NCBI GenBank assembly: GCA_016700315.1
Contig: CP065013.1
Span: 853,298-917,297 of the forward strand
Direction of reading: 5' to 3'
Length of the DNA stretch: 64,000 bases
Source: Candidatus Saccharimonadota bacterium
Lineage (GTDB): Bacteria > Patescibacteriota > Saccharimonadia > Saccharimonadales > SZUA-47
In this document: positions 1 through 64,000 of the stretch, piece after piece
Layout of the letters: each line of letters opens with the position of its first letter
How positions within the stretch are numbered: the first letter of the stretch is position 1
Translations under genes and position numbers: made by a program
Notes under the pieces: generated by a model
What the model was told of the DNA's origin: nothing
Seen by the model: only the letters and a program-made list of their open reading frames with translations
Database searches by the model: none

Positions 1-1
1 T

Positions 2-2470
2 AAAACGCTGCTTTGGGAAGATTATGATGCTGTAAAACGCAACCCAGTTGAGCGAGAGCAAATCGCACAAGTCATGCGCGATGCAACTATAGCGGCAGAA
101 GACAGAGACTTCTATAACCATAATGGCTTTAATGTCAAAGGAATTGTTAGGGCCACACTTAACAATGCTAGAGGCGGTAGCACACAGGGTGGTTCGACTA
201 TCACCCAGCAAGTCGTTAAGCTAAATAACCCAGATTTTATAAATCAACGTACAATTTCAAGAAAGATAAAAGAGCTAATCTTATCTGTAGAGCTAGAACG
301 TAGTTATTCAAAAGAAGAAATCCTCAACGGCTATCTAAACTCTGCTCCATATGGCGGTTTAGAATACGGTGTGCAGGTAGCGTCTAAAACCTACTTCCAA
401 AAAGATGCCAAAGATTTAACTCTGGAAGAAGCTGCATTCTTGGCCTCTATCCCTAAGTCGATCCGCTATCTCTCGCCATATTCTGGTGACTTCGAAAAAG
501 AGACACTCCAAGGGCGCATAGGTTATGTACTCGACGGAATGGCCGATATGGGAAGAATAACCCGCGAGCAAGCTGAGGCGGCTAAAAAGGTAGACGTAAT
601 TGCAACTATCAAACAACGTCAACCCAACAAGTATCAAGGCGTCACAGCACCATATTTTGTGCTAGCCGCCAAACGACAGCTCGAAAGTATTATTGGAGAG
701 CAGGGTTACAAAACCGGTGGTTTCGAGGTCACTACAACTCTAGATATGGAAAAGCAGAAAATAGCTGAAGAAGAAGTCCAGAAAGGTATGCCCAGAATTT
801 TCGCCAACGGTTTTGATAAAGCAGCATTTGCGGCTGAAGACGTAACTACAGGACAGGTTGTGGCGCTTGTGGGCGGTTCTGATTTCTTCGATCAGGCAAG
901 GTCTGGCGAAATAAACTATGCCCAAACGCCGCTGCCACCCGGTTCTAGCTTTAAGCCGTATGATTACCTTGCGCTTATCGAGAAGAACGAAAATTTTGGT
1001 GCCGGTACAGTTTTATATGATACCCAAGGCCCGCTAGAAGGCTATCCTTGTACCAGTAAAGCCCGTCCGACGGCTGGTGGTAACTGTCTTTGGGACTACG
1101 ATTTCAGATACCCTGGGCCTATGACTCTTAGGTACGCATTAGGTGGCTCGCGTAATGTGCCAGCCATCAAAGCGATTTTAACAACTGGAGTTAAAGAGAC
1201 AATTGGCGTAGCTGACTCGTTGGGCTTAAAAGGCGAGGCTGCATCGAACGAAATGGGTGATGGTGGCGGGAATGATGGTTATCGATGTTTTGAGGATGAT
1301 GCCAAAACCATAGTTCGAGACTGCTATGCTTCGGCTGGTATCGGAGACGGTGCATACTTGAGCTTGGACAGGCATGTTCATGCATATGCTACAATTTCAC
1401 GAAACGGTAATAAGATTCCCCAAACCTATATCTTGAAAGTAACAGATGGCAGTGGTCGTCTAGTCAAAGAGTGGAAACCCAGTAATGGAGAACAAGTGGT
1501 TCGACCAGATTCAGCTTACATCGTAGCTGATATGATGGCCGACCCTAGAGCGAGTTATTTTAGTAATAAACCACACCGCTACAAAGGCTGGGAGTTTTCA
1601 CTTAAGACTGGTACGACAAATGATAGCAAAGACGGTTGGTTGATGGGCTTTTCGACTAAATATTCAGCTGGCGTATGGGTTGGGCATCATACAGGAAGAG
1701 TGGCTACCAGACAGTTTATGGAGGTTATGACTCAGCCAATTTGGCAAGGTTGGATGAACCGCGCGCATGATGGACTAACGCCAGTCAAGAGAGAGAAGCC
1801 AGCAGGGGTTCAGACACTACCAGCATATGTTGTTCGTACGCATGTGGGCCTCGGATCACAAGAGCCTAGCTCGGCCACCGACCTATATCCGTCTTGGTAC
1901 AAAAAGCCTAACGTAAAAACCGAGACCAAGACTATCGACACTGTATCCAATAAACTTGCCACCGATTGTACACCAGAACTCGCCAAAAAGACATTAAACG
2001 ATTCAGCAATCGCCAGTTTCTCTGGGGATAAGTTTGTTGGGGGCGGTACTGTCACAAACGAAGAAAAAGACGATGTACATAAATGTGACGATGTAAAACC
2101 AACGATCACCGTCTCTGTGGCGGCTAAACCCGGTAGCCCAGGTGTTTATATCATAAGTGCTGTCTATGCTAGTGGAACGCACCCGCTTTCTTCTGATGCG
2201 AGAAAGGGTACTGTAAGAATAAAAGTTGCAGGCGCCGACATTCCAAACGGTAGCTTCGAAGTTGCAGCTTCAGGTAGTGTTACTGCTGAATTCACGGCTC
2301 TTAGCGGCGGCTCAAAAGATGTTTTCGCAGAAGTGGTTGACAGTGTCCTGTACTCTGCTAGCGATACCAAGAGCTTTACATTCTCGGTTGCTAGCGTTCC
2401 TTCGAACCAAAACAATACAGTTTCTTCAATAAGCCGCGGTTGGCGCTTGGTTGCGGCTACTGGCTTCTAA
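2..2470 (+). CDS. Class A penicillin-binding protein (PBP1A-type transglycosylase/transpeptidase), 5' end truncated by window edge
   Basis: ORF 74..2470. The same frame stays open back to position 2. GT51 motifs EDRDFYNHNG and GGSTITQQ. Transpeptidase motifs SSFKP and KTGTTND. Confidence 0.9.
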   Translation, partial: KTLLWEDYDAVKRNPVEREQIAQVMRDATIAAEDRDFYNHNGFNVKGIVRATLNNARGGSTQGGSTITQQVVKLNNPDFINQRTISRKIKELILSVELERSYSKEEILNGYLNSAPYGGLEYGVQVASKTYFQKDAKDLTLEEAAFLASIPKSIRYLSPYSGDFEKETLQGRIGYVLDGMADMGRITREQAEAAKKVDVIATIKQRQPNKYQGVTAPYFVLAAKRQLESIIGEQGYKTGGFEVTTTLDMEKQKIAEEEVQKGMPRIFANGFDKAAFAAEDVTTGQVVALVGGSDFFDQARSGEINYAQTPLPPGSSFKPYDYLALIEKNENFGAGTVLYDTQGPLEGYPCTSKARPTAGGNCLWDYDFRYPGPMTLRYALGGSRNVPAIKAILTTGVKETIGVADSLGLKGEAASNEMGDGGGNDGYRCFEDDAKTIVRDCYASAGIGDGAYLSLDRHVHAYATISRNGNKIPQTYILKVTDGSGRLVKEWKPSNGEQVVRPDSAYIVADMMADPRASYFSNKPHRYKGWEFSLKTGTTNDSKDGWLMGFSTKYSAGVWVGHHTGRVATRQFMEVMTQPIWQGWMNRAHDGLTPVKREKPAGVQTLPAYVVRTHVGLGSQEPSSATDLYPSWYKKPNVKTETKTIDTVSNKLATDCTPELAKKTLNDSAIASFSGDKFVGGGTVTNEEKDDVHKCDDVKPTITVSVAAKPGSPGVYIISAVYASGTHPLSSDARKGTVRIKVAGADIPNGSFEVAASGSVTAEFTALSGGSKDVFAEVVDSVLYSASDTKSFTFSVASVPSNQNNTVSSISRGWRLVAATGF

Positions 2471-3817
2471 TTACTTCAAATAAGTGTTAAGCGCGGTCTT
2501 GATATCGCCGACTGTTTCAAGCTTGGTTGGGCTTTTGCCTTTACCTAGTACTTTTGGTCCTATGGCAACTTCGAAGCCGATCTTTGTGGCTTCATCGACG
2601 CGTTTATCTACAAATGGCACGTGTCTGACTTCGCCAGAAAGTCCGACCTCACCGAAGACAACAGCATTTTTGGATAGCTTGAGACCCTTCGCTGCTGAGC
2701 CGATTGCCATGCAAACTGCAAGATCACTAGCTGGCTCGCTTAGTTTTATGCCGCCAACAACATTCAAAAAAATATCTTTGTCAGAAAGCTGGAGCTTTGT
2801 TCGCTTTTCGAGCATAGCGACCAGTAGATTTAGTCGATTGACATCAAAGCCGCTGGCTGTACGCTTAGGGTAGCCAAAACTGCTACGATTCACTAATGCC
2901 TGGATTTCGACTAATAGCGCGCGGCTACCTTCGATAGTTGCCATTACGACTGAACCGTCGCTACTTACCCGTTCGGCTAAAAGAGCGGCAGAAGGGTTAG
3001 CGACCGGCGAAAGGCCAGATTCAGCCATCTCAAAAATTCCCACCTCATGCGTCGCGCCGTATCTATTTTTCTGAGCGCGTAACAGCTTGAATCCTCCGAA
3101 TTTGTCGCCTTCGAGATTGAGTACTACATCTACGCTGTGTTCAAGTAGTTTAGGGCCGGCAATCGAGCCTTCCTTGGTCACATGCCCAACAATTATCAGT
3201 ATGGTTGCGCTTCTTTTGGCAGCTTGAGTGAGCAGCTGCGAGCTATGCGTTATTTGACTCATCGTTCCGGCAGCAGAACTGATTTCTGCGCATGCAACAG
3301 TTTGAATAGAATCGACGATAACCAATCCATAATTTTTGCTGGCGATGGCGGCCGCTATATCGTTGGCTGAGCTGCTAGCAGCAAGCTCTATTTCATCATG
3401 ATTGGCCTTTAGCCTGCGAGCGCGGTCTGCAACCTGGCCGACAGATTCTTCGCCGCTAACGTAAAGCACCTTGGCTGAATCTGCTATCGCTTTGGCGATC
3501 TGCATCAGTAGCGTGCTCTTGCCAACGCCGGGTTCTCCAGCGAGAAGTAGCACGCTAGCGGGTACAAAACCTCCACCTAAAACTGTATCTATCTCGCCTA
3601 CGCCAGTTTTTAGTCGTTTCTCATCATCACGGAATCCCTTAACTAGTTTCTCGGCTTTTAGCGGGACACCATGTGCCGCTTTTGTGCCTGGACTGGCAGC
3701 TATGGAGACTTGTTCTTCTAGTGTGTTCCATTCGCCGCACGAACTACACTTGCCGCTCCAACTACCGTAGACAGCCCCACAATTTGCACACAAAAAACTA
3801 GTTTTACTCTTGGCCAT
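2471..3817 (-). CDS. radA: DNA repair protein RadA/Sms
   Basis: N-terminal zinc ribbon CANCG...CSSCGEWNT, Walker A GEPGVGKST, KNRYG motif, Lon-like C-terminal region. Its stop codon abuts the PBP stop codon. Confidence 0.95.
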   Translation of the reverse strand: MAKSKTSFLCANCGAVYGSWSGKCSSCGEWNTLEEQVSIAASPGTKAAHGVPLKAEKLVKGFRDDEKRLKTGVGEIDTVLGGGFVPASVLLLAGEPGVGKSTLLMQIAKAIADSAKVLYVSGEESVGQVADRARRLKANHDEIELAASSSANDIAAAIASKNYGLVIVDSIQTVACAEISSAAGTMSQITHSSQLLTQAAKRSATILIIVGHVTKEGSIAGPKLLEHSVDVVLNLEGDKFGGFKLLRAQKNRYGATHEVGIFEMAESGLSPVANPSAALLAERVSSDGSVVMATIEGSRALLVEIQALVNRSSFGYPKRTASGFDVNRLNLLVAMLEKRTKLQLSDKDIFLNVVGGIKLSEPASDLAVCMAIGSAAKGLKLSKNAVVFGEVGLSGEVRHVPFVDKRVDEATKIGFEVAIGPKVLGKGKSPTKLETVGDIKTALNTYLK

Positions 3818-3885
3818 TTGCAGTTAGTATGGTTTAGGTGGTGGGTAGGAGTCAAGAGGAACGAGGGGGCTAGCAGTTAGCATAT

Positions 3886-4116
3886 AGCGTATAAGGGTTA
3901 GGGGGAGTTTATGGTTGATAGTTTATGGTTTATAGAAAATTACTGGCTACTGTTTACTGATGACTGTTTACTGAGAGAAACTCATACTTTATACATGATA
4001 CTTAATACTTGATACTATCATCGTTTAAAGTTTAGGATTTAGAATATCATGCTTGATGCTTACTACTAACTACTTGCTACTAAACCTTAACCACTAAACC
4101 CTGAACCCTTTACGCT
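3886..4116. repeat. Imperfect long inverted repeat inside the radA/tyrS divergent spacer, built from short reiterated words
   Basis: Left arm 3886-3928 (AGCGTATAAGGGTTAGGGGGAGTTTATGGTT...) is about 70-75% identical by eye to the reverse complement of right arm 4077-4116. Local duplicated words TAGTTTATGGTT x2 and CTGTTTACTGA x2. Confidence 0.7.
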
Positions 4117-4165
4117 AATCCCCCAATCCCTTTACCCCAATCGCTTAACGTTGTAAGATGTAAGC

Positions 4166-5413
4166 ATGACATTATCAGAGGAGCTACTGTGGCGAGGATT
4201 CGTCCAGCAAACAACGTACCAAGACCTAAAAGCAATCGACAAGACGAAGCCAGCTTTTTATCACGGCTTTGATGCCAGTGCTGATTCACAGACTGTCGGC
4301 AATCTTGCGGCGATGATGTTCGACAAAGTTCTCATGCGGCACGGTTGTAAGGCGGTGATTTTGGCGGGCGGTGCGACTAGTTTGATTGGCGACCCCGGCG
4401 GCAAAGACAAAGAGAGAGTTCTTCAGGATGAAAAAACAATTGCTCACAACGTCGCTCAGGCACAGATTCAGTTAAGCAAAATTTTTGATGGCCTGGAGTT
4501 TGAGATGGTTAATAATCTTGACTGGACTAGGGATATGACTGTTCTGAGTTTCCTGCGCGATATCGGTAAGCATTACTCGATGACGCCGCTGATACAACGA
4601 GACTACATTGCGCAGCGTATCGGTGAAGGCGGAGCTGGTATTAGCTACACTGAGTTTAGCTATACACTTCTGCAAGGAATGGACTTTCTTCATTTATACG
4701 ACAAGTATGGAGTAACACTGCAGCTTGGTGGTTCAGATCAGTGGGGCAACTGCCTCTCTGGTGTTGATCTAATACGTAAAGCTCGTGGCGTTGAGGTCCA
4801 TACAATAACACTACCTCTAGTCATAAACAGAGCTACAGGTAAAAAGTTTGGTAAGAGTGAAGAAGGGGCAGTGTGGTTAGATCCAACCAAGACTAGTCCG
4901 TTTAAGTTTTACCAGTTCTGGATAAACCTAGATGACGACGGTGTGGAGGGCTATCTCAAGGTCTACACAGAGCTAGACAAAGAATCAATAGACGAAATAA
5001 TGGAATCTCATAATCAGTCAAAGGGCAATCGTTTGGCACAGAAGCATCTTGCTTATCAAGTTTCAAAAATATTGCATGGTGAAAAAACGGCTGACTCTAT
5101 GCAGAGGATAAGCGAAACTCTCTTTGGCGGCCAAAACTATTCAGAGCTTAGCTCGGAGGATATGGAAGTGTTAGCAGGTGAGTTACCGGTTGTCGAATCG
5201 GGGTACGACAAAACACTGAGTGATATCTTGATCGAAGGTGATTTGGCGGCCAGCAAGAGCGAAGCACGAAGATTTTTGGCCTCTAATGCCGTTTATATTA
5301 ACGGCGAACAGTTTTCTAGCGAGAAGCAAACGCTTGACGGCTCAGATAACATTCACGGCTATGCGGTTCTCCGACGTGGTAAAAACAACACAATTTTAGT
5401 AAAGCTAAACTAA
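4166..5413 (+). CDS. tyrS: Tyrosyl-tRNA synthetase
   Basis: Class I aaRS. KFGKS (KMSKS-type) motif, GGSDQWGN, C-terminal S4-like domain. Confidence 0.93.
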   Translation: MTLSEELLWRGFVQQTTYQDLKAIDKTKPAFYHGFDASADSQTVGNLAAMMFDKVLMRHGCKAVILAGGATSLIGDPGGKDKERVLQDEKTIAHNVAQAQIQLSKIFDGLEFEMVNNLDWTRDMTVLSFLRDIGKHYSMTPLIQRDYIAQRIGEGGAGISYTEFSYTLLQGMDFLHLYDKYGVTLQLGGSDQWGNCLSGVDLIRKARGVEVHTITLPLVINRATGKKFGKSEEGAVWLDPTKTSPFKFYQFWINLDDDGVEGYLKVYTELDKESIDEIMESHNQSKGNRLAQKHLAYQVSKILHGEKTADSMQRISETLFGGQNYSELSSEDMEVLAGELPVVESGYDKTLSDILIEGDLAASKSEARRFLASNAVYINGEQFSSEKQTLDGSDNIHGYAVLRRGKNNTILVKLN

Positions 5414-5421
5414 AGGAAGCC

Positions 5422-6186
5422 ATGAACAAAAAAACCTCTGTTAAAGGTGCCGATCAATACAATGACCCGTCTCACAACTATTTAAGATACTGGGACGGTC
5501 GTGACTACGAACAGGCAGCCGAGGAAATCGCACTACATCGTTTACTAAAGGGGAAGAAATTTAACAAGGCTATAGATGTAGGCGGCGGCTATGGCCGTAT
5601 GAGCGTAGTGCTGCGGAACTATGCCGACAAAGTGTTTTTGTGTGAGCCGTCCAAGCAGCAGCTAAACATAGCCAAAGATTTTCTCAAAAACAAACCAAAA
5701 GTAGACATGGTTTTAACAAAAGGCCAAGTGCTGCCATTTGACGACGGCGAGATTGATTTAGCAATGGTTATTCGTGTAATTCACCACATTCCAGATCCTG
5801 CAGAATTCTTCGCTGAAATCGCACGAGTCACAAAAGACGGTGGCTACTTCCTGATTGAGTTTGCCAACTACTCAAACTTCAAAAATCGCCTTAAATACGC
5901 TGCAAAATTCAAGAAGTTACCCGTCGAACCAGTAGACATCAGAACCGACAAGACCAGCAATATCCCATTCGTCAACTATAACCCAAAAACGGTTAAAAAA
6001 CTGCTTGCTCATGCAGGATTTAAGCTCGAAAAAGTCTTGAGTGTCAGCAATCTGCGCTCTCCGGTATTAAAAAAGTTTCTTCCGAAAAAAGTTTTGTTGG
6101 GGCTTGAAAAATCACTACAACAGCCACTCGCCAAAAGCTATTTTGGACCAAGCACGGTTTACCTACTTCGTAAGCGCTCAAAGTAA
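5422..6186 (+). CDS. Class I SAM-dependent methyltransferase
   Basis: Motif I IDVGGGYGRMS and a typical Rossmann-fold MTase layout. SD AAGGAAG upstream. Confidence 0.75.
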   Translation: MNKKTSVKGADQYNDPSHNYLRYWDGRDYEQAAEEIALHRLLKGKKFNKAIDVGGGYGRMSVVLRNYADKVFLCEPSKQQLNIAKDFLKNKPKVDMVLTKGQVLPFDDGEIDLAMVIRVIHHIPDPAEFFAEIARVTKDGGYFLIEFANYSNFKNRLKYAAKFKKLPVEPVDIRTDKTSNIPFVNYNPKTVKKLLAHAGFKLEKVLSVSNLRSPVLKKFLPKKVLLGLEKSLQQPLAKSYFGPSTVYLLRKRSK

Positions 6187-6235
6187 TCGGCCTATATATT
6201 TCGAAAGTCGACTTTTTTAAAGTAGTATTGTAGTT

Positions 6236-8260
6236 ATGGATCAGGAGTTAGCTAATCTTACTGGTATTGGCCAAAAAACAGCCGAAAGCCTCAAAAAAGC
6301 CGGATTGTCTACTGTTAGAGATCTACTATGGTATCTGCCGCGTGATTATCGTGATGAAAGTAGGTTTACAGCGCTGAAAAGTGCGCAGCTCGGACACATA
6401 ACAGCCAGAGTGCGCTTTAGTTCTATAAAAGCTCGTTACGCCCGAAAAGGCATGCACGTTACAGAGGCAATCGCTAGTGACAGTACAGGCAGTTTAAAGG
6501 TTATCTGGTTCAAGCAGCCCTACCGAGTCAAGCAGCTAGAATCTTCTAACGAATGGTTCATAAGCGGAGAGCTAAAGTTTCAAAGAGGAAGGGTCAACAT
6601 TGTTAGTCCGATGATCGAGCCAGCCGACGACGAGCCACTGCACACCGGGCGAATTGTGCCGATTTACCGAGAGTCCGCCGGTTTAAGCTCCAAGCAGATA
6701 AGAAAGTTCGTTAAATCAGCGCTAGCGGCTACTGAAGTAGCCGAAACGCTGCCAGGCTGGCTTATCGAAAAGTACAATTTTGTAAAGTTTTCTACAGCCA
6801 TGGCTGATATTCACTTTCCAGTTTCACAATCAGCACTTGAGCTGGCTATAAGACGGCTTAAGTTCGAAGAGTTGTTTAGGTTAGTGCTAGCAAGCCAGTT
6901 GTCTCGCCGGCAGCTGTTGGAGGTTAAAGCCAAACCAGTACCATTCAGGCTGGAATTAGCAAAAAAATTTGTTTCACAACTTCCCTACAAATTAACCAAT
7001 GCTCAGCGTAAAGTTACCTGGCAAGTATATAAGGATATTGAAAAATCAGAGCCGTCCAATCGGTTAATTGAAGGTGATGTTGGAGCGGGCAAAACAGTTG
7101 TAGCGGCGATGGTGGCGGTAATGGTGATGGAATCTGGCGGTCAAGTAGCGTTCATGGCCCCAACTGAAATTTTGGCCCGTCAACACGCCGAAACGTTACG
7201 CAAGATTTTGAGCTCAGTTGGGCTTGATGACAGGGTAAGTCTGCTGGTCGGTTCTTTAAGCCCCAAAGCCAAGAAACTAGCGCAAGAGGCTATAAAAAAT
7301 GGAAAAGTTAGCCTAATTGTCGGTACGCACGCACTCATCGAGGATGCCGTGGAGATTCCGAAACTGCAGCTTGTTATAGTAGACGAGCAGCATCGTTTTG
7401 GTGTGCAGCAGCGTAAAAAACTTCAAAACAAAGCCCAGCTAACGCCACATGCTATCTATCTGACTGCCACCCCTATTCCTAGAAGTTTGGCTCTAACACT
7501 CTATGGAGAACTCGATGTTTCCGTCCTAGACGAGAAACCTTTGGGGCGAAAAAATGTTCTAACTTCTATTGTCTCACCGGCAGTATTGAATGAGGTACTT
7601 CGAACTATTGAACGAGAACTAGAGCTCGGCAGGCAGGTTTTTGTGGTTTGTCCACTAATTTCGAATGAAAAAAATAAAAATGATCTACTGGCTGCCGAAA
7701 ACATGCATGAATATTTGCGGCAAAAATTAACACACACCAAGGTCGGTCTAGTTCATGGTAAACAAAAACAAGCAGAAAAAGAATCAATAATGGCAGCTGT
7801 TGTCTCGGGAACGGTCGATGTATTGGTAGCTACTACCGTTATCGAGGTTGGAGTCGATGTTCCTAACGCCAGTCTAATGGTAGTCATGGGTGCCGACAAG
7901 TTCGGGTTGGCGCAGCTTCATCAGTTGCGTGGGCGTGTTGGCCGAGCCGAGCATCAATCGTTCTGCATACTAGTTCCTAGCGATAGCGAGCAGACTCCAA
8001 GCCGTCTTCAGACAATGACTACAGTCTACGATGGTTTTAAGCTTGCTGAATTTGATCTAAAGTCACGAGGCCCTGGCGCAATTTATGGCACACTCCAACA
8101 TGGCGCGTTAGACCTCCGGATAGCCCAGCTTACCGACACTAAGCTTATTATCCTGGCACGCCAAGCTGCTGTCGACTTTATTGCAAGAGAAAAAATCTCA
8201 GAGTGGCCGCAGCTAGGTAATTCAACTAATGAGCTAAGGAAAATCGTAAAACTAAACTAG
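6236..8260 (+). CDS. recG: ATP-dependent DNA helicase RecG
   Basis: Wedge-domain N-terminus, Walker A GDVGAGKT, DEQHRFG, helicase C motifs QLHQLRGRVGR. Confidence 0.93.
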   Translation: MDQELANLTGIGQKTAESLKKAGLSTVRDLLWYLPRDYRDESRFTALKSAQLGHITARVRFSSIKARYARKGMHVTEAIASDSTGSLKVIWFKQPYRVKQLESSNEWFISGELKFQRGRVNIVSPMIEPADDEPLHTGRIVPIYRESAGLSSKQIRKFVKSALAATEVAETLPGWLIEKYNFVKFSTAMADIHFPVSQSALELAIRRLKFEELFRLVLASQLSRRQLLEVKAKPVPFRLELAKKFVSQLPYKLTNAQRKVTWQVYKDIEKSEPSNRLIEGDVGAGKTVVAAMVAVMVMESGGQVAFMAPTEILARQHAETLRKILSSVGLDDRVSLLVGSLSPKAKKLAQEAIKNGKVSLIVGTHALIEDAVEIPKLQLVIVDEQHRFGVQQRKKLQNKAQLTPHAIYLTATPIPRSLALTLYGELDVSVLDEKPLGRKNVLTSIVSPAVLNEVLRTIERELELGRQVFVVCPLISNEKNKNDLLAAENMHEYLRQKLTHTKVGLVHGKQKQAEKESIMAAVVSGTVDVLVATTVIEVGVDVPNASLMVVMGADKFGLAQLHQLRGRVGRAEHQSFCILVPSDSEQTPSRLQTMTTVYDGFKLAEFDLKSRGPGAIYGTLQHGALDLRIAQLTDTKLIILARQAAVDFIAREKISEWPQLGNSTNELRKIVKLN

Positions 8261-8362
8261 TAAGTACTAACGATCGTGCTGTATTATATGCTTGCTACAT
8301 AAGGTATTACAGAAAACTCACTCGAGAGAAATCTCTAAAACTAACTGCAAAAGACAGTAAAT

Positions 8363-9184
8363 ATGTATTCGGGGACAACTTTAACTAATTTTTCGGGAGC
8401 TGTACTGGGAGCGCATCAAAAGATTGACCGTACAGCGTTTTCGCATTTGGAAAAAAATACAAACGGTGCCAAAGGCTTTCCAACTATTCGTGATATTTTG
8501 CATTTTGAGGGTAAAAATGGCCCAGACGGCATAAAACGCAAAAGTCCTGCACAAGATGAGCAGTGGCATTATTTTAACCCCTTCGACAACGAAGACACAC
8601 GCCTACTTGAGTATTTTAGGATGCATTATGACGAACTAGTGGCTAATCTCCGTAAGGGCACGCCAACCCGCGCAGCCTATGACGCAGCCTGGCTAGCTCA
8701 CGCTATAGTCGACGGGCTCACTCCGGCACATCACTTCCCATACGAAGAAAAATTGATCGAAATTCGAGGGGAGAGCATCGACACCAGAACCAGTATCAAA
8801 GATAAGTTGTTGATGCCGGGTGAAACAGTGCTGGATTCACTAAAAAACAACTGGAAGATGTGGGGCCCGGACGGATTGATGAGTATGCACGGATTATTTG
8901 AGATAGGGATTGCTGTCATGATATCGCCCTTAAAATTCAAAAAAGCTATTCCTACAGAAGCAAATATGAAAAAAGTTAATGAAATCGGAATAGAAGAATG
9001 GTTCGCCAGAAGTGCTAGACAAATTGCGATGCTAGACATGTACGATAGATTTTGTTCTCGCGGCTGGACGCTCAAGTTGGCGCGAGAAGTGCGTAACGAG
9101 CTTGCGCCGACCATTATCAAAACAGTTACATTGGCATGGTATTCGGCCATGAGAGACGCTGGGCTTCTGAGAACTAAGAAGTAA
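8363..9184 (+). CDS. Hypothetical protein (273 aa)
   Basis: Long ORF with no family I can name confidently. The His-rich segment AHAIVDGLTPAHH hints at a metal-dependent hydrolase. Confidence 0.6.
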   Translation: MYSGTTLTNFSGAVLGAHQKIDRTAFSHLEKNTNGAKGFPTIRDILHFEGKNGPDGIKRKSPAQDEQWHYFNPFDNEDTRLLEYFRMHYDELVANLRKGTPTRAAYDAAWLAHAIVDGLTPAHHFPYEEKLIEIRGESIDTRTSIKDKLLMPGETVLDSLKNNWKMWGPDGLMSMHGLFEIGIAVMISPLKFKKAIPTEANMKKVNEIGIEEWFARSARQIAMLDMYDRFCSRGWTLKLAREVRNELAPTIIKTVTLAWYSAMRDAGLLRTKK

Positions 9185-9198
9185 AATTTTGTATTTAG

Positions 9199-9264
9199 TA
9201 TTTTGTATCAGGTATCATGTATAAAAATACCCCATACCTGATTCATGATACTTGATACAAAATA
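9199..9264. repeat. Nested inverted repeat / hairpin between the hypothetical gene and rsmD
   Basis: 21-nt arms at 9199-9219 and 9244-9264 are complementary with 1 mismatch. Inner pair CAGGTAT 9209-9215 / ATACCTG 9234-9240. Confidence 0.8.
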
Positions 9265-9286
9265 CTTGATACATAATACTAATGAC

Positions 9287-9823
9287 ATGAGAGTTATTGC
9301 TGGTTATCTGAAGGGCAGGATTTTACACGAGCCGCACGGCCATCGTACTCACCCAATGAGTGAAAAGATTCGAGGGGCAATTTTTAACGCGCTTGGTGAT
9401 ATTGAGGGCTTGAGCTTACTGGATGCCTTTGCAGGTAGCGGAGCAGTTAGCGCCGAGGCAGTGAGCCGAGGTGCTAAGTTCGTACAAGCTGTCGACCAAG
9501 ACAAAGAAGCTGTAAGGTGTATACGTAAAAATATTGATGAGCTCAAATTGTCATCTGTTATTAAGTTATCCCAGGCCAATATTAGTTCTTGGCTAGATAC
9601 AAATCTCGATGCCACTTTTGATGTTGTTATTCTTGACCCACCCTATGATGATGTGCGCCCAGAGTTGTTGGAAAAAATTGCCAACTCCGTAAAGATATCA
9701 GGTATTGTAGTGCTTTCTTTGCCGTCTGACACTAACTTCGAACTATCACCTACTACCTACCACCTACTGTCTACTAAGCTTTATGGCGACGCAAGGCTGG
9801 ATTTTTACCGACGTGTAGGGTAG
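9287..9823 (+). CDS. rsmD: 16S rRNA (guanine966-N2)-methyltransferase RsmD
   Basis: MRVIAGYLKGR N-terminus, DAFAGSGAVSAEAVSRGA, DPPY. The ORF-track start at 9245 lies inside the hairpin spacer, so the ATG at 9287 is preferred. Confidence 0.85.
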   Translation: MRVIAGYLKGRILHEPHGHRTHPMSEKIRGAIFNALGDIEGLSLLDAFAGSGAVSAEAVSRGAKFVQAVDQDKEAVRCIRKNIDELKLSSVIKLSQANISSWLDTNLDATFDVVILDPPYDDVRPELLEKIANSVKISGIVVLSLPSDTNFELSPTTYHLLSTKLYGDARLDFYRRVG

Positions 9824-9848
9824 AATGTATCTTATTCCCGTATCTCAT

Positions 9849-9933
9849 GCGCGAGTGGTGGAATTGGTAGACACGCTAGCCTTAGGAGCTAGTGTCGCAA
9901 GACGTGAAGGTTCAAGTCCTTTCTCGCGCACCA
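9849..9933 (+). tRNA. tRNA-Leu (anticodon UAG), CCA encoded
   Basis: Acceptor GCGCGAG/CTCGCGC, anticodon stem CTAGC/GCTAG with loop CTTAGGA, long variable arm, T-loop GGTTCAAGTCC. Confidence 0.9.
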
Positions 9934-9942
9934 TCCTCTGTC

Positions 9943-9961
9943 GTTTGGCTTTTTGCCAAAC
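9943..9961 (+). terminator. Possible hairpin terminator after tRNA-Leu
   Basis: GTTTGGC-TTTTT-GCCAAAC, with no clear trailing T-run. Confidence 0.35.
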
Positions 9962-10077
9962 TATGGAGGACTTTTTGTTGAGAGTTAGTCCTTAAACTGT
10001 AGAAATATGGGATCCGCTTGTCAAAGGGTAAGAACCGTGTCATTATTTTTTTATAGACATATTCGTACAGTCGGCAC

Positions 10078-11083
10078 TGAAGTAGGACACTTCAAGTTAA
10101 TTCCTCCCAGTATACTTCATTGGCGGTTCTGAACTGAAGCACTTCTCTTGGACGATCATTTAAATACACGAGGCACTCGTGTATTTTTTCTTTAGTAACG
10201 AATTGTAGGTCTGTCTTCTTCGGTATAAAGTGCCGTATCCACTTGTTGGCGTTCTCAACAAGCCCTTTCTCCCACGAGTGGTATGGGTGACAGAAGTAGA
10301 TTGGGGCATGCAATAGTTTCTCAAACTCCTGCCACTGCTTGAAAGCAATGTCATTGTCGGTCAGGATGGTTTTAACGGTGCAACCGTCAAACATCACTCT
10401 CAGAGCCTTTGACACCTCTTTCTTCGTTCTGTTGGGTAGAAGCTCGATGAGTGTCTTTTTGCTCAGCGTATCTACAGCAACCAACAACACAGCTCTACTG
10501 TGCCTGCTGACAATGAAGTCGAGCTCGTAGTGACCGATCTCATCACGCAGGATACGTTCCTCGATCCATTTCCGGTCACCAATCAGCGAGCGACGATACA
10601 TTGTCTTCCGTCTCTTTGGCTTACCTTTGAAGTACAGCTTGTGGTGAAGGGCGTACAGACGTACATAGCGGTAGACCGCATCCTTCGACACAGCAATGTT
10701 GAGATCGGCTTGAGCGCGACCAGCAATGACTTTGGGTGACCAGCCGAGATCCAGTTTATCGTCAACATAGGTTCGCAGGTCTTTGTCTCTGGCAACTTTG
10801 TTACTCCAAGTTCGAGCCAGCCTACGTTTTTGGTATGCTTTCACCTTAGCTTTCTTGGCAACGTATTCACCAGACACTCGAAGGTTATTTAGTTCATAGC
10901 TGATGGTATTGGGGCTTCGCCCCAGCTCACGTGCTATGAAGCGGATACTCTTTCCGCTTTTGTGCCAATGTTCAATCTTGACTCGATCCTCATAGCTTAA
11001 ATGATCATAGTGCTTTCCCATCTGATCATTATCTTTTGATCTCTTCACTGACACCAACCTTTCTTGGTTAGTGTCCTACTTCA
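10078..11083 (-). mobile_element. IS30-family insertion sequence, apparently intact
   Basis: 14-bp terminal inverted repeats TGAAGTAGGACACT (10078-10091) and AGTGTCCTACTTCA (11070-11083) flank the transposase ORF. True ends may extend about 10 bp further. Confidence 0.8.
10092..11057 (-). CDS. IS30-family DDE transposase
   Basis: HTH N-terminus (HLSYEDRVKIE, RSPNTISYELNN). Catalytic regions GHYELDFIV, LTDNDIAF and YFCHPYHSWEKGLVENANKWIRHFIPKKT. The start may be the ATG at 11021 instead of the TTG at 11057. Confidence 0.88.
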   Translation of the reverse strand: MVSVKRSKDNDQMGKHYDHLSYEDRVKIEHWHKSGKSIRFIARELGRSPNTISYELNNLRVSGEYVAKKAKVKAYQKRRLARTWSNKVARDKDLRTYVDDKLDLGWSPKVIAGRAQADLNIAVSKDAVYRYVRLYALHHKLYFKGKPKRRKTMYRRSLIGDRKWIEERILRDEIGHYELDFIVSRHSRAVLLVAVDTLSKKTLIELLPNRTKKEVSKALRVMFDGCTVKTILTDNDIAFKQWQEFEKLLHAPIYFCHPYHSWEKGLVENANKWIRHFIPKKTDLQFVTKEKIHECLVYLNDRPREVLQFRTANEVYWEELT

Positions 11084-11133
11084 AACGAGCCTGGAGCTTT
11101 TTTTTTGCATGCCAATAGACTATACTTGTGTCA

Positions 11134-11415
11134 ATGGTTGATACACAAAAGACACAAATAAAGAGTTCGTACGAGCTTTACTTAGAAACTGGTACTGTAA
11201 TAGATACTTTATCTTTCCCTGTAGATGTGCCACTTTTGAAAATAAAACGACCTACGCGCTACGAAAGGGGTACTGGGATTCACCCAAGTGTTGCATTATT
11301 GAGGAGACTAGGGGCTGACGGATTGCGAGAATTAAGAAGGCAGGAATACTTTGATAATATTGCGAAAGCCGAAACTTATGAAAGGGCTACTGGACTTCAG
11401 TTCCCTATTGATTAG
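11134..11415 (+). CDS. Hypothetical small protein (~93 aa)
   Basis: ORF 11128..11415. The ATG at 11134 lies 7 nt after TATACT (11121-11126). Confidence 0.5.
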   Translation: MVDTQKTQIKSSYELYLETGTVIDTLSFPVDVPLLKIKRPTRYERGTGIHPSVALLRRLGADGLRELRRQEYFDNIAKAETYERATGLQFPID

Positions 11416-11827
11416 TTCGTTTTTTCCTATAATCACTCATCAAAGAAAGTAATGTAATGACTGTCGCACCAATGAGATACATGAAAAATAATATATAAGT
11501 CGTATGTGGTACGGACTGACCGTTTATAAAAATATACAAATCGGGGGCAAAAAAACTGGTAGCTGTTAAGATGAGATAAAGGCGGAATTTTGACTTGTCG
11601 TTGTCGACCCACGCTGTGATTAGGCCAAACGAAAACTTGGCGAAAAAGATTGATGAAACTAGGTCGCAGGCAAAATAACCCCAGGGGTTAACCCCATGCT
11701 TGCCAAATATATAATTTACTAGGATAGTGCGCAGTGCTGCATAAACTATGCAAATAACTAGCCAGTACTTTTCGGTTTTTTGTCTTGTTTCATTTGAAAA
11801 TAGATTTTTTATATTTTTTATACTCAC
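11405..11827 (-). CDS. Hypothetical integral membrane protein (140 aa, ~4 TM)
   Basis: Several hydrophobic helices. Convergent with the preceding ORF, with an 11-nt overlap. Confidence 0.6.
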   Translation of the reverse strand: MSIKNIKNLFSNETRQKTEKYWLVICIVYAALRTILVNYIFGKHGVNPWGYFACDLVSSIFFAKFSFGLITAWVDNDKSKFRLYLILTATSFFAPDLYIFINGQSVPHTTYILFFMYLIGATVITLLSLMSDYRKKRTNQ

Positions 11828-11905
11828 GACTTAAAAATTATACCAGCAAACATGAAGTTTGATAGCGACTAAATCCTAGACAACTAATTTTCTTATAAGA
11901 AAGGT

Positions 11906-11943
11906 GTCGACATAAAAGCCACGATCGTGGCTTTTATGTCGAC
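11906..11943. promoter_or_regulatory. Perfect 38-bp palindrome in a divergent intergenic region
   Basis: GTCGACATAAAAGCCACGATCGTGGCTTTTATGTCGAC equals its own reverse complement (checked base by base). Confidence 0.85.
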
Positions 11944-11996
11944 TAACAGGTGGTATGGTGGACCAGTAGAAGTCATGATAGACTTTAAGGTGAGTT

Positions 11997-12731
11997 ATGA
12001 AACTTAGCTTTGAAAGAAAAAACACAGTAACGACCAGAAATAAAGCGATTGCTTGGGGTGTTCATTTGTTTACAACGAGTGGGGTGCTACTTGCCATGGC
12101 CGCTGTTGTAAGTATTTATCATCATAAGCCGGGGCACGCGTTGCTCTGGCTGCTGCTTGCCCAGGTTGTAGATGGTTTAGACGGCCCTTTGGCTCGTAAG
12201 TATCAGGTGCAAAAGTATGTCCCGGTCGTTGACGGTAACATCTTAGATTTGGTTATTGATTATCTTACGTGCGTTGTAGTGCCAATGGCATTCGCAGCTA
12301 GGTTTGATATTTTTCCAGCTCAAGTTGAAAACTGGATAATCGGTGCGATTTTGTACGTTTCTGTCATCTGGTTTGCCCGCAAGGACATCGAAACCAAAGA
12401 TATGTGGTTTAGGGGTTTCCCGACAGCATGGAACCTAGTAGTTACTGCATTCTGGATGCTTGGCACTAGCCAATCATTTAACCTTATGGCCTCAAGCGTG
12501 CTTGTTGTGTTGACGCTAACGCCCAAGGTTAAGTTTTTTCATGCGCTAAGTTCAAAGCAGTTTCGTGTAGTCACAATACCTTTGACCACTGCGGCGATGT
12601 TGGCTATGGCATGTATGGCCAGTTTCCGAGAACATCACAACTCCTTTGGGCGGGTAGTGCTGGTGGTATGGAATATTTACGTTATTCTTATGACGGTTTG
12701 GCGCAGTCTGCAGCCCGATGAGCTAGAGTAA
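11997..12731 (+). CDS. pcs: CDP-alcohol phosphatidyltransferase, phosphatidylcholine synthase (Pcs)-like
   Basis: Motif DGLDGPLARK-x12-GNILDLVIDY has the Pcs-type 12-residue spacer. VHLFTTSG and GFPTAWNLVV resemble rhizobial Pcs as I recall it. Confidence 0.7.
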   Translation: MKLSFERKNTVTTRNKAIAWGVHLFTTSGVLLAMAAVVSIYHHKPGHALLWLLLAQVVDGLDGPLARKYQVQKYVPVVDGNILDLVIDYLTCVVVPMAFAARFDIFPAQVENWIIGAILYVSVIWFARKDIETKDMWFRGFPTAWNLVVTAFWMLGTSQSFNLMASSVLVVLTLTPKVKFFHALSSKQFRVVTIPLTTAAMLAMACMASFREHHNSFGRVVLVVWNIYVILMTVWRSLQPDELE

Positions 12732-12777
12732 GTGTAACAAAGTATTCGCAAGCATAAAAATATGTTAAAGTAACTTT

Positions 12778-13191
12778 ATGAGTTTATGGAATTTTATACC
12801 AATTGCTGATTTTGCGAGTAGGTGTGGGCCATACGAAATAGTTGGGAGCGGTTCTGCTTACGTAAACCTCGCCGAAGGTATGACAGTGGCACAAAGGAGA
12901 ATTCAAGTTTTTGGCCCTCAGGTAGGTGATATTACATTTGTTGATGTTTTGTCGCAACGGTCAGAGGACAATGAATTAGCTTACGCTTGCCAAACGCTAA
13001 ACGGTAGGGGCTTTACAGTTGAAGTTCCAGACTTCTGTTCATTGCCAGCCGATGAATTAGTTAAATCTTTTTTAAAGAACCCCGAACTTGCGAGAGTATT
13101 CCGCAAGAACTTTAGACGGTCAGGCGCCGATATTTTGCGGCAGGCCGCATTTACTCTGAACGCCGTAAACATTAACGTTGTTAAGAACTAG
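12778..13191 (+). CDS. Hypothetical protein (137 aa)
   Basis: ORF only. TAAAGT (12766-12771) lies 6 nt before the ATG. Confidence 0.5.
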   Translation: MSLWNFIPIADFASRCGPYEIVGSGSAYVNLAEGMTVAQRRIQVFGPQVGDITFVDVLSQRSEDNELAYACQTLNGRGFTVEVPDFCSLPADELVKSFLKNPELARVFRKNFRRSGADILRQAAFTLNAVNINVVKN

Positions 13192-13306
13192 GCTTGCACG
13201 ATCCTCCATACACTGTTAAAGTATTGTTATGATATTTGAGATTACAAAATTGACACATATATCGCCGGAGTCCACCCGGTAGTTTAAATATTTTTTTGCA
13301 CAAACG

Positions 13307-13331
13307 ACGCCGGGTATCTCCGGCGTTTTTT
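13307..13331 (+). terminator. Rho-independent terminator
   Basis: ACGCCGG-GTATCT-CCGGCGT followed by TTTTT. Confidence 0.8.
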
Positions 13332-13366
13332 AGTCTTAAAAAAAATATAGTTAAGAAAGGATATAT

Positions 13367-13627
13367 ATGAATGATTTTGAAATTTATAAAGACGTCGGTG
13401 AGTGGCGTTGTGCTATTGAAGGCGATTTAGGAGTTGTTGAAGGGCTTTACGTTAATCAAGCAAGGCTGCTGTTCGACAGGCGTGCTAGGTTAGAATCAAA
13501 AAGATACAATACTTTTGGCCCAAGAACGGTAGACTTAAATATACAAGGTCCTGAGAGGCTGTTAGTGCCGGCAGAAGTATGTTTAGACTATATTCAAGAG
13601 TCTATACGATTGCGAAAAATAAGGTGA
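13367..13627 (+). CDS. Hypothetical protein (86 aa)
   Basis: ORF with an AAAGGA SD-like sequence upstream. Confidence 0.5.
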   Translation: MNDFEIYKDVGEWRCAIEGDLGVVEGLYVNQARLLFDRRARLESKRYNTFGPRTVDLNIQGPERLLVPAEVCLDYIQESIRLRKIR

Positions 13628-13704
13628 TAAATAAGTCGCTGATTTTTATCTGCTGCTTAGAAAGTTAATATTTTGCAGTAAATTTGTTAACATAAGGAGG
13701 AATT

Positions 13705-15015
13705 ATGAGTCTATCAACACAACCGTATAAAGGTACTAGGGATTTCTATCCCGAAGACATGAGGCTTCAGAAACATATTTTTGATGTTTGGCGTCAGATT
13801 TGTGAGCGCTTTGGTTATGAGGAATATACTGCACCGGTTTTAGAATCTGCTGAAATATTTGAGGCTAAAAGTGGCCAAGAGATTGTGAACGAAGAGATGT
13901 ACACTTTAGTAGATAAAGGTGATCGTCGACTTGCGCTAAGGCCAGAAATGACACCTAGCGTTAGTCGTATGGTGGCTGGTCGACGGCAAGAGCTAGCGTA
14001 CCCGCTTCGTTGGTATTCGATCCCAGATTTATGGAGATACGATAGACCACAAAGAGGTAGACTTAGGCAACACTGGCAGCTAAATGTCGACATATTCGGC
14101 GTTGAGGGAGCGCAGGCAGAACACGAGATAATCTTGCTCGCTGACCAGATTATGCGTGAATTTGGAGCTAAGAGAAATATGTATGAGATTCGCCTGAACA
14201 ACCGTCAGTTTGTCGATTTTTTGCTTAAAGATCATCTAGGACTTAGCGATACTGAGGCACACTCAATCGCTAAGCTTATTGATAAAATGTATAAACTTCC
14301 AGATGGCGAGTTTGAGGTCTTAGCTGAGGCAAGCCTTGCCCCGTCACACAGAGAGAGTGGAGTGCTCGACAAGTTGCAGTCGATACTGAAAGTAAAGGAC
14401 ATTGAGCTATTACCAGAAGAGTTGAAGACTCATCGATCGTTGCGCCAAATTGCTACAGTACTTTCGATGCTGGCAAAAGCTGGTGTGTCTAACGCCCGTT
14501 TTGACATTACCCTAATGAGAGGCTTCGATTACTACACAGGGGTAGTTTTTGAGGTTTTCGATCTTCATCCCGACAATAATCGTGCGATGTTCGGTGGTGG
14601 CCGTTATGACGGGCTAGTTGGTATGTTTGGCGTCGACCCAGTGCCAACAGTTGGCTTTGGTCAGGGTGATGTAGGAATGCAGCTTTTCTTGGAGAGCCAT
14701 GATCTGCTGCCAAAACTGAACAGCGAGACCGAGTTGTATGCAGTAGTATTCGAAGGCTATTACGAAAAAGCTCAAAAGCTGATACATGAACTACGTGAAA
14801 TGGGTTTGAATGTGGCCGTCGATGCGAGTGGTCGCAAACTAGACAAGTGTATTAGGTCTGCCGAGAAAAAATCAATTCGCTTCGTCGCATTTTTGGGCGA
14901 GAATGAACTAGCCGAAGATCAGCTAACTATTAAAGATATTATTTCCGGCAAAGAAGAGAAACACAGTCCCCAGCGAGTAGTCAGTATTATCAAAGATCAG
15001 CGCAACCGACGTTAG
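13705..15015 (+). CDS. hisS: Histidyl-tRNA synthetase
   Basis: YKGTRDFYPEDM, LRPEMTPSVSR, YDRPQRGRLRQHWQ, GGGRYD. SD AAGGAGG upstream. Confidence 0.95.
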   Translation: MSLSTQPYKGTRDFYPEDMRLQKHIFDVWRQICERFGYEEYTAPVLESAEIFEAKSGQEIVNEEMYTLVDKGDRRLALRPEMTPSVSRMVAGRRQELAYPLRWYSIPDLWRYDRPQRGRLRQHWQLNVDIFGVEGAQAEHEIILLADQIMREFGAKRNMYEIRLNNRQFVDFLLKDHLGLSDTEAHSIAKLIDKMYKLPDGEFEVLAEASLAPSHRESGVLDKLQSILKVKDIELLPEELKTHRSLRQIATVLSMLAKAGVSNARFDITLMRGFDYYTGVVFEVFDLHPDNNRAMFGGGRYDGLVGMFGVDPVPTVGFGQGDVGMQLFLESHDLLPKLNSETELYAVVFEGYYEKAQKLIHELREMGLNVAVDASGRKLDKCIRSAEKKSIRFVAFLGENELAEDQLTIKDIISGKEEKHSPQRVVSIIKDQRNRR

Positions 15016-15021
15016 CTCGGT

Positions 15022-15555
15022 TTAGATAGGAGATTTTCTTAAACCGAGGCGATGGCCGACGAAGTTAGCTAGTAAATGTCCCCCAGTATAGATCACCAAA
15101 ATAGAACCAACTTGCAAGGCGCTTAAGTGTACGAACTGTATCGAAACGAGCAGACCCCCTAATATATAATCGGTTTGATCGAAGGGTATCCAAGGCTTGC
15201 CTGGCGCGACGCCAATCTGTCTTTTGAAAAAGCTTTTAATGGCATCAGCCAGTAATGCAGCTAATCCCATTGCTCCACCACACAATAGGCATCTGCCTAG
15301 GCTCTGAGCGCTTAGAAGTTCTGGTTTGGAGGCGTAGAATTGAGCTAACGCCGTAAGACTTCCTAAAAGTCCGCCACTTACAATTCCGCGCAAAGTTTTG
15401 TTGCTTCCAAATATACGCCTGCCTCGATAGCTGCGGCCAAAGTCTAGGGGTGCGTTAATGTTCTTTAAGCCTGGTACTAGAGTGGCAAAAACCGGTGCCA
15501 TGTTGGCTAATCCTGCAGGAAGGAAGAAGTATAACGCGTCAATAACTGTGTTCAT
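15022..15555 (-). CDS. CDP-archaeol synthase (CarS, DUF46)-like membrane protein
   Basis: Similar along the whole length to archaeal CarS as recalled: LPAGLANMAPV, PLDFGRSYRGRRIFGSNKTLRG, SFFKRQIG, FDQTDYIL, HLLANFVGHRLGL. Confidence 0.7.
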   Translation of the reverse strand: MNTVIDALYFFLPAGLANMAPVFATLVPGLKNINAPLDFGRSYRGRRIFGSNKTLRGIVSGGLLGSLTALAQFYASKPELLSAQSLGRCLLCGGAMGLAALLADAIKSFFKRQIGVAPGKPWIPFDQTDYILGGLLVSIQFVHLSALQVGSILVIYTGGHLLANFVGHRLGLRKSPI

Positions 15556-15633
15556 TCTTAGATATTATAGGCCAGAAGTGGTGAATGAGGAATTGCAGGG
15601 AGCAAGTTGATAGCTTATAGAAGAGCCATGATT

Positions 15634-15832
15634 GGGTTAGAGGTTATAGGTTAGAGTGATTAGGGCTAGGGACTAGTAATTGGTAGTTAGTAAGTATTAC
15701 CCCGTACCTCGTACCCTGTACCGTGTACTGTCTCGGGACTAGGGACTAGGAGCTAAAATCTAGCGGATACTACTGCGTACCGACTAGGGACAAGGGACAA
15801 GGGTCTAGGGACTAGGAATTAGGCTTGCTCCT
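15634..15832. repeat. Modular low-complexity spacer element, copy C (homologous to 17956-18195)
   Basis: TTAGAGTGATTAGGGCTAGGGACTAGTAATTGGTAGTTAGT...AAGTATTACCCCGTACC matches copy D with 2 mismatches and a 14-nt indel. Also shares GTACCGACTAGGGAC..AGGGTCTAGGGACTAGGA and GCGGATACTA. Confidence 0.9.
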
Positions 15833-15854
15833 TTTTCCTCTTATCTGTTAAAAT
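15825..15854 (+). promoter_or_regulatory. Putative tig promoter TTGCTC-N18-(TG)TTAAAAT, 6 nt before the ATG
   Basis: The extended -10 TGTTAAAAT is at 15846-15854 and the ATG at 15861. No SD. Confidence 0.55.
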
Positions 15855-15860
15855 AGCCTA

Positions 15861-17141
15861 ATGCAATTAAATACCACATATCAAAATCCTACTTTAGCCA
15901 TGCTTGAAATTACAGCTAGTAGCGAAGAGCTCAACTCCATAAAAAACAAGGTACTAAAGAGCTTAAGCAGTGAAATAAAGGTTCCTGGCTTTAGAGCTGG
16001 ACATGTGCCTAGTGAAGTTGTCGAGAAGAATATCGACAGCAATCGACTACAATCAGTGTTTTTGGACGAGGCAATAAATTTGCTTTATCAAGCTGCTGTA
16101 AAAAAGGAAAAGCTTCGGCCTGTCGATCAACCAAAAGTTTCAATAAAGGCTTTTGTGCCCTTCACGCAGCTCGAATTAGACTTCGAGGTACCGACTGTCG
16201 GGCCACTAAAACTCGGGGACTACAAAAAACACAAAGCAAAGTTGTTAGAAGCAAAAGTTTCAGACAAAGAAATTCAAACTGTTTTGGATAACTTAGCTAT
16301 TAGAGCTAGCGAATATAAGTTGGTGGAACGAAAAAGCAAGCAGGGCGACCGTGTTTGGATAGATTTTGTTGGCAAAGACAGTAAAGGCAACCCTATCGAA
16401 CGAGCTGACGGCAAAGATTATCCACTTATATTGGGTAGTAAAACGTTTATTCCTGGTTTTGAGGAGAACCTTAGCGGTTTTAAAGCAGGCGATAAAACTA
16501 ATTTTACAGTTACTTTTCCAAAAAATTATGGGCAAGCTGACCTACAGAACAAAAAAGTAACTTTTGAGGTCAGTCTAAACAAGGTTGAAGAAGTTATTAA
16601 ACCAGATTTCAATGATGAATTTGCCAAAAAAATGGGGCCTTTTAAGTCGATTGAGCAACTAAAAGCCGACATAGAAACACAGCTACAGTTTGAGAAAGAT
16701 GAAGCCAGTAGGCGTGATTACGAGGCCGCTGTGATCAAGGAGATTTCTGAAAAATCGAGCGTTGAGCTACCGCAAATCATTATAGATAAGCAGGCTGAGG
16801 AAATGCTTGGTCAATTTAAGCGTGACTTGGCAGCTCAGGGGCAAACTTGGCCGGAGTTTGTTAAAAATTTGAGCAAAACTGAAGATGAATATCTTGAAGA
16901 AGTGATCAAACCAGCCGCCGCCGAAAGAATAAAAGCAGGGCTAGTGTTAAGTGCAATTGCTGAAGCCGAAAAACTTACAGTAAGTGAGAGTGAGCTTGAT
17001 AAAAGGATAATGGCGCTTAAGAAGCAGTATAGTGATGCTGAAATGGTGAAACAACTTGATAAGCGTGAGAATCAGCAGGACATAGCCGCTAGAATTCTAA
17101 GTGAAAAAACCATAGCGTTCCTAACAAAAAAAATTAACTAA
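15861..17141 (+). CDS. tig: Trigger factor
   Basis: Length and domain order (ribosome-binding N-terminus, FKBP-type PPIase with PGFRAGHVP, C-terminal arm). Confidence 0.9.
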   Translation: MQLNTTYQNPTLAMLEITASSEELNSIKNKVLKSLSSEIKVPGFRAGHVPSEVVEKNIDSNRLQSVFLDEAINLLYQAAVKKEKLRPVDQPKVSIKAFVPFTQLELDFEVPTVGPLKLGDYKKHKAKLLEAKVSDKEIQTVLDNLAIRASEYKLVERKSKQGDRVWIDFVGKDSKGNPIERADGKDYPLILGSKTFIPGFEENLSGFKAGDKTNFTVTFPKNYGQADLQNKKVTFEVSLNKVEEVIKPDFNDEFAKKMGPFKSIEQLKADIETQLQFEKDEASRRDYEAAVIKEISEKSSVELPQIIIDKQAEEMLGQFKRDLAAQGQTWPEFVKNLSKTEDEYLEEVIKPAAAERIKAGLVLSAIAEAEKLTVSESELDKRIMALKKQYSDAEMVKQLDKRENQQDIAARILSEKTIAFLTKKIN

Positions 17142-17325
17142 TGGAATACTAGCCCGAATTAAGTTGGCACGAATCATACGCCGCAATAGCTACATCAGTC
17201 TACGGAGCTGAAAGTTTAAGACAAAAAACTCCTCTGAGAAAAGTGCTAAGAGCCCTTGGGAAACGGTTCGTTGACCTAGGTGGTCCTGTGGTTTTTGAGG
17301 AAAAAACCTCACGAAAAGCACACAA

Positions 17326-17352
17326 TTAGCACTCGGACTTGACGAGTGCTAA
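17326..17352 (+). promoter_or_regulatory. CIRCE element (HrcA operator), perfect consensus
   Basis: TTAGCACTC-GGACTTGAC-GAGTGCTAA matches TTAGCACTC-N9-GAGTGCTAA exactly, 25 nt upstream of the clpP ATG. Confidence 0.9.
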
Positions 17353-17368
17353 TTAGGTACGATATACT
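17339..17368 (+). promoter_or_regulatory. Putative clpP promoter TTGACG-N18-TATACT overlapping CIRCE
   Basis: The -35 at 17339-17344 lies inside the CIRCE spacer and right arm. The -10 is at 17363-17368, 8 nt before the ATG at 17377. Confidence 0.6.
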
Positions 17369-17376
17369 TGGTTATT

Positions 17377-17961
17377 ATGAACAAACATCAATCTGTTTTA
17401 ATCCCAACAGTAATAGAAAAAGAAGGTCAGTATGAGCGGGCTTATGATATTTATAGTAGGCTTTTAAAAGACCGCATAATATTCTTAGGGGATGCGGTTA
17501 GCGAGCACACTGCCAATTTGGTGGTTGCACAGATTCTATTCTTGGAGAATCAAGATCCAGACAAAGACATCATCTTTTATATCAACAGTCCAGGCGGCAG
17601 CGTTTACGACGCTTTAGCAATCTACGACACGATGAATTTTGTTAAATGTGACATCCAGACAGTAGGAATTGGTATGCAGGCCAGTGCAGCCGCATTTCTA
17701 CTCAGTAGTGGCACTAAAGGTAAGCGCATGATCTTACCTAACGCAACTGTTATGATTCACCAGCCAAGTAGCGGCACTCGTGGGAAAGTTACAGACCAAG
17801 AGATTGATCTAAAAGAAAGTCTAAGAGTCAAAAAACTTCTAGAAGAGATAATGGTTAAAAACACCGGACAAAAGCAGTCCAAAATTCATGATGATATGGA
17901 ACGTGATCGCTGGATGACAGCCGACGAAGCCGTGAAATACGGGATAGCCGATAAAGGTTAG
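17377..17961 (+). CDS. clpP: ATP-dependent Clp protease proteolytic subunit
   Basis: [16 protein letters not shown], catalytic Ser context [11 protein letters not shown], His context MIHQP. ATG 17377 is preferred to the TTG at 17368. Confidence 0.95.
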
Positions 17962-18195
17962 AGGTTAGAGTGATTAGGGCTATGGACTAGTAGTTGGTAG
18001 TTAGTAGTTGGTAGTTAGCAAGTATTACCCCGTACCGACTAGGGACCAGGGTCTAGGGACTAGGAGCTAGGTCAGCAAAAGTCCCCTACCGCGGATACTA
18101 CCGTTCAAGACCAAGAGCAAGAGTCAGAGCCAAGGCTAGGTCCAGGACTAGGGCAAGCTACCCCGTACCACGTACCGTCTAGGGACTAAGGACAA
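17956..18195. repeat. Modular low-complexity spacer element, copy D
   Basis: See copy C. It starts inside the last two clpP codons (GGTTAG...) and contains an internal tandem AGTTGGTAGTTAG duplication. Confidence 0.9.
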
Positions 18196-18349
18196 GCTTA
18201 TGCATGATAGCTCTTAGACGCCAGACTGTCCACAAAGAACAGTGCAAGCTATCAGTCGCTGGTTAAGGCCCACAAGCCGAAGCGTTACCATAAGAGGTTT
18301 GCTTACGATTTTGTTGACAAAAAGGTTGATTTGTAATATTATGTTGCTT

Positions 18350-19102
18350 ATGAATAAGCCTCATAATACCACAATCAACAGAACTGGCCTAGAGATGCTA
18401 CGTGAGCTAAGAGTATTAGACACACATCTAGCTACACCCGGATTAACTGGCGATGCCATAGGCCCGCTCCAAGCTAAAAGAGATGAACTGCATACTCGAT
18501 TTAGTAAAGCAGCTGATTACGCGCTTGCACTGTCGCAAGAAACCGGAGTTACTTTTCTGAATCCACTAGAAGAAGTAGAAACTCAAGACGCACTGGGCAC
18601 TGAACAGCCAGCACCAGAGAAAATTGACATCTGGAAACTACTTACTACAGAGCAAAGGGCTAAAGCAAAGCAGGAAATCACAAGGCTTGCTGGCGAGTTT
18701 AAGCGACCTGAAGATGAGTTTGATCTTATAATATCTAAAATTGTAGATGAAAACGACAACGTTATAGCCGACGTATTTAAAGTGATGCACACAGCAACTA
18801 AAGGTATCGACTTGGGCAACAACCCAAACAAAGATTATGATCCAAAACGCAATTGGGATAGTAGCGTTGCAGAGACAAAACGACTAAACCTCTCTGGCAT
18901 TACACTTGAGGATGCTGCAGCCTTAGCTGCTGTCAACCCTGAAATCAACGAATGGGTATGGCTTACCGGTGAAGCGAAAAGGGCGGACCGCCGCAGCGCT
19001 CCGGTTGCGTACGTGTACGAGTCGCAGACGGGCCGTGGCATGCGCGATCGCCAGATCGACTACCGTTACGTTGCATTCCGCCCCGCAGTGGTTATAGCCT
19101 AG
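18350..19102 (+). CDS. Hypothetical protein (~250 aa)
   Basis: ORF 18242..19102. TTGACA (18314-18319)-N17-TATTAT (18337-18342) places the likely start at ATG 18350. ATG 18341 is an alternative. Confidence 0.6.
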   Translation: MNKPHNTTINRTGLEMLRELRVLDTHLATPGLTGDAIGPLQAKRDELHTRFSKAADYALALSQETGVTFLNPLEEVETQDALGTEQPAPEKIDIWKLLTTEQRAKAKQEITRLAGEFKRPEDEFDLIISKIVDENDNVIADVFKVMHTATKGIDLGNNPNKDYDPKRNWDSSVAETKRLNLSGITLEDAAALAAVNPEINEWVWLTGEAKRADRRSAPVAYVYESQTGRGMRDRQIDYRYVAFRPAVVIA

Positions 19103-19322
19103 GCTTTGGCTTTTGATATCTTAGTATATTTGTTGTTTTCCTTGACTCATGACTCTTTAATCTGTACTCTATCATATAAGAAGTAGTGTACGCGCGCACT
19201 CAAGTTTGCCTGTAAAACAGAGGTGAATTGCAAAAAGCATCTAGTATGCGTAGGGAATCTTCGACCAACAAAACATAGTAATAATTACACCACTAGTTGT
19301 GGGAAGGGGTATGTGTTCGCTT

Positions 19323-22300
19323 ATGGCAAAAGTGACTCTAAAAGCAAAAAACAAACAACGAATTTATTACACAAAGCAAGACGAGCTAGATCTACCAAAT
19401 CTTGTTGATCATCAAAAACGATCTTTTCAATGGTTTGTCGACGAAGGTCTGGGAGAGCTTTTTGGCGAGATTAGCCCAATCGATGATTACACCGGTCAGA
19501 AACTAAGCGTTAGGTTCAAACAGTATCACTTCGAAGAGCCAAAAATGACTGAGAACGAAGCACGTGAAAACAACGTGAGCTTCGAAGCACCCCTTAAAGC
19601 AACACTAGAACTAACTAATAAAGTTACTGGCGAAGTAAAAGACCAAGAGATTTACCTAGGCGACTACCCGTGGATGACTGACCGTGGCACCTTTGTTATC
19701 AATGGTGCTGAGCGAGTTGTGGTTAGTCAGCTTATTCGCTCACCCGGTGTATTCTTTACAGCTGAAGCCGGAAACAATGGCACACTTTATGGAGCCAAAG
19801 TTATACCTGGCCGTGGGGCATGGCTTGAGTTTGAAACTGCCAATAATGGAGCAATCTATGTCAAGATTGACCGCAAACGAAAGATTGCAGTCACAACTTT
19901 GATGCGTGCTCTTGGCATGAGCGATGCGCAGATGCGTGACGCCTTCAAAAAAGTTGATAACGGTAAGTTAAGCTATATTCAAGCTACCCATGACAAAGAC
20001 CCAGCCAAGGGTTTTAACGAATCATTGATTGAAGTGTATCGAAGAATCCGACCAGGTGACTTAGCAACAGTTGATAACGCCAAAAGCTTGATAGAAAACA
20101 TGTTCTTTAATTACAAACGTTTCGACTTTAGTCGTGTAGGTCGTTACAAAATGAATAAGCGCCTCGGTATGGATATTGCCAATACCGCCGAGAACCGTGT
20201 CATGCGACTCGAAGACCTAGTTGCGGTAGTTTCTGAAGTTATTAGATTAAACAACACTCAAGAACCAGCTGATGACATCGACAGCCTCGCCAATCGACGA
20301 GTTAAATTGGTTGGAGAATTAGTTCAAAGGCAGTTCCGTATTGGTCTGCTGCGAATGGAAAGAAATGCCAAAGATCGCATGAGTATGAGCGAAATCGAGA
20401 CAGTTACTCCAGCTCAACTTATTAATGCTCGGCCAGTAGTAGCAGCCGTGCGAGAGTTTTTTGCCAGCAGCCAGTTGAGCCAGTTCATGGATCAAATTAA
20501 TCCACTGAGTGAGCTTGCTCACAAACGTCGCCTAAGCTCGATGGGCCCTGGCGGATTGAGCCGTGAGCGAGCAGGTTTTGAAGTCCGTGATGCTCATGCA
20601 ACGCACTATGGCCGAATTTGTCCTGTAGAAACCCCTGAAGGTGCCAACATTGGACTAGTTCTCAATATGGCTATGTATACCAAGATTAACGACTATGGTT
20701 TCATGGAGACGCCATACCGAAAAGTTGTTAAAGGCAAGGTAACAAATGAAGTAATATACCTAGATGCATCTGAAGAAGAAAAAGCCGTTATCGCAGCTGG
20801 TGGCGAGCCTTTAGATGCTAGTGGCAAATTTGTTAATAAGCGTGTTAGCGCCCGTAACAGACTAGTTGCCGGGACTGTAGATGCTGCCGATGTGACTCAC
20901 ATGGATGCAGCTAATCGGCAGATCATTGGTTCTAGCGCTGGCTTGATTCCATTTGTTGAAAAGAATTACGTATATCGTTCATTGATGGGTAGTAACCAAC
21001 AACGTCAGGCCGTACCGCTAGTAAATCCCGAAGCGCCAATTGTTGGTACGGGTCTAGAAGGAGTAGTTGCGCGCAACTCTGGTCAAGTGGTTCTTGCCGA
21101 AGATGACGGTGAAGTTGTTCACGCAGAAGCCAACGAATTAGTCGTATCTTATGCGAAAGTTAAAAAAACTTATCGTCCTTTGCATTTTGTTCGTAGTAAC
21201 GAGGGTACTTCAATAAATCAAAAAATTGTTGTGCGTGTTGGCGACAAAGTTAAAAAAGGCGACATAATGATTGAGGGCATGAGCGTATCCGGCGGTGAGC
21301 TCGCCCTTGGCAAGAACTTACTGGTTGCCTTCATGCCGTGGAATGGCTATAACTTCGAAGACGCTATCGTTATCTCACGTAAACTCGTAGAGAATGATGA
21401 GCTTACTAGTGTTCACATTGTCGATTACATGACAGAAGTTCGTGAGACCAAATTAGGCCCTGAAATTGTTACAAGTGATATTCCAAATGTTTCAGAAGAA
21501 GCGCTACGACATCTAGATGAAGACGGAATTGTCCGAATTGGAGCCGAGGTTCATCCGGGAGACATTTTGGTTGGTAAGATTACACCAAAAGGTGAGCAGG
21601 AACTTTCTAGCGAAGAGAGGCTATTGCGAGCTATTTTCGGCGAGAAAGCCAAAGAAGTCCGAGATACTTCTCAACGAATGAGTAACGGTAAACATGGTAA
21701 AGTTGTCGGTGTTAAAATCTTCAGTCGCGCGACAGGACACGAGCTCAAAGCAGGTGTCATTATGCAGATCCAAGTTTTCGTTGCCCAAATGCGCAAGATC
21801 AGTGTTGGCGACAAGCTTGGTGGCCGCCACGGAAACAAGGGCGTTATTGCCCGTGTTCTGCCTGTCGAAGATATGCCATTTATGGAAGATGGTACTCCAG
21901 TTGATATCGTTTTGAACCCTCTAGGTGTGCCGAGTCGTATGAACGTTGGGCAGTTGTTTGAGTCTCACCTTGGTATGGCGGCAAGGGCTCTAGGTATCAA
22001 TGTTGCCAGTCCGTCTTTTAATGGTGTAACGAACAAAAAAGTCAAAGAGCTACTCAAAGAAGCAGGGCTGCCAGAAAGCGGTAAACAGCAGCTTTATGAT
22101 GGCCGTACTGGTCAACCGTTCCAAGAGCACACCACAGTCGGCAGCATGTATATGATCAAGCTCAACCACATGATTACCGACAAAATACACGCACGATCAA
22201 CGGGTCCATACACTATGGTGACTCAACAGCCACTTGGTGGTAAGGCCCAAAATGGTGGTCAAAGGTTCGGAGAAATGGAAGTTTGGGCGCTTGAAGCTTA

Positions 22301-22739
22301 CGGCGCATCAAATACGCTTCAAGAAATGCTAACGATTAAGTCTGATGATGTATATGGACGCTCAAAAGCCTACGAATCAATAATTAAAGGAACCGAGATT
22401 GTTGGTCCTAAGGTTCCAGAAAGCTTCAACGTGCTTGTCAAAGAACTTCAAGGCCTAGGCTTGAAGGTCGATTTAATCGAGAAGTCTACCGAGCAGTCCC
22501 TTGACGCTGAGACAGTGCTTGCTAGCACTATCAAAGACGAAGCAGAACACATGCCTGCAGTCGAAGTGCCAAAAGATGAAATCTCAGATATCGATGTCAG
22601 CGAGGATGCTGCCATCAGCGAAGAATTTGCTGTAGTAGATTCAGATGGTGAACAAATAGAAGAAGTAATTGCTAACGATATCGCTGCCGAGGAGCATGAT
22701 TATTCAGTCGATAAAGATGACGAAGGGACGGAGGTCTAA
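19323..22739 (+). CDS. rpoB: DNA-directed RNA polymerase subunit beta
   Basis: Full-length RpoB homology (LPNLVDHQKRSF, GRHGNKGV, NGGQRFGEMEVWALEAYGA) with an acidic C-terminal tail. Start is ambiguous (GTG 19299, ATG 19311, ATG 19323). Confidence 0.97.
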   Translation: MAKVTLKAKNKQRIYYTKQDELDLPNLVDHQKRSFQWFVDEGLGELFGEISPIDDYTGQKLSVRFKQYHFEEPKMTENEARENNVSFEAPLKATLELTNKVTGEVKDQEIYLGDYPWMTDRGTFVINGAERVVVSQLIRSPGVFFTAEAGNNGTLYGAKVIPGRGAWLEFETANNGAIYVKIDRKRKIAVTTLMRALGMSDAQMRDAFKKVDNGKLSYIQATHDKDPAKGFNESLIEVYRRIRPGDLATVDNAKSLIENMFFNYKRFDFSRVGRYKMNKRLGMDIANTAENRVMRLEDLVAVVSEVIRLNNTQEPADDIDSLANRRVKLVGELVQRQFRIGLLRMERNAKDRMSMSEIETVTPAQLINARPVVAAVREFFASSQLSQFMDQINPLSELAHKRRLSSMGPGGLSRERAGFEVRDAHATHYGRICPVETPEGANIGLVLNMAMYTKINDYGFMETPYRKVVKGKVTNEVIYLDASEEEKAVIAAGGEPLDASGKFVNKRVSARNRLVAGTVDAADVTHMDAANRQIIGSSAGLIPFVEKNYVYRSLMGSNQQRQAVPLVNPEAPIVGTGLEGVVARNSGQVVLAEDDGEVVHAEANELVVSYAKVKKTYRPLHFVRSNEGTSINQKIVVRVGDKVKKGDIMIEGMSVSGGELALGKNLLVAFMPWNGYNFEDAIVISRKLVENDELTSVHIVDYMTEVRETKLGPEIVTSDIPNVSEEALRHLDEDGIVRIGAEVHPGDILVGKITPKGEQELSSEERLLRAIFGEKAKEVRDTSQRMSNGKHGKVVGVKIFSRATGHELKAGVIMQIQVFVAQMRKISVGDKLGGRHGNKGVIARVLPVEDMPFMEDGTPVDIVLNPLGVPSRMNVGQLFESHLGMAARALGINVASPSFNGVTNKKVKELLKEAGLPESGKQQLYDGRTGQPFQEHTTVGSMYMIKLNHMITDKIHARSTGPYTMVTQQPLGGKAQNGGQRFGEMEVWALEAYGASNTLQEMLTIKSDDVYGRSKAYESIIKGTEIVGPKVPESFNVLVKELQGLGLKVDLIEKSTEQSLDAETVLASTIKDEAEHMPAVEVPKDEISDIDVSEDAAISEEFAVVDSDGEQIEEVIANDIAAEEHDYSVDKDDEGTEV

Positions 22740-22740
22740 T

Positions 22741-25700
22741 ATGAGAAAATACGGAACCGGAGTCAATATCAGTGATTTTGATGCCGTGCGTCTTAGCGTA
22801 GCTAGCGCAGATGATATTTCAAGATGGAGTCATGGCGAGGTCCTAAAACCTGAAACTATAAATTACCGAACTCAAAAACCTGAGCGAGATGGTTTGTTTT
22901 GTGAAAGAATTTTCGGACCAGTCAAGGATATTAACCCGCATGATGCTAAGTATAAAGGCGTAAGGAGTCGCGAAGCTGCTGTCGACAAGAACGGCGAAGT
23001 TGTGACCAAGTCGATTGTACGTCGTGAACGCATGGGCCATATTCAACTTGCTAGTCCTGTTGCGCACATTTGGTTTTTGCGAGGCACTCCTAGCGCGGTT
23101 GGCCTGCTACTGGGCATGACCGTTAAGAATCTTGAACGTATTGCATACTTTGCTTCCTATGTCGTTATAGATGTTGATGAAGCTAAGCTTGAGCAAATGC
23201 TGCTTGACCGTGAAACGGCCTACTCAAATGCCCAAGAAGCTGTCAAAGCTCGCTACGAAGCTGAAGCTAAAGAAGAAGGCGCAAATGTTAAGGCTTTGGC
23301 ACAAATGCAGACCAAAGAACTTGAAGAAATTGCTAAGGAATTTGAAGAGCTCAAAGCTCAGCTTGACTCACTTCGCCAGTTTAACCTCATCAACGAAACA
23401 GATTTCCGCAATATGCCAGATGAGCTGCAAGAGCTAGTTCATGTGGATATGGGTGGTTCAGCAATTAAACGACTGCTTGACCAGATTGATCTGGATAAGC
23501 TTATAGAAGATCTACGTGCAGAAACCGAGGAGGCCAAAGGCCAGCGCAAGAAGAAGTTGATGAAACGACTGCGTATGCTCGAAGGTATGGAGCGAGCAGG
23601 TATTAAGCCTCAAAGTATGTGTCTGACTGTTCTTCCGGTGATCCCTCCAGATCTTCGACCAATGGTGCAATTAACCGGTGGACGTTTCGCTACTAGTGAT
23701 CTTAACGACCTGTACCGTCGAGTGATAAACCGCAATAACCGCTTGAAGAAACTGATCGAGCTTAACGCGCCAGAGGTAATTAGGCGCAACGAAATGCGTA
23801 TGCTTCAAGAAGCAGTAGATGCTTTGATCGACAATAACTCAACTCGATCCGGACGTGCTGTAGCCGCTACCGGACAGAGACGACGACTTAAGTCTTTGTC
23901 TGACATGCTAAAAGGCAAACAAGGACGCTTCCGTCAGAACCTACTTGGTAAGCGTGTTGACTATTCTGGCCGATCGGTAATAGTGGCCGGACCTGAGCTT
24001 AAGATTGACCAGTGTGGCTTGCCGAAGATGATGGCACTTGAGCTGTTTAAGCCATTCGTAATCGGCTATCTTATCGAGAACGATCACGCTCACAATATCC
24101 GCAGCGCAACTCGACTAATCGAACTTGGTGATGCCGAGGTTTGGGATGCACTTGACTACGTAATTCGTGGCAAATATGTGCTATTAAACCGAGCCCCAAG
24201 TCTTCACCGCTTGAGTATTCAGGCTTTCCAGCCAGTTTTGATCGAAGGCAAAGCTATCCAGCTACACCCATTGGTCTGTAAAGGCTTCAATGCTGACTTC
24301 GACGGCGACCAGATGGCGGTGCATCTTCCACTTAGCGATGCAGCCCAGGCAGAAGCTAAAGAGATCATGGCCAGTAACCACAACCTGCTCAAGCCAGCAG
24401 ACGGATCTCCGATCCTTCACCTTGAACAAGATATCGTGCTTGGTTGCTACTACCTGACCTACGACCGTCCTGGAGTCGAGAAAAAGCAGCGACGAAGCTT
24501 TAGCTCGCTTGACGAAGCTATTATGGCTCGTGATTATGCAGAGTTAAGCCTACAGGATCCAATCAGAGTTGAATTCCGCGGTGAAGTACACGACACAACA
24601 TTAGGCAGAATCCTCTTTAACGAGGTGTTCCCTAGTGACTTCCCATTTGTTAATGAGCCCATGACCAAGAAGATGCTTGGCCGCGTCATGGCGGCAGTTT
24701 ACCAAGCCTATGGACAGGAGAAGACGGCCGAAATCGCCGACGACCTTAAGGATATTGGCTTTGAATATGCAACAGGATCTGGCCTTTCAATGGGCATGGA
24801 CGATTTCAGTGAAATTGTTGGTCTAGACAAGGCACTTGCTGGTGGTGACAAAAAAGCTGCCGAAATTAGCAAGCAATACGAAGATGGATTCATCACCAAC
24901 GAAGAACGCTACCGTTTGACAGTCGATAACTGGCTCGATACAGATAGTGAAGTCCAAGCAATGCTTACTGAGCAATTCGCCAGTGAGGACAACTCAATGT
25001 CGATTGCCGTTGTATCTGGTGCTCGAGGTAACATCGGTCAGGTTAAGACTGCTGTCGGTATGCTCGGCGTAACGATGGACACTCTTGGTAAGGCGATCGA
25101 GCTGCCAATTAAGAGCAACTATAAGCAAGGGCTCACACCACTAGAGTACTTTACGGCTACTCGTGGTGCTCGAAAAACTATGATTGACACTGCACTAAAG
25201 ACGGCTGACTCTGGCTACTTAACTCGCCGATTGGTCGACGTCGCACAAGACGTCTTCACGACTAACGAAGAACTAGATGACCCAGGCTTTCCGATGTATC
25301 GTCAAGATGCCATCGATATAAACGTTGATTACGCTTCGCGTTTGGTTGGACGTTATGCTGCAGCCGCTGTGACTGGACATGTCAAAAAAGCCCAGATCAT
25401 TACACCAGAAATTGCAGCCGCCATTGAAAAAGACGAAAACGTAACAGTCGTGCGTATTATGAGCGCTCTAACAGCTCCATCTATCAGAGGGATTCCTCAG
25501 CGTAGTTATGGCCTTGACCTAGCCACGGGCCAATTAGTAACTGAGTTTCATCCTATTGGCGTAATCGCTGCCCAAAGTATTGGTGAACCAGGTACGCAGC
25601 TAACGCTTCGTTCTTACCACGGTGGTGGTTCGGCCGCTGCCGACGACATCACCCAAGGTCTACCTCGAGTAGAAGAGTTGTTTGAAGTTCGTGCGCCTAA

Positions 25701-26547
25701 AGGACAAGCCTTTTTGGCAGATATCGACGGAGTTGTTAATGTTTGGGAAGAAGGTGAGAAATATATCGCCCAAATCACGGCCGACGAAGGCGCAAAAGTA
25801 GAACTACTGCTAAACGGCCGGACTTGGAAGCTCAAATCAGGCAGTAGTGTCGCAGCTGGCGACGTACTAGCTACAGACGATGAGGGCGCAAACCCATTGG
25901 TCGCTCCGATTGCTGGACACCTAGAGTACAACAAAAAGGGCAGCTATCTTGTACCGACTAAGCAGAGTATTGTTCGCTATGAAATCCCTGGTTTCAAACA
26001 GGTGATGGTAAAAGATGGCGACAAAGTCAAGGCTGGACAACGTCTAACTAACGGTTCGATCAATCTTCATGACCTAATGAGACTAGCTGGAATCGAAGAG
26101 ACCCAGCGCTACATCATGAACGAGATCCTTCGTATTTTTGCCGCTCAAGGTCAGAATATTTCCGACAAGCACCTAGAAGTGATTGTTCGACAGATGTTTA
26201 GCCGTGTCATTATCGAGGACGCTGGTGATAGCGAGTTCGTAACCGGAGACGTAGTTAGCAAGCAAGCTGTCTTAGGCGAAAACGAGCGTTTGAGTGCCGA
26301 AGGCAAGGGGCTAGTGCAATACTCTCAGTTGCTGCTTGGAATCACGAAGGCATCGCTTTCTACAGATTCATTCCTTAGCGCCGCAAGTTTCCAGGACACT
26401 ACACGTGTACTAATTGGTGCTGCTACAAGTGGTAAAGTCGATCATCTTTATGGGTTGAAAGAAAACGTTATCTTGGGTCGCAGGATCCCAGTTGGAACGG
26501 GTGTCAAAAAAGTCGAAGATATCGACACCGACGAACAGATTGCATAA
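22741..26547 (+). CDS. rpoC: DNA-directed RNA polymerase subunit beta'
   Basis: NADFDGDQM catalytic motif and a zinc-binding region. ATG 22741 is 1 nt after the rpoB stop. The ORF-track extension to 22669 overlaps rpoB and is discounted. Confidence 0.97.
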
Positions 26548-26646
26548 GTGCTATAAATCTGCTAATATAAATATGTTAATAAGTGTAATCCGAGCTATCG
26601 CCACCAAGGCAGGGCGATCGTAGCGGTAGATTACAAAGAGAATTCA

Positions 26647-26672
26647 TCATTAGCCACTGCTGTGGCTAATGA
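26647..26672 (+). terminator. Stem-loop downstream of rpoC (possible attenuator/terminator, no T-run)
   Basis: TCATTAGCCAC-TGCT-GTGGCTAATGA, an 11-bp perfect stem. Confidence 0.4.
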
Positions 26673-26735
26673 GTAGTACGATTGTTGCTATCTTTCTCTA
26701 TGTATATCTTAAACATCCAAAGTTTAGGAGGATAA

Positions 26736-27170
26736 ATGCCAACAATAAATCAACTAGTGAGGAAACCTCGCCGTATTATCAGGGCCAAGACAAAGTCTCC
26801 GGCCTTGCAGCGAGTTGTCAACAACCTCAAAACCAAGTCTTACGAAAAAGACGGCCCGTTCAAACGAGGCGTCTGCGTAAAAGTAACTACCAAAACACCC
26901 AAAAAACCAAACTCAGCTCTACGTAAGGTAGCTCGTGTTCGTTTAAACAATGGCTACGAAGTATGGGCCTATATTGGCGGTGAAGGTCACAACCTTCAGG
27001 AACATGCGGTAGTGCTAGTTCGTGGCGGTCGTGTGCCTGACCTTCCTGGTGTGCGGTACCACATAGTGCGTGGCGCACTTGACCTTCAGGGAGTAAACAA
27101 CCGTAAGCGTGGACGTAGTAAGTACGGTACCAAGAAGGACGGGACGGCATTAGAAGGAGGTCAAAAATGA
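26736..27170 (+). CDS. rpsL: 30S ribosomal protein S12
   Basis: [24 protein letters not shown] upstream. About 20 aa basic C-terminal extension. Confidence 0.97.
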
Positions 27171-27640
27171 GAAAGACTACCAAAGCTCTAGTAAGAGAAA
27201 AACTACCAGATCGCAAATATGACAATGAGATGGTCCAGAGACTTATTAATCGTGTCATGCGTGATGGTAAAAAACAGCTCGCTGAACGTTTGGTTTACGA
27301 AGGTATGGAACTAGCGGCCAAGAAGGTTAACAGCGATAACCCATTAGAGGTTTTCGATAAGGCTTTCAAAAACATCACTCCGTTTGTCGAAACTCGCTCT
27401 CGCAGAGTCGGTGGCGCTAACTACCAGATTCCATTTGAAGTAAAAGGTCAGCGCCAAAAACACCTAGCAATCATGTGGTTTGTAGCTGCTGCTCGTGCCA
27501 AAAAAGGCATTCCAATGAGCCAACGTATTGCAGCTGAACTTGCTGATGCTTATAACCAAACTGGTACAGCGTTCAAGAAAAAAGACGATACTCACAAAAT
27601 GGCCGAATCTAACCGAGCCTTCGCTCACTTCGCGAGATGA
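27167..27640 (+). CDS. rpsG: 30S ribosomal protein S7
   Basis: S7 family throughout ([15 protein letters not shown]). 4-nt overlap with rpsL. Confidence 0.96.
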
Positions 27641-27641
27641 A

Positions 27642-28052
27642 ATGGGCTTAGTACTACCAGAAAAACATTACTTTTCCCCGCAAAATTCTGTTGCCAATGT
27701 CGTAAATTCTCAATTTTTAGGTCTGTATAACCTTGGCGATTTACCCAGATACTATATGCCAACGCAAGAGTGTATAGATTTCACAACAAGATTAATAGAC
27801 AAAGTAATCTGTGGCGATGGTCAAGTAGAACTAGTGTTAAATACGGATAATAATGATGCTGAAGCAATAGCTAGGATAGAAAAGGGTAGTTTTCTGGGAA
27901 CGCAAGGAACTTTATGTTTCATAATTGGACCAGAAGGACTAGAACAAGAACTACAGGGGCGACCAAAAACAGATCCATCTAGCTGGCTATGGGACAAAGG
28001 CGATTTTGAAACAGCAGCAAGAAGAAATTTTTTAACCATAGACACTAATTAA
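27642..28052 (+). CDS. Hypothetical protein (136 aa) inserted between rpsG and fusA
   Basis: The ATG is 1 nt after the rpsG TGA. The upstream part of ORF 27528..28052 overlaps rpsG out of frame and is discounted. Confidence 0.55.
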   Translation: MGLVLPEKHYFSPQNSVANVVNSQFLGLYNLGDLPRYYMPTQECIDFTTRLIDKVICGDGQVELVLNTDNNDAEAIARIEKGSFLGTQGTLCFIIGPEGLEQELQGRPKTDPSSWLWDKGDFETAARRNFLTIDTN

Positions 28053-28127
28053 GGAAAGGAGCAGCCCGAGCAAAAACCACGCTTTTTGCCCGGCGCGTTG
28101 AGGGAAACGCAGTTTCTCTCAAAGATT

Positions 28128-30215
28128 ATGGCAGATAAAAAAACTGAAATGAAAGACATTCGCAACCTAGGGATTATTGCCCACATTGATGCGGGTAAGA
28201 CAACAACAACCGAAGGTATTTTGTATCGTACGGGTCTTAAACACAAGATTGGCGCCGTACACGAAGGCGAGACTACAACTGACTGGATGGCACAGGAGCG
28301 TGAGCGAGGAATCACCATTGTGGCCGCTAGTGTTACTTGTTTCTGGAAGGGTAAGCAGATTAACATCATCGACACACCAGGTCACATTGACTTTACTGTC
28401 GAGGTAGAGCGTTCACTGCGTGTGCTTGATGGGGCCTGCGTTGTCTTCGACGGAAAAATGGGCGTTGAAAGCCAGTCAGAGACAGTCTGGCGCCAAGCAG
28501 ATAAATATGGTGTGCCTCGTATTTGCTTTATCAACAAGATCAATCAAACAGGTGGGGATTTTTATAAGTCGCTTGACTCTATTCACAACCGACTTAGTAA
28601 ACGCGCGTTTCCTGTTCACTTACCGATTGGCTTTGAGCAGAGCATCAATGGCCTTGTTGATCTAGTAAGCATGAAGGCTTATACCTACAAGGACTTTACC
28701 GATCACGAACTTGTCGAGGGAGAGATTCCTGCCGACATGATGGACTCAGTCAAGAAATATCGCAGCCTTTTGATCGAAAATGCTGTAGCTGAAGACGAAG
28801 CCATGTTAGAGAAATACTTTGAAGTTGGCGAAGAGGGTCTGAGCGTCGATGAGATCAAACAGGCCATTCGCTCAGCCGTACTAACAGGTAAGTTCTATGC
28901 TGTAACCGGCGGTGACGGTCGTGGTGTGATTGTCGAAAAAGTCCTAGACATGGTTAACGACTATCTGCCAAGCCCACTTGATAAAGGCTCTACTTGGGGC
29001 AAACACCCAAAAAGCGGCGACGAAATTGAGCGCAAACCTAGCGAAAGCGAGCCATTTGCAAGCTTAGCTTTCAAGATCACAACTGATCCATTTGTCGGTA
29101 AGCTAGCTTACTTCCGTGTTTATTCTGGTAAGATCACTGCCGGTTCTTACGTGCTAAACAGTTCAACAGGAGAAAAAGAGCGCGTTGGACGTATCGTAAG
29201 GCTCCAAGCTGACAAGAGAGCCGACGTAACCGAAGTTGGGGCTGGCGACATTGCAGCCATTGTGGGTCTAAAAGGCACAACAACCGGTAACACTCTGTGC
29301 GATCCAGCCAATCCGATCGAGCTAGAAAGCATTACGTTCCCAGAGCCACCTGTCTCTATTGCGATCGAGCCAAAAACTAAGGCTGACCAAGAAAAGATGA
29401 GTATTGCTCTTCAGCGGCTTGCCGAAGAGGACCCAACTTTCCGAGTTCGTGTAGATGACGAAACCGGTCAAACAATTATCAGTGGTATGGGTGAGCTTCA
29501 CCTAGAAATTCTGGTTGACCGTATGAAGCGAGAATTCAACGTCGAAGCAAACATCGGACAGCCACAAGTTGCTTATCGTGAGACTATCAGAAAAGCCAAC
29601 GTAGAAGTCCAGGGCAAGTTCATCCGCCAGTCCGGTGGTCGTGGTCAATACGGTGATGTTTGGCTAAGAATTTCACCTAACGATCAAGGAGCCGGCTTTG
29701 AGTTCATAAACTCTATCAAGGGTGGAGTTGTTCCTAGTGAATACATCAAGCCAGTCCAGCAAGGTATCGAAGAAGCGATGAACAACGGTGTTTTGGCTGG
29801 CTACCCTGTAGTTGACGTCAAAGCCGAGCTTTACGACGGTAGCTACCACGAAGTTGACAGTAACGAAATGGCCTTCAAAATTGCTGGTAGCATGGCGCTG
29901 CAAGAAGGCGTCAAGAAAGCCAGCCCAGTACTACTTGAGCCAGTCATGAAGGTCGTCGTTGTCACGCCAGAAGAATTTATGGGTGACGTGATCGGTGATC
30001 TTAACAGCAAGCGTGGCCGAATCGAAACCATGGAAGACCTAAGTGCCGGAGTAAAGGAGATCACTGCCTTCGTTCCACTTGGCGAGATGTTTGGCTATAC
30101 CACTAACCTCCGTTCGATGACTCAGGGCCGTGCCAGTAGCTCGATGGAGCTAGACCACTATGCCGACGTGCCAAACAACGTAACCGAAGCAATCATCGCC
30201 AAAAACGGAAAATAA
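28128..30215 (+). CDS. fusA: Elongation factor G
   Basis: NLGIIAHIDAGKTTTTE, DTPGHIDF, full five-domain length. ATG 28128 gives the canonical N-terminus. Confidence 0.97.
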   Translation: MADKKTEMKDIRNLGIIAHIDAGKTTTTEGILYRTGLKHKIGAVHEGETTTDWMAQERERGITIVAASVTCFWKGKQINIIDTPGHIDFTVEVERSLRVLDGACVVFDGKMGVESQSETVWRQADKYGVPRICFINKINQTGGDFYKSLDSIHNRLSKRAFPVHLPIGFEQSINGLVDLVSMKAYTYKDFTDHELVEGEIPADMMDSVKKYRSLLIENAVAEDEAMLEKYFEVGEEGLSVDEIKQAIRSAVLTGKFYAVTGGDGRGVIVEKVLDMVNDYLPSPLDKGSTWGKHPKSGDEIERKPSESEPFASLAFKITTDPFVGKLAYFRVYSGKITAGSYVLNSSTGEKERVGRIVRLQADKRADVTEVGAGDIAAIVGLKGTTTGNTLCDPANPIELESITFPEPPVSIAIEPKTKADQEKMSIALQRLAEEDPTFRVRVDDETGQTIISGMGELHLEILVDRMKREFNVEANIGQPQVAYRETIRKANVEVQGKFIRQSGGRGQYGDVWLRISPNDQGAGFEFINSIKGGVVPSEYIKPVQQGIEEAMNNGVLAGYPVVDVKAELYDGSYHEVDSNEMAFKIAGSMALQEGVKKASPVLLEPVMKVVVVTPEEFMGDVIGDLNSKRGRIETMEDLSAGVKEITAFVPLGEMFGYTTNLRSMTQGRASSSMELDHYADVPNNVTEAIIAKNGK

Positions 30216-30419
30216 GTATAGGCTTTTGGTATACAAACACCTGAGATGAAATAGGTCTCAAAGTGCCCACCTGCGTAGCCAAAAGGTAAGAGCGGTTTAA
30301 GACTGCGCTCTGCACGCAAATTGACAAGCAGTTTACATTATTGGCGCCCATCTGGCACGTGAAGCCGAATGCTCAAGCAGTTTGCCCGCTCACCGGTCAG
30401 GCTTAGATCAACCTAAGTC

Positions 30420-30448
30420 TTGCTACTTTAGGCTAGCTACTATATAAT
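30420..30448 (+). promoter_or_regulatory. Putative tuf promoter TTGCTA-N17-TATAAT
   Basis: -35 at 30420-30425 and -10 at 30443-30448. This implies a leader of about 175 nt. Confidence 0.6.
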
Positions 30449-30629
30449 CTTAAGTGTAACTCGCGTGAGGGCTTTTCTTAATGTTAAAAGAAATATGGAT
30501 CGCGAAAGTTAAAAATTCATTAAACCCTTAAAAAATCAGGGTAATGCGTATAGGGTCGGAGGTATAGAAAGCTAAAACCTACGAGCCAATCGCTAACCCT
30601 AATAAAAATCATGAAAGGATTTTTAAAAC

Positions 30630-31811
30630 ATGGCAGATTTTGATCGAAGCAAGCCACACGTAAACGTAGGTACTATGGGTCACGTTGACCACGGTAAAAC
30701 TACTCTTACAGCTGCTATTACTCACGTACTAGCCAAGAAGCTACCAAGTGACGTTAACAAACCAATTAATTACGACCAAATCGACAACGCTCCAGAAGAG
30801 AAAGCTCGTGGTATTACCATTGCTACTTCTCACCAAGAGTACGAGTCAGAGAAGCGTCACTATGCGCACGTTGACATGCCAGGACACGCTGACTACGTCA
30901 AGAACATGATTACTGGTGCTGCTCAGGTAGACGGTGCAATTCTTGTCGTGTCTGCCGCCGACGGCCCTATGCCTCAGACTCGCGAACACGTACTGCTTGC
31001 TCGTCAAGTGGGCGTACCTTCTATCCTTGTTTTCCTTAACAAGATGGACATGGCCGACGCTGAGCTCGTTGAGCTAGTCGAGATGGATATCCGTGAACTT
31101 CTTGCTAAGAACGGTTTTGATGAAAACGCTCCTATCGTTAAGGGTTCTGCTCTTAAGGCTCTTGAGGGCGATGCAGCCAACGAAGATGCAATTATGGAAC
31201 TTGTCAAAGCTATGGACGACTACATTCCAGAACCAAAGCGCGATCTAGACAAGCCATTCATGATGAGCGTCGAAGACGTCTTCTCGATCAAAGGTCGTGG
31301 AACTGTAGCTACAGGACGTATTGAGACTGGTATCGTTAAAGTTAATGAAGAAGTTGAAATCGTCGGTATCCGTCCAACGACTAAGAGTGTTGTGACTGGT
31401 GTCGAAATGTTCAAAAAGAACCTTAACCAAGGTCAAGCCGGTGACAATGTTGGCTTGCTGCTTCGTGGTGTTGAGCGTGATGATATCGAGCGTGGCCAGG
31501 TTATTGCCAAGCCAGGTTCAATCACTCCACACACAGAGTTTGACGCAGAAGTTTATATCCTTACCAAAGAAGAGGGCGGACGTCATACTCCATTCTTCAA
31601 GGGCTACAAGCCACAGTTCTACTTCCGTACTACGGACGTTACTGGTGAGGTTGAGCTTCCAGCTGACAAAGAAATGGTTATGCCTGGTGACACTATCACC
31701 TTCAAGGTAAAACTACTTGCTCCAATCGCCATGGAACAGGGCCTACGTTTCGCTATTCGCGAAGGTGGCCGTACCGTCGGCGCTGGTGTTGTTACTAAAA
31801 TTAATAAGTAG
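30630..31811 (+). CDS. tuf: Elongation factor Tu
   Basis: [30 protein letters not shown]. Confidence 0.98.
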
Positions 31812-31832
31812 TAACGCTAAGGTCAGAACAAA

Positions 31833-31864
31833 GCTCGGTTGTAAGACCGGGCTTTTTCTTTTGA
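31833..31864 (+). terminator. Rho-independent terminator after tuf
   Basis: GCTCGGT-TGTAAG-ACCGGGC (one G-U pair) followed by TTTTTCTTTT. Confidence 0.8.
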
Positions 31865-32082
31865 TTGTGTCATTAGAAGATTTGTTGTACAATCATATTG
31901 TAATAACATTTTAAGGTGACTAAAAGTCGGTTTGACTTAGAGCGATGGCCCCAAAAATGCCCCTCAGCAAACAGATGTTACACCAAGATAGACCATAGAC
32001 TGTAGTAAATAGTCCACAGTAGCTTCTATGGACTAAGAGCCAAGGACCATGGTCTGCACAGATGACTGAGAGGAGTCAAATT

Positions 32083-32424
32083 ATGGCAGAGGCCAAGAAA
32101 CCAACAAACCAACCAAGCCAGCAGGCGAGAATCCGCATTCGCCTTAAGGCCTATGATCACAAAGTGATTGATCAGTCTGCTAAGCAGATTGTAGATACTG
32201 CACTTCGAACCGGAGCTACACTTGCAGGGCCGATCCCCTTGCCAACTCGTAAAACTACCTACACAGTAGTTAAGAGCCCGCATGTCTACAAAAAGGGCCG
32301 TGAACAGTTTGAGATGCGTGTCCATAAGCGCCTAATCGATGTGCTAAACCCTACTCCAAAAACAATCGATTCATTGATGAACCTTTCGTTGCCCGCAGGC
32401 TGCGACGCCGAAATCAAGATGTAA
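32083..32424 (+). CDS. rpsJ: 30S ribosomal protein S10
   Basis: [16 protein letters not shown]...[24 protein letters not shown] lies 8 nt before ATG 32083. Confidence 0.95.
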
Positions 32425-32428
32425 ACTA

Positions 32429-32707
32429 ATGAACATCGAATTCGTCGGTAATCAAATAAATTTTCCGATTCCGAAAGGCCAAATACGTGTGCGTTTTTTT
32501 GTACTGTCTAACCTTACTTGCGGTATGATAAGCGCAAACACCATAGACACAGAACAAGTGACTATAGCATCCGTAGAGACAACTCATGTCGTTCCAACAG
32601 AAGATCCTATGCAAGTTGTAAACTTTGCAGATAAGGCAGCGTTCTTAATACAGCGGACTTTCTGCCCTGAGGAGCAGTCTAAAGCAACCACATTATTCAA
32701 GCACTAA
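32429..32707 (+). CDS. Hypothetical protein (92 aa) immediately after rpsJ
   Basis: ORF only. The ATG is 4 nt after the rpsJ stop. Confidence 0.45.
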
Positions 32708-32749
32708 TATTGAGCTTAATAAAGTTAACTTTTAGTGTAAAATATGCTT

Positions 32750-33019
32750 ATGGTTAAGAAAAATAGAAAAAGTCTAATAAAAGACTCTGATGAAGAGTTT
32801 TTTCTGAAGTTAGTTATGTTCTTGGTCTTTGGCTGTTTGTGGCTGAGAGTAGAACGTTTTCCTGAGTGGCAGTTACCGATTCCATTTGGGCTTCTGCTGG
32901 GTCTTTGGTTTGCGAGCCGCGACCATTTTGCGATCAATCGTAAGATAGAATACGCGGTACTGCTGCTTGCTTGTTTGGTTGGCTTCTGGCTACCAATTGG
33001 CGTACGAGTTAGTTTATAA
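32750..33019 (+). CDS. Hypothetical small membrane protein (~89 aa, 2-3 TM)
   Basis: Hydrophobic helices FFLKLVMFLVFGCLWL and LLLACLVGFWLPIG. TAAAAT (32738-32743) is 6 nt before ATG 32750. ATG 32744 is an alternative. Confidence 0.5.
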   Translation: MVKKNRKSLIKDSDEEFFLKLVMFLVFGCLWLRVERFPEWQLPIPFGLLLGLWFASRDHFAINRKIEYAVLLLACLVGFWLPIGVRVSL

Positions 33020-33080
33020 AGTTCAAAAGTATATAAAGTTTTTAAAGTTGATAAGGTTATAGAGTTCATAAAGTTTTTAG
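33020..33080. repeat. Short-word low-complexity spacer
   Basis: ATAAAGTTTTTA x2 and GTTATAGAGTT x2, interleaved. Confidence 0.7.
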
Positions 33081-33424
33081 TTATAGAGTTTTTATCAAAC
33101 CTGAAAGCATTTTTGATATTTCAATAGCTAGCTCCGAAAGTTCAACAGCCTCTTTCTCATCGAAAAGTCCAATTTCTATTCCTAAGCTAAGCATTGACCT
33201 TACTTCAGCTCATGAGCCTTTTGATATGTATAAGAAGTTTCTGAACTCTTTGTTACCATTTCGCTCGTAACCTTCGGCATATTGCTCATTACAGACACAG
33301 CTGACCGCTGCAACTGATCCTTGAATGAATAATCATTGCAGTTTTTAAGGATTTTGTATATGCCTACAGCAAGCAGTTTTGATTTTTGCCAGGCATTTAT
33401 CTGTTCGAATGACATAAACTTCAT
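33081..33424 (-). pseudogene. Four-helix-bundle protein (23S rRNA intervening-sequence protein family, TIGR02436-like), disrupted
   Basis: The N-terminus FEQINAWQKS...QLQRSAVSVMSNM continues in the -1 frame as AEGYERNGNKEFRNFLYISKGS*AEVRSMLSLGIEIGLFDEKEAVELSELAIEISKMLSGLIKTL. One frameshift near 33279-33283 and an in-frame TGA at 33210-33212. Confidence 0.8.
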
Positions 33425-33465
33425 AATCCTAACTTTACTAACTTCATTGTAGAATCCTCAACATC

Positions 33466-33495
33466 TTGACAGGTGTTATAGTTTTGTGCTAATCT
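33466..33495 (+). promoter_or_regulatory. Putative promoter TTGACA-N18-(TGc)TAATCT for rplC and the downstream operon
   Basis: -35 at 33466-33471 and extended -10 at 33487-33495. This implies a leader of about 150 nt before rplC. Confidence 0.55.
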
Positions 33496-33647
33496 GTAAT
33501 CAATATCGAAACTTGGTTATCGAGCAAGTCTACGGATACTGCTTGAAGCCAAGAATTTTTGTGCCTTAAGGAATGGATCCAAAACTCCTTGAGGCAACAA
33601 TCGGCCGGTATCAAATTATTAACTATAAACAAAAGGTTTAAACCAGT

Positions 33648-34259
33648 ATGAAAGCTCTCATTACGAGAAAGATTGGTATGATCAGCGCTATGGCCGAAGA
33701 CGGTTCTGTCGCTGCTGTGACGCTGCTTTCCGCTACACCATGTGTAATTACACAACTCAAGACCGAGGACAACGACGGTTATAATTCCGTACAGCTTGGC
33801 TTCGAAGAAGGTAAAAATATAGCTAAGCCACTCGCTGGCCATCTAGCAAAATCAAAAGCCACACCAAAAATTATCCGTGAATTTAGAATAACAGAACCCA
33901 GCGAAGACCTCGCAGTAGGCAAAGAGCTTACAGCCGAGGTCTTTTCTGTTGGCGACCAAGTAGACGTTACTGGAACTAGCAAGGGTAAAGGTTGGGCCGG
34001 TACTATCAAGCGCCACAATTTCAAACGAGGCCGCAAAACTCATGGTGGCCGTTCCTACAGACGAGTTGGCTCTATCGGCTCGATGTATCCTCAAAAGATT
34101 TTTAAAGGCAAGCGCATGGCCGGCCAAATGGGCGATGAACAAGTTACAGTAAAGCGCCTTAAAGTAGCGATTGTCGATGTTACCAACAATGTTATCGGTG
34201 TTTATGGAGCAGTTCCCGGACCAAAAAAGGGAATTGTTTTAATTAAGGAGGCGAAATAA
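33648..34259 (+). CDS. rplC: 50S ribosomal protein L3
   Basis: L3 family (KGKGWAGTIKRHNF). Confidence 0.96.
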   Translation: MKALITRKIGMISAMAEDGSVAAVTLLSATPCVITQLKTEDNDGYNSVQLGFEEGKNIAKPLAGHLAKSKATPKIIREFRITEPSEDLAVGKELTAEVFSVGDQVDVTGTSKGKGWAGTIKRHNFKRGRKTHGGRSYRRVGSIGSMYPQKIFKGKRMAGQMGDEQVTVKRLKVAIVDVTNNVIGVYGAVPGPKKGIVLIKEAK

Positions 34260-34930
34260 TGAGTGTTGCAACATATACAAAGTCTGGCACCAAAGCTGCA
34301 GCTCCTAGTCGTCTTAAGAAGGAAGTTTTTGAGCTAGAAGTAAAAACGCATGATCTTATCAAGCAGGCTTACCTCGCGGATCAAGCTAATACCAGGGCTA
34401 ACCTAGCTGTGACCAAAAAGCGCGGTGAAGTGCGTGGTGGCGGCAAGAAACCGTGGAAACAAAAAGGTACTGGACGCGCTCGTTTTGGCTCTTCAAGAGT
34501 GCCAATCTGGCGCGGTGGTGGTATTGTTTTTGGCCCAACCGGAAATGAGAACTACTCGATCAAGCTAAACAAAGCAGCCAAGAAAACAGCCATTAAGCAA
34601 GCGCTTAGTTTATCTGCTAGCTCATCAAAACTGATAATAATTGAATCGATCGAGCTAAAGGAAGCTAAAACCAGTGCAGCAAACAACCTATTAAGTAGAA
34701 TCGGCGCAACCGGTAGTGTTCTGGTTGTGGTTTCTGCAAAAACTCCAGAGCTAGTTAGAGCCTTCAGAAATCTTGCCAATGTCAAACTAGCGGCAGCTAG
34801 CTACCTAAACGTATTTGACATCATCAATGCAGATCACATCGTACTTACCGCAGATGCAGTATCGACCGTGCACGATTGGCTGGCGGCTTCCGAAAAACCA
34901 GCAGCCAAAGGAGGAAAAAATAATGAGTAA
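34259..34930 (+). CDS. rplD: 50S ribosomal protein L4
   Basis: L4 family ([15 protein letters not shown]). SD AAGGAGG upstream. Confidence 0.95.
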
Positions 34931-35315
34931 GACTACAATCCTCATCCCTGTGGTTAGCGAAAAGGCATATGGCGCCAGCAGCTCACTCAATCGATTTGCT
35001 TTTGTGGTTCCTAAGACCGCAAACAAGCATGAGGTAGCCAGAGCTGTTGCCGCACAATACGGCGTCGAAGTAGTGTCGGTTGCGATCGTTAATCAACTTG
35101 GCAAGACAACGCGTGCCTATCGCAGCAAGCGAATGGTCAGCGGTAGCCGTAGCGACTACAAAAAGGCTTATGTAACCATTAAGGCCGGACAGTCATTGCC
35201 AATTTTTGCAGCAGTTGAAGAAGCGGAAGCTCCAAAACCTGCCAAAGAGGCTAAGTCGTCAGATAAACCCAAAAAAAGCTTGCTAAAGCGTGCTTCTAAG
35301 AAGGAGGAAAAATAA
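34923..35315 (+). CDS. rplW: 50S ribosomal protein L23 with Lys/Ala-rich C-terminal extension
   Basis: The ATG at 34923 overlaps the rplD end. PVVSEKAY...AFVVPKTANKHEV. The ORF-track start at 34815 overlaps rplD and is discounted. Confidence 0.92.
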   Translation: MSKTTILIPVVSEKAYGASSSLNRFAFVVPKTANKHEVARAVAAQYGVEVVSVAIVNQLGKTTRAYRSKRMVSGSRSDYKKAYVTIKAGQSLPIFAAVEEAEAPKPAKEAKSSDKPKKSLLKRASKKEEK

Positions 35316-35317
35316 TC

Positions 35318-36172
35318 ATGGCTCTAAGATCCATTAAACCTACTACTCCTGGCCAGCGCGGTATGAGTACGCAGGATTTTGACGGCATTACTACCCGTAA
35401 ACCCGTTCGTTCGCTAATTAAGATCAAGAAAAAAACTAGTGGCCGAAACAACCAAGGCCGTATAACCACTAGGCACAAGGGGGGCGGAGTCAAGCAGTAC
35501 TACCGACTAGTAAACTTTAATCTTGCAAGCGGCACCAAGGCTGTTGTGGAGCACATAGAATATGACCCTAACCGCACAGCAAGACTTGCCCGTATCAAGG
35601 AAGCAAACGGCAAATACCATTACATTTTGGCGGCCAACGGCATAAAAGTGGGCGCCAAGATCGAGAGTGGAGATGAAGCTCCAATTGTTATCGGCAATAG
35701 AATACAGCTTAAGAACATACCGACCGGCACCAGTGTTTATGCTGTAGAATTGCAGCCAGGCAAAGGCGGCCAAATCGCTCGTTCTGCTGGCCAGAGCGTT
35801 CAAATTGTCGCCAAAGAAGACCACCAAATTCAGCTAAAAATGCCAAGCGGTGAAATCCGCATCGTTTTGCCTACTTGTATGGCACACATTGGCGTAATTG
35901 GTAACGAGCAACATCAGAACATCAATTACGGTAAGGCCGGCCGAACTCGCAAACGAGGTATTCGTCCAACCGTGCGTGGTGTTGTCCAGAACGCTGTCGA
36001 TCACCCTCACGGTGGTGGAGACGGTGGTCGTCACGGTGTTGGTGGTAGCACTAATCACGGTGCAGCGCCTCGCACACCTTGGGGCCAGAAGACACTCGGA
36101 TTCAAGACCCGAACCCGTAAGAGTACTAATAAATTTATCGTAAGAAGCCGTCACGCGGCCAAGAGGAAATAA
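35318..36172 (+). CDS. rplB: 50S ribosomal protein L2
   Basis: L2 family (GRNNQGRITTRHKGGG, HPHGGGDG). Confidence 0.97.
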   Translation: MALRSIKPTTPGQRGMSTQDFDGITTRKPVRSLIKIKKKTSGRNNQGRITTRHKGGGVKQYYRLVNFNLASGTKAVVEHIEYDPNRTARLARIKEANGKYHYILAANGIKVGAKIESGDEAPIVIGNRIQLKNIPTGTSVYAVELQPGKGGQIARSAGQSVQIVAKEDHQIQLKMPSGEIRIVLPTCMAHIGVIGNEQHQNINYGKAGRTRKRGIRPTVRGVVQNAVDHPHGGGDGGRHGVGGSTNHGAAPRTPWGQKTLGFKTRTRKSTNKFIVRSRHAAKRK

Positions 36173-36174
36173 TT

Positions 36175-36396
36175 ATGAGTAATACTTTAAATATTTGCAG
36201 AAATTGTCCAGTTATGCAGATCCGCAGACTATCAGAGGGTGCTATCTGCAGCGGCAACAATGCGGGCTCTCCTGAATGTATAACATCATTAGAAAATTTA
36301 TTGGATGAAAAATATATCAAGCCTTCAATATACGAAACACTTCTTGTCGAGCAACAGTTAGGTAAAATCGTAAGTATAGGGGCGGAAAATGAGTAG
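36175..36396 (+). CDS. Hypothetical Cys-containing small protein (73 aa) between rplB and rpsS
   Basis: The ATG is 2 nt after the rplB stop, behind AAGAGGAAA. The 3' end overlaps the rpsS start by 8 nt. Cys at residues 8, 11, 25 and 35 (CRNC...C...C). Confidence 0.5.
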
Positions 36397-36661
36397 GAGT
36401 CTTAAAAAAGGACCATTCGTGGATTTCAAGCTTGCTAAGAAGGTGAATGCTCTTGGCGCTGAAGACCGCACAATTATTAAGACCTGGGCAAGAGCCAGTA
36501 CTATTCCGCCAGAATTTGTCGGCCGCACCATTGCTGTGCATAATGGCAAGGTGCATGTTCCTGTTTTCGTAACAGAGAACATGGTTGGCCACAAACTCGG
36601 AGAATTTGCCCCAACCCGTAAGTTCCGCAAACATGGCGGTAAGATGGCGAAGGGAGCATAA
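36389..36661 (+). CDS. rpsS: 30S ribosomal protein S19
   Basis: [11 protein letters not shown]...HNGK. Confidence 0.96.
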
Positions 36662-36664
36662 AGT

Positions 36665-37039
36665 ATGAACGTTATTGCTACCGCCAAAGGTGTACGAATG
36701 AGCCCACGCAAAGTTGGTGTTGTTGCCAGCCTTGTTCGCAACCGCACTGTTGCTGACGCTATGGTCATTTTAAGCCACACACCCCGCAGATCTGCTTCTG
36801 TTGTTGAGAAAGTGATTGCTAGTGCTAGAGCTAATGCCGAACACAACTTCAACCTAAAGCCAGACACACTTAAAATAGTCGAGATCAGTGTTACAAGTGG
36901 ACCGCGTATCAAGCGCTACCGCCCAGCGGCTCATGGTCGCGCATTGCCTTTTCAGCGTCGTTCAAGCCATATTCGTGTTGTTGTAACTGGTGAAGTACGT
37001 CAGAAACCAGCTAAAGCGACGAAAGTAGAGGAGAAATAG
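36665..37039 (+). CDS. rplV: 50S ribosomal protein L22
   Basis: L22 family (SPRKVGVVASLVRN). Confidence 0.95.
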   Translation: MNVIATAKGVRMSPRKVGVVASLVRNRTVADAMVILSHTPRRSASVVEKVIASARANAEHNFNLKPDTLKIVEISVTSGPRIKRYRPAAHGRALPFQRRSSHIRVVVTGEVRQKPAKATKVEEK

Positions 37040-37040
37040 T

Positions 37041-37670
37041 ATGGGACAAAAAGTTAACCCGATCTCCATGAGATTGCAAGTGAATAAAGACTGGCGCAGC
37101 AAATGGTTTGCTAGTCGCAAAGATTACGCTAAGTATCTAAAAGACGACCTCGAGGTTCGAAAACTTATCAAAGATAAGCTAGGCAAAAGAGCAGCTATTA
37201 ACAAAGTTGACATTGAGCGGTCGCCAAACCTTATAACTGTAACTCTTCAGACAGCCAAGGCTGGTGTAGTGATTGGGCGTGGTGGTGCAGGCGTTCAAGA
37301 ATTGAAGACTGCTATCGAGAAGGTATATCAGACTCCTACAAGACTAAATATAGAGGAAGTTAAAAAGCCAGAGCTTTACGCAAAGTTGGTCGGCGAAAAC
37401 ATCGCCAACCAGATTGAACGACGTATTTCATTCCGCCGTGCGATTAAACAAGCCAGTGCCAATGCCATGCGTGCTGGCGCTAAAGGCGTTCGTATCGAGA
37501 TTGCTGGTCGTCTTAATGGCGCTGAAATGTCTCGTCGCGAAAAAGAAGTAGCCGGAAGTGTGCCGCTGCATACCATTCGTGCCGATATTGATTTTGCACA
37601 AGTTGACGCTCAGACTCCTGCCGGGATTATCGGTATCAAAGTCTGGATTTACAAAGGGGAGGTTTTGTAA
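37041..37670 (+). CDS. rpsC: 30S ribosomal protein S3
   Basis: MGQKVNP, KH domain. Confidence 0.96.
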
Positions 37671-38083
37671 TGTTGTTACCTAACAAAACCAAGTACCGCA
37701 AGGTACGAAAAGGCACCAACGAAGGTGTCGCAACTAGACTTAACTACATTGCTCATGGTGATTTTGGTCTACAGTCGCTCGAAAACGAGCGCATTACCAG
37801 CAGACAGATCGAGGCTGCGCGTCAGGCAATGACTCGCTACATTAAGCGTGGTGGTCAAATCTGGATAAGAATTTTCCCGCATACTCCTGTTAGTCGCAAG
37901 CCACATGATGTAAAGATGGGTAGCGGCAAAGGCAATCCAGAATTTTTTGTGGCAAAAGTCCAAACCGGAACAGTCTTGTTCGAAATGGGCGGCGTCACAC
38001 GCGAAGTAGCCCAAGAAGCTATGCGCCTTGCTGGCCACAAGTTGCCAGTTAAGACAAAGTTCATTGAGAAGGAGGGCAGATAA
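37670..38083 (+). CDS. rplP: 50S ribosomal protein L16
   Basis: [11 protein letters not shown]... Confidence 0.96.
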
Positions 38084-38283
38084 TGAAAATCGTTGAAATC
38101 CGTAAACTGCCAACAGAGAAACTAACTGAGGAGAGCGTACGCCTTCGTGAAGAAATTTCAGAGATGAAACGACGGCTCAAAATGGGTGAAATGCAAAACG
38201 TACGAGTTGTGCGAGCAAAGCGCAAAGATCTAGCTAGAGTTCTAACGGTTCTAAGTGAACAATTGACAAAGGAGAATGCATAA
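38083..38283 (+). CDS. rpmC: 50S ribosomal protein L29
   Basis: Size, position and L29 pattern. Confidence 0.9.
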
Positions 38284-38585
38284 TGGCGCGTCGAATAGTA
38301 GGTACAGTCGTATCCGACAAAGCAGACAAAACTATTGTCGTAGCCTCGCGTACCCGAAAAACACATCCAATTTATAAAAAGACCTATGTTTCTACTAAGA
38401 AATTCATGGCACATGACGAGAAAAACGAAGCCAAGGTTGGCGATCGTGTTTCGATTATCGAAACCAGACCGCTTAGCGCTCGTAAGCGTTTTGCGCTTCG
38501 CAAAGTAATCGAAAAGGCTGCAATCACAGAGTCTGATAGAGTTGACGCCGTAGCGGCATTACCAGAAGAGGAGGCCAAGTCATGA
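38283..38585 (+). CDS. rpsQ: 30S ribosomal protein S17
   Basis: [14 protein letters not shown]...HDE. Confidence 0.94.
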
Positions 38586-38950
38586 TACAACAAGAGTCAA
38601 GACTAGTCGTCTGTGACAACAGTGGCGCTAAAGAGATTTTGTGTATTCGTGTACTTGGCGGTACGCGCCGCCGATACGCACGAGTTGGCGATATCATTGT
38701 GGCAACCGTTAAGCAGGCCAACCCTAGTGGTAACGTTAAGAAAAAATCAGTCGTTAAGGCAGTAGTAGTGCGCAGCCGACGCGAACTTAAACGAGCTGAC
38801 GGCTCAACCATTCGTTTCGACGATAACGCAGCAGTAATTATCGGTGACGACAAATTGCCTAAGGGTACTCGAATTTTTGGCCCAATTCCGCGAGAGCTGC
38901 GTGACCTCGGTTACGCCAAGATAATATCCTTAGCACCGGAGGTACTTTAG
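38582..38950 (+). CDS. rplN: 50S ribosomal protein L14
   Basis: [17 protein letters not shown]. Confidence 0.97.
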
Positions 38951-39289
38951 ATGAAAGCTTCTAATATGATTTACAAAATTCGCCTCAAAAAAGGCGACAA
39001 TGTCGTCGTTCTATCTGGCAAAGACAAGGGTAAAACTGGTGAGGTAACCGCCACCCATCCCAATCTCAACAAGGTTACGGTTGCCGGGATCAATATTGTT
39101 AAGAAACACCGGAAACCATCACAGGCCAAGCCTCAAGGCGGTATCGAAGAAATAACCAAGCCAATCTGGGTCAGCAAGGTTGCGGTTGTAGAGCCCAACA
39201 GCAAAAAACCAAGCAAAATTGCTTTTAAACTAGACACCAAGGGCAACAAAGTCCGCGTCTTTAAGCGATCCGGCAAGGAGATGAAGTAA
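38951..39289 (+). CDS. rplX: 50S ribosomal protein L24
   Basis: KKGDNVVVLSGKDKGKTGEV. The start could be an internal ATG at 38966. Confidence 0.93.
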   Translation: MKASNMIYKIRLKKGDNVVVLSGKDKGKTGEVTATHPNLNKVTVAGINIVKKHRKPSQAKPQGGIEEITKPIWVSKVAVVEPNSKKPSKIAFKLDTKGNKVRVFKRSGKEMK

Positions 39290-39885
39290 TGGCAGACACT
39301 AAAGCCTCAAAACCTCAGACTAAGTCAGCAAGCAAATATACAGCTAGGCTTAAAAGCCAGTACAACGACAAGATAGCGCTTGAACTGGAAAAAGAACTAG
39401 GCATCAAGAACGTTAACGACGTTCCTAAACTCCAAAAAATAGTTGTATCTTGCGGACTAGGTAAAGCCAAGGACGATAAGAAGGTTATCGAGATTGCAAC
39501 CAATACTTTGACTAAAATCACTGGCCAGAAACCAGTCGAGACTATCGCTCGGATGTCTATCGCTACGTTCAAGCTTCGCGAAGGCAGCAAGATTGGTATC
39601 AAGGTCACATTGCGCGGTGATCGCATGTATGAGTTCATGGATAGGATCATTAACATTGTACTACCTCGTCTTCGTGACTTCCACGGTGTCGGCACCAAGT
39701 TCGATGCTCAAGGTAATTACTCTTTAGGTTTCGTAGACCAGTCTGTTTTTCCGGAGCTAACTTTTGACGAGATCAGTAGTCCTCACGGCCTACAAATAAC
39801 TTTCGTGATTAAATCTCATGGCGCTGAGCACAGTAGGGCACTACTTGAAAAGTTTGGAATGCCATTTGAAAAGGAGAAAAAATAA
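39289..39885 (+). CDS. rplE: 50S ribosomal protein L5
   Basis: L5 family with an N-terminal extension. Confidence 0.95.
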
Positions 39886-40154
39886 TGGCTAAGAAATCAA
39901 TTATCGCTAGAGATGCTAAGCGCGAGCGAATGTACCAACAGTATGCGGATAAAAGAGCGGAGCTGAAGAAACTTGGCGACCAAGAAGGACTAGCTAAGCT
40001 TCCACGTAACTCTAGCCCGACTAGACGAAAAAACCGTTGTGTCGAAAGCGGACGACCACGAAGTTACATGCGAAAGTTTGGCTTAAGTCGTCTATCGTTC
40101 CGTGAACACGCTGTAAAGGGCGAAATCCCGGGCGTAACGAAAGCTAGTTGGTAA
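39885..40154 (+). CDS. rpsN: 30S ribosomal protein S14 (long, Cys-less form)
   Basis: [13 protein letters not shown]...[19 protein letters not shown]. No CxxC pairs. Confidence 0.94.
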
Positions 40155-40260
40155 GTGGTATGAAGTTTACAATTTTCCGTAGTTTTCAATTTTCAAAAGC
40201 AGTTGCTCGTGTCTCGAGTCTCGTGACTCAGGGCTCTAAAGTGACGAAAGGAGCGATTAT
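40155..40260. repeat. Short-word low-complexity spacer between rpsN and rpsH
   Basis: CAATTTTC x2 and CTCGTGTCTCGAGTCTCGTGACTC. The spacer is unusually long (106 nt) for this junction. Confidence 0.7.
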
Positions 40261-40656
40261 ATGGTAAGTTCAGATCCAATTTCAGATATGCTAACCCGCA
40301 TCAGAAATGCGATTGCCGTACGTAAAAACGAAGTTCGGATGCCACACAGCGGCGTAAAAGAGTCTGTTGCCAAGGTATTGGCTGACAATAAATATCTTCA
40401 GTCAGTCGTTGTAGATGACAGCGGCGTATTCAAAGAACTAGTTATTAAGATTAATGAAGACACCCAAAATGCCACTATAACTGAGATTGAGCGAGTTAGT
40501 CGCCCAGGACGACGAGTCTATATGGGATCAAGTGAACTTCCTCAAGTAAAGCAGGGAAGAGGGCTGTTGATTGTTTCAACTAGCAAGGGTGTTATGACCG
40601 GTGCAAATGCTCGAAAAGAGCGTTTGGGCGGTGAAGTAATTTGTAAAGTATATTAA
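40261..40656 (+). CDS. rpsH: 30S ribosomal protein S8
   Basis: DPISDMLTRIRNA. Confidence 0.96.
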   Translation: MVSSDPISDMLTRIRNAIAVRKNEVRMPHSGVKESVAKVLADNKYLQSVVVDDSGVFKELVIKINEDTQNATITEIERVSRPGRRVYMGSSELPQVKQGRGLLIVSTSKGVMTGANARKERLGGEVICKVY

Positions 40657-40752
40657 TTAAGATTAAGGATTAAAGATAAAAGATTAAAGAATCAATAAAT
40701 TCGTTAATCATCAATCGTAAATCATTAATCATTTAAATCGGAGATTTAAATA
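40657..40752. repeat. Short-word spacer with dyad symmetry between rpsH and rplF
   Basis: The first half reiterates GATTAA/AGATTAAAG. The second half reiterates the complement TTAATC/ATCATTAATC. Confidence 0.75.
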
Positions 40753-41292
40753 ATGAGTCGAATAGGAAAACTACCGATCCAAATCCCATCGGGCGTGACA
40801 ATCACTGTCGATAATGACCGTGTTCACGTTAAGGGCCCCAAAGGAGAGCTATCTACGCCCTTACTGGAAGGCATAACGCTTAACATTTCTGAAGGAGTTG
40901 CTGAATTAAAGCGTGCCAGCGAAGCACGTGAACACCGCGCAAGGCACGGGTTGCTTAGAACACTAGTGTCTAACATGGCCACAGGTGTAACCGAAGGTTA
41001 TAAGAAAAAACTAGAAATTCAAGGTGTTGGCTACCGCGTGGCTATGCAGGGCACTGACCTCAAACTTAACTTAGGTTTTTCTCATGACGTTATCTACAAG
41101 ATGCCTCAAGGAACTGTGGCAACTGTTGAGCAAAATACCATAACTATTAGCGGTATCGACAAACAACAAGTTGGTCAAGTAGCGGCCGAAATCAGAGCCC
41201 TAAAGAAACCCGAACCTTACAAGGGTAAGGGTATTCGTTACGAGGGTGAACGAGTCTTACGTAAGAGCGGTAAATCAGGGAAGGATAAATAA
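40753..41292 (+). CDS. rplF: 50S ribosomal protein L6
   Basis: MSRIGKLPI... Confidence 0.96.
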   Translation: MSRIGKLPIQIPSGVTITVDNDRVHVKGPKGELSTPLLEGITLNISEGVAELKRASEAREHRARHGLLRTLVSNMATGVTEGYKKKLEIQGVGYRVAMQGTDLKLNLGFSHDVIYKMPQGTVATVEQNTITISGIDKQQVGQVAAEIRALKKPEPYKGKGIRYEGERVLRKSGKSGKDK

Positions 41293-41415
41293 TGATGTTT
41301 GGCTATAGGGAAAAGAGCAGCCAGAGTTTGGATTTACTTCAAACCCTGCGCGTTGAGGAAAACCGTAGGTTGTCCTCAAAAGGCAAAGCCGCTAAACCAG
41401 GGAAGGATAAATAAT
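41266..41415 (+). repeat. Direct duplication of the rplF 3' end/SD region, flanking a ~104-bp insert
   Basis: The 18-mer CAGGGAAGGATAAATAAT occurs at 41276-41293 and 41398-41415. The flanks AGCGGTAAAT and AGCCGCTAAAC are also similar. Copy spacing is 122 bp. Confidence 0.85.
41292..41414 (+). CDS. Candidate 40-aa basic ORF created by the junction duplication
   Basis: MMFGYREKSSQSLDLLQTLRVEENRRLSSKGKAAKPGKDK. It starts at a TAATG overlap with the rplF stop, uses the same GGAAGGA SD context as rplR, and ends ...GKDK like L6. Confidence 0.3.
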   Translation: MMFGYREKSSQSLDLLQTLRVEENRRLSSKGKAAKPGKDK

Positions 41416-41416
41416 A

Positions 41417-41773
41417 ATGTCTGAATTAAAACTTGCAAAGCAAAATAAGCTCCGCCGACAGGCCAGAGTACGTAAAACCACTAAAGGCACCGAAGTCAGG
41501 CCACGACTTAGTATACACATCAGTAATCTTCATATTTCAGCACAGATAATAAACGATGACACCCATCAAACGCTAGCAGCCGCAACGACCGTCGGAGCAA
41601 AGCTCACGGGTAAGACAATGAGTGAAAAGGCCGCAATAATCGGCGCCGAAGTAGCCGGAAAAGCCAAGAAAGCTAAAGTAAAAACTGTTGTTTTCGACAG
41701 AGGCGGGAATCGCTACCACGGTAGGGTTAAGGCCCTAGCAGATGCAGCACGCCAGGAAGGATTGGACTTTTAA
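41417..41773 (+). CDS. rplR: 50S ribosomal protein L18
   Basis: L18 family (FDRGGNRYHGRVKALADAAR). Confidence 0.95.
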   Translation: MSELKLAKQNKLRRQARVRKTTKGTEVRPRLSIHISNLHISAQIINDDTHQTLAAATTVGAKLTGKTMSEKAAIIGAEVAGKAKKAKVKTVVFDRGGNRYHGRVKALADAARQEGLDF

Positions 41774-41774
41774 C

Positions 41775-42407
41775 ATGCAGTCATCTTATTCATCGGATAA
41801 TCCAAGGCAAGGTCGTCGTGGGCGCGACCAGGCGCCAGAGCCTAAGGAGTTTGACGAAAGAGTAGTTGCCGTCGATCGTGTTGCTCGTGTCGTAAAGGGC
41901 GGACGAAGGTTCCGTTTTCGCGCACTAGTTGTCGTTGGCGACAATAAGTCAAAAGTTGGCGCAGGTGTAGCCAAAGGAGCAGATGTCACTGCCGCAGTAA
42001 GTAAAGCCGCCGAAATTGCTAAAAAGAATTTTGTTTATATAGCGGTTACAAAAAATGAGGCCAAGACTATCCCGCACGAAGTCGAAGGACGCGTTGGTGG
42101 AGCTAGAATTTTGATTAAGCCAGCAACTTCAGGTACTGGTCTTATCGCCGGCAGCGTAGTTCGTACAATACTCGAAGTTGGAGGCGTTCAAAATGCTCTA
42201 AGCAAGAGCCTAGGTAGTAGCAACAAGATAAATATGGCTTACGCTACTCTAGAGGCTCTGGGAATTAGCCTACCAAAAGACAAATGGCTAAATAGTAGCA
42301 ACAAGAGTCAAGAGACAAGAGTCAAGAATGACGACAAAGCAGCTAAGAAAGAAGCCACAAAAAAGAAAACTCCAACCGCCGCTAAAGCTAAGGAGGGCAA
42401 CAAATAA
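41775..42407 (+). CDS. rpsE: 30S ribosomal protein S5 with Lys-rich C-terminal extension
   Basis: VVAVDRVARVVKGGRRFRFRALVVVGD. ATG 41775 is 1 nt after the rplR stop. Confidence 0.95.
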   Translation: MQSSYSSDNPRQGRRGRDQAPEPKEFDERVVAVDRVARVVKGGRRFRFRALVVVGDNKSKVGAGVAKGADVTAAVSKAAEIAKKNFVYIAVTKNEAKTIPHEVEGRVGGARILIKPATSGTGLIAGSVVRTILEVGGVQNALSKSLGSSNKINMAYATLEALGISLPKDKWLNSSNKSQETRVKNDDKAAKKEATKKKTPTAAKAKEGNK

Positions 42408-42877
42408 TGAAATACAACCAACTAAGCCTAAACGCCAACAAAAGCCGTAACCGCATTGGTCGCGGTATTTCTGCTGGACAAGGTAAAACTGCCGGTCGCG
42501 GCACTAAGGGTCAAAAATCTCGTACTGGTAAAACCGCAAAGCCTGGTTTCGAAGGCGGCTCAAACCCTCTAATGCAGAGAGTTCCAAAATTACGTGGTTT
42601 CAAACCATTTTGGGCAAGCGCAATTACTGTTACGACCGATAAAGTAGCTGAGTTGATCACCGTTACTAACGATAGTCTTGCAGAGGCCGGCTTAATTGAC
42701 AACAAACACTTATCCGTCAGATTGGTATTAGGTAAAAAGCCTGTTACAACGAAACTTAGTGTAAAACTTCAGGGTGCAAGCAAGATGGCCATAGCAGCTA
42801 TCGAAAAAGCCGGTGGAACTTTTGAAAAGATTGATCGCGTCGCTAGAGTTAGCGCCAAATCATCAGACACAAAATAA
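42407..42877 (+). CDS. rplO: 50S ribosomal protein L15
   Basis: GRGISAGQGKTAGRGTKGQKSR. It directly follows rpsE with no rpmD between. Confidence 0.95.
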   Translation: MKYNQLSLNANKSRNRIGRGISAGQGKTAGRGTKGQKSRTGKTAKPGFEGGSNPLMQRVPKLRGFKPFWASAITVTTDKVAELITVTNDSLAEAGLIDNKHLSVRLVLGKKPVTTKLSVKLQGASKMAIAAIEKAGGTFEKIDRVARVSAKSSDTK

Positions 42878-43002
42878 TTTTGCTATAATAAAAATAGTTA
42901 AATAATAATGAGAGGGAGCCGTTAGGTTTTAGTAATTAGTGTGTTTTTGGATTTAACCCCTAGACTAACAAATGCAAACCCAAGTAACGGTAAGCGTAGT
43001 AG

Positions 43003-44478
43003 ATGAACTGGAAGCTAATTTTTCAAAGTCTAAAACATGGCGACATGCGAAAGCGCCTGTTGGCAGTCATGGGTATGATCCTGATATTTCGTGTATTGGC
43101 ACAGATACCTATTCCGATTGGAAATGGCGAAACACTAAAACAGCTACTAGAAAATTTATTCACCGCTTCGCAAGGGTCGAGCTTACTCGGCTTTTTGAAT
43201 GTGCTCTCTGGCGGCGCTCTGTCCCGTTTTTCTATAGTACTACTAGGTTTGGGCCCGTTCATTAATGCCAGCATCATCATGCAACTTCTAACCCAGGCCA
43301 TACCTAAGCTGGAGGCCTTAAACAAAGAAGGTGAGTTTGGGCGCAAAAAAATCAATCAATATACTCGGCTTCTCGCGTTCCCGCTTGCCATCATTCAATC
43401 TGTTGGCGCGATTTACTTAGTACAACAAACTGCAACCCAGGTAGCTGGTGTCGGCAGCATCACTGCTGGCGCAAGCCCTCTGACCTGGTTTGTTATGGTC
43501 GGTGCACTTACTGCTGGCTCGATGCTTCTTATGTGGCTAGGTGAAATAATAACTGAGCAAGGTGTCGGCAATGGCATAAGTCTACTCATAACCGCTGGTA
43601 TCGTATCGTCACTTCCTAGTACAATTGCTAGCATTGGTTCGGCACTGTTCACAGGATCAGACACAACTAGAATATTTGGCATTACTATAAAAGCTAGCAG
43701 CGACACAATTATTACTGTTGGCGTTATTGCGTTCGTGACGGTGCTACTTACTTATTTTGTGGTTAAGTTAAATGAGGCCGCAAGGAAGATCACAATACAC
43801 TATGCCAAAAGAGTTCAAGGCAACAGGACGTATGGCGGAGTGACCACAATTCTACCAGTTAAGCTCATAACGGCCGGGGTGATTCCGATTATCTTTGCCT
43901 TGGCGTTTTTAAGCGTTCCAGCTTTTGCAGGTCAGCTCCTTACGACAAACAGTAGCGCGCGTTTGGCGGAACTCGGCGCCAATCTCTCGCTATGGTTCCA
44001 AAACCCAAGCGCCCAAACTTTTGCCCAAGGTGGTTGGATACCCTATATCTACCCAATCACTTACTTCTTCTTGGTCTTTGTATTTACGTATTTTTATACT
44101 TCTATTACTTTTAACACCAAGGAGATAGCCGAGAACCTACAGAAGCAAGGCGGATTTATTGAAGGCGTCAGAACTGGCAACAGCACCGAAAAGCATCTAA
44201 AGAAAACCATCAATCGCCTAACCTTTTTTGGTGCATTGGCTTTGGGCTTTTTAGCAATCGTACCAATCATCGGCCAAGTTTTCCTAAACACAAGCATCAG
44301 CCTTGGTGGAACTTCTATCTTGATCTTGGTAGCGGTATCACTTGAAACACTACGAGCAATCGAATCCAGGGCACTGATGGTTACTTATGATGACTATTCA
44401 AGACCAGATTTCTTCTATGGTGAAACCGAAAAATCTTCGAAGAAAAGATTTAATTTTCTAAAGCGTAAAAAGAAATAA
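43003..44478 (+). CDS. secY: Preprotein translocase subunit SecY
   Basis: 10-TM SecY pattern (GPFINASIIMQLL, WLGEIITEQGVGNGISL) with a basic C-terminal tail. Confidence 0.96.
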   Translation: MNWKLIFQSLKHGDMRKRLLAVMGMILIFRVLAQIPIPIGNGETLKQLLENLFTASQGSSLLGFLNVLSGGALSRFSIVLLGLGPFINASIIMQLLTQAIPKLEALNKEGEFGRKKINQYTRLLAFPLAIIQSVGAIYLVQQTATQVAGVGSITAGASPLTWFVMVGALTAGSMLLMWLGEIITEQGVGNGISLLITAGIVSSLPSTIASIGSALFTGSDTTRIFGITIKASSDTIITVGVIAFVTVLLTYFVVKLNEAARKITIHYAKRVQGNRTYGGVTTILPVKLITAGVIPIIFALAFLSVPAFAGQLLTTNSSARLAELGANLSLWFQNPSAQTFAQGGWIPYIYPITYFFLVFVFTYFYTSITFNTKEIAENLQKQGGFIEGVRTGNSTEKHLKKTINRLTFFGALALGFLAIVPIIGQVFLNTSISLGGTSILILVAVSLETLRAIESRALMVTYDDYSRPDFFYGETEKSSKKRFNFLKRKKK

Positions 44479-44484
44479 AACTCT

Positions 44485-44513
44485 TTACAGGGTGTGGTAG
44501 AATTTGCTATAAT
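44485..44513 (+). promoter_or_regulatory. Putative promoter TTACAG-N17-(TGc)TATAAT upstream of infA
   Basis: -35 at 44485-44490 and -10 at 44508-44513. Confidence 0.6.
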
Positions 44514-44531
44514 CAACCTTGAATATACTCT

Positions 44532-44753
44532 ATGGCTAGCAATAAGGAAGTGATCGAGCTTGAAGGCGTTATTGTAGAGACCCTTCCGGGTACTCAGTTT
44601 CGTGTCGAGCTCAACAATGGCCATCAGATTATAGCCCATGTCGCCGGAAGAATGCGCAAGCACTTCATTCGCATAGTACCTGGCGACCAGGTAACGGTTG
44701 AGCTGACACCTTACGATCTCAGTAAGGGTCGAATAACCTACCGAAAATCGTAG
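44532..44753 (+). CDS. infA: Translation initiation factor IF-1
   Basis: S1-like fold sequence: [33 protein letters not shown]. Confidence 0.96.
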
Positions 44754-44850
44754 TTTTATATATTAAGACTTACGAATTTAATAAATTAATGCAGTGAGTC
44801 CACCACTTAAAAAATATGGTGGATCCGGATGAAAGGATCATTAGTAAATA

Positions 44851-44967
44851 ATGAAAGTCCGTGCAAGCGTAAAAAAAATCAGCCCCGACGATAAGTTGGT
44901 GCGCCGTAAAGGACGCCTTTACGTTATAAATAAATTAAAGCCTAAACACAAGCAAAGGCAGGGATAG
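44851..44967 (+). CDS. rpmJ: 50S ribosomal protein L36 (38 aa, Cys-less form). Absent from the ORF track because it is under 60 aa.
   Basis: Manual translation gives [38 protein letters not shown]. The stop is 1 nt before the rpsM ATG. Confidence 0.9.
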
Positions 44968-44968
44968 T

Positions 44969-45355
44969 ATGGCTAGAATTTCTGGTGTAACCATTCCAAA
45001 CGAAAAGCAGATTCAGATTGCCTTGACTTATGTTTACGGCATCGGACCGAAGTTTGCTAAAGATGTTTTAGCGGCAGCCAAAGTCGATCCTACGGTTAGA
45101 GTAAAAAACCTGACTGACGAAGAGGTCTCTAGAATCCAAGATTATATTAACGAAACCTACACTGTTGAAGGTGAGCTTCAGCGCGTAGTTAGCACGAATA
45201 TTAAACGCCTTAAAGAAATCAAATCATACCGCGGATTGCGGCACGCCGCTAATCTTCCCTCCAGAGGACAGCGAACTCGCACCAACGCACGTACTAGGCG
45301 TGGTAAGAAGGTAACTGTAGGCGGAACGGCGAAGAAAGCGCCGTCTAAGACTTAA
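44969..45355 (+). CDS. rpsM: 30S ribosomal protein S13
   Basis: MARISGVTIP... Confidence 0.96.
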   Translation: MARISGVTIPNEKQIQIALTYVYGIGPKFAKDVLAAAKVDPTVRVKNLTDEEVSRIQDYINETYTVEGELQRVVSTNIKRLKEIKSYRGLRHAANLPSRGQRTRTNARTRRGKKVTVGGTAKKAPSKT

Positions 45356-45365
45356 GGGGTAAGTT

Positions 45366-45833
45366 ATGGCTGAAGAAGAGATTAAAACCACAGCTACTGA
45401 GACTACTGACACTCCTGTTAGTCAGGAAATGCCAGACAGTCCAGCTGCAACAGCACCATCAAAAAAGAAAAAACTGAAAAAAACTGTTGCTTACGGACAA
45501 ATGCATGTCCAGGCAACGTTCAACAACACCATTGTTAGCTTCACAGACCAAGCTGGAGGCGTATTATCGACGTCCAGCGCGGGTGCTTGCGGATTCCGCG
45601 GCAGCAAAAAAGGCACTGCATACGCAGCCCAGGTTGCGGCCGAAAAAGCTGCTAACGTAGCTAAAACCCAATACGGACTTTCAAAGGTAGACATTTTTGT
45701 TAAAGGTATTGGCCAAGGACGAGATATGGCGATGAGAGCTATTTTGAATATGGACATTGCTATTGAAAGCATCAAGGACGTCACCGGTGTTCCTCATGGC
45801 GGAGTTCGTCCAAGAAAGGCAAGGAGGAACTAG
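45366..45833 (+). CDS. rpsK: 30S ribosomal protein S11 with N-terminal extension
   Basis: HVQATFNNTIVSFTD...GFRGSKKGT. Confidence 0.95.
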   Translation: MAEEEIKTTATETTDTPVSQEMPDSPAATAPSKKKKLKKTVAYGQMHVQATFNNTIVSFTDQAGGVLSTSSAGACGFRGSKKGTAYAAQVAAEKAANVAKTQYGLSKVDIFVKGIGQGRDMAMRAILNMDIAIESIKDVTGVPHGGVRPRKARRN

Positions 45834-45834
45834 T

Positions 45835-46452
45835 ATGGCAAGAGATAGAAGCAGTATTGTTAAGCAGTCTCGCCGAGAAGGCTACGCTCTTCATCCTAAA
45901 GCACACAAAGCTTTAGTAAAACGCAGCGGAATGCCCGGCGCTAGTGCAAACGGTAGACGACCAAACAAACCTAGCCAATACGCGCTACAGATGCGCGAGA
46001 AGCAGAAAGTCAAAAGACTTTACGGTCTTCTTGAGAGACAATTTGAAAATCTAATGAAGGAAGCCTCCCGTTCTCGCGGCCAGACCGGCCAGACCTTGCT
46101 GAGGTTCCTAGAGCAGCGAGCCGACAATGCAGTCTATAGAGCAGGTTTAGCGCCTAGTCGTAGAGCCGCAAGACAGCTAGTTAGCCATGGACATTTCATG
46201 CTTAACGGACGCCGATTCGATATTCCTTCAGTAAGACTAGTTGCTGGAGACGAGCTAATAGTTCGTGATCACAGCAAAAGTAGCCAATATTTTAAGAATC
46301 TTGACACTGTCAGCCCACCGAGCGAAGTAACAGCTAGCTGGATTAACGCTGATCGCAAGAAACTAACAATCAAAGTAACCGGCGCCCCAACTCGTGATGA
46401 TGCGGAGCTCGGAATTAACGAACAATTAATCGTCGAGTATTACTCACGCTAA
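45835..46452 (+). CDS. rpsD: 30S ribosomal protein S4
   Basis: SD AAGGAGG before ATG 45835. S4 domain. Confidence 0.95.
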   Translation: MARDRSSIVKQSRREGYALHPKAHKALVKRSGMPGASANGRRPNKPSQYALQMREKQKVKRLYGLLERQFENLMKEASRSRGQTGQTLLRFLEQRADNAVYRAGLAPSRRAARQLVSHGHFMLNGRRFDIPSVRLVAGDELIVRDHSKSSQYFKNLDTVSPPSEVTASWINADRKKLTIKVTGAPTRDDAELGINEQLIVEYYSR

Positions 46453-46465
46453 AGGAGAGAACTTA

Positions 46466-47413
46466 ATGTCAAAAACTATTCACACACCTTCACTAGCATC
46501 AGTAACCGACCATGGTAAGACTTCGGCAACTTTTGTTATTGAGCCACTACACACTGGTTACGGTATGACTCTTGGAAACAGCCTTCGTCGAGTACTATTA
46601 TCTAGCGTCGCAGGCGCAGCGGTCACGTCATTTAAGATCGACGGTGCAACACACGAATTCACAACTATTAAAGGCGTCGTAGAAGACGTCATTGATATCA
46701 TGCAAAATCTCAAGCAAATTCGCTTTAGGGTCTACAGCGATGAACCACAAACACTACGTATCGAGAAGAAAGGTGCCGGCGCAGTAACCGCTAAGGACAT
46801 CAAGACTAATGCAGATGTTGAGATAGTAAACCCGGATCAGCTTATTGCCACTTTAGCCGACAAAGCTAGTTTTGGTGCTGATATTGTCGTCGACACTGGG
46901 CGTGGCTATCGCACCATCGAAGAATCTGGTGCACGACGTGCTAGCACTGACATGGTAGCTATTGACGCTATCTTTAGCCCAGTGCTTCGAGTTCGTTACA
47001 AAGTAGAGAATACACGCGTAGGACAAATGACTGATCTTGATAAGGTCGTCATGACAATCGAAACAGATGGCAGCATTTCACCTCAAGATGCTTTTGAAGA
47101 AGCTGCTGCTATTTTGGTTAATCAGTATACAGCGCTTGCCGGACAAACTCGTGTTGCTGTCAGTGCGCCGCTGGGTTCATCGCAGAAGTCGGCCGATACC
47201 GAGATAAGCGAAGATCCGGGCACGGCTAGCCTTAGTATGTCAATCGAGGATCTCAATCTAAGTGCTCGAACAACCAATGCGCTAATTAACAACGACATTG
47301 CCACACTAAAAGACTTAGTGTCGTTAACTGATGTAGAGCTACGAGACCTTAAAGGCTTTGGCAGTAAAGCCCTCGATGAAGTCAAACAATATATGGCGGA
47401 ATTGGAACTATAA
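46466..47413 (+). CDS. rpoA: DNA-directed RNA polymerase subunit alpha
   Basis: NTD/CTD organisation, LGNSLRRVLLSS. Confidence 0.96.
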   Translation: MSKTIHTPSLASVTDHGKTSATFVIEPLHTGYGMTLGNSLRRVLLSSVAGAAVTSFKIDGATHEFTTIKGVVEDVIDIMQNLKQIRFRVYSDEPQTLRIEKKGAGAVTAKDIKTNADVEIVNPDQLIATLADKASFGADIVVDTGRGYRTIEESGARRASTDMVAIDAIFSPVLRVRYKVENTRVGQMTDLDKVVMTIETDGSISPQDAFEEAAAILVNQYTALAGQTRVAVSAPLGSSQKSADTEISEDPGTASLSMSIEDLNLSARTTNALINNDIATLKDLVSLTDVELRDLKGFGSKALDEVKQYMAELEL

Positions 47414-47414
47414 G

Positions 47415-47891
47415 ATGCATAGACACGGATATAAAGGCAAGAAATTCGGACGAGAAACCGATCAACGGCGAGCGTTGATGAAGGGTCTCGCTGAATCACT
47501 TGTACTGCACGAAAAAATCGAGACTACTTTGCCTAAGGCAAAGGAAATCGTACCATACATTGAAAAACTAATTACTAAGGCTAAAAAAGGTGATCTTCAT
47601 AGCCGTCGACAAGTAATTGCCGATCTGATGACAGTAGAGGCCGCCCACAAATTAGTTGATGAGTTAGCGCCAAAATTAAAATCAAGAAACAGCGGTCATG
47701 TACGAGTTGAGCGAACAAGCCTAAGAAGAGGCGATAACGCACAATTAGCTACAGTCTCATTTGTTGAGTTCGATGCTGCGGTCAAAGAGGAAAATACTGC
47801 AACTGCAAAGACTGAGCAAACTCCAAAGAAAAAGCCGGCCGCTAAAGCTACCCAGGCTAAGAAACCTGCGGCCAAGAAGGAGGCAAAATAA
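47415..47891 (+). CDS. rplQ: 50S ribosomal protein L17 with Lys/Ala-rich C-terminal extension
   Basis: MHRHGYKGKKFGRETDQRRALMKGL. Confidence 0.94.
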   Translation: MHRHGYKGKKFGRETDQRRALMKGLAESLVLHEKIETTLPKAKEIVPYIEKLITKAKKGDLHSRRQVIADLMTVEAAHKLVDELAPKLKSRNSGHVRVERTSLRRGDNAQLATVSFVEFDAAVKEENTATAKTEQTPKKKPAAKATQAKKPAAKKEAK

Positions 47892-48340
47892 TGAATAAGA
47901 CTTACAGCGCCAAGCCTTCAGATGTGACTAGAAACTGGTGGGTTGTCGATGCTGCAGAAGTCCCACTTGGACGTCTAAGCACCAAGATCGCGACGCTTCT
48001 AACAGGCAAAGAAAAACCTCAATTCACTCATCACATTGATTGCGGAGATTTTGTGGTCGTCATCAACGCCGACAAGCTAATTGTTACCGGCAACACAGCC
48101 GAAACCGACAAAATGTACTATCACCACAGCGGTTTTCCGGGTGGTTTAACAGAGACAAGTTTAGCTCAGCAACGTGTAAAAGACCCTACTTTGATTATTG
48201 AGAAGGCCGTTAGAGGAATGCTGCCAGTCAACAAACTACGACCTGAAAGATTAAAGCGACTTAAAGTTTACGCTGGTAGTGAACACACGCACGCTGCCCA
48301 GAAGCCAGTAGCGGTACGCGTAGGAAAGGAAGCAAAATAA
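47891..48340 (+). CDS. rplM: 50S ribosomal protein L13
   Basis: WWVVDAAEVPLGRLST. Start overlaps the rplQ stop. Confidence 0.95.
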   Translation: MNKTYSAKPSDVTRNWWVVDAAEVPLGRLSTKIATLLTGKEKPQFTHHIDCGDFVVVINADKLIVTGNTAETDKMYYHHSGFPGGLTETSLAQQRVKDPTLIIEKAVRGMLPVNKLRPERLKRLKVYAGSEHTHAAQKPVAVRVGKEAK

Positions 48341-48341
48341 T

Positions 48342-48737
48342 ATGGCCGAAAGATATACTTACTCGCTCGGACGCCGCAAAAGCGCCGTAGCTAGCGTACG
48401 CTTAACAAAAGGCAAGGGCGAAATCACAGTGAACGGGAAACCAGCCAACGATTACTTTGCCGGAAGTGCCAGCTTGATGCATGAACTGTTTGCTCCTTTT
48501 AGAGCTATTGAAAATGAGAAGTCACACAACGTTTCTGTAAAAGTTACTGGCGGTGGCCATTCAGCACAAATTGACGCAATACGACTTGGAATTGCCAAGT
48601 GCCTAGCTACTGAAAAAGAAGAGCTCAAAAGCACGCTACGGCGAGCCGGGCAACTTAGCCGAGACACCCGAGAGAAAGAGCGCAAGAAGTTCGGTCTCAA
48701 AGGCGCCCGAAAACAACGCCAGTTTACCAAGCGATAG
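48342..48737 (+). CDS. rpsI: 30S ribosomal protein S9
   Basis: GRRKSAVASVRL...RKQRQFTKR. Confidence 0.96.
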   Translation: MAERYTYSLGRRKSAVASVRLTKGKGEITVNGKPANDYFAGSASLMHELFAPFRAIENEKSHNVSVKVTGGGHSAQIDAIRLGIAKCLATEKEELKSTLRRAGQLSRDTREKERKKFGLKGARKQRQFTKR

Positions 48738-48749
48738 GGTATTGTAAAT

Positions 48750-48944
48750 ATGAGTAACAGGAGCAACCCAAGTTTTGGTGAAATCCTTGACCACTATGTG
48801 TCTCAGGGGGAGACAAGATTAGATTTAATAATATCGTCTGACCCTGAAAAGTACAAAACAAAGGGCTTTGCCCAGAAGGCTTTTTCAAGGGGTAGGAGCG
48901 GGGGGGGGGGGGGGGGGGGGGGGGAGAACCTGGATGAGAGTTAA
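48750..48944 (+). CDS. Hypothetical 64-aa ORF whose 3' part runs through a G25 tract
   Basis: ORF only. The Gly8 run is encoded by the homopolymer, so the C-terminus depends on tract length. Confidence 0.3.
   Translation: MSNRSNPSFGEILDHYVSQGETRLDLIISSDPEKYKTKGFAQKAFSRGRSGGGGGGGGENLDES
48900..48924 (+). repeat. Homopolymeric G25 tract
   Basis: Counted directly: g at 48900 plus 24 g at 48901-48924. Confidence 0.98.
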
Positions 48945-49360
48945 TTTAGCATTTATCACTGGTATGTAAGCACTCAAAGTTGGCGGTATTGTTTATATTG
49001 AAAAATCATATTTAATCAGTTGAAGTGCTAACCTTAGCGGGGGTTTTTGTAAACATAACATTAATCAGGAAATTTAGTAGATGGATATACTAGTTAAACA
49101 AGACAGTAACGAAATTAAATCATTTTGAGTCCATGTTCAGCGGTGCTGGAACTCGATCAAATTTAATCAAAAAAGCTGCGTCCCATAGGCACTTGTAATA
49201 GACATTTTGACTTTCCGTCCACCTTTTACTGTGGAAGCCAGAACGTGACAATTAGTAGCACGTTGTGGAAGTTAGACTTATAAGTTGTACTTCAACGGGG
49301 TGTCGGTAGAACCTTCAAACCGTGACCCTATTGCTTCCACAAGTAACTAGTTGAAATGCC

Positions 49361-49380
49361 GGGGGGGAAAAAAAAAAAAA
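49361..49380 (+). repeat. Homopolymer pair G7 A13
   Basis: GGGGGGG at 49361-49367 followed by A13 at 49368-49380, flanked on both sides by TGCC. Confidence 0.98.
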
Positions 49381-49438
49381 TGCCGACAGCAGTCTTACAG
49401 GCCAGCATAGAAGTAACAAATGAGATATAATTAACAAT

Positions 49439-50452
49439 ATGAGTAATAAAGTAATATTAACTGGCATACGCGCCAATAATGATCTGCACATTGGCAACTA
49501 CTTTGGTGCGTTATTGCCAATTGTAGACATGGCAAAGGCAAAATCTGAAAAATATCAGATTAATTTGTTTATGCCTGATCTACATAGTTTTACTACGCCA
49601 ATCGACCATAATAAATTACAGTCGAGCATCATGAACTCGTTGAGAGTTTTTGTGGCTGCAGGTTTACCTTTAGAAAACCCAAATGTACATATTTATCGGC
49701 AAAGTTACGTAGCAGCGCACAGTGAGCTAACCTTGCTACTAAACAACTTTACTGGCGTTGGCGAAATGGAAAGAATGATCCAGTATAAAGAAAAATCGAC
49801 AAAACTGGGTAAGGATAGGGTTAGTCTAGGTCTACTTGATTACCCAGTGCTGCAAGCTGCCGATATATTGTTGTATGGTGCTTCGTATATACCTGTTGGC
49901 GATGACCAGACTCAACACCTAGAATTTACCCGAGATATTGCCGTACGTATGAACGCTAAATTTGGCAACCTGTTTACCGTGCCAGTATCAGTCAAAGAAC
50001 AGCACGAATTTTTTGGCAAAGACCAAGGTTTACGTATCAAAGACCTAGCCGATCCTACCAAAAAGATGAGCAAAAGTGACGAAACAGGCAAGGGTGTAAT
50101 ATTCTTAAATGACAGCCCAGAAGATGCACGTAAAAAGATTATGTCGGCCGAAACTGACAGTTTTGGCAAAATTGCGCATGATAGAGAGCGACAACCCGGT
50201 ATATCCAATCTGCTTGAGCTGCTAGAGCTATTTGGAGGAAACGCCCAAGATTTTATTGGCTCGGCTAGTTATGGGGAGCTCAAGACTGCTGCTGCCGATA
50301 AAGTCGTAGAGTTTTTGATCGATTTTCAAGCAAGGTTGTCACAAGTTAATGAGAACCAACTCCGAGCTAAGTTGGCGTCAAGCGAAGCGGCCATGAACAG
50401 TCAGGCTGGCGAGGTATTGGCAGCAGTCCAGAAAGCTGTCGGACTTAGATGA
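49439..50452 (+). CDS. trpS: Tryptophanyl-tRNA synthetase
   Basis: LHIGNYFG (HIGH), KMSKS, GDDQTQH. Confidence 0.95.
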   Translation: MSNKVILTGIRANNDLHIGNYFGALLPIVDMAKAKSEKYQINLFMPDLHSFTTPIDHNKLQSSIMNSLRVFVAAGLPLENPNVHIYRQSYVAAHSELTLLLNNFTGVGEMERMIQYKEKSTKLGKDRVSLGLLDYPVLQAADILLYGASYIPVGDDQTQHLEFTRDIAVRMNAKFGNLFTVPVSVKEQHEFFGKDQGLRIKDLADPTKKMSKSDETGKGVIFLNDSPEDARKKIMSAETDSFGKIAHDRERQPGISNLLELLELFGGNAQDFIGSASYGELKTAAADKVVEFLIDFQARLSQVNENQLRAKLASSEAAMNSQAGEVLAAVQKAVGLR

Positions 50453-50562
50453 GTGAGCAACTAAAAAGTTCTGGCGAAAGATCAATTTTTTGGCCCTTAG
50501 ACAAAATTGCCGAATTTATTGGCCATATCCTTTTGTCGCCATTTAAATCGTTCAAGAAATGA
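50449..50562 (+). CDS. Candidate 37-aa ORF bridging trpS and the pseudouridine synthase gene
   Basis: MSEQLKSSGERSIFWPLDKIAEFIGHILLSPFKSFKK. ATGA overlaps at both ends (50449-50452 and 50559-50562). Confidence 0.4.
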   Translation: MSEQLKSSGERSIFWPLDKIAEFIGHILLSPFKSFKK

Positions 50563-51422
50563 AAAGTTTTACTGTATCAGAAGAGCAGGGTGTCGTAAGA
50601 GCCGATAAGTTTTTAGCTGGCCTTTATCCTCAGTACTCCAGAGCTGCAATAGCAAAATTGTTTGAATATGACCTCGTAAAAAAAGACAGTAAAAGTATTA
50701 AACCCGGTGAAAAACTAAAGCCAGGCACACTAATCGAGGCCGACATCTCACCCCTAGATCAAGAGCCCGACGTTGTCGAACTACCTATTCTATACGAGGA
50801 TAACGACGTTCTGGTAGTAGATAAACCAGCCGGTATTATTAGCCATAGCCGAGGTCGTTATTGGCAAGAGCCGTCTGTCGCGTCTTTTATTCGGTCTCAT
50901 AGCAAAAGTGCCCTTCCGCAGAACGGCACACCAGAGCGTAGCGGCATAGTCCACCGTCTTGATAGAGCAACTAGCGGCGTCATGATTACAGCCAAGAACG
51001 AGCGCGCCATGAAATTTTTGCAGAATCAATTTCAAAAACGTAATGTAAAAAAAACATACATAGCGCTTATCGAGTCAGCGCCAGAAAAAGCCGAAGCAAT
51101 CATCGATGCAGCGATTTCCAGAAATCCAAATGATCCAAAGCGTTTTATGGTCAGCGCGCAGGGTAAGTCTGCTTTGACGCACTACAAAACTTTGACTCCA
51201 ACACCGAGCGGTGTACTCTTGCAGCTAGAGCCACGGACTGGCCGGACCCACCAACTTAGACTCCATCTAAAATACATAAATCGTCCGATAATTGGGGACG
51301 AATTCTATGACGGTAAACCCGCAGATCGGCTTTTTTTGCATGCAGCCAGTCTAAAGCTTAAGCTACCTAACGGTGAGGACAAAACCTTTACGAGTAAGAT
51401 ACCGAAGGCTTTTTACTTATGA
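50559..51422 (+). CDS. RluA-family 23S rRNA pseudouridine synthase (RluD-like)
   Basis: N-terminal S4-like domain and catalytic HRLDRATSGVM. Confidence 0.9.
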   Translation: MKSFTVSEEQGVVRADKFLAGLYPQYSRAAIAKLFEYDLVKKDSKSIKPGEKLKPGTLIEADISPLDQEPDVVELPILYEDNDVLVVDKPAGIISHSRGRYWQEPSVASFIRSHSKSALPQNGTPERSGIVHRLDRATSGVMITAKNERAMKFLQNQFQKRNVKKTYIALIESAPEKAEAIIDAAISRNPNDPKRFMVSAQGKSALTHYKTLTPTPSGVLLQLEPRTGRTHQLRLHLKYINRPIIGDEFYDGKPADRLFLHAASLKLKLPNGEDKTFTSKIPKAFYL

Positions 51423-52240
51423 CGTTAGGGCCATTAATTAACCCAAAAAACGACAAGACGTTAGATCTTTTTGTTGCAAATCCTCCACACGGACTTATTA
51501 TTTCTGGACCCATGGCAAGCGGCAAAACTGCTATGGCCAATATTTTAGTTCGTCGTATAAATCCACTCTTGAAGCCTGTTTTTGTGAAACCCGAAGAAAA
51601 CAAGATGATCGGTATAGACCAGGTAAGGGAACTAAACTCTCTAATGAGTCGCAAGAGTAGTGGTGATCTTGTTACGAGTGTCGCAATTATCGCACCTGCT
51701 GATCTCATGACCGAAGAAGCCCAAAACGCACTCTTAAAAACACTAGAGGAGCCCGCCGCGGGCAGTATGATTATTTTGCTCGCACGACAAGTCAATACTC
51801 TACTGCCAACCGTTATGTCGCGCTGCAAAATATTAAAAATCCTACCAGTGAGCGAAGTTGCTGCCTCAGCTCACTATGAAGGTTATGATCCGAGCGAGAT
51901 CAAACGCGCATACATCCTAAGCCGTGGCTACCCAGAGGCACTAACTAGCATACTAAAAAATGAGAACGAGAATCTAACGAATGGTTTAAATGAAGCAAAG
52001 AATTTTTTGAGTGCGAGTAAGTTTGACCGCTTATGCTTCGCAGAAGACAACAAAGACCGCGCTGGGGAATTGGTCGCGAATTTGATTATTGTAACGCAAG
52101 CAGCAATCGAACAGTCACCTCCAGCCAACCGCCTACATAAACTGATCGGAATTCACAAACAAGCACGCTTGGCCGAGAGGCAGCTAGCAGCAAAAGTTAA
52201 CAAAAAAACCGTTTTAAGTGCTTTGGCTTTGTCACTCTAG
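51419..52240 (+). CDS. holB: DNA polymerase III delta' subunit-like AAA+ protein
   Basis: GPMASGKT (Walker A), LLKTLEEP, SRC motif. Confidence 0.8.
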   Translation: MTLGPLINPKNDKTLDLFVANPPHGLIISGPMASGKTAMANILVRRINPLLKPVFVKPEENKMIGIDQVRELNSLMSRKSSGDLVTSVAIIAPADLMTEEAQNALLKTLEEPAAGSMIILLARQVNTLLPTVMSRCKILKILPVSEVAASAHYEGYDPSEIKRAYILSRGYPEALTSILKNENENLTNGLNEAKNFLSASKFDRLCFAEDNKDRAGELVANLIIVTQAAIEQSPPANRLHKLIGIHKQARLAERQLAAKVNKKTVLSALALSL

Positions 52241-52264
52241 CTAATTCCAAGTTATAATAAATAT

Positions 52265-52921
52265 ATGTCTGCAATTTTAATCGTTTTTGGTTTGGCCGTT
52301 TTTGCTCTACTAAGTGGAAAGCTAAAAGACGAGGAAGCTTCACCCGTACCCCTCAAATTAAGCGATCGGCTAGGCGGTTTATGGGATATTGCCCATAACG
52401 GTATGCGTGAAAACCGTTTTTTAAGAGCTGAAAAAGCACTGCTAACAATACTGAAAATTGATCAAAAAAATGCAGCTGCCTACAACCGTCTCGGTATCCT
52501 TTATGCCAAACAGAAAGAGTTCAAAGATGCTATTGATTGTTTCGAAATTGCCAGTAGCATCGAGCCATCAGCGTCTTCACTACATAATCTCGGTCTAATA
52601 TATTACGAAACGGAGCATTACGAAAAAGCAGCACTGGCATTCGAACAAGCCCTTAAGCTAGAGGGCGACCTAGCTGCAAGACATATTGCCTACGCAAAAG
52701 TTCAAGAAAAGTTAGGTAACGGCAGGGTGGTGCTAAGCGAACTAGAGAAAGCAGCTGAACTAGAACCAAACCAAGAATCTTTTAAACTTCTGCACAAAGC
52801 CTATTTGGACCGCGATATGCACGAGCAGGCAAGCGTAATTGAGCGTAGGCTGCAAAAGATGATTACAACCACCACAGGCAAACGCCGTCGCATACTTCGC
52901 CCCAAGCGCGTCGTTGTCTAA
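52265..52921 (+). CDS. Membrane-anchored TPR-repeat protein
   Basis: N-terminal TM helix followed by TPR-like repeats (AAAYNRLGILYAKQKEFKDAIDCFE...). Confidence 0.75.
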   Translation: MSAILIVFGLAVFALLSGKLKDEEASPVPLKLSDRLGGLWDIAHNGMRENRFLRAEKALLTILKIDQKNAAAYNRLGILYAKQKEFKDAIDCFEIASSIEPSASSLHNLGLIYYETEHYEKAALAFEQALKLEGDLAARHIAYAKVQEKLGNGRVVLSELEKAAELEPNQESFKLLHKAYLDRDMHEQASVIERRLQKMITTTTGKRRRILRPKRVVV

Positions 52922-52946
52922 AGTACTTTAAAAATATTTACCTCTC

Positions 52947-52955
52947 TGTTAAAAT
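52947..52955 (+). promoter_or_regulatory. Extended -10 TGTTAAAAT upstream of the tRNA cluster
   Basis: The same 11-mer TCTGTTAAAAT occurs upstream of tig and rpmG. It lies 22 nt before tRNA-Tyr. Confidence 0.5.
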
Positions 52956-52976
52956 GCTTTAGTGTCTTAAAGAAAT

Positions 52977-53062
52977 GCAGAGGTAGTGAAGCGGTCAAAC
53001 ACGGCAGACTGTAAATCTGTTGGCTTTCGCCTTCGGGGGTTCGAATCCCTCCCTCTGCACCA
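52977..53062 (+). tRNA. tRNA-Tyr (anticodon GUA), CCA encoded
   Basis: Acceptor GCAGAGG/CCTCTGC, anticodon loop CTGTAAA, long variable arm, T-loop TTCGAAT. Confidence 0.9.
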
Positions 53063-53065
53063 CAT

Positions 53066-53142
53066 GCCACCTTAGCTCAGTTGGTTAGAGCGTCAGTTTT
53101 GTAAACTGAATGTCGTCGGTTCGAATCCGACAGGTGGCTCCA
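53066..53142 (+). tRNA. tRNA-Thr (anticodon UGU), CCA encoded
   Basis: Acceptor GCCACCT/AGGTGGC, D arm GCTCAGTTGGTTAGAGC, anticodon loop TTTGTAA, T arm GTCGGTTCGAATCCGAC. Confidence 0.92.
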
Positions 53143-53625
53143 GACACATGGAGGATGAGAAACGAAGGTTCGATATTCCCCCGTCCGCTGCAAAGCGGAC
53201 AAAACGGGCGGAATATATGCTAAAGTGCACCGCACTGAAGCTATAATCCGACAGGTGGCTCCAGACACATGGAGGATAAGAACCGAAGGTTCGATATTCC
53301 CCCGTCCGCTGCAAAGCGGACAAAACGGGCGGAATATATGCTAAAGTGCACCGCACTGAAGCTATAATCCGACAGGTGGCTCCAGACACATGGAGGATGA
53401 GAACCGAAGGTTCGATATTCCCCCGTCCGCTGCAAAGCGGACAAAACGGGCGGAATATATGCTAAAGTGCACCACACTGAAGCTATAATCCGACAGGTGG
53501 CTCCAGACACATGGCGGATGAGAATTGAAGGTTCGATATTCAGTAGTAATCCCCAGCGTAGCGGGCTGTTCGATTGAATATATGCTGAAGCTAAAAGCGA
53601 AGCAATAATCCGACAGGTGGCTCCA
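53143..53625 (+). repeat. Four tandem units (121, 121, 121, 120 bp), each ending in the 19-nt 3' end of tRNA-Thr(UGU)
   Basis: Units start at 53143, 53264, 53385 and 53506. AATCCGACAGGTGGCTCCA occurs at 53245-63, 53366-84, 53487-505 and 53607-25, plus the original at 53124-42. Units 1-3 are near-identical and unit 4 is diverged internally. Confidence 0.97.
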
Positions 53626-53635
53626 TTATTTTAGT

Positions 53636-53710
<75 letters not shown>

Positions 53711-53740
53711 TGCCGTACAACTAATCAAACAAACATGCAA

Positions 53741-53767
53741 AGTCGGCAATCAAATGGCCGACTTTTA
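53741..53767 (+). terminator. Rho-independent terminator after the tRNA cluster
   Basis: AGTCGGC-AATCAAATG-GCCGACT followed by TTTTAGTTT. Confidence 0.75.
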
Positions 53768-53930
53768 GTTTGGTCTAGTTGAAGTACTCCTTTCAAAATT
53801 AAATATGAATTTATTTCTTATTTCTAGCAGAAAATTGGCTAGGTCTTGCATTGTTACACTTTTACGCCAAATAAACGAGATTGATTACGGACTAGGTCTA
53901 ATTGAATATCCACCAAATTTGGTTAACATG

Positions 53931-53959
53931 TTGTAATGATAATCTATATCTGTTAAAAT
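53931..53959 (+). promoter_or_regulatory. Putative rpmG promoter TTGTAA-N17-TAAAAT (extended TG), 7 nt before the ATG
   Basis: -35 at 53931-36, TGTTAAAAT at 53951-59, ATG at 53967. Confidence 0.55.
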
Positions 53960-53966
53960 AAGATCT

Positions 53967-54173
53967 ATGGCGAAAAAAGGCGATAAAAGAAAACTAGTTG
54001 GCCTGGTTAGCAGTGAGACAAACCATCGTACTTACTATACTGTTAAAAATACGATGAATACTCCAGACAAACTTAAGCTCAAAAAATACGACCCGATTGC
54101 AAGAAAACACGTGGTCTATGAAGAGACTAAGAAAAACCTAGGCCGCAACGAAGTCAAACCTCGTAAAGGCTAA
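53967..54173 (+). CDS. rpmG: 50S ribosomal protein L33 (Cys-less form, C-terminal extension)
   Basis: MAKKGDKRKLVGLVSSETNHRTYYTVKNTMNTPDKLKLKKYDPIARKHVVYEETK. Confidence 0.88.
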   Translation: MAKKGDKRKLVGLVSSETNHRTYYTVKNTMNTPDKLKLKKYDPIARKHVVYEETKKNLGRNEVKPRKG

Positions 54174-54206
54174 ACTATAAGTTAATAGTTTATGGTTAAT
54201 AGTTGA

Positions 54207-54232
54207 TAGCAGTTAGTAGCTGCTGCTTTTTT
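54207..54232 (+). terminator. Terminator hairpin between convergent rpmG and the GH15 gene
   Basis: (T)AGCAG-TTAGTAG-CTGCT(G) followed by C and TTTTTT, embedded in a short-word spacer (54174-54269). Confidence 0.65.
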
Positions 54233-54269
54233 GTTCTTTAAACTATGAACGATCAACTTTAAACTCTCA

Positions 54270-56204
54270 TTAGCCATAGTAGTCTAGGAGGGTATTTACG
54301 AGTTCGGCGTGGCTCCAAACTAATGGCTCGACACCGACTCTTGCTCCGCCACTTGCACCTATCTGCTCTGGTAGCGTTTCGGTGCTGCTTCGATGCTCTA
54401 GTGCCCAATCAATTAGTTGTCGAGCATCTTCTAATCTACCTGTTCTTATATAGTACTGAGCTAGCCATAAAGATGTCACAAACCATGGGTTACCCTCATA
54501 TTGCGGTTGTGTAGCAAAGTAGTTGTCATGTTCATAACGTGGTACGCCGCCTTCTGGGCATGAATCTTTTAATTTCGACTCGACAGCGTGAGCAGTCTGA
54601 GCAGTTAAAGCTTTATCGAGACCAAATTCAAACATCATTGGACCGTACATACTGGAAACGTCGATCGTATTATCGAAGGTTATGTCTCCACTAGCATCGA
54701 GCAAGATTCCTTTTCGATAAGACTTAGAATCCTCATTGAATAGTATCTTAGAATTTTGCTGCATCTTACGTGCTGCGTTTTCCCATTCATCACTATTTTG
54801 ATCTTCTCCGAATCTTTTGGCTAAACTTACTGCAACCAGTAGTGCCCTATAGGTTAACGCAACTGTGTAAGTGTGAGTCAAAAACTTTTCTTCCCACAAA
54901 TCGTAACTGGCGTGCGGCAATCCAGTGTCTAGGTCAATAAATCGAGCCATAAAGTTCGCCGCCGGCACCACAAACTTTTGAAACATTTCATTAGTAAACT
55001 CTTCGTCTTTGGAATAGTCTAAATACTCCCCGAGCATAAATACGACAATAGCAGTTTCATCTTCCTGTATTGCCAGCTCGTGTCTTTGACCGCGCATAAG
55101 CGGATGCCACGTACTTCCTATAGAGCGATCGCTAAGGTACTTGTGCATCAGATAACCGTCTTCGGTTTGTATATCAGAGCAGAAATTGAAAAACTTTCTA
55201 GCCTCTTTGTATAATCCAAGTCTAATCAGTGGCCAAATTACAAAGCAGCCATCACGTGGCCATACGTAACTGTAGTAATCTCGGTTATAGTTGTAGATTG
55301 AGGAGTCACACGAAGCGACAATACCGCCTCGTTGATCACAGTGAGCTTTAATAATCATGAGGGAGCGCACGACTGCAGACCTCTCATCGTCACTAAGAGG
55401 CAGCTTATCAATACGAAGCATGGCAGGAGCCAACCAATTCTTCCACCAATCCTTTGTATGTTCAAGCCTTGCTTGAGCGCCTTCGCGCTTCATAAATTCA
55501 TGTTCGCGCTCTAAATGGAACTGAGAACTGTGCGCTAAAACCCAGTACTCGATCTCAGCCTCTGCGGCAGCTTCTAGCTGTTGTGACACTCTTAAAACTG
55601 AATCGACTCCGCCATGTTCAACGGCATTATTTGTTAATTCGCCGTCCTCGGCATCTTTGAAAGAACCTTCTTTACCTTCAATGCCGTATGAGCCACAGGT
55701 ATATTGATCAAAATCTTTACCTTCATTATTCCGCGCATAGGCTAACAGGCAAAGTCGACCCTTGTAATCAAGTAGGTATGGGCCGTCCGGGACAAACATT
55801 GCCGTATCGCTACGACCATGATTGCTAATTTCAAAAACCTGATGGAAAAATACCTTTACATCGCGCTTTTCGTTTCTAAGATTCTGGATATTCAAAAGGC
55901 GACAAAACACGTTTTTTTCAGTGTCTACGAAATCTGAAAAATGCAGTCTTAACCCAAATTTGTCGCTTCTCATAACTATCGATGTGGTCAGACTTGTTGA
56001 ATCAATACCGAGCTCGGTATGCCAATTCTCGTCATCTAGCCAACTGAACTGATTATCCACATGAACGCCTATGCGGTGGTGGATCTTGCGTGAAGTAGTC
56101 AGATTTTCTTGCCCGACATACGGAAAATAAAAATCGTGAACAAAACCTTTTTCATTCAAACCAACAACTAACTGACCGTTACTTAAAACTACAGGCCGAC
56201 CCAT
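54270..56204 (-). CDS. Glycoside hydrolase family 15 (glucoamylase/glucodextranase-like)
   Basis: About 640 aa with an N-terminal beta-sandwich followed by an (alpha/alpha)6 region. YVWPRDG motif. Confidence 0.8.
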   Translation of the reverse strand: MGRPVVLSNGQLVVGLNEKGFVHDFYFPYVGQENLTTSRKIHHRIGVHVDNQFSWLDDENWHTELGIDSTSLTTSIVMRSDKFGLRLHFSDFVDTEKNVFCRLLNIQNLRNEKRDVKVFFHQVFEISNHGRSDTAMFVPDGPYLLDYKGRLCLLAYARNNEGKDFDQYTCGSYGIEGKEGSFKDAEDGELTNNAVEHGGVDSVLRVSQQLEAAAEAEIEYWVLAHSSQFHLEREHEFMKREGAQARLEHTKDWWKNWLAPAMLRIDKLPLSDDERSAVVRSLMIIKAHCDQRGGIVASCDSSIYNYNRDYYSYVWPRDGCFVIWPLIRLGLYKEARKFFNFCSDIQTEDGYLMHKYLSDRSIGSTWHPLMRGQRHELAIQEDETAIVVFMLGEYLDYSKDEEFTNEMFQKFVVPAANFMARFIDLDTGLPHASYDLWEEKFLTHTYTVALTYRALLVAVSLAKRFGEDQNSDEWENAARKMQQNSKILFNEDSKSYRKGILLDASGDITFDNTIDVSSMYGPMMFEFGLDKALTAQTAHAVESKLKDSCPEGGVPRYEHDNYFATQPQYEGNPWFVTSLWLAQYYIRTGRLEDARQLIDWALEHRSSTETLPEQIGASGGARVGVEPLVWSHAELVNTLLDYYG

Positions 56205-57416
56205 TTAGTACAGTCCTTTTTCGGCAAGCCGGAACTTGATGTCATGGTAAGCATTCATAAAGTTCATATAGGCTTCATACGGCGTGTCATAAGGGCTAAA
56301 ATATGCGTGGACATCGCCGTCACTCCACCATTTGGTACACATATAATAAAAATGATCACTGGTCTGAAGCTTACGCCAATCTTCGATCAGCCCAAGATCG
56401 CTAGTAGATATAACCTGTTTTTCCAGATTATACAGCGACAAAATTGCGCCTTGCTGCATAGAATTACCTAGCCAGGCTGTTAGGTCTCGCTCGGTATCTG
56501 CCCAAGTAACAGTTTGCGGCACATCTACATAGTCGCTCGATTGATATGCTTCCGCCGCTTCAGATACAGTCATGAATGTATGGCTTTTGTTGGATAGCCA
56601 TGCAGTAGGCAAGTGGCTTAAGAAGTCAAAAATACCACTATCCGACCACTGATGCTCGCCGAAGGTTTCGTAATCCATAAATAAGTTCAAAAGTGGCTGA
56701 TCCCAGAATTTTGAAGTCCAATCCATGAACTTATCAGTATTGAATGGATGTTCAGCCCAGTTTTTATCGCTAAAACGAAAAGCAATATCGTCGCTTAAAC
56801 GGTAATTTTTCATCAGAAGTCTGATGTTTTTTGTATAAGCAGGTCTGTACATAAAATTAGGGCTACGATGTCCAAGTACCGGATCCCAACCTTCAGCGAC
56901 AATAGCTTTGTAGCCTTTTTGATCTGCCCAGTGAGCCAGATCGTTGTTATAAGCAAGCTCCGTGTTTCTAAAAGCAGTCGGAGTAATGCCAAAATGCTGT
57001 TGAATCTTTTCCTTGTGCATCTGTACTTGAGCTTCGAACTCACCTCTTGAGTAGAAAAACGCCAGCGAGTGGTGGTATGTCTCGGCTAGTATTTCAGCTC
57101 TGCCTGTTGCAACTAGTCTTTTAAAGCTCTCAAGCACATCTGGCGCATAAACTTCAAACTGTTCCAAAGCAGTGCCGCTAATAGAGAGGGAAAGACGAAA
57201 TTCAGGGTGCTTGTCAATTAACTGCATTAGCGTTTGATTTGTTGGCAAATACGACTTTTCTGCGACCTTACGAACGATGTCGTAATTGTTTTGTCTTGAA
57301 CCACCCGGCGAATCAAAATAGTCATGCTTAATGCCTGCGTCAAATATAGTGTAATGGCGCAGTCTAAATGGCTGATGGACATGGAGATATAGCACCAAAG
57401 CTCGCTTATCAGACAT
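56205..57416 (-). CDS. Glycoside hydrolase family 57 (alpha-amylase / alpha-glucanotransferase-like)
   Basis: LYLHVHQPFRL and MDYETFGEHQW motifs. The ATG at 57416 overlaps the upstream GT4 gene end by 8 nt. The ORF-track start at 57515 is discounted. Confidence 0.82.
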   Translation of the reverse strand: MSDKRALVLYLHVHQPFRLRHYTIFDAGIKHDYFDSPGGSRQNNYDIVRKVAEKSYLPTNQTLMQLIDKHPEFRLSLSISGTALEQFEVYAPDVLESFKRLVATGRAEILAETYHHSLAFFYSRGEFEAQVQMHKEKIQQHFGITPTAFRNTELAYNNDLAHWADQKGYKAIVAEGWDPVLGHRSPNFMYRPAYTKNIRLLMKNYRLSDDIAFRFSDKNWAEHPFNTDKFMDWTSKFWDQPLLNLFMDYETFGEHQWSDSGIFDFLSHLPTAWLSNKSHTFMTVSEAAEAYQSSDYVDVPQTVTWADTERDLTAWLGNSMQQGAILSLYNLEKQVISTSDLGLIEDWRKLQTSDHFYYMCTKWWSDGDVHAYFSPYDTPYEAYMNFMNAYHDIKFRLAEKGLY

Positions 57417-58659
57417 AGCTAGCCTCTCTTTGCTGAGTAAGCACCCTATTGTAACTGTCCAAAATATGAGATGCTGTGCCTTTCCACGACCGTTTATCGT
57501 ATTCGTTTTGTGCATTTTGGAGTAGTGTTTGTCTTAGGTCGTTATTTTCAAGAACCGCACAAATTTGATTAGCCATCTCGTCCGTATCCCAGTAGTCAAC
57601 CTTCAAAGTGTTGGTGAGATACTCGACAATCCCAGATTGCTTGGAAACTAGTGTTGGCGCTCCGTATGCTATCGATTCATAAGGCACTAAACCCATTGGC
57701 TCAGACACCGATGGCATCACGAACAAGTCAGCAGCTCTGAAACTATCACGCCATTGCTTACCAACACCTTCGACTCTTCCTGTAAAAATCACGTTCCCGG
57801 CCAGGCCTAACGATGCAGCGTACTCCAATAGTTCTGGTATCTGCTCGCCCCCACCAACAAACAAAAACAAAGTTTTTGGACGAGTAGCTACTACTTTTTG
57901 TGCAGCAGTAATAAGATGAAAAATGCCTTTTTGAACCGTCATTCTTCCAGCGTTAAGCACCACGCCATAACCCAATTCTCTCATTTTTACTAGATAGGGG
58001 TAGGTCTCATGTTCTTCAATGCGTAGATGAGCTGGAATTTCCATGTAGTTTTCAGCAATCGAAATCTTGTCTGGCGAAACGTGATAATTTTCGACGATAA
58101 TATTTTTTTGTCGTTCACAAAGTACGAAGATATGATCTGCCATGTGAAAACCGACGTACTCAATATCGTGGACGAGCGGGTTACCGTGTTTTCCGCCAGC
58201 CCTGTCAAACTCTGTCGCATGAACATGCACAAAAAGTGGCATACCGCTTTTTTGTTTTAATGCTAGGCCAGCTCTAAATGTTAGCCAATCGTGAGCGTGA
58301 ATAACGTCGTACTCGCCAAGATTAGTCATGCTTGAAACATTTTGTGCAAATAACTCAACCTGTTCATGCAATGTCCTCACATTTTTTGTGCCATTTATTG
58401 TAGTTACCTCGTAACGGAACGAGTCATACGTACTACCGCCGTCCATCAGTAGTTTTGCGTGTTGGTGAATCGCTGGAGTGACTTTCATGTGAGATATGTG
58501 AGAGTAATCGGCCTCAAAAGGCAGAATGAACTCAATCTCTGCACCGCTGTTAGCCATGTGACGAGTCAACTGATCGCAAACAATACCCATACCACCGACA
58601 TAGTGCGGTGGTAGTTCCCAGCCAAGCATTAAGATACGCATTTTTTCTTTATCCCACAC
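57409..58659 (-). CDS. GT4-family glycosyltransferase (glycogen/alpha-glucan synthase-like)
   Basis: MRILMLGWELPP..GGMG N-terminus and E-x7-E region SVSEPMGLVPYESIAYG. Start is either GTG 58659 or ATG 58641. Confidence 0.8.
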   Translation of the reverse strand: MWDKEKMRILMLGWELPPHYVGGMGIVCDQLTRHMANSGAEIEFILPFEADYSHISHMKVTPAIHQHAKLLMDGGSTYDSFRYEVTTINGTKNVRTLHEQVELFAQNVSSMTNLGEYDVIHAHDWLTFRAGLALKQKSGMPLFVHVHATEFDRAGGKHGNPLVHDIEYVGFHMADHIFVLCERQKNIIVENYHVSPDKISIAENYMEIPAHLRIEEHETYPYLVKMRELGYGVVLNAGRMTVQKGIFHLITAAQKVVATRPKTLFLFVGGGEQIPELLEYAASLGLAGNVIFTGRVEGVGKQWRDSFRAADLFVMPSVSEPMGLVPYESIAYGAPTLVSKQSGIVEYLTNTLKVDYWDTDEMANQICAVLENNDLRQTLLQNAQNEYDKRSWKGTASHILDSYNRVLTQQREASYV

Positions 58660-58714
58660 ATTCGTTTGATTTAATTATAATAACTTAACTCTTTAAACAC
58701 AACCGTTTTAGCGC

Positions 58715-58743
58715 TTGATTTAATCTGTTATACGAGCTATAAT
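58715..58743 (+). promoter_or_regulatory. Putative typA promoter TTGATT-N17-TATAAT
   Basis: -35 at 58715-20 and -10 at 58738-43. Confidence 0.6.
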
Positions 58744-58755
58744 AAATCTGAAGGG

Positions 58756-58780
58756 ACGCGTTAGTAAAACGCGTTTATTT
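58756..58780 (+). promoter_or_regulatory. Leader hairpin plus T-rich tail directly before the typA ATG
   Basis: ACGCGT-TAGTAAA-ACGCGT, then TTATTTT, then ATG at 58782. Confidence 0.5.
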
Positions 58781-58781
58781 T

Positions 58782-60596
58782 ATGCAAGATAATATCCGTA
58801 ACATAGCTATAATCGCACACGTTGATCACGGCAAAACAACGCTTGTTGATGGTCTATTAAAACAATCCCACACCTTTCGTGATAACCAAGCTGAGATGAG
58901 CCAAGACCTAATTATGGACAGTGGCGACCAAGAACGGGAGCGTGGCATTACCATAACAGCCAAAATCACGGCCGTTGACTGGGAGGGGCTTCGCATAAAC
59001 ATCATCGACACACCTGGTCACGCTGATTTTAGTGGCGAAGTTGAGCGCACCTTGCGCATGGCCGACGGCGTAATCTTGGTTGTTGATGCCCAAGAAGGGC
59101 CAATGCCTCAAACCAAATTCGTCCTTAGTAAGGCCCTACAATTAGAGCTCAAACCGATTGTTGTGATCAACAAAATCGACAAACAGGCTTCACGCCTAAA
59201 AGAAGTCGAAGACGAGTTAGCTGACCTGTTTTTGGAATTGGCGGTTCATGAAGATCAGCTACATTATCCCATATATTATGCGATTGGTCGGGAAGGCAAG
59301 GCGTGGAACAACATTCCAACTGACCCAACCGCAAACGCTGATTTGGTGCCGATTTTTGAAGCTATTCGAGATCAAATTTCTCCTCCAAAAGTAGAGACCT
59401 CTGGCAATCTACAGTTACTAGTCTCTTCTCTACGTTACGACAGTTTTCAGGGTAAATACGCAGTCGGACGAGTTGAACGCGGACATTTAAAGCGCGGCCA
59501 AGCAGTCAGCCTTTGCCAAAAAGATAAAACTATCAAAACAAAAGTTGATAAAATCTACCGTACTATAGGCTTATCATACTTTGAGGTTGAAGAAGCAGTC
59601 GCTGGCGACATTGTCAGCGTAACGGGTCTAAGCACCGCCCAGATAGGTGATACTGTTACTGATATTGATAGCCCTGAGTCACTGCCTCCTATAGAAATTG
59701 AGGCTCCAACTCTTCAGATATACCTGGGGCCCAACACCAGCCCATTTAAGTCTAAAGAAGGTGAGTTCACAACTAGTCGACAAATCGGCGACCGTTTGCG
59801 CCAAGAACTCGAAACAAACGTTGGCCTAAGAGTCGTAGAACAGGGAATTGGCTTCTTGGTTTCTGGTCGAGGCGAGCTACACCTAAGCGTTTTGATCGAA
59901 ACGATGCGCCGCGAAGGCTACGAGCTAGAGGTTGGGCGACCGCAAGTTGTAACGCATATCGAAAACGGCGTTGAAGTCGAGCCAATTGAAGAGCTTAACG
60001 TCGAAGTCCCGGCTGAACACGTAGGTGCAGTCCAGATGGAGCTTGGACGCAGGCGAGCAGAGCAGATCGATCAATTCAGTTCAAACAAAGGCGTAACAAA
60101 ATTAGTCTACAAACTTCCAACTCGCTCGCTGTTAGGAGCGAGAAACATTTTACTCACCGCAACTCGCGGTACGATTATTATGAACACACTATTAGACGGC
60201 TTCGCACCACTTTCAGCTGCCCTAGAACAACTAAGAAACGGCGCTCTTGTCGCCTGGGAATCGGGTACCTCGACACCTTATGCACTAGAGCCAGTTGAAG
60301 AGAGGGGCGTACTCTTTGTCGGCCCAAATGAGCCGATTTATGCCGGACAAATTGTTGGCCTTTACAACCGCTCGGGCGACCTCGAGGTTAACGTTTGTAA
60401 AGAAAAGCACCTCACCAACATGCGTAGTAAAGCTTCCGATGGCGTTACTCAGCTTACGCCTGCGATCAAAATGAGCCTTGAACAATGCCTGGACTTTATT
60501 GAGAATGATGAACTACTTGAAGTGACACCGAAATCCTTGCGTCTTAGAAAACGAGAACTAGACCATAACCTCCGAAAAAGAAATAATAAAAATTAG
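58782..60596 (+). CDS. typA: Translational GTPase TypA/BipA
   Basis: [31 protein letters not shown]-like domains. Confidence 0.95.
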   Translation: MQDNIRNIAIIAHVDHGKTTLVDGLLKQSHTFRDNQAEMSQDLIMDSGDQERERGITITAKITAVDWEGLRINIIDTPGHADFSGEVERTLRMADGVILVVDAQEGPMPQTKFVLSKALQLELKPIVVINKIDKQASRLKEVEDELADLFLELAVHEDQLHYPIYYAIGREGKAWNNIPTDPTANADLVPIFEAIRDQISPPKVETSGNLQLLVSSLRYDSFQGKYAVGRVERGHLKRGQAVSLCQKDKTIKTKVDKIYRTIGLSYFEVEEAVAGDIVSVTGLSTAQIGDTVTDIDSPESLPPIEIEAPTLQIYLGPNTSPFKSKEGEFTTSRQIGDRLRQELETNVGLRVVEQGIGFLVSGRGELHLSVLIETMRREGYELEVGRPQVVTHIENGVEVEPIEELNVEVPAEHVGAVQMELGRRRAEQIDQFSSNKGVTKLVYKLPTRSLLGARNILLTATRGTIIMNTLLDGFAPLSAALEQLRNGALVAWESGTSTPYALEPVEERGVLFVGPNEPIYAGQIVGLYNRSGDLEVNVCKEKHLTNMRSKASDGVTQLTPAIKMSLEQCLDFIENDELLEVTPKSLRLRKRELDHNLRKRNNKN

Positions 60597-60632
60597 TTTG
60601 TAAATTTCTCATATCTGTGTTACTATAGCACT

Positions 60633-60821
60633 ATGGAACATTTTTTTGACCCAAAAACTAACACTTTTGATCTTGGCAATGACACAAATTACGTCAAGGG
60701 CTACAAAGTCAAAGGTACTACGATGGAGGCTGTTAGGCCATTAGATAGGCCGTTTTCTGAAGCCGAGTTTGCTGCAGCTGCTTTTGGTTCTGGCCAGCTA
60801 CTTGAAGTTGTTTTCTCCTAA
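60633..60821 (+). CDS. Hypothetical small protein (62 aa)
   Basis: ORF only. TACTAT (60621-26) is 6 nt before the ATG. Confidence 0.45.
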   Translation: MEHFFDPKTNTFDLGNDTNYVKGYKVKGTTMEAVRPLDRPFSEAEFAAAAFGSGQLLEVVFS

Positions 60822-60969
60822 TTGTCTCTTACCTGGCCGAGGCTATCCGGCCATGGGCATAGCTATAACTGGGGCATAGCAATGCCGGTCTTGGCAGAAA
60901 CTTCTTTCGCCCAAACTACCAACCTTGCATACTGCGCATCGCGGGCAGCATTTTCTGTATCATTATCAT

Positions 60970-61173
60970 CTAGCCGCTTAACAAAGCCATCAATCGTGTT
61001 GGTAAGTTGCTCATCCGTGCTTCCAGTCTGTCAACTCTCAGCTCAAGATTGTTAAATCTTTCATCAATGCGTGACATCATACTATCCATGACCTCTGCAA
61101 GTTCACCAACAATTAGCTTATTGTTTTTTTCTAGAGCTTCTTCGAGATCTTTTTTGTTTACGTAATCACTCAT
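60970..61173 (-). CDS. Hypothetical coiled-coil small protein (67 aa)
   Basis: Heptad-like sequence LEEALEKNNKLIVGELAEVMD...LELRVDRLEARM. TATAAT (plus-strand 61180-61185) is 6 nt before ATG 61173. Confidence 0.5.
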   Translation of the reverse strand: MSDYVNKKDLEEALEKNNKLIVGELAEVMDSMMSRIDERFNNLELRVDRLEARMSNLPTRLMALLSG

Positions 61174-61192
61174 AGTTTTATTATACACCGCT

Positions 61193-62704
61193 TTACATAT
61201 CCCTCACCTGGCCGAAGGCAATGCGGTCTAGTATCTCGCCGCGCATATCCATCATCGTGGCCGGCGTGACGACGTATTCGCCGTAGCGATTGTTGATAAT
61301 GTCTATCGCATCACTCATTCGCCGCTTGGCGCTCATAGCCCTAAAATCAGACTGCACAATAGCTTGTTTATCGTTTAGCAAAGACTGTTTAGCGTCATTC
61401 TCGGCGTCAAACAGCCCAAGTTGCTCTGGGTCCCAGTCGTGTAGGTCGAAGACTGTAACCGACATTAGTTTGACTTTGTCATAAATCGCAGCCCTCTCTA
61501 GCAAGTAGCAGGCCGCACGGTAAATATCCTCGGTGCTATATAGCCTATGGTCGACTTTCATGCCTTGTTTCCAACTGCGCAACTTATGCATATTCTCAAA
61601 AGATGACGGCAGCTCTCTTGAAAACCTGTCATCTGAAAATTTATTGGAAATTGAAAATTGGAACTTGCTAAATTCCTGGCTTACAAAGCCAAAATACAAA
61701 TGTATGCCCTGCCCATAAAGCCCGCTCTTACGCAGCCTACGGCCGGTTTTCTCGCACAGCTTCAGCAGCAACCTTTTGAGCTCAGTAACGTCTGTCGTTT
61801 TGTGGGGCAGAGCATACTGATGCCCAATGCTCGAACGCTTGCTTTCAGCGCTATCAATTTCGTAGCCACGCAGCCGCAAATACCAGTAGTAGCCAACTAT
61901 GCTTTTAAAAACCTGCTTTTGCAGTAGCCAACGATCGGCCTCCAAAAACTGTAGCGGCGTAGTGACACCACAAGCGAATAACCTTCGTCGAAACCGCGTA
62001 TTGATACCCGGAAGATCAACCAGATCCATTCCTTGGTAGAACTCCAAAAGATTAGTATGGTCAATTAGTGTCATGCCATTTGGTTTATTGAAGCCGGCGG
62101 CGTACTTAGCCAAAAACCTGTTCGGCCCAATGCCGACATTAACTGTTACGGCCTCGCCCAGCCGCTCATAGATCTTTTGCTTTATCTCATAGCCTATTAT
62201 TCGCATGGCCTGGCTATAAAGTCTATGTTCGTCTTTTATCGGTGACATTTTAGACGATATAAGCAAAGAGTAGTCAGTCTGATAATTGGACTTTAAGGAT
62301 TGATTAGAAATTGAAAATTGAGAACTGAAAATTACAGTCCCAATCATAACAATAAGCTTCTTTTTTTTCTTCAGTACCTGGGAACCCTGCAGGTTCAGCA
62401 CGAATTCATCTATCGACTTCGGGTGCACGTCATCGGTGTACTCCAGTAAAAGTTCTTTGAACTTGTTGTGAGCATCGCGGTACTTAGCTGGATCAGGTGT
62501 CATAATCACGATGCCAGGTGCCAGCACTCGAGCTTCAGCCACATTTACGCCTAGTTTCACGCCTTTGGCCTTCGCCGCATAGTTAGCAGCCAAAACAAAA
62601 CCTCTGGGAGTATCATAGGCCGCTACACCGACTGGCCGCCCGCGTAACAGGCGATTGGCCTGCGCCTCAATTGTTGCAAAGCAACTATTGAGATCAATGT
62701 GCAT
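61193..62704 (-). CDS. dinB: Y-family DNA polymerase (DinB/Pol IV-like) carrying two low-complexity in-frame insertions
   Basis: MHIDLNSCFATIEAQ, SIDEF, GIGPNRFLAKYAAGFNKPNG, little-finger C-terminus. ATG 62704 is preferred because the upstream 24 codons of the ORF lie in a short-word spacer. Confidence 0.85.
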   Translation of the reverse strand: MHIDLNSCFATIEAQANRLLRGRPVGVAAYDTPRGFVLAANYAAKAKGVKLGVNVAEARVLAPGIVIMTPDPAKYRDAHNKFKELLLEYTDDVHPKSIDEFVLNLQGSQVLKKKKKLIVMIGTVIFSSQFSISNQSLKSNYQTDYSLLISSKMSPIKDEHRLYSQAMRIIGYEIKQKIYERLGEAVTVNVGIGPNRFLAKYAAGFNKPNGMTLIDHTNLLEFYQGMDLVDLPGINTRFRRRLFACGVTTPLQFLEADRWLLQKQVFKSIVGYYWYLRLRGYEIDSAESKRSSIGHQYALPHKTTDVTELKRLLLKLCEKTGRRLRKSGLYGQGIHLYFGFVSQEFSKFQFSISNKFSDDRFSRELPSSFENMHKLRSWKQGMKVDHRLYSTEDIYRAACYLLERAAIYDKVKLMSVTVFDLHDWDPEQLGLFDAENDAKQSLLNDKQAIVQSDFRAMSAKRRMSDAIDIINNRYGEYVVTPATMMDMRGEILDRIAFGQVRDM

Positions 62705-62820
62705 AATCAAAGGCAAAGCCTTTGATGGTAGATGGTAGGTAGTAAGTGGTAGATGGGGGCTTGACTTTTCTTTCATAATTTGCTAAAATATAGTTTAGAT
62801 AAAATTATTAAGGAGTTACT

Positions 62821-63117
62821 GTGGACTACGAAGGTTTTAAAAAAATCAATTCTATAGACGGTATTACATGCGAAACGCTACCAAAAACAGGAGAGCACGT
62901 ACGGTTCGTTACTGTAGCTGGTTACGACGATCGCCTCCAAAGGAGTACATTTGATCACTCTAACATTCTAAATGCCTTAGATGCTGAAGGGCTAATGAAG
63001 GCTAAAGGGCCTAGGGACGCAGGGTACAGAAGAGGACCAGATTTTGAGTTAGTAGGAGTTACTACCGTTAGGGGATGTGCCGCAGTACTTCTAGAAGACT
63101 TGAATAACGGACGATAA
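62821..63117 (+). CDS. Hypothetical protein (98 aa)
   Basis: GTG start 6 nt after SD AAGGAG. Confidence 0.5.
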   Translation: MDYEGFKKINSIDGITCETLPKTGEHVRFVTVAGYDDRLQRSTFDHSNILNALDAEGLMKAKGPRDAGYRRGPDFELVGVTTVRGCAAVLLEDLNNGR

Positions 63118-63162
63118 AACGCTAGGACTTTCTTGCCAGCAGCCACAGTTTAAAATTTTCAC

Positions 63163-63453
63163 CTAGCTTACAGTCTGGCAAACCACCGTGGCTTCGCTGG
63201 CGGGCATGTATTCTTCTATTACCCAGTGGAGAGTTTCGGTATCGAGCGCTAATTTAAAGTACATAGTTTCTTTTTGATCACACAAGCTAAAGTGGTGTAT
63301 CAGTTTGTTACCGTTTTTTGTTTTGTGATGATAGTCAACCTTGCCGAGTATGTAGTCTTGGTTTTGCCATGTTAGCCGGTAGGGCTGAAAGCGCTGAAGT
63401 TTGGCGTTGTACAGTGTCACTACGCTAACGGGCTCATCTAAACTTTCTCTCAT
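63163..63453 (-). CDS. Hypothetical protein (~96 aa)
   Basis: ATG 63453 follows SD AGGAGG and forms an ATGA overlap with the upstream ORF stop. Confidence 0.55.
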   Translation of the reverse strand: MRESLDEPVSVVTLYNAKLQRFQPYRLTWQNQDYILGKVDYHHKTKNGNKLIHHFSLCDQKETMYFKLALDTETLHWVIEEYMPASEATVVCQTVS

Positions 63454-63641
63454 AAGCCCTTGCACCTCCTGCCAAATACAGGCAGAGCCTGCGCTCTGGC
63501 TAGGTTTTTACCTTTTTGCTGTGTTGCCGGCCGTAGTACTCGCTCAACGTATGGACAATACGCCTCACTGCGGGCTTCGCCGGCGCCTTGCAAAATCGGC
63601 AAATGCAAGGCTTCTGACAAAAGTTTCCAACTTTCTCTCAT
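63450..63641 (-). CDS. Hypothetical basic small protein (63 aa)
   Basis: SD AGGAG lies 10 nt before the ATG. Arg/Lys-rich. Confidence 0.45.
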   Translation of the reverse strand: MRESWKLLSEALHLPILQGAGEARSEAYCPYVERVLRPATQQKGKNLARAQALPVFGRRCKGL

Positions 63642-63677
63642 ATGATGTTAGCTCCTAATGCTTCTAGGGTCTTTTTA

Positions 63678-63770
63678 TTGACAATATCTGAATGCTTATG
63701 TTATATTGGTGGCATAAGACCTTCGGCGGTGGTTTATACACCACACTTGCGGAAGGCCTTTTTATTTTTT
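63678..63770 (+). ncRNA. Candidate short transcript: promoter plus ~55-nt hairpin RNA plus intrinsic terminator
   Basis: TTGACA (63678-83)-N17-TTATAT (63701-06). Then CCTTCGGC...GCGGAAGG stem enclosing GTGG/CCAC, followed by TTTTTATTTTTT (63759-70). Confidence 0.4.
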
Positions 63771-64000
63771 AGGAAAGATTGACATTAAGTCTTTTTGTTT
63801 TTTTGTTTTCCTTAACTTGTACATAGAATAAGCCTCCTGTGGCGTGATGCTGGCAAAACGATGCAATACTTGTGTGGTCTTAGCGGGATCGATTATATAC
63901 CCTACAATATCCTCAGATGAATACGGCGAGAAGCGCTAGCTATATCTAGTCGAGACAAGATACTGCCCACCGCCTCTGGCTCTTTATTGACCGCCTGATC

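Follow-up and report, generated by a model that had tools for sequence, protein, structure and literature searches.

A tandem array downstream of tRNA-Thr(UGU) in a Candidatus Saccharibacteria bacterium resembles the RtT repeats of Escherichia coli

INTRODUCTION

The repeats at the tyrT locus of Escherichia coli were sequenced around 1980, and RtT has been listed in catalogues for decades since, to our knowledge with no mechanism assigned to it. The E. coli tyrT/tyrV locus contains 3.1 copies of a 178-bp unit, each closed by the 3' end of tRNA-Tyr, and scores 133 to 137 bits with the Rfam RtT model (RF00391). The rttR gene is annotated as a 171-nt noncoding RNA that starts 7 nt past the CCA of tyrV and ends at the next CCA. 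A covarying helix that frames a tandem GA has been reported for RtT (PMC8250186, PMC7657543), and the rtT RNA was described in 1991 by Bosl and Kersten, according to the passage of PMC3318445 that cites them.

Here, we analyze 64 kb of DNA (the window) from a Candidatus Saccharibacteria bacterium, in which a tRNA gene is followed by an array of repeats that copy its 3' end. A preliminary description of the array, made from the sequence, knew of no described element with this architecture. That statement was wrong, as the E. coli tyrT repeats (RtT) have exactly this architecture. Judged by sequence, the units look like a compact and distant version of the 178-bp tyrT/tyrV repeats; these RtT repeats date back to the 1980s, so that the design as such had already been described.

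RESULTS

The tRNA cluster is composed of three genes that were called by both ARAGORN and Rfam on the plus strand, which also carries all other features given below. The first, tRNA-Tyr(GUA) (52977 to 53062), is separated by 3 nt from the host tRNA of the array, tRNA-Thr(UGU) (53066 to 53142), and the last, tRNA-Thr(GGU) (53636 to 53710), starts 10 nt past the array. Four head-to-tail units of 121, 121, 121, and 120 nt, starting at positions 53143, 53264, 53385, and 53506, lie directly 3' of tRNA-Thr(UGU), with unit 1 beginning one base past its CCA. The array is thus flanked by tRNA genes of the same strand on both sides. Tandem Repeats Finder reported a period of 121 nt with 97% matches and a score of 794. 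The last 19 nt of the host tRNA (53124 to 53142, AATCCGACAGGTGGCTCCA) close every unit and are identical in all four (19/19), which gives five occurrences at spacings of 121, 121, 121, and 120 nt. This 19-mer was not found elsewhere in the 64 kb, even with two mismatches allowed (none expected from shuffles). The layout first described, with tRNA-Thr(UGU) followed by four units that end in the tRNA 3' end plus CCA and a 19-mer repeated five times at 120- to 121-bp spacing, was therefore confirmed by ARAGORN, Rfam, Tandem Repeats Finder, and the 64-kb search.

A candidate sigma-70-like promoter lies upstream of the cluster (52927 to 52955; TTTAAA/TTAAAA, a spacer of 16 to 17 nt, and a TG-extended TAAAAT), recognized only by its match to the consensus. 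Past the last tRNA, a terminator-like hairpin with 12-bp arms and a 3-nt loop (53739 to 53771) is formed by an inverted repeat (53739 to 53765) that runs into UUUUAGUUU. The terminator scan did not call this 12-bp inverted repeat, though T's come after it. Of the shared promoter and terminator proposed earlier, the promoter-like site and the inverted repeat followed by T's are thus present, whereas the hairpin is not a called terminator. The neighbors are housekeeping genes and encode trpS, an rluA-like protein, holB, a TPR protein, rpmG, GH15, GH57, and a glycosyltransferase.

Units 1 to 3 (A-type, 121 nt each; 53143 to 53263, 53264 to 53384, and 53385 to 53505) are 97 to 98% identical over their full length and vary at three positions, 15, 20, and 90. 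The terminal unit 4 (B-type, 120 nt; 53506 to 53625) is strongly diverged in its interior, as had been noticed before, and both of its ends are unchanged with respect to units 1 to 3. Unit 3 carries the exact canonical core, GGAUGAGAACC-GAA-GGUUCGA. In unit 1, hairpin 1 contains an A.G mismatch (GAAAC/GGUUC). The core of unit 2 is GGAUAAGAACC (G15 to A), which reads GAUAAG in place of the canonical GAUGAG, and the sequence of this unit is the commonest variant among other strains. In unit 4, which keeps the core and the predicted topology, GAAUU pairs via U.G.

The predicted fold is best described for unit 3. The 5' strand of the closing helix, GACACAUGGAGGAU (53385 to 53398), pairs with positions 53488 to 53501 in a register that equals the acceptor plus T stem of a tRNA, and the equivalent helix covaries family-wide (see below). 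Ten of its 14 positions form standard pairs (nine in the minimum free energy [MFE] fold, plus G1-C117 by inspection), and the other four are purine-purine mismatches; the helix of unit 4 gains one extra pair, C10-G108. Hairpin 1 (GAACC-GAA-GGUUC, 53401 to 53413) is the conserved RtT core and is flanked on both sides by GA (53399 to 53400 and 53414 to 53415). Hairpin 2 is a long stem, AUAUUCCCCCGUCCGC...GCGGAC...CGGGCGGAAUAU (53415 to 53458), and occupies the position of the family hairpin H2 in the alignment to the covariance model R1 presented below. Hairpin 3 (GCU..AGUG-CACCA-CACU..AGC, 53461 to 53483) is followed by the copy of the tRNA-Thr 3' end (53487 to 53505), which comprises the 3' part of the T loop, the 3' strands of the T stem and the acceptor, the discriminator U, and CCA.

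The MFE of units 1 to 3 is −45 to −49 kcal/mol (z of −4.5 to −5.5), with none of 200 shuffles folding as well, and all three hairpins first proposed are present in this fold. Unit 4 alone folds more weakly (z of −1.5). The B-type units of other strains adopt the same four-way junction as their unconstrained MFE, despite the diverged interior. Compensatory changes were also confirmed. The long stem changes from AUAUUCC/GGAAUAU to AUAUUCA/UGAAUAU, and hairpin 1 changes in the window from GAACC/GGUUC to GAAUU/GGUUC, with two U.G pairs, and in other strains to GAAUU/GAUUC, a swap of C-G to U-A. The MFE of the whole operon favors hairpins that span unit borders over closure of each unit on itself.

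The preliminary description had also proposed a T arm split by an insert. The motif GGTTCGA is indeed present in each unit, but 71 nt upstream of the 19-mer (70 nt in unit 4) and not 72. A reconstituted T arm, in which GAAGG would pair with the 3' strand of the T stem across the 71-nt insert, was rejected, as only three of five pairs form in the window. It does pair in E. coli tRNA-Tyr (AAGG/CCUU); however, covariation with the host T stem is seen for the 5' strand upstream of AAGG and not for AAGG itself.

Several other identities were examined. ARAGORN and Rfam RF00005 call only the three flanking tRNAs and none inside 53143 to 53625, which argues against a tRNA or tRNA pseudogene. The string GAUGAG...CGA recalls a hammerhead ribozyme, but by inspection the units have A/C-G at C3 U4 and U at A14; this reading was rejected because positions of the invariant core (C3 U4 G5 A6 N7 G8 A9...G12 A13 A14) are not kept, and the Rfam hammerhead models gave no match at the locus at an E value of ≤10. 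The array is not a CRISPR array, since whole 121-nt units repeat rather than short repeats with unique spacers. The sole match of the Rfam mascRNA model, to tRNA-Thr(GGU), remained below threshold with 16.8 bits.

The core GGAUGAGAAcC...GGUUCGA...UAAUCC is common to the Rfam RtT consensus and the units of the window, and GGAUGAGAACC-loop-GGUUCGA...UAAUCC followed by the host tRNA 3' end is common to the latter and the E. coli units. RF00391 (gathering score, 45 bits) gave no match in 52500 to 54200 at an E value of ≤10, nor in the whole window at the gathering threshold. Both searches returned tRNAs only, so that Rfam makes no direct family call.

Contigs of the same species carry two to four units each. 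At least one unit is present in eight further independent assemblies and at least two units in seven of these, and the B-type unit is the terminal one in every strain. The syntenic loci of six more distant Saccharibacteria, located via holB homologues, have a conserved neighborhood and no units, and the element is therefore dispensable for the clade. A search of metagenomes with the tRNA-Thr end as anchor yielded only L134, a further contig of this lineage, and L133, a chance match in a coding region; thus, no intermediate relatives were found.

A pattern scan of species-representative genomes with the RtT core gave at least 120 matches, and a second scan of those loci with a looser pattern gave at least 141 instances. 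Nearly all of the latter follow a same-strand tRNA gene at a distance of 8 to 80 nt (most of them 30 to 70 nt). Each has the 3' end of its host tRNA after UAAUCC and the complementary strand before GAUGAGAA, across about 10 tRNA identities. The host tRNAs among the matches listed are those for Gln, Lys, Tyr, Arg, Ser, Val, Ala, Pro, and Met; these matches come mostly from Gammaproteobacteria, with a few from Bacteroidota, Verrucomicrobia, and Gemmatimonadetes, and in all of them covariation links the 5' strand to the host tRNA. Copies linked to tRNA-Lys, tRNA-Gln, and tRNA-Arg in Gammaproteobacteria reach the gathering score of Rfam RtT. Tandem arrays of two or three units occur at six loci (L005, L010, L024, L081, L115, and L119), and at L119, from a member of the Bacteroidota, the repeat unit takes in the tRNA trailer and the terminator.

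In an alignment of 54 diverse sequences, 86% of the cells are paired versus 73% in shuffles, and 194 versus 72 cells show a double change; slid controls are 28 to 48% paired. The strand test on the family alignment gave 60 G.U versus 58 A.C and does not discriminate between the strands. The family-wide covariation supports an RNA structure.

The covariance model R1, built without sequences of the window, matched exactly the four units in the 64 kb, at full length and with 20 to 25 bits (units 1 to 4, 22.4, 20.4, 24.8, and 21.1 bits; E values of 8e-4, 2.5e-3, 1.8e-4, and 1.7e-3). These E values, between 1.8e-4 and 2.5e-3, are rough, with a reporting cutoff of E ≤ 10, and the scores are the lowest of all matches of R1. 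The four tRNAs of the window were not matched. Since the search pattern with which the training sequences of R1 were collected was itself partly derived from the window, the conserved columns of the model are biased. A covariance model had been among the checks first suggested, and one trained outside the window thus recovers only the four units.

DISCUSSION

We consider it likely that the units are RtT-like RNA modules, compact and distant relatives of the tyrT/tyrV repeats, which are cotranscribed with the tRNAs and released at CCA|G. What is observed here is the anatomy, the core held in common with RtT, covariation throughout the family, and copy numbers that differ between assemblies. In each unit, the 5' strand pairs with the copy of the host tRNA 3' end (T loop through CCA), and the two form a predicted helix that resembles the top half of a tRNA. 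It closes a junction that holds two variable hairpins and the hairpin of conserved sequence with GA on either side (GGAU-GA-GAACC...GGUUC-GA). Transcription would yield a single precursor with tRNA-Tyr, tRNA-Thr, the four units, and the second tRNA-Thr, in which the tRNA may fold first and each unit then close on itself. A tRNA-processing endonuclease would cut every CCA|G junction, the best candidate being RNase P because the junction sits at the place of a tRNA 5' end. A single cut would produce both the mature CCA end of the upstream RNA and the 5' end of the downstream one, and the cuts together would release RNAs of about 121 nt with tRNA-like 3' ends. Copy number may drift via unequal recombination between units. 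As a guess, the role of these RNAs could be that of a stable mimic of the tRNA acceptor end, serving as a decoy or regulator. The array had been proposed before to encode structured small RNAs; this part of the proposal is strengthened by the corresponding annotation of RtT and by the covariation in the family, while their release is suggested here by analogy.

A more far-reaching proposal, which we put forward as speculation and with low confidence, is that RtT-like modules are widespread and largely unrecognized bacterial RNAs that copy the top half of their host tRNA (acceptor plus T stem and 3' end) and act in this 1-Mb symbiont genome as self-delimiting processing cassettes or acceptor-end decoys. 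If so, the invariant GA-flanked hairpin would be the functional core of such modules, a mature tRNA 3' end would arise from one RNase P-type cut at CCA|G, with no need for exonucleases, and the released mimics would act on factors that bind tRNA ends. The 121-nt form of Saccharibacteria would then define the minimal functional RtT.

The principal alternative, which we hold to be unlikely, is that the array is functionless, though perhaps transcribed, tRNA-derived DNA that was selfishly amplified, by partial duplication of the tRNA 3' half and unequal crossing-over, with the folds as a mere legacy. The near identity of the A-type units indicates recent amplification, and the variation between two and four copies across assemblies, as well as the absence of the element from the six syntenic relatives, would be expected of such DNA. 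Moreover, the first 24 nt of the unit are identical by eye at 17 of 24 positions to the reverse complement of the T arm and acceptor 3' strand of the tRNA, and the inclusion of tRNA trailer and terminator in the repeat at L119 is typical of duplication at the DNA level. Yet the interiors of the A- and B-type units are heavily diverged with core, closing helix, and hairpin topology kept, and a signature that does not derive from a tRNA (AUGAGAA and the GA-flanked hairpin) is retained across phyla and tRNA identities. Covariation between the 5' strand and the host tRNA requires selection on pairing.

It is still less likely that the units arose locally from the tRNA by convergence and are not homologous to RtT, so that the likeness stems only from the universal T-arm sequence GGUUCGAAUCC. 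Both GGUUCGA and UAAUCC are T-loop sequence, the Rfam RtT model does not detect the units, and the nearest relatives have none, so that vertical descent is not visible. However, the common 11-mer GGAUGAGAACC is not tRNA sequence and is positioned alike in both with respect to the closing helix and hairpin 1, hairpin 2 aligns with the position of H2 in the family, and R1 ignores the tRNAs of the window.

The second hypothesis of the preliminary description, that the units are stacked att-site scars of an element integrating into the tRNA-Thr 3' end, fares worse and is very improbable. Integrases often target and duplicate tRNA 3' ends, and Rfam RtT is among the models used for noncoding RNA prediction in the Phage_Finder pipeline (PMC12540744), but no integrase or mobile-element gene is found among the neighbors of the array. 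An origin from a phage or plasmid was also rejected, as BLAST matches to both are confined to the tRNA part, and the core pattern has a single match in 2.9 million viral contigs, itself similar to E. coli tyrT. Scars would leave unexplained the tRNA-complementary 5' strand and an interior core that is conserved across phyla and about 10 tRNA identities.

That the array is an assembly expansion, as N gaps within it in several short-read scaffolds and contig breaks beside it might suggest, or that each A-type unit encodes a small protein like E. coli tpr in its 32-codon plus-strand open reading frame, has hardly any probability left, since at least two unit types, A and B, recur in nearly all independent assemblies examined, the window is part of a 988-kb contig (which carries proteins QQS64842 to QQS64847), the frame in unit 4 is stopped by TGA at codon 6, and the core is read in another frame than in tpr.

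The RtT design is no enterobacterial oddity: its core lies behind tRNAs of at least 10 identities, spread over several phyla, to which a CPR bacterium with a reduced genome is now added. On sequence grounds, the 5' strand that tracks the host tRNA 3' end points to selection for a helix similar to the tRNA top half and not for the tRNA sequence itself. The spacer-free 121-nt form delimits a minimal element of closing helix, GA-flanked hairpin, and two further hairpins, and it lends itself to structure probing, RNase P assays, and pulldowns. As the Rfam RtT model misses divergent members, further reports of such tRNA operon repeats as new are to be expected.

Other known systems share single features with the array. 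Like att sites in tRNA genes, it duplicates the 3' part of the tRNA from the T loop onward, but it has neither integrase nor cargo, and its structured interior is conserved across phyla. The E. coli small RNA sponge 3'ETS-leuZ is a functional RNA from a tRNA operon spacer that base pairs with small RNAs. By analogy, the units may likewise be stable and functional by-products of tRNA precursor processing, although 3'ETS-leuZ has no copy of a tRNA end, no repeats, and no sequence in common with them. The eukaryotic mascRNA from MALAT1 is a mimic of the full cloverleaf that is cut by RNase P. The units resemble it in a tRNA-like acceptor end that is proposed to recruit tRNA-processing enzymes, with one cut giving two RNA ends; unlike mascRNA, they mimic only the stack of acceptor and T stem, and neither ARAGORN nor Rfam recognizes them as tRNA.

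The closest counterparts are the RtT-like elements themselves. Those behind other tRNAs have the same core, host tRNA 3' end, and complementary 5' strand as the window, but most of them lie 20 to 60 nt from the tRNA and have an extra GCCC-GAA-GGGC hairpin. At L062 and L119, a tRNA gene without encoded CCA is followed by an element without CCA, whereas the units of the window encode it. As in E. coli RtT, these units form a head-to-tail series right behind a tRNA gene of the same orientation, and each is closed by about the last 19 nt of the host tRNA, including CCA. In both, the closing helix joins a 5' strand whose last bases are GGAU to AUCC and the tRNA-derived end, and the core GGAUGAGAAcC-loop-GGUUCGA...UAAUCC is combined with a junction of several hairpins. 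They differ in host tRNA and phylum (Thr[UGU] in Saccharibacteria versus Tyr in Gammaproteobacteria) and in the number of variable hairpins (two versus three or four). The 121-nt unit is spacer-free and starts one base past CCA, whereas that of E. coli has 178 nt and a leader of about 45 nt. Finally, the predicted closing helix of the window reaches position 1-72 with four purine-purine mismatches, whereas that of E. coli is a perfect 10-bp helix with an 8-nt 3' overhang.

Organization of the tandem array

The array is flanked by tRNA-Tyr(GUA) (52977-53062) and tRNA-Thr(UGU) (53066-53142) upstream and tRNA-Thr(GGU) (53636-53710) downstream, all called by ARAGORN and Rfam. Tandem Repeats Finder revealed a 121-nt period between the two Thr genes (97% matches, score 794), with units U1 to U4 starting at 53143, 53264, 53385, and 53506. 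The 19-mer AATCCGACAGGTGGCTCCA covers the 3′ portion of the T loop, continues through the 3′ strands of both the T stem and the acceptor stem, and closes with the discriminator and CCA. Its five occurrences are spaced 121, 121, 121, and 120 nt apart, showing that the preliminary description of tandem units terminated by a tRNA end was accurate. No further copy was found in the 64 kb with up to two mismatches allowed (chance expectation, 0). U1 to U3 (A-type units) differ at three positions only; U4 (B type) is diverged in its interior and identical to the other units at both ends. Antisense open reading frames (ORFs) of 63, 98, and 89 codons cross the repeats on the minus strand (53077-53510). 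They change frame between units because 121 is not divisible by 3 and are treated as by-products of the repeat.

Predicted fold of a unit

The plus strand of U1 to U3 folds with a minimum free energy (MFE) of −45 to −49 kcal/mol (z, −4.5 to −5.5; no shuffled sequence equal), and the minus strand folds less stably (z, −2.6). The predicted structure is a four-way junction made of a closing helix and three hairpins. The closing helix joins positions 1 to 14 (GACACAUGGAGGAU) with positions 104 to 117 (AUCCGACAGGUGGC), in the register of a tRNA acceptor stem stacked onto the T stem. The MFE fold contains pairs C3-G115, A4-U114, C5-G113, U7-A111, G8-C110, and G11-C107 to U14-A104, to which inspection adds G1-C117; the four non-pairs are all purine-purine, and the discriminator U and CCA remain unpaired. 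Hairpin 1 is GAACC-GAA-GGUUC with GA on either flank, hairpin 2 is a long stem, and hairpin 3 is short. The GGUUC previously assigned to a split T arm is indeed present, but it is better read as the 3′ strand of hairpin 1. For U4, the family fold lies 2.6 kcal/mol above its own MFE, whereas B-type units of other strains adopt the same four-way junction without constraint; their hairpin 1 is GAAUU/GAUUC, with C-G replaced by U-A and with a U·G pair.

A wider family that follows the host tRNA

The pattern GATGAGAA N2-8 AAGGTTCGA N50-80 TAATCC, for which about two chance matches are estimated, gave at least 120 matches in species-representative genomes. Among the matches listed, a looser pattern and an ARAGORN rescan retrieved 141 instances, nearly all located 8 to 80 nt (most 30 to 70 nt) 3′ of a same-strand tRNA gene for Gln (most), Lys, Tyr, Arg, Ser, Val, Ala, Pro, or Met. 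Their hosts, again among the matches listed, are mostly Gammaproteobacteria, with a few Bacteroidota (L063 and L119), a verrucomicrobial rRNA operon spacer (L052), and a gemmatimonadete (L062). In each instance, the complement of the tRNA 3′ end precedes GATGAGAA, and TAATCC is followed by the 3′ end of its own host tRNA, as in locus L010 (GACGGCAG/GAT ... ATCC/TGCCGTC). Tandem arrays of two to three units are common. In L062 and L119, CCA is encoded neither in the tRNA gene nor in the element, an indication that copying takes place at the gene level. The Rfam model of the E. coli tyrT/tyrV repeat RNA (RtT, RF00391) exceeds its threshold for copies linked to Lys, Gln, and Arg tRNAs, so that by Rfam's own terms the family is already wider than tyrT.

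Folded singly, about 27 diverse members share one plan: a closing helix, a GA-flanked hairpin 1, and two to four further hairpins. An alignment of 54 diverse members that excluded window sequences was evaluated on a four-helix structure; 86% of the cells are paired versus 73% in shuffled alignments, with 194 versus 72 double changes, and sliding the partners leaves 28 to 48% of cells paired. Hairpin 1 does not covary; its sequence is invariant, also in 38 model-found copies that fail the pattern, which suggests sequence-specific recognition.

Several loci have unusual arrangements. In L119 (Flammeovirgaceae metagenome-assembled genome [MAG], 1705-2250), three tandem units lie behind tRNA-Val(UAC), and the repeat also takes in the tRNA trailer and a hairpin resembling a terminator (AAAGGCTGT...ACAGCCTTTTTTT), which places a terminator ahead of each unit and raises the question of unit expression. 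The element of L052 (Spartobacteria MAG, ~3582-3706, minus strand) occupies the 16S-23S spacer, with tRNA-Ala on one side and tRNA-Ile on the other, and would belong to the rRNA precursor. Degenerate second copies in two Thioalkalivibrio loci (L092, 2482-2609; L033, 7622-7749) have GGAUGAGAACC replaced by GGGUUCGAACC and carry a true T-arm-like hairpin, CCAGG-GUUCGAA-CCUGG; they may be intermediates between a tRNA 3′ half and the RtT core.

The Rfam RtT model does not match the window units, even at an E value of ≤10. A covariance model, R1, trained on the 54 nonwindow sequences retrieved exactly the four units at full length from both strands of the 64 kb (24.8, 22.4, 21.1, and 20.4 bits; E values, 1.8e-4 to 2.5e-3) and nothing else at an E value of ≤10, including none of the four window tRNAs. 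It aligns their long hairpin at the family H2 position. Because these scores are the weakest among all R1 matches and the collecting pattern was partly derived from the window, the array is filed as a divergent variant and not as a formal member of RF00391. It is a compact, divergent RtT-like array for which both the host tRNA and the phylum are new.

Distribution in Saccharibacteria

The proteins flanking the array match NCBI QQS64842-QQS64847 exactly, entries of a 988,272-bp contig assigned to "Candidatus Saccharibacteria bacterium." Contigs of the same species (identical L33 protein) and one metagenome contig carry two to four units each, although N gaps within the array on some contigs make short-read copy numbers unreliable. 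All of these contigs, the metagenome contig included, have at least one A-type unit and always a terminal B-type unit. Six loci of more distantly related Saccharibacteria (holB 36 to 60% identical) share the neighborhood of trpS, an rluA-like gene, holB, a TPR protein, and tRNA-Thr/Tyr/Thr, with rpmG nearby in five. R1 found units in none of the six at an E value of ≤1; hence, the element is patchily distributed, and the clade can dispense with it.

The three tRNA genes differ in order and orientation between lineages while the flanking genes are conserved: Tyr-Thr(UGU)-Thr(GGU) in the window, Thr(UGU)-Tyr-Thr(GGU) in L135, L142, and L144, and Thr(GGU)-Tyr-Thr(UGU) in L143; L139 and L141 carry two of the three on the opposite strand. 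In the nearest relatives, L135 (5728-6008; Logan SRR26912379) and L139 (5094-5387; GCA_964476795.1), tRNA-Thr(GGU) is interrupted 3′ of the anticodon (…CATCCATGGT, ~215 nt, AAGGATGAGGTC…); the window gene is uninterrupted. ARAGORN did not call the interrupted genes, and Rfam retrieved no group I intron at an E value of ≤0.01. The insertion includes AAGATACAGTCTAG, which we take to resemble a group I intron core. A 211-amino-acid ORF in L139 (4508-5143; no Pfam match on record) is flanked by the interrupted gene and the inverted tRNA-Tyr/tRNA-Thr(UGU) pair; it may be mobile or associated with an intron.

Origin and proposed role

The analysis establishes the anatomy of the array, its shared core, a closing helix that covaries with tRNA identity, and a unit number that varies between assemblies. 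Functionless amplified DNA of tRNA origin would be consistent with the patchy distribution and recent amplification; it is nevertheless unlikely, as the conserved non-tRNA core and the covarying 5′ strand do not fit. Convergence, in which the RtT likeness arises from T-arm sequence, is less probable still, given that GGAUGAGAACC is not tRNA sequence and R1 ignores real tRNAs. The stacked att scars proposed in the preliminary description are very improbable: the neighboring genes include no integrase, phage and plasmid matches are confined to the tRNA part, and viral contigs gave a single, E. coli-like match. An assembly artifact or a small-protein gene is hardly credible, because another eight independent assemblies contain units, and the 32-codon A-type ORF is interrupted in U4 and does not share the frame in which E. 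coli tpr reads the core.

Cotranscribed structured small RNAs, as also put forward earlier, are a reasonable reading. A single transcript would run from a promoter-like site (52927-52955) to a hairpin and U-run (53739-53771), and a terminator scan found no terminator-like sites within the array. The tRNA would fold first, leaving the 5′ strand of U1 free for its own 3′ end, and each unit would close in turn down the array. The whole-operon MFE favors instead hairpins bridging the unit borders (AUCCGACAGGUG[GCUCCAGA]CACAUGGAGGAU), and the two folds compete since they use the same strands. Cleavage may occur between CCA and G at every junction, with RNase P tentatively the first candidate nuclease because G1 occupies the tRNA +1 position, opposite C117, followed by U-CCA; one such cut would yield a finished CCA end on the upstream RNA. 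The array probably expands and contracts through unequal recombination. Our best guess, held with low confidence, is that the released RNAs act as a mimic or decoy of the tRNA acceptor end.

Comparison with the E. coli RtT repeats

The architecture had been regarded as undescribed; the E. coli tyrT/tyrV repeats have the same design. In the K-12 record, 3.1 units of 178 bp follow tyrV and one copy lies between tyrT and tyrV, every unit terminating in AATCCTTCCCCCACCACCA, the tRNA-Tyr 3′ end, and RF00391 scores 133 to 137 bits on all four copies. The annotated rttR is a 171-nt RNA that begins 7 nt past the CCA of tyrV and ends at the CCA that follows. The Rfam consensus (5′ strand and core GgGaaGGAUGAGAAcCUUCGaccaAGGUuCGA, 3′ part UaAUCCuuCcCccaCCACCA) and the window unit (AUGGAGGAUGAGAACC-GAA-GGUUCGA and UAAUCCGACAGGUGGCUCCA) share a 5′ strand complementary to the host tRNA 3′ end, GGAU/AUCC, a GA-flanked hairpin, and UAAUCC. 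Covariation analyses of RtT reported a covarying helix framing tandem GA (PMC8250186 and PMC7657543), the arrangement seen in hairpin 1 of the window. As to role, the rtT literature offers only a suggested tie to the stringent response and tyrT transcript processing, with stress-dependent abundance. The array is of moderate interest: it widens an old family, which is shown to track its host tRNA, and the 121-nt Saccharibacteria unit represents a minimal RtT-like version.

Follow-up and report, generated by a model that had tools for sequence, protein, structure and literature searches.

A Saccharibacteria Y-family DNA polymerase with two loops that carry copies of a heptanucleotide repeat family found across Patescibacteria

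Rickettsia palindromic elements (RPEs; Ogata et al. 2000) are described as short palindromic repeats of ~100-150 bp that lie in spacers and also in frame within housekeeping genes (PMC10969869). Among bacterial MITEs, in-frame fusion with open reading frames (ORFs) of the host is described for ERIC, BOX, Coxiella QMITE1 and the MITEs of Anabaena (PMC10969869, PMC5896051). Cyanobacterial STRRs are tandem 7-bp intergenic units with the potential to form hairpins, and their function is unassigned (PMC2670836). REPs are extragenic, G+C-rich sequences of 20-40 nt with a GTAG or CGTC head (PMC3733652).

We analysed a 64 kb stretch of a Saccharibacteria genome (the window) that holds a gene for a Y-family (DinB/Pol IV-like) DNA polymerase. 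The first-pass annotation of the window had pointed to two extra segments in this protein and proposed that they come from a small repeat, comparable to RPEs, able to land in ORFs. The explanation that we prefer, with moderate confidence, is that each segment contains one arm, ~58-65 nt long, of a dispersed AT-rich family built of 7-nt units, and that both arms are passively translated as loops. The features discussed below are listed in Table 1.

Table 1. Positions in the window of the polymerase gene, its two variable sites, the repeat copies and related features
Feature	Position	Strand	Remarks
Y-family (DinB/Pol IV-like) DNA polymerase ORF	61193..62776	(-)	527 codons as listed; Saccharibacteria genome
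Heptanucleotide array in gene leader, GATGGTA x 4.7 (+ strand unit)	62724..62756	(-)	TRF, direct repeat
Site 1, length-variable loop from the catalytic SIDEF strand to the next helix	62213..62395	(-)	Residues 128-188
Repeat copy 1, single arm of the CAATTTT-type heptad family	62277..62334	(-)	Translated ..VIFSSQFSISNQSLKSNYQ..
22-nt core of copy 1, CAATTTTCAATTTCTAATCAAT	62299..62320	(-)	Match to copy 2 core
HRLYS codons at site 1, helix start after the loop, host sequence	62213..62227	(-)	Aligns with Dpo4 111 onward
Site 2, length-variable hairpin loop of the little-finger domain	61607..61684	(-)	Residues 365-390
Repeat copy 2, single arm of the CAATTTT-type heptad family	61609..61673	(-)	Translated ..FSKFQFSISNKFSDDRFS..
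22-nt core of copy 2, CAATTTTCAATTTCCAATAAAT	61639..61660	(-)	Match to copy 1 core
HRLYS codons at site 2, little-finger strand 2, host sequence	61535..61549	(-)	R411, L412, Y413, S414 (near-)invariant, 35 orthologs
TTTTCAA x 2 in rpsN-rpsH spacer, family heptamer in other phase	40183..40196	(+)	Too short for membership
Predicted peptide from translated in-gene copies, e.g. SSQFSISNQSLK			

The host gene is intact. Pfam identifies IMS (PF00817, E 3.4e-30) and IMS_C (PF11799, E 1.6e-14) and reports no other domain, Dpo4 and DinB head the PDB matches, and the catalytic acidic residues D28 (in HIDLN), D123 and E124 (both in SIDEF) do not vary among 35 orthologs, the query included. The protein is a DinB/Pol IV enzyme of the Y family by its core and little-finger domains and its catalytic residues. 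In 11 full-length strain-level sequences both blocks are kept and the frame is open; variable columns among the strains (3/87 in the loops, 4/416 elsewhere, p = 0.10) give no significant sign of relaxed constraint in the loops. The ATG at 62704-62702 (MHIDLN) is the probable true start, because the first 24 codons of the listed ORF are completely different among strains that are at least 97% identical elsewhere. The heptanucleotide array of the leader is part of the ORF as listed, where it forms an N-terminal extension, and other strains have unrelated sequence at that place.

Both sites are loops whose length varies among orthologs. Site 1 has 61 residues in the query and 11-68 (median 23) in 118 orthologs; site 2 has 26 residues, against 8-67 (median 10) in orthologs. 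Residues 23-130 of the query align with Dpo4 2-112 and residues 180-339 with Dpo4 111-267, site 1 being ~49 residues longer than in Dpo4, and the little-finger domain spans 142 residues compared with 109 positions in the Pfam profile. The two additions seen in the first-pass annotation are present to this extent, but part of what it counted as extra belongs to a loop that is variable in length throughout the clade, or to conserved clade-specific sequence. The repeat itself, at ~58-65 nt per site, is smaller than the whole additions of 50 and 30 residues. Prediction of the structure, which the annotation had suggested as a check, places the blocks in low-confidence loops: AlphaFold gives residues 151-180 a pLDDT of ~50, between confident helices (133-151 and 183 onward), and at site 2 the pLDDT falls below 50 at residues 373-375 and 380-387. 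The GC content of the two segments is 26-33%, that of the whole gene 46.5%, and site 1 is the deepest AT-rich dip among all ORFs of the window. A further AT-rich dip, at 209-328 in a PBP-like gene, was considered as a candidate and rejected as ordinary coding sequence.

Several details of the element as proposed at first do not hold. It was said to have two motifs and to end in HRLYS; at both sites HRLYS is host sequence. The site-1 occurrence aligns with a clade motif, ERL(I/L)HN.AM, and is polymorphic between strains (HRLHS, HKLHS), while that at site 2 lies within SFENMH..RSW..G.KV.HRLYST, conserved in 35/35 aligned orthologs. The terminal inverted repeats of 9-10 nt claimed for copy 1 are imperfect, need a gap and are absent from the family consensus; the copy region folds no better than shuffles (z = -0.46), and the cores of both copies are unpaired. 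An intron or intein was also considered and rejected: the GT..AG-looking spans (GTACTG..TATAG and GTAAGC..TATAG) are 164 and 149 nt long, neither divisible by 3, excision of the second would take out residues conserved in the clade, the window contains no Rfam intron, and Pfam shows IMS and IMS_C only.

What the two segments do share is a core. As the annotation had noticed, the 14-mer GAAATTGAAAATTG occurs at 61647-61660 and at 62307-62320, 660 nt apart and reading QFSISN in the polymerase frame both times; these are its only two occurrences in the window. The match extends to 20 of 22 nt (61639-61660 vs 62299-62320). The accompanying caution that a 14-mer is not significant by itself was well placed, since the window contains ~21 exact direct 14-mer pairs. 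The two variable regions in question match over 14 nt or more in 1.5e-4 of shuffles.

The core belongs to a repeat family that is widespread in other genomes. The 22-mer CAATTTTCAATTTCYAATMAAT, taken from the polymerase gene, was used as a probe, and exact matches were sought in 596 Gb of reference genomes. There are 91 (the source genome is not among them), against a chance expectation of ~0.3 at even base composition and of at most ~8 if all of the sequence were at 35% GC; metagenomes contain at least 120 more. Almost all matches are in Patescibacteria (CPR), and they come from many lineages. Several matches carry the labels Bdellovibrionales, Lysobacteraceae or Gammaproteobacteria. Flanks outside the probe are common to matches from many lineages, with column conservation running from -13 to about +45 around it, and the consensus reads AATTTTCAATTTT-CAATTTTCAATTTCCAAT[C/A]AAT-TTTCAATGAC, with the 7-nt unit CAATTTT or CAATTTC. 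Directly left of the probe, AATTTTCAATTTT is matched at 9 or more of its 13 positions in 73/91 cases, where 0.6% would be expected at random. We found no paper that contains the sequence, and none that relevantly links Patescibacteria to heptanucleotide repeats or MITEs. A phage vector was rejected, as viral contigs gave a single match to the probe, which lacks the family flanks.

Both polymerase copies are members of this family. They match its profile with nhmmer E values of 3.3e-9 (copy 1) and 2.5e-11 (copy 2), to be read with the knowledge that the profile was seeded with the probe from this same gene and that the flanks alone are independent evidence. The left flank of copy 1, which is outside the probe, agrees with the consensus at 11/13 positions, and the right flank of copy 2, TTTCAGATGAC, is similar to the TTTCAATGAC of the family, so that each has retained a family flank missing from the other. 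The T/C core variant of copy 1 is found in 3/91 genome matches and the C/A variant of copy 2 in 31/91. TRF reports a period of 7 x 3.7 within copy 1 (62308-62333). Both copies are single arms without a partner arm. A scan of the window with the family profile finds these two and no third. That the only two copies in 64 kb are in one gene is odd under random dispersal. The rpsN-rpsH spacer, to which the annotation had linked the segments by word usage, has just two heptamer units in common with the family and no nhmmer match to it at E <10.

In spacers the family typically takes the form of a palindrome of 120-190 nt, in which a loop separates the forward arm from the reverse arm. The inverted arms of these palindromes are long, and 32 of 90 family members give a long hairpin with z < -3. 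Within one genome, copies from separate loci have 71-191 nt in common at 79-94% identity, with unrelated flanks. We identified no terminal signature for the family, which counts against reading it as an element.

The family also occurs deep inside long open frames, in 24-28 of the 91 genome matches and 30 of 120 metagenome matches. Pfam confirms the hosts as Fmt, a MiaB-like enzyme, TsaD, MetRS, UvrC, a Mur ligase, RNase HII, Pth and Tgt, with the block falling within the domain envelopes. In-gene copies are read in five frames (forward f0, QFSISN, 25; reverse f0, IDWKLKIENWK, 18; others, 11), and therefore conservation is at the level of DNA and not of protein. Since none of the frames of the forward strand contains a stop codon, a block that preserves the frame can survive wherever the protein tolerates the added residues. 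In orthologous in-gene pairs the block is ~100% identical and the flanking coding DNA ~70-75%; the near-identity is partly a selection effect, both members having been found with the same exact probe. The idea of an RPE-like element thus stands in so far as the family is present both in spacer hairpins and in frame in unrelated housekeeping genes; it fails on the extent of the element, the HRLYS end and the inverted repeats.

The annotation had proposed an alignment of orthologs to see whether the segments are specific to a lineage, and the closest orthologs do lack both blocks. A neighbour-joining tree from 418 conserved columns places the query within a clade of 38 members, and a site-1-type block is missing from all 37 others. 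Because these 37 closest orthologs are without the blocks, both were acquired in the lineage leading to the query species. One ortholog, P0012, has TTCTCAATT[A/T]TCAA in common with the query. We considered on this account whether the site-1 block might be ancestral and rejected it, as the rest of the 38-member clade has no such blocks; judged from the tree, the likeness of P0012 is a parallel gain of the same repeat class.

The preferred explanation runs as follows. A CAATTTT family is dispersed through Patescibacteria, as palindromes in spacers and as single arms or whole palindromes in protein-coding genes. The lineage of the source species gained two frame-preserving blocks of it, which lie in the two polymerase loops whose length is most variable across orthologs. 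The blocks would be passively translated, in the QFSISN frame, as disordered loops on the surface of an enzyme that is intact in other respects. We infer that the blocks arrived pre-formed, by transposition-like insertion or by templated copying of another family copy, with no growth in place, and they presumably have no role in the polymerase.

The alternative that survives best, which we judge unlikely, is that nothing moved, that slipped-strand amplification lengthened a 7-nt unit within unconstrained loops, and that the likeness to CAATTTT reflects a mutational bias shared by Patescibacteria. A local 7-nt slippage process clearly exists. TRF returns 23 rows of period 7 from the window, against 1.1 in shuffles, and 12 of period 14, against 0.1; heptanucleotide arrays with many other units fill the spacers of the source genome; and at other Patescibacteria loci, with the seeded sites excluded, period 7 accounts for 81 repeats, against 8-22 at neighbouring periods, again with many different units. 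Distant orthologs have arrays of other units, (CAAATAT)3-4 and (CAATTATCAAACAT)2, at the same loop. Slippage could have contributed to the blocks. As their origin, however, it meets the difficulty that stepwise growth in an ORF would not be viable because each 7-nt step shifts the frame. Moreover, the sequence in common (..TTTC-CAAT-C/A-AAT-TTTCAATGAC) departs from strict periodicity, its identical irregularities and flanks recur in dozens of lineages and in unrelated genes, and whole units of 70-190 nt are duplicated at separate loci within genomes.

It is quite improbable, in our view, that the family is kept by selection as a nucleic-acid signal, such as a site of protein binding or a processing or termination hairpin, with the in-gene copies functional as well. 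Conservation of the nucleotides across very distant lineages does exceed that of the surrounding coding DNA, and the spacer hairpins are stable. Yet spacer copies lie between genes in tandem (41), divergent (9) and convergent (2) arrangement, a distribution that is not terminator-specific and on which terminator function was rejected. In-gene copies are often single arms unable to form the hairpin, as in the window with its unpaired cores; Rfam has no family for the sequence, with no known RNA family reported in the window or in 15 family loci; and copy density is very uneven from genome to genome.

A single acquisition from outside, followed by copying of one block from the other across the 660 nt by template switching or short-patch gene conversion, seems to us very improbable. 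It would suit the presence of the window's only two copies in one 1.6 kb gene, in the same orientation and frame and with 20/22 nt in common, as well as the rarity of such a loop-to-loop match in shuffles. Against it, the left flank of the family survives at site 1, and the right flank, together with the common C at the Y position, at site 2; an equal frame is no surprise, QFSISN being by far the most frequent reading in genes; and other Patescibacteria genes likewise carry two or more family copies.

That two AT-rich low-complexity loops share a 14-mer by mere coincidence is effectively refuted: four of the exact 14-mer pairs in the window are less than 700 nt apart, and a search that allows up to 2 mismatches expects ~1.1 chance matches, with at least two in 30 of 100 shuffles, but the shuffle test on the two loops themselves speaks against chance, and both copies fit a family of hundreds of external sequences, flanks beyond the shared core included.

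How does the family compare with the systems described before? The family and RPEs are both short dispersed palindromes in the reduced genomes of host-dependent bacteria, and both are found in spacers and in frame in unrelated housekeeping genes, with the added peptide tolerated by the fold. The comparison, made by description, also shows differences. The organisms are others and the sequences unrelated, and the Patescibacteria arms consist of 7-nt tandem units. Patescibacteria copies are near-identical across a superphylum, RPEs within one genus. Full family members are hairpins of 120-190 nt, RPEs measure ~100-150 bp, and the polymerase copies are single arms of ~60 nt without a significant core fold. 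Copy density in the 64 kb window is low, and with a host from Saccharibacteria strict membership among the RPEs is not expected.

Like STRRs, the spacers of the window and the arms of the family have a period of 7 and form hairpins. The phylum and the units differ: STRR units are CCCCAGT, TTGGTCA and CAACAGT, and the unit in Saccharibacteria is CAATTTT or CAATTTC. STRRs are not known to occupy housekeeping genes in frame. With MITEs the family has in common that it is non-autonomous, palindromic, multi-copy and at times intragenic with in-frame translation. MITEs are defined by terminal inverted repeats that stem from a known IS and by target-site duplications; same-genome copies of the family show no obvious duplication at their ends, where AT-rich, self-complementary sequence blurs the boundaries. 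REP/BIME sequences are likewise small palindromes, often paired in inverted orientation, but the family is not a REP: it is AT-rich and longer, enters ORFs and lacks the heads of REPs, the blocks having a GC content of 32-37% and no GTAG or CGTC head.

A broader reading is possible, though on balance doubtful. The family may be a Patescibacteria-wide, undescribed palindrome of ~130 nt, built of CAATTTT heptads and conserved in nucleotide sequence, that spreads as a unit within genomes and between very distant lineages, in spacers and in the loops of essential enzymes; it may be one visible outcome of machinery common to the lineage by which 7-nt arrays are made or moved, and the polymerase blocks would be a typical footprint of that system.

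For the polymerase taken alone the result is modest, in that the enzyme looks intact and the blocks are probably passengers in insertion-tolerant loops. There are practical consequences: such blocks inflate protein lengths and can seed misalignments, and repeats can mislead the calling of start codons, as with the heptad array taken for an N-terminal extension of this polymerase. The larger lead is that one short DNA sequence is found near-unchanged in spacers and core enzymes throughout the Patescibacteria radiation. Patescibacteria have tiny genomes, thought to hold few mobile elements, and Saccharibacteria are now genetically tractable. The dominance of 7-nt repeats in spacers points to a process that generates or uses repeats. 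Should the family prove mobile or homogenised, it would account for part of the many unexplained insertions in Patescibacteria proteins, would be a marker of gene flow between lineages, and would be a new instance in which selfish DNA shapes the loops of proteins, taxonomically much wider than the Rickettsia elements.

The two blocks in the Y-family polymerase gene share a 14-mer, GAAATTGAAAATTG, that occurs exactly twice in the window, 660 nt apart, and both copies encode QFSISN, as the first-pass annotation had it. On the coding strand the match grows to 20 of 22 nt (CAATTTTCAATTTC[T/C]AAT[C/A]AAT). The 14-mer alone is unremarkable, as was also recognized then: the window holds ~21 exact direct 14-mer pairs. 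For the two loops themselves, only a fraction of 1.5e-4 of mononucleotide or codon shuffles gave a match of 14 nt or more. Both copies lie within AT-rich dips (26-33% GC vs 46.5% for the gene), the one at site 1 being the deepest in any ORF of the window.

Features of the window, with coordinates on the contig segment analysed
Feature	Position	Strand	Remarks
Y-family DNA polymerase ORF	61193-62776	-	527 codons; Pfam IMS E 3.4e-30, IMS_C E 1.6e-14
First 24 codons of the ORF	62705-62776	-	replaced in some strains
GATGGTA x 4.7 heptad array	62724-62756		polymerase leader; read as N-terminal extension in the ORF list; TRF
ATG, probable true start	62704-62702	-	
A8 run on coding strand (KKKKK)	62361-62368	-	slippage-prone tract
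Family-arm profile match, copy 1	62277-62334		
Family-arm profile match, copy 2	61609-61673		
Small hairpin after copy 2	61595-61640		GATGACAGG...CCGTCATC
Spacers with heptad arrays	3906-4135, 9186-9280, 15629-15816, 17955-18071, 40659-40733, 54180-54209, others		
Adjacent arrays, reverse-complementary units	9186-9215, 9234-9280		
Spacers sharing exact segments	15638-15823, 17952-18070		2.3 kb apart
Uninterrupted run of 25 G	48900-48924		
tRNA-Thr(tgt)	53066-53142		
ORF, probably spurious	53093-53389	-	
Tandem array of 121-nt unit	53124-53541		3.5 repeats, 97% identity
tRNA-Thr(ggt)	53636-53710		

The 22-mer core common to both copies, used as a probe, had 91 exact matches in one genome per species (596 Gb), where chance would give ~0.3 with even base composition and at most ~8 if all DNA were 35% GC. 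Nearly all of these come from MAGs across many Patescibacteria lineages (Saccharibacteria, Amesbacteria, Berkelbacteria, Peregrinibacteria, Moranbacteria, Paceibacterota, Uhrbacteria, Levyibacteriota and others). A metagenome collection yielded at least 120 further matches, and 2.9 million viral contigs yielded one, without the family flanks. Just upstream of the probe, 73 of the 91 genome matches agree with AATTTTCAATTTT at 9 or more of 13 positions (random expectation 0.6%); conserved columns extend from -13 to about +45, and only ~3 matches (loci L012, L039 and L050) look like chance. A profile of the family arm matches the window only twice (E 3.3e-9 for copy 1, 2.5e-11 for copy 2), its core by construction, so the flanks are the independent part: copy 1 has the family left flank at 11 of 13 positions, and copy 2 has the right flank (TTTCAGATGAC vs TTTCAATGAC). 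Both blocks belong to a dispersed DNA family whose conservation is at the nucleotide level. Each retains consensus features missing from the other, which argues against one being a simple duplicate of the other. We found no description of such a Patescibacteria family in the searchable literature, and Rfam has no family for the repeat sequence.

Copies with typical flanks also occur on MAG contigs labelled Bdellovibrionales, Lysobacteraceae, Gammaproteobacteria or Sulfuricella (loci L014, L053, L060, L070, L072, L076, L019, L057, L034, L049 and L015). Either Patescibacteria DNA was mis-binned here or the family really does extend beyond the radiation.

In spacers the family takes the form of palindromes, and in ORFs it sits in frame. 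Long hairpins (z < -3, down to -9) are formed by 32 of 90 members, with the probe sequence as 5′ arm, (AAAATTG)n-type sequence as 3′ arm and frequently an inner CAAAC..GTTTG piece; a complete hairpin measures 120-190 nt. The spacer contexts give no pointer to a terminator role. Within one genome, copies from separate loci have 71-191 nt in common at 79-94% identity with unrelated flanks, and some 8 kb loci hold four or five copies. At two loci of one MAG (L043, 7160-7400, and L048) the CAATTTT palindrome is nested in G+C-richer outer inverted repeats (GTCATTCTGAGGCG.CAGCCGAAGAATCC ... GGATCCTTCGC.GTCGCTCAGGATGAC), making a composite unit of 191 nt.

Deep inside long open frames lie 24-28 of the 91 genome matches and 30 of the 120 metagenome matches listed. 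Hosts confirmed by Pfam are Fmt, a MiaB-like radical-SAM enzyme, TsaD, MetRS, UvrC, a Mur ligase, RNase HII, Pth and Tgt; the blocks sit within the Pfam domain envelope, where the protein stretch exceeds the profile length. Several host genes carry at least two copies, so two in one gene is not unusual for the family. Among the genome matches and the metagenome matches listed, the family DNA is read in five frames: forward f0 (..FNFQFSISNQFS..) in 25 cases, reverse f0 (..IDWKLKIENWK..) in 18, forward f1 in 4, forward f2 in 5 and reverse f2 in 2. Conservation is therefore of the DNA rather than of any peptide. All three forward frames are free of stop codons, and the predominance of the polar QFSISN frame suggests that the protein's tolerance of the peptide acts as a filter. 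Three orthologous pairs have the block at the same position, with ~100% identity over 33-45 nt against ~70-75% in the coding DNA around it, a difference that is partly a selection effect because the same exact probe found both members.

The host polymerase gene is intact. Its best solved relatives are Dpo4 and DinB, and the nearest database proteins, from Candidatus Saccharibacteria, carry the annotation 'DNA polymerase-4'; QQS64853.1 (NCBI) is one of two members of the 90% cluster without differences from the window protein. Catalytic residues D28, D123 and E124 never vary across 35 aligned orthologs. The gene adjoins typA/bipA in the window, as it does at each of the five ortholog loci for which the fetched DNA extended to neighbouring genes. 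Both blocks are present at equal length, in an open frame, in all eleven full-length strain-level sequences taken from JGI, NCBI, ENA and Logan assemblies (identity 97% or more), and the A8 run showed no length variation among them. In strains otherwise at least 97% identical, the first 24 codons are swapped for unrelated sequence, and the true start is probably the downstream ATG. Directly after copy 2 is a small hairpin within coding sequence, in a 96-nt segment with fold z = -2.7. Orthologs P0028, P0030, P0078 and P0099 have a third, cysteine-rich insertion (C..C......C..C) before M.LVDLPGIN (columns 301-358 of the ortholog alignment), absent from the window's gene, that may be a zinc-ribbon-like module.

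The additions noted at first pass are real: query residues 131-179 have no Dpo4 counterpart, and the little finger has 142 residues vs a 109-position profile. In a set of 118 orthologs, site 1 measures 11-68 residues (median 23, query 61) and site 2 measures 8-67 (median 10, query 26); judged by these lengths, both sites are indel hot spots. No 4-residue word common to both sites was found in any of the 118. An AlphaFold model built from the ortholog alignment (mean pLDDT 68) has confident secondary structure on either side of each site and pLDDT of ~50 or less at residues 151-180, 373-375 and 380-387, the parts encoded by the shared sequence. The blocks are thus predicted to be disordered, in length-tolerant loops, in line with the surface loops first envisaged.

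We first thought the site-1 block ancestral, as P0012 carries TTCTCAATT[A/T]TCAA there, a view overturned by a neighbour-joining tree of 418 conserved columns. The query falls in a 38-member clade, no other member of which has a heptad-type peptide at site 1 and most of which have only 11-19 residues there; the 12 orthologs with heptad arrays at site 1 all fall outside this clade. Other Saccharibacteria orthologs read QISNIKYQISE at the site, and the DNA behind such peptides is perfect heptad arrays with other units: CAGATAT(CAAATAT)3 in P0099, similar in P0021 and P0020, and (CAATTATCAAACAT)2 in P0012. From tree placement and array units, the query blocks are therefore lineage-specific gains, with independent gains of this class of repeat by other lineages at these length-variable loops.

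The first-pass annotation suggested a two-motif element like the Rickettsia palindromic elements (RPEs). What it observed is confirmed in part and its reading is supported in part; the shared core and its repeat nature stand, and the proposed boundaries do not. HRLYS belongs to no element. At site 2 it is part of SFENMH..RSW..G.KV.HRLYST, conserved in every Saccharibacteria ortholog aligned; at site 1 it aligns with the helix start after the loop in Dpo4 and with the clade motif ERL(I/L)HN.AM, and varies by strain (HRLHS or HKLHS). The 9-10 nt inverted repeats around block 1 need a gap and are missing from the family consensus, and shuffled versions of the region fold just as well (z = -0.46). 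The intron-like GT..AG look of both segments (spans of 164 and 149 nt) is coincidence; the second would delete conserved residues.

Among the window's own tandem repeats the 7-nt period dominates: TRF lists 23 rows of period 7, where shuffles give 1.1, and 12 rows of period 14, where they give 0.1. Units are many (GTTTATG, ATACATG, GACTAGG, GTAGTTG, AAGATTA and others), and the majority of arrays are intergenic, to the point that such arrays make up most of the spacer sequence in the listed spacers. Reverse-complementary units are seen in at least one pair of neighbouring arrays. Two spacers have several exact segments of 16-21 nt in common, TAGG/GGGAC-rich heptad repeats such as AGGTTAGAGTGATTAGGGCTA. 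Period 7 also stands far above the rest at other Patescibacteria loci away from the seeded sites, with 81 repeats vs 22, 9, 15, 8 and 1 for periods 4, 5, 6, 8 and 9, and its commonest unit was CAATTTT (18 of 81). Between two tRNA-Thr genes is a 121-nt tandem array whose unit begins inside the 3′ end of the first, so that each repeat holds a tRNA 3′ fragment; an integration or duplication event may have left this scar.

Cyanobacterial STRR sequences are 7-bp tandem repeats, hairpin-forming and located between genes (PMC2670836), and the heptad arrays of the window and of other Patescibacteria loci resemble them. STRR repeats are closest to the family in construction and RPEs in behaviour, but it is a member of neither, as organisms and sequences differ. 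The REP features we tested were not found in the family, the defining features of a MITE were not demonstrated for it, and no terminal signature was identified. Same-genome copies show no obvious target duplication at their ends, which are AT-rich and self-complementary and so have fuzzy boundaries. The blocks would have arrived pre-formed, because every 7-nt step of growth within an ORF would shift the reading frame, and they would be passengers without a role in the enzyme. For the polymerase gene itself, this is a tolerated insertion. The finding is an entry point to an apparently undescribed, superphylum-wide, ORF-invading repeat family and to the surrounding 7-nt repeat phenomenon.
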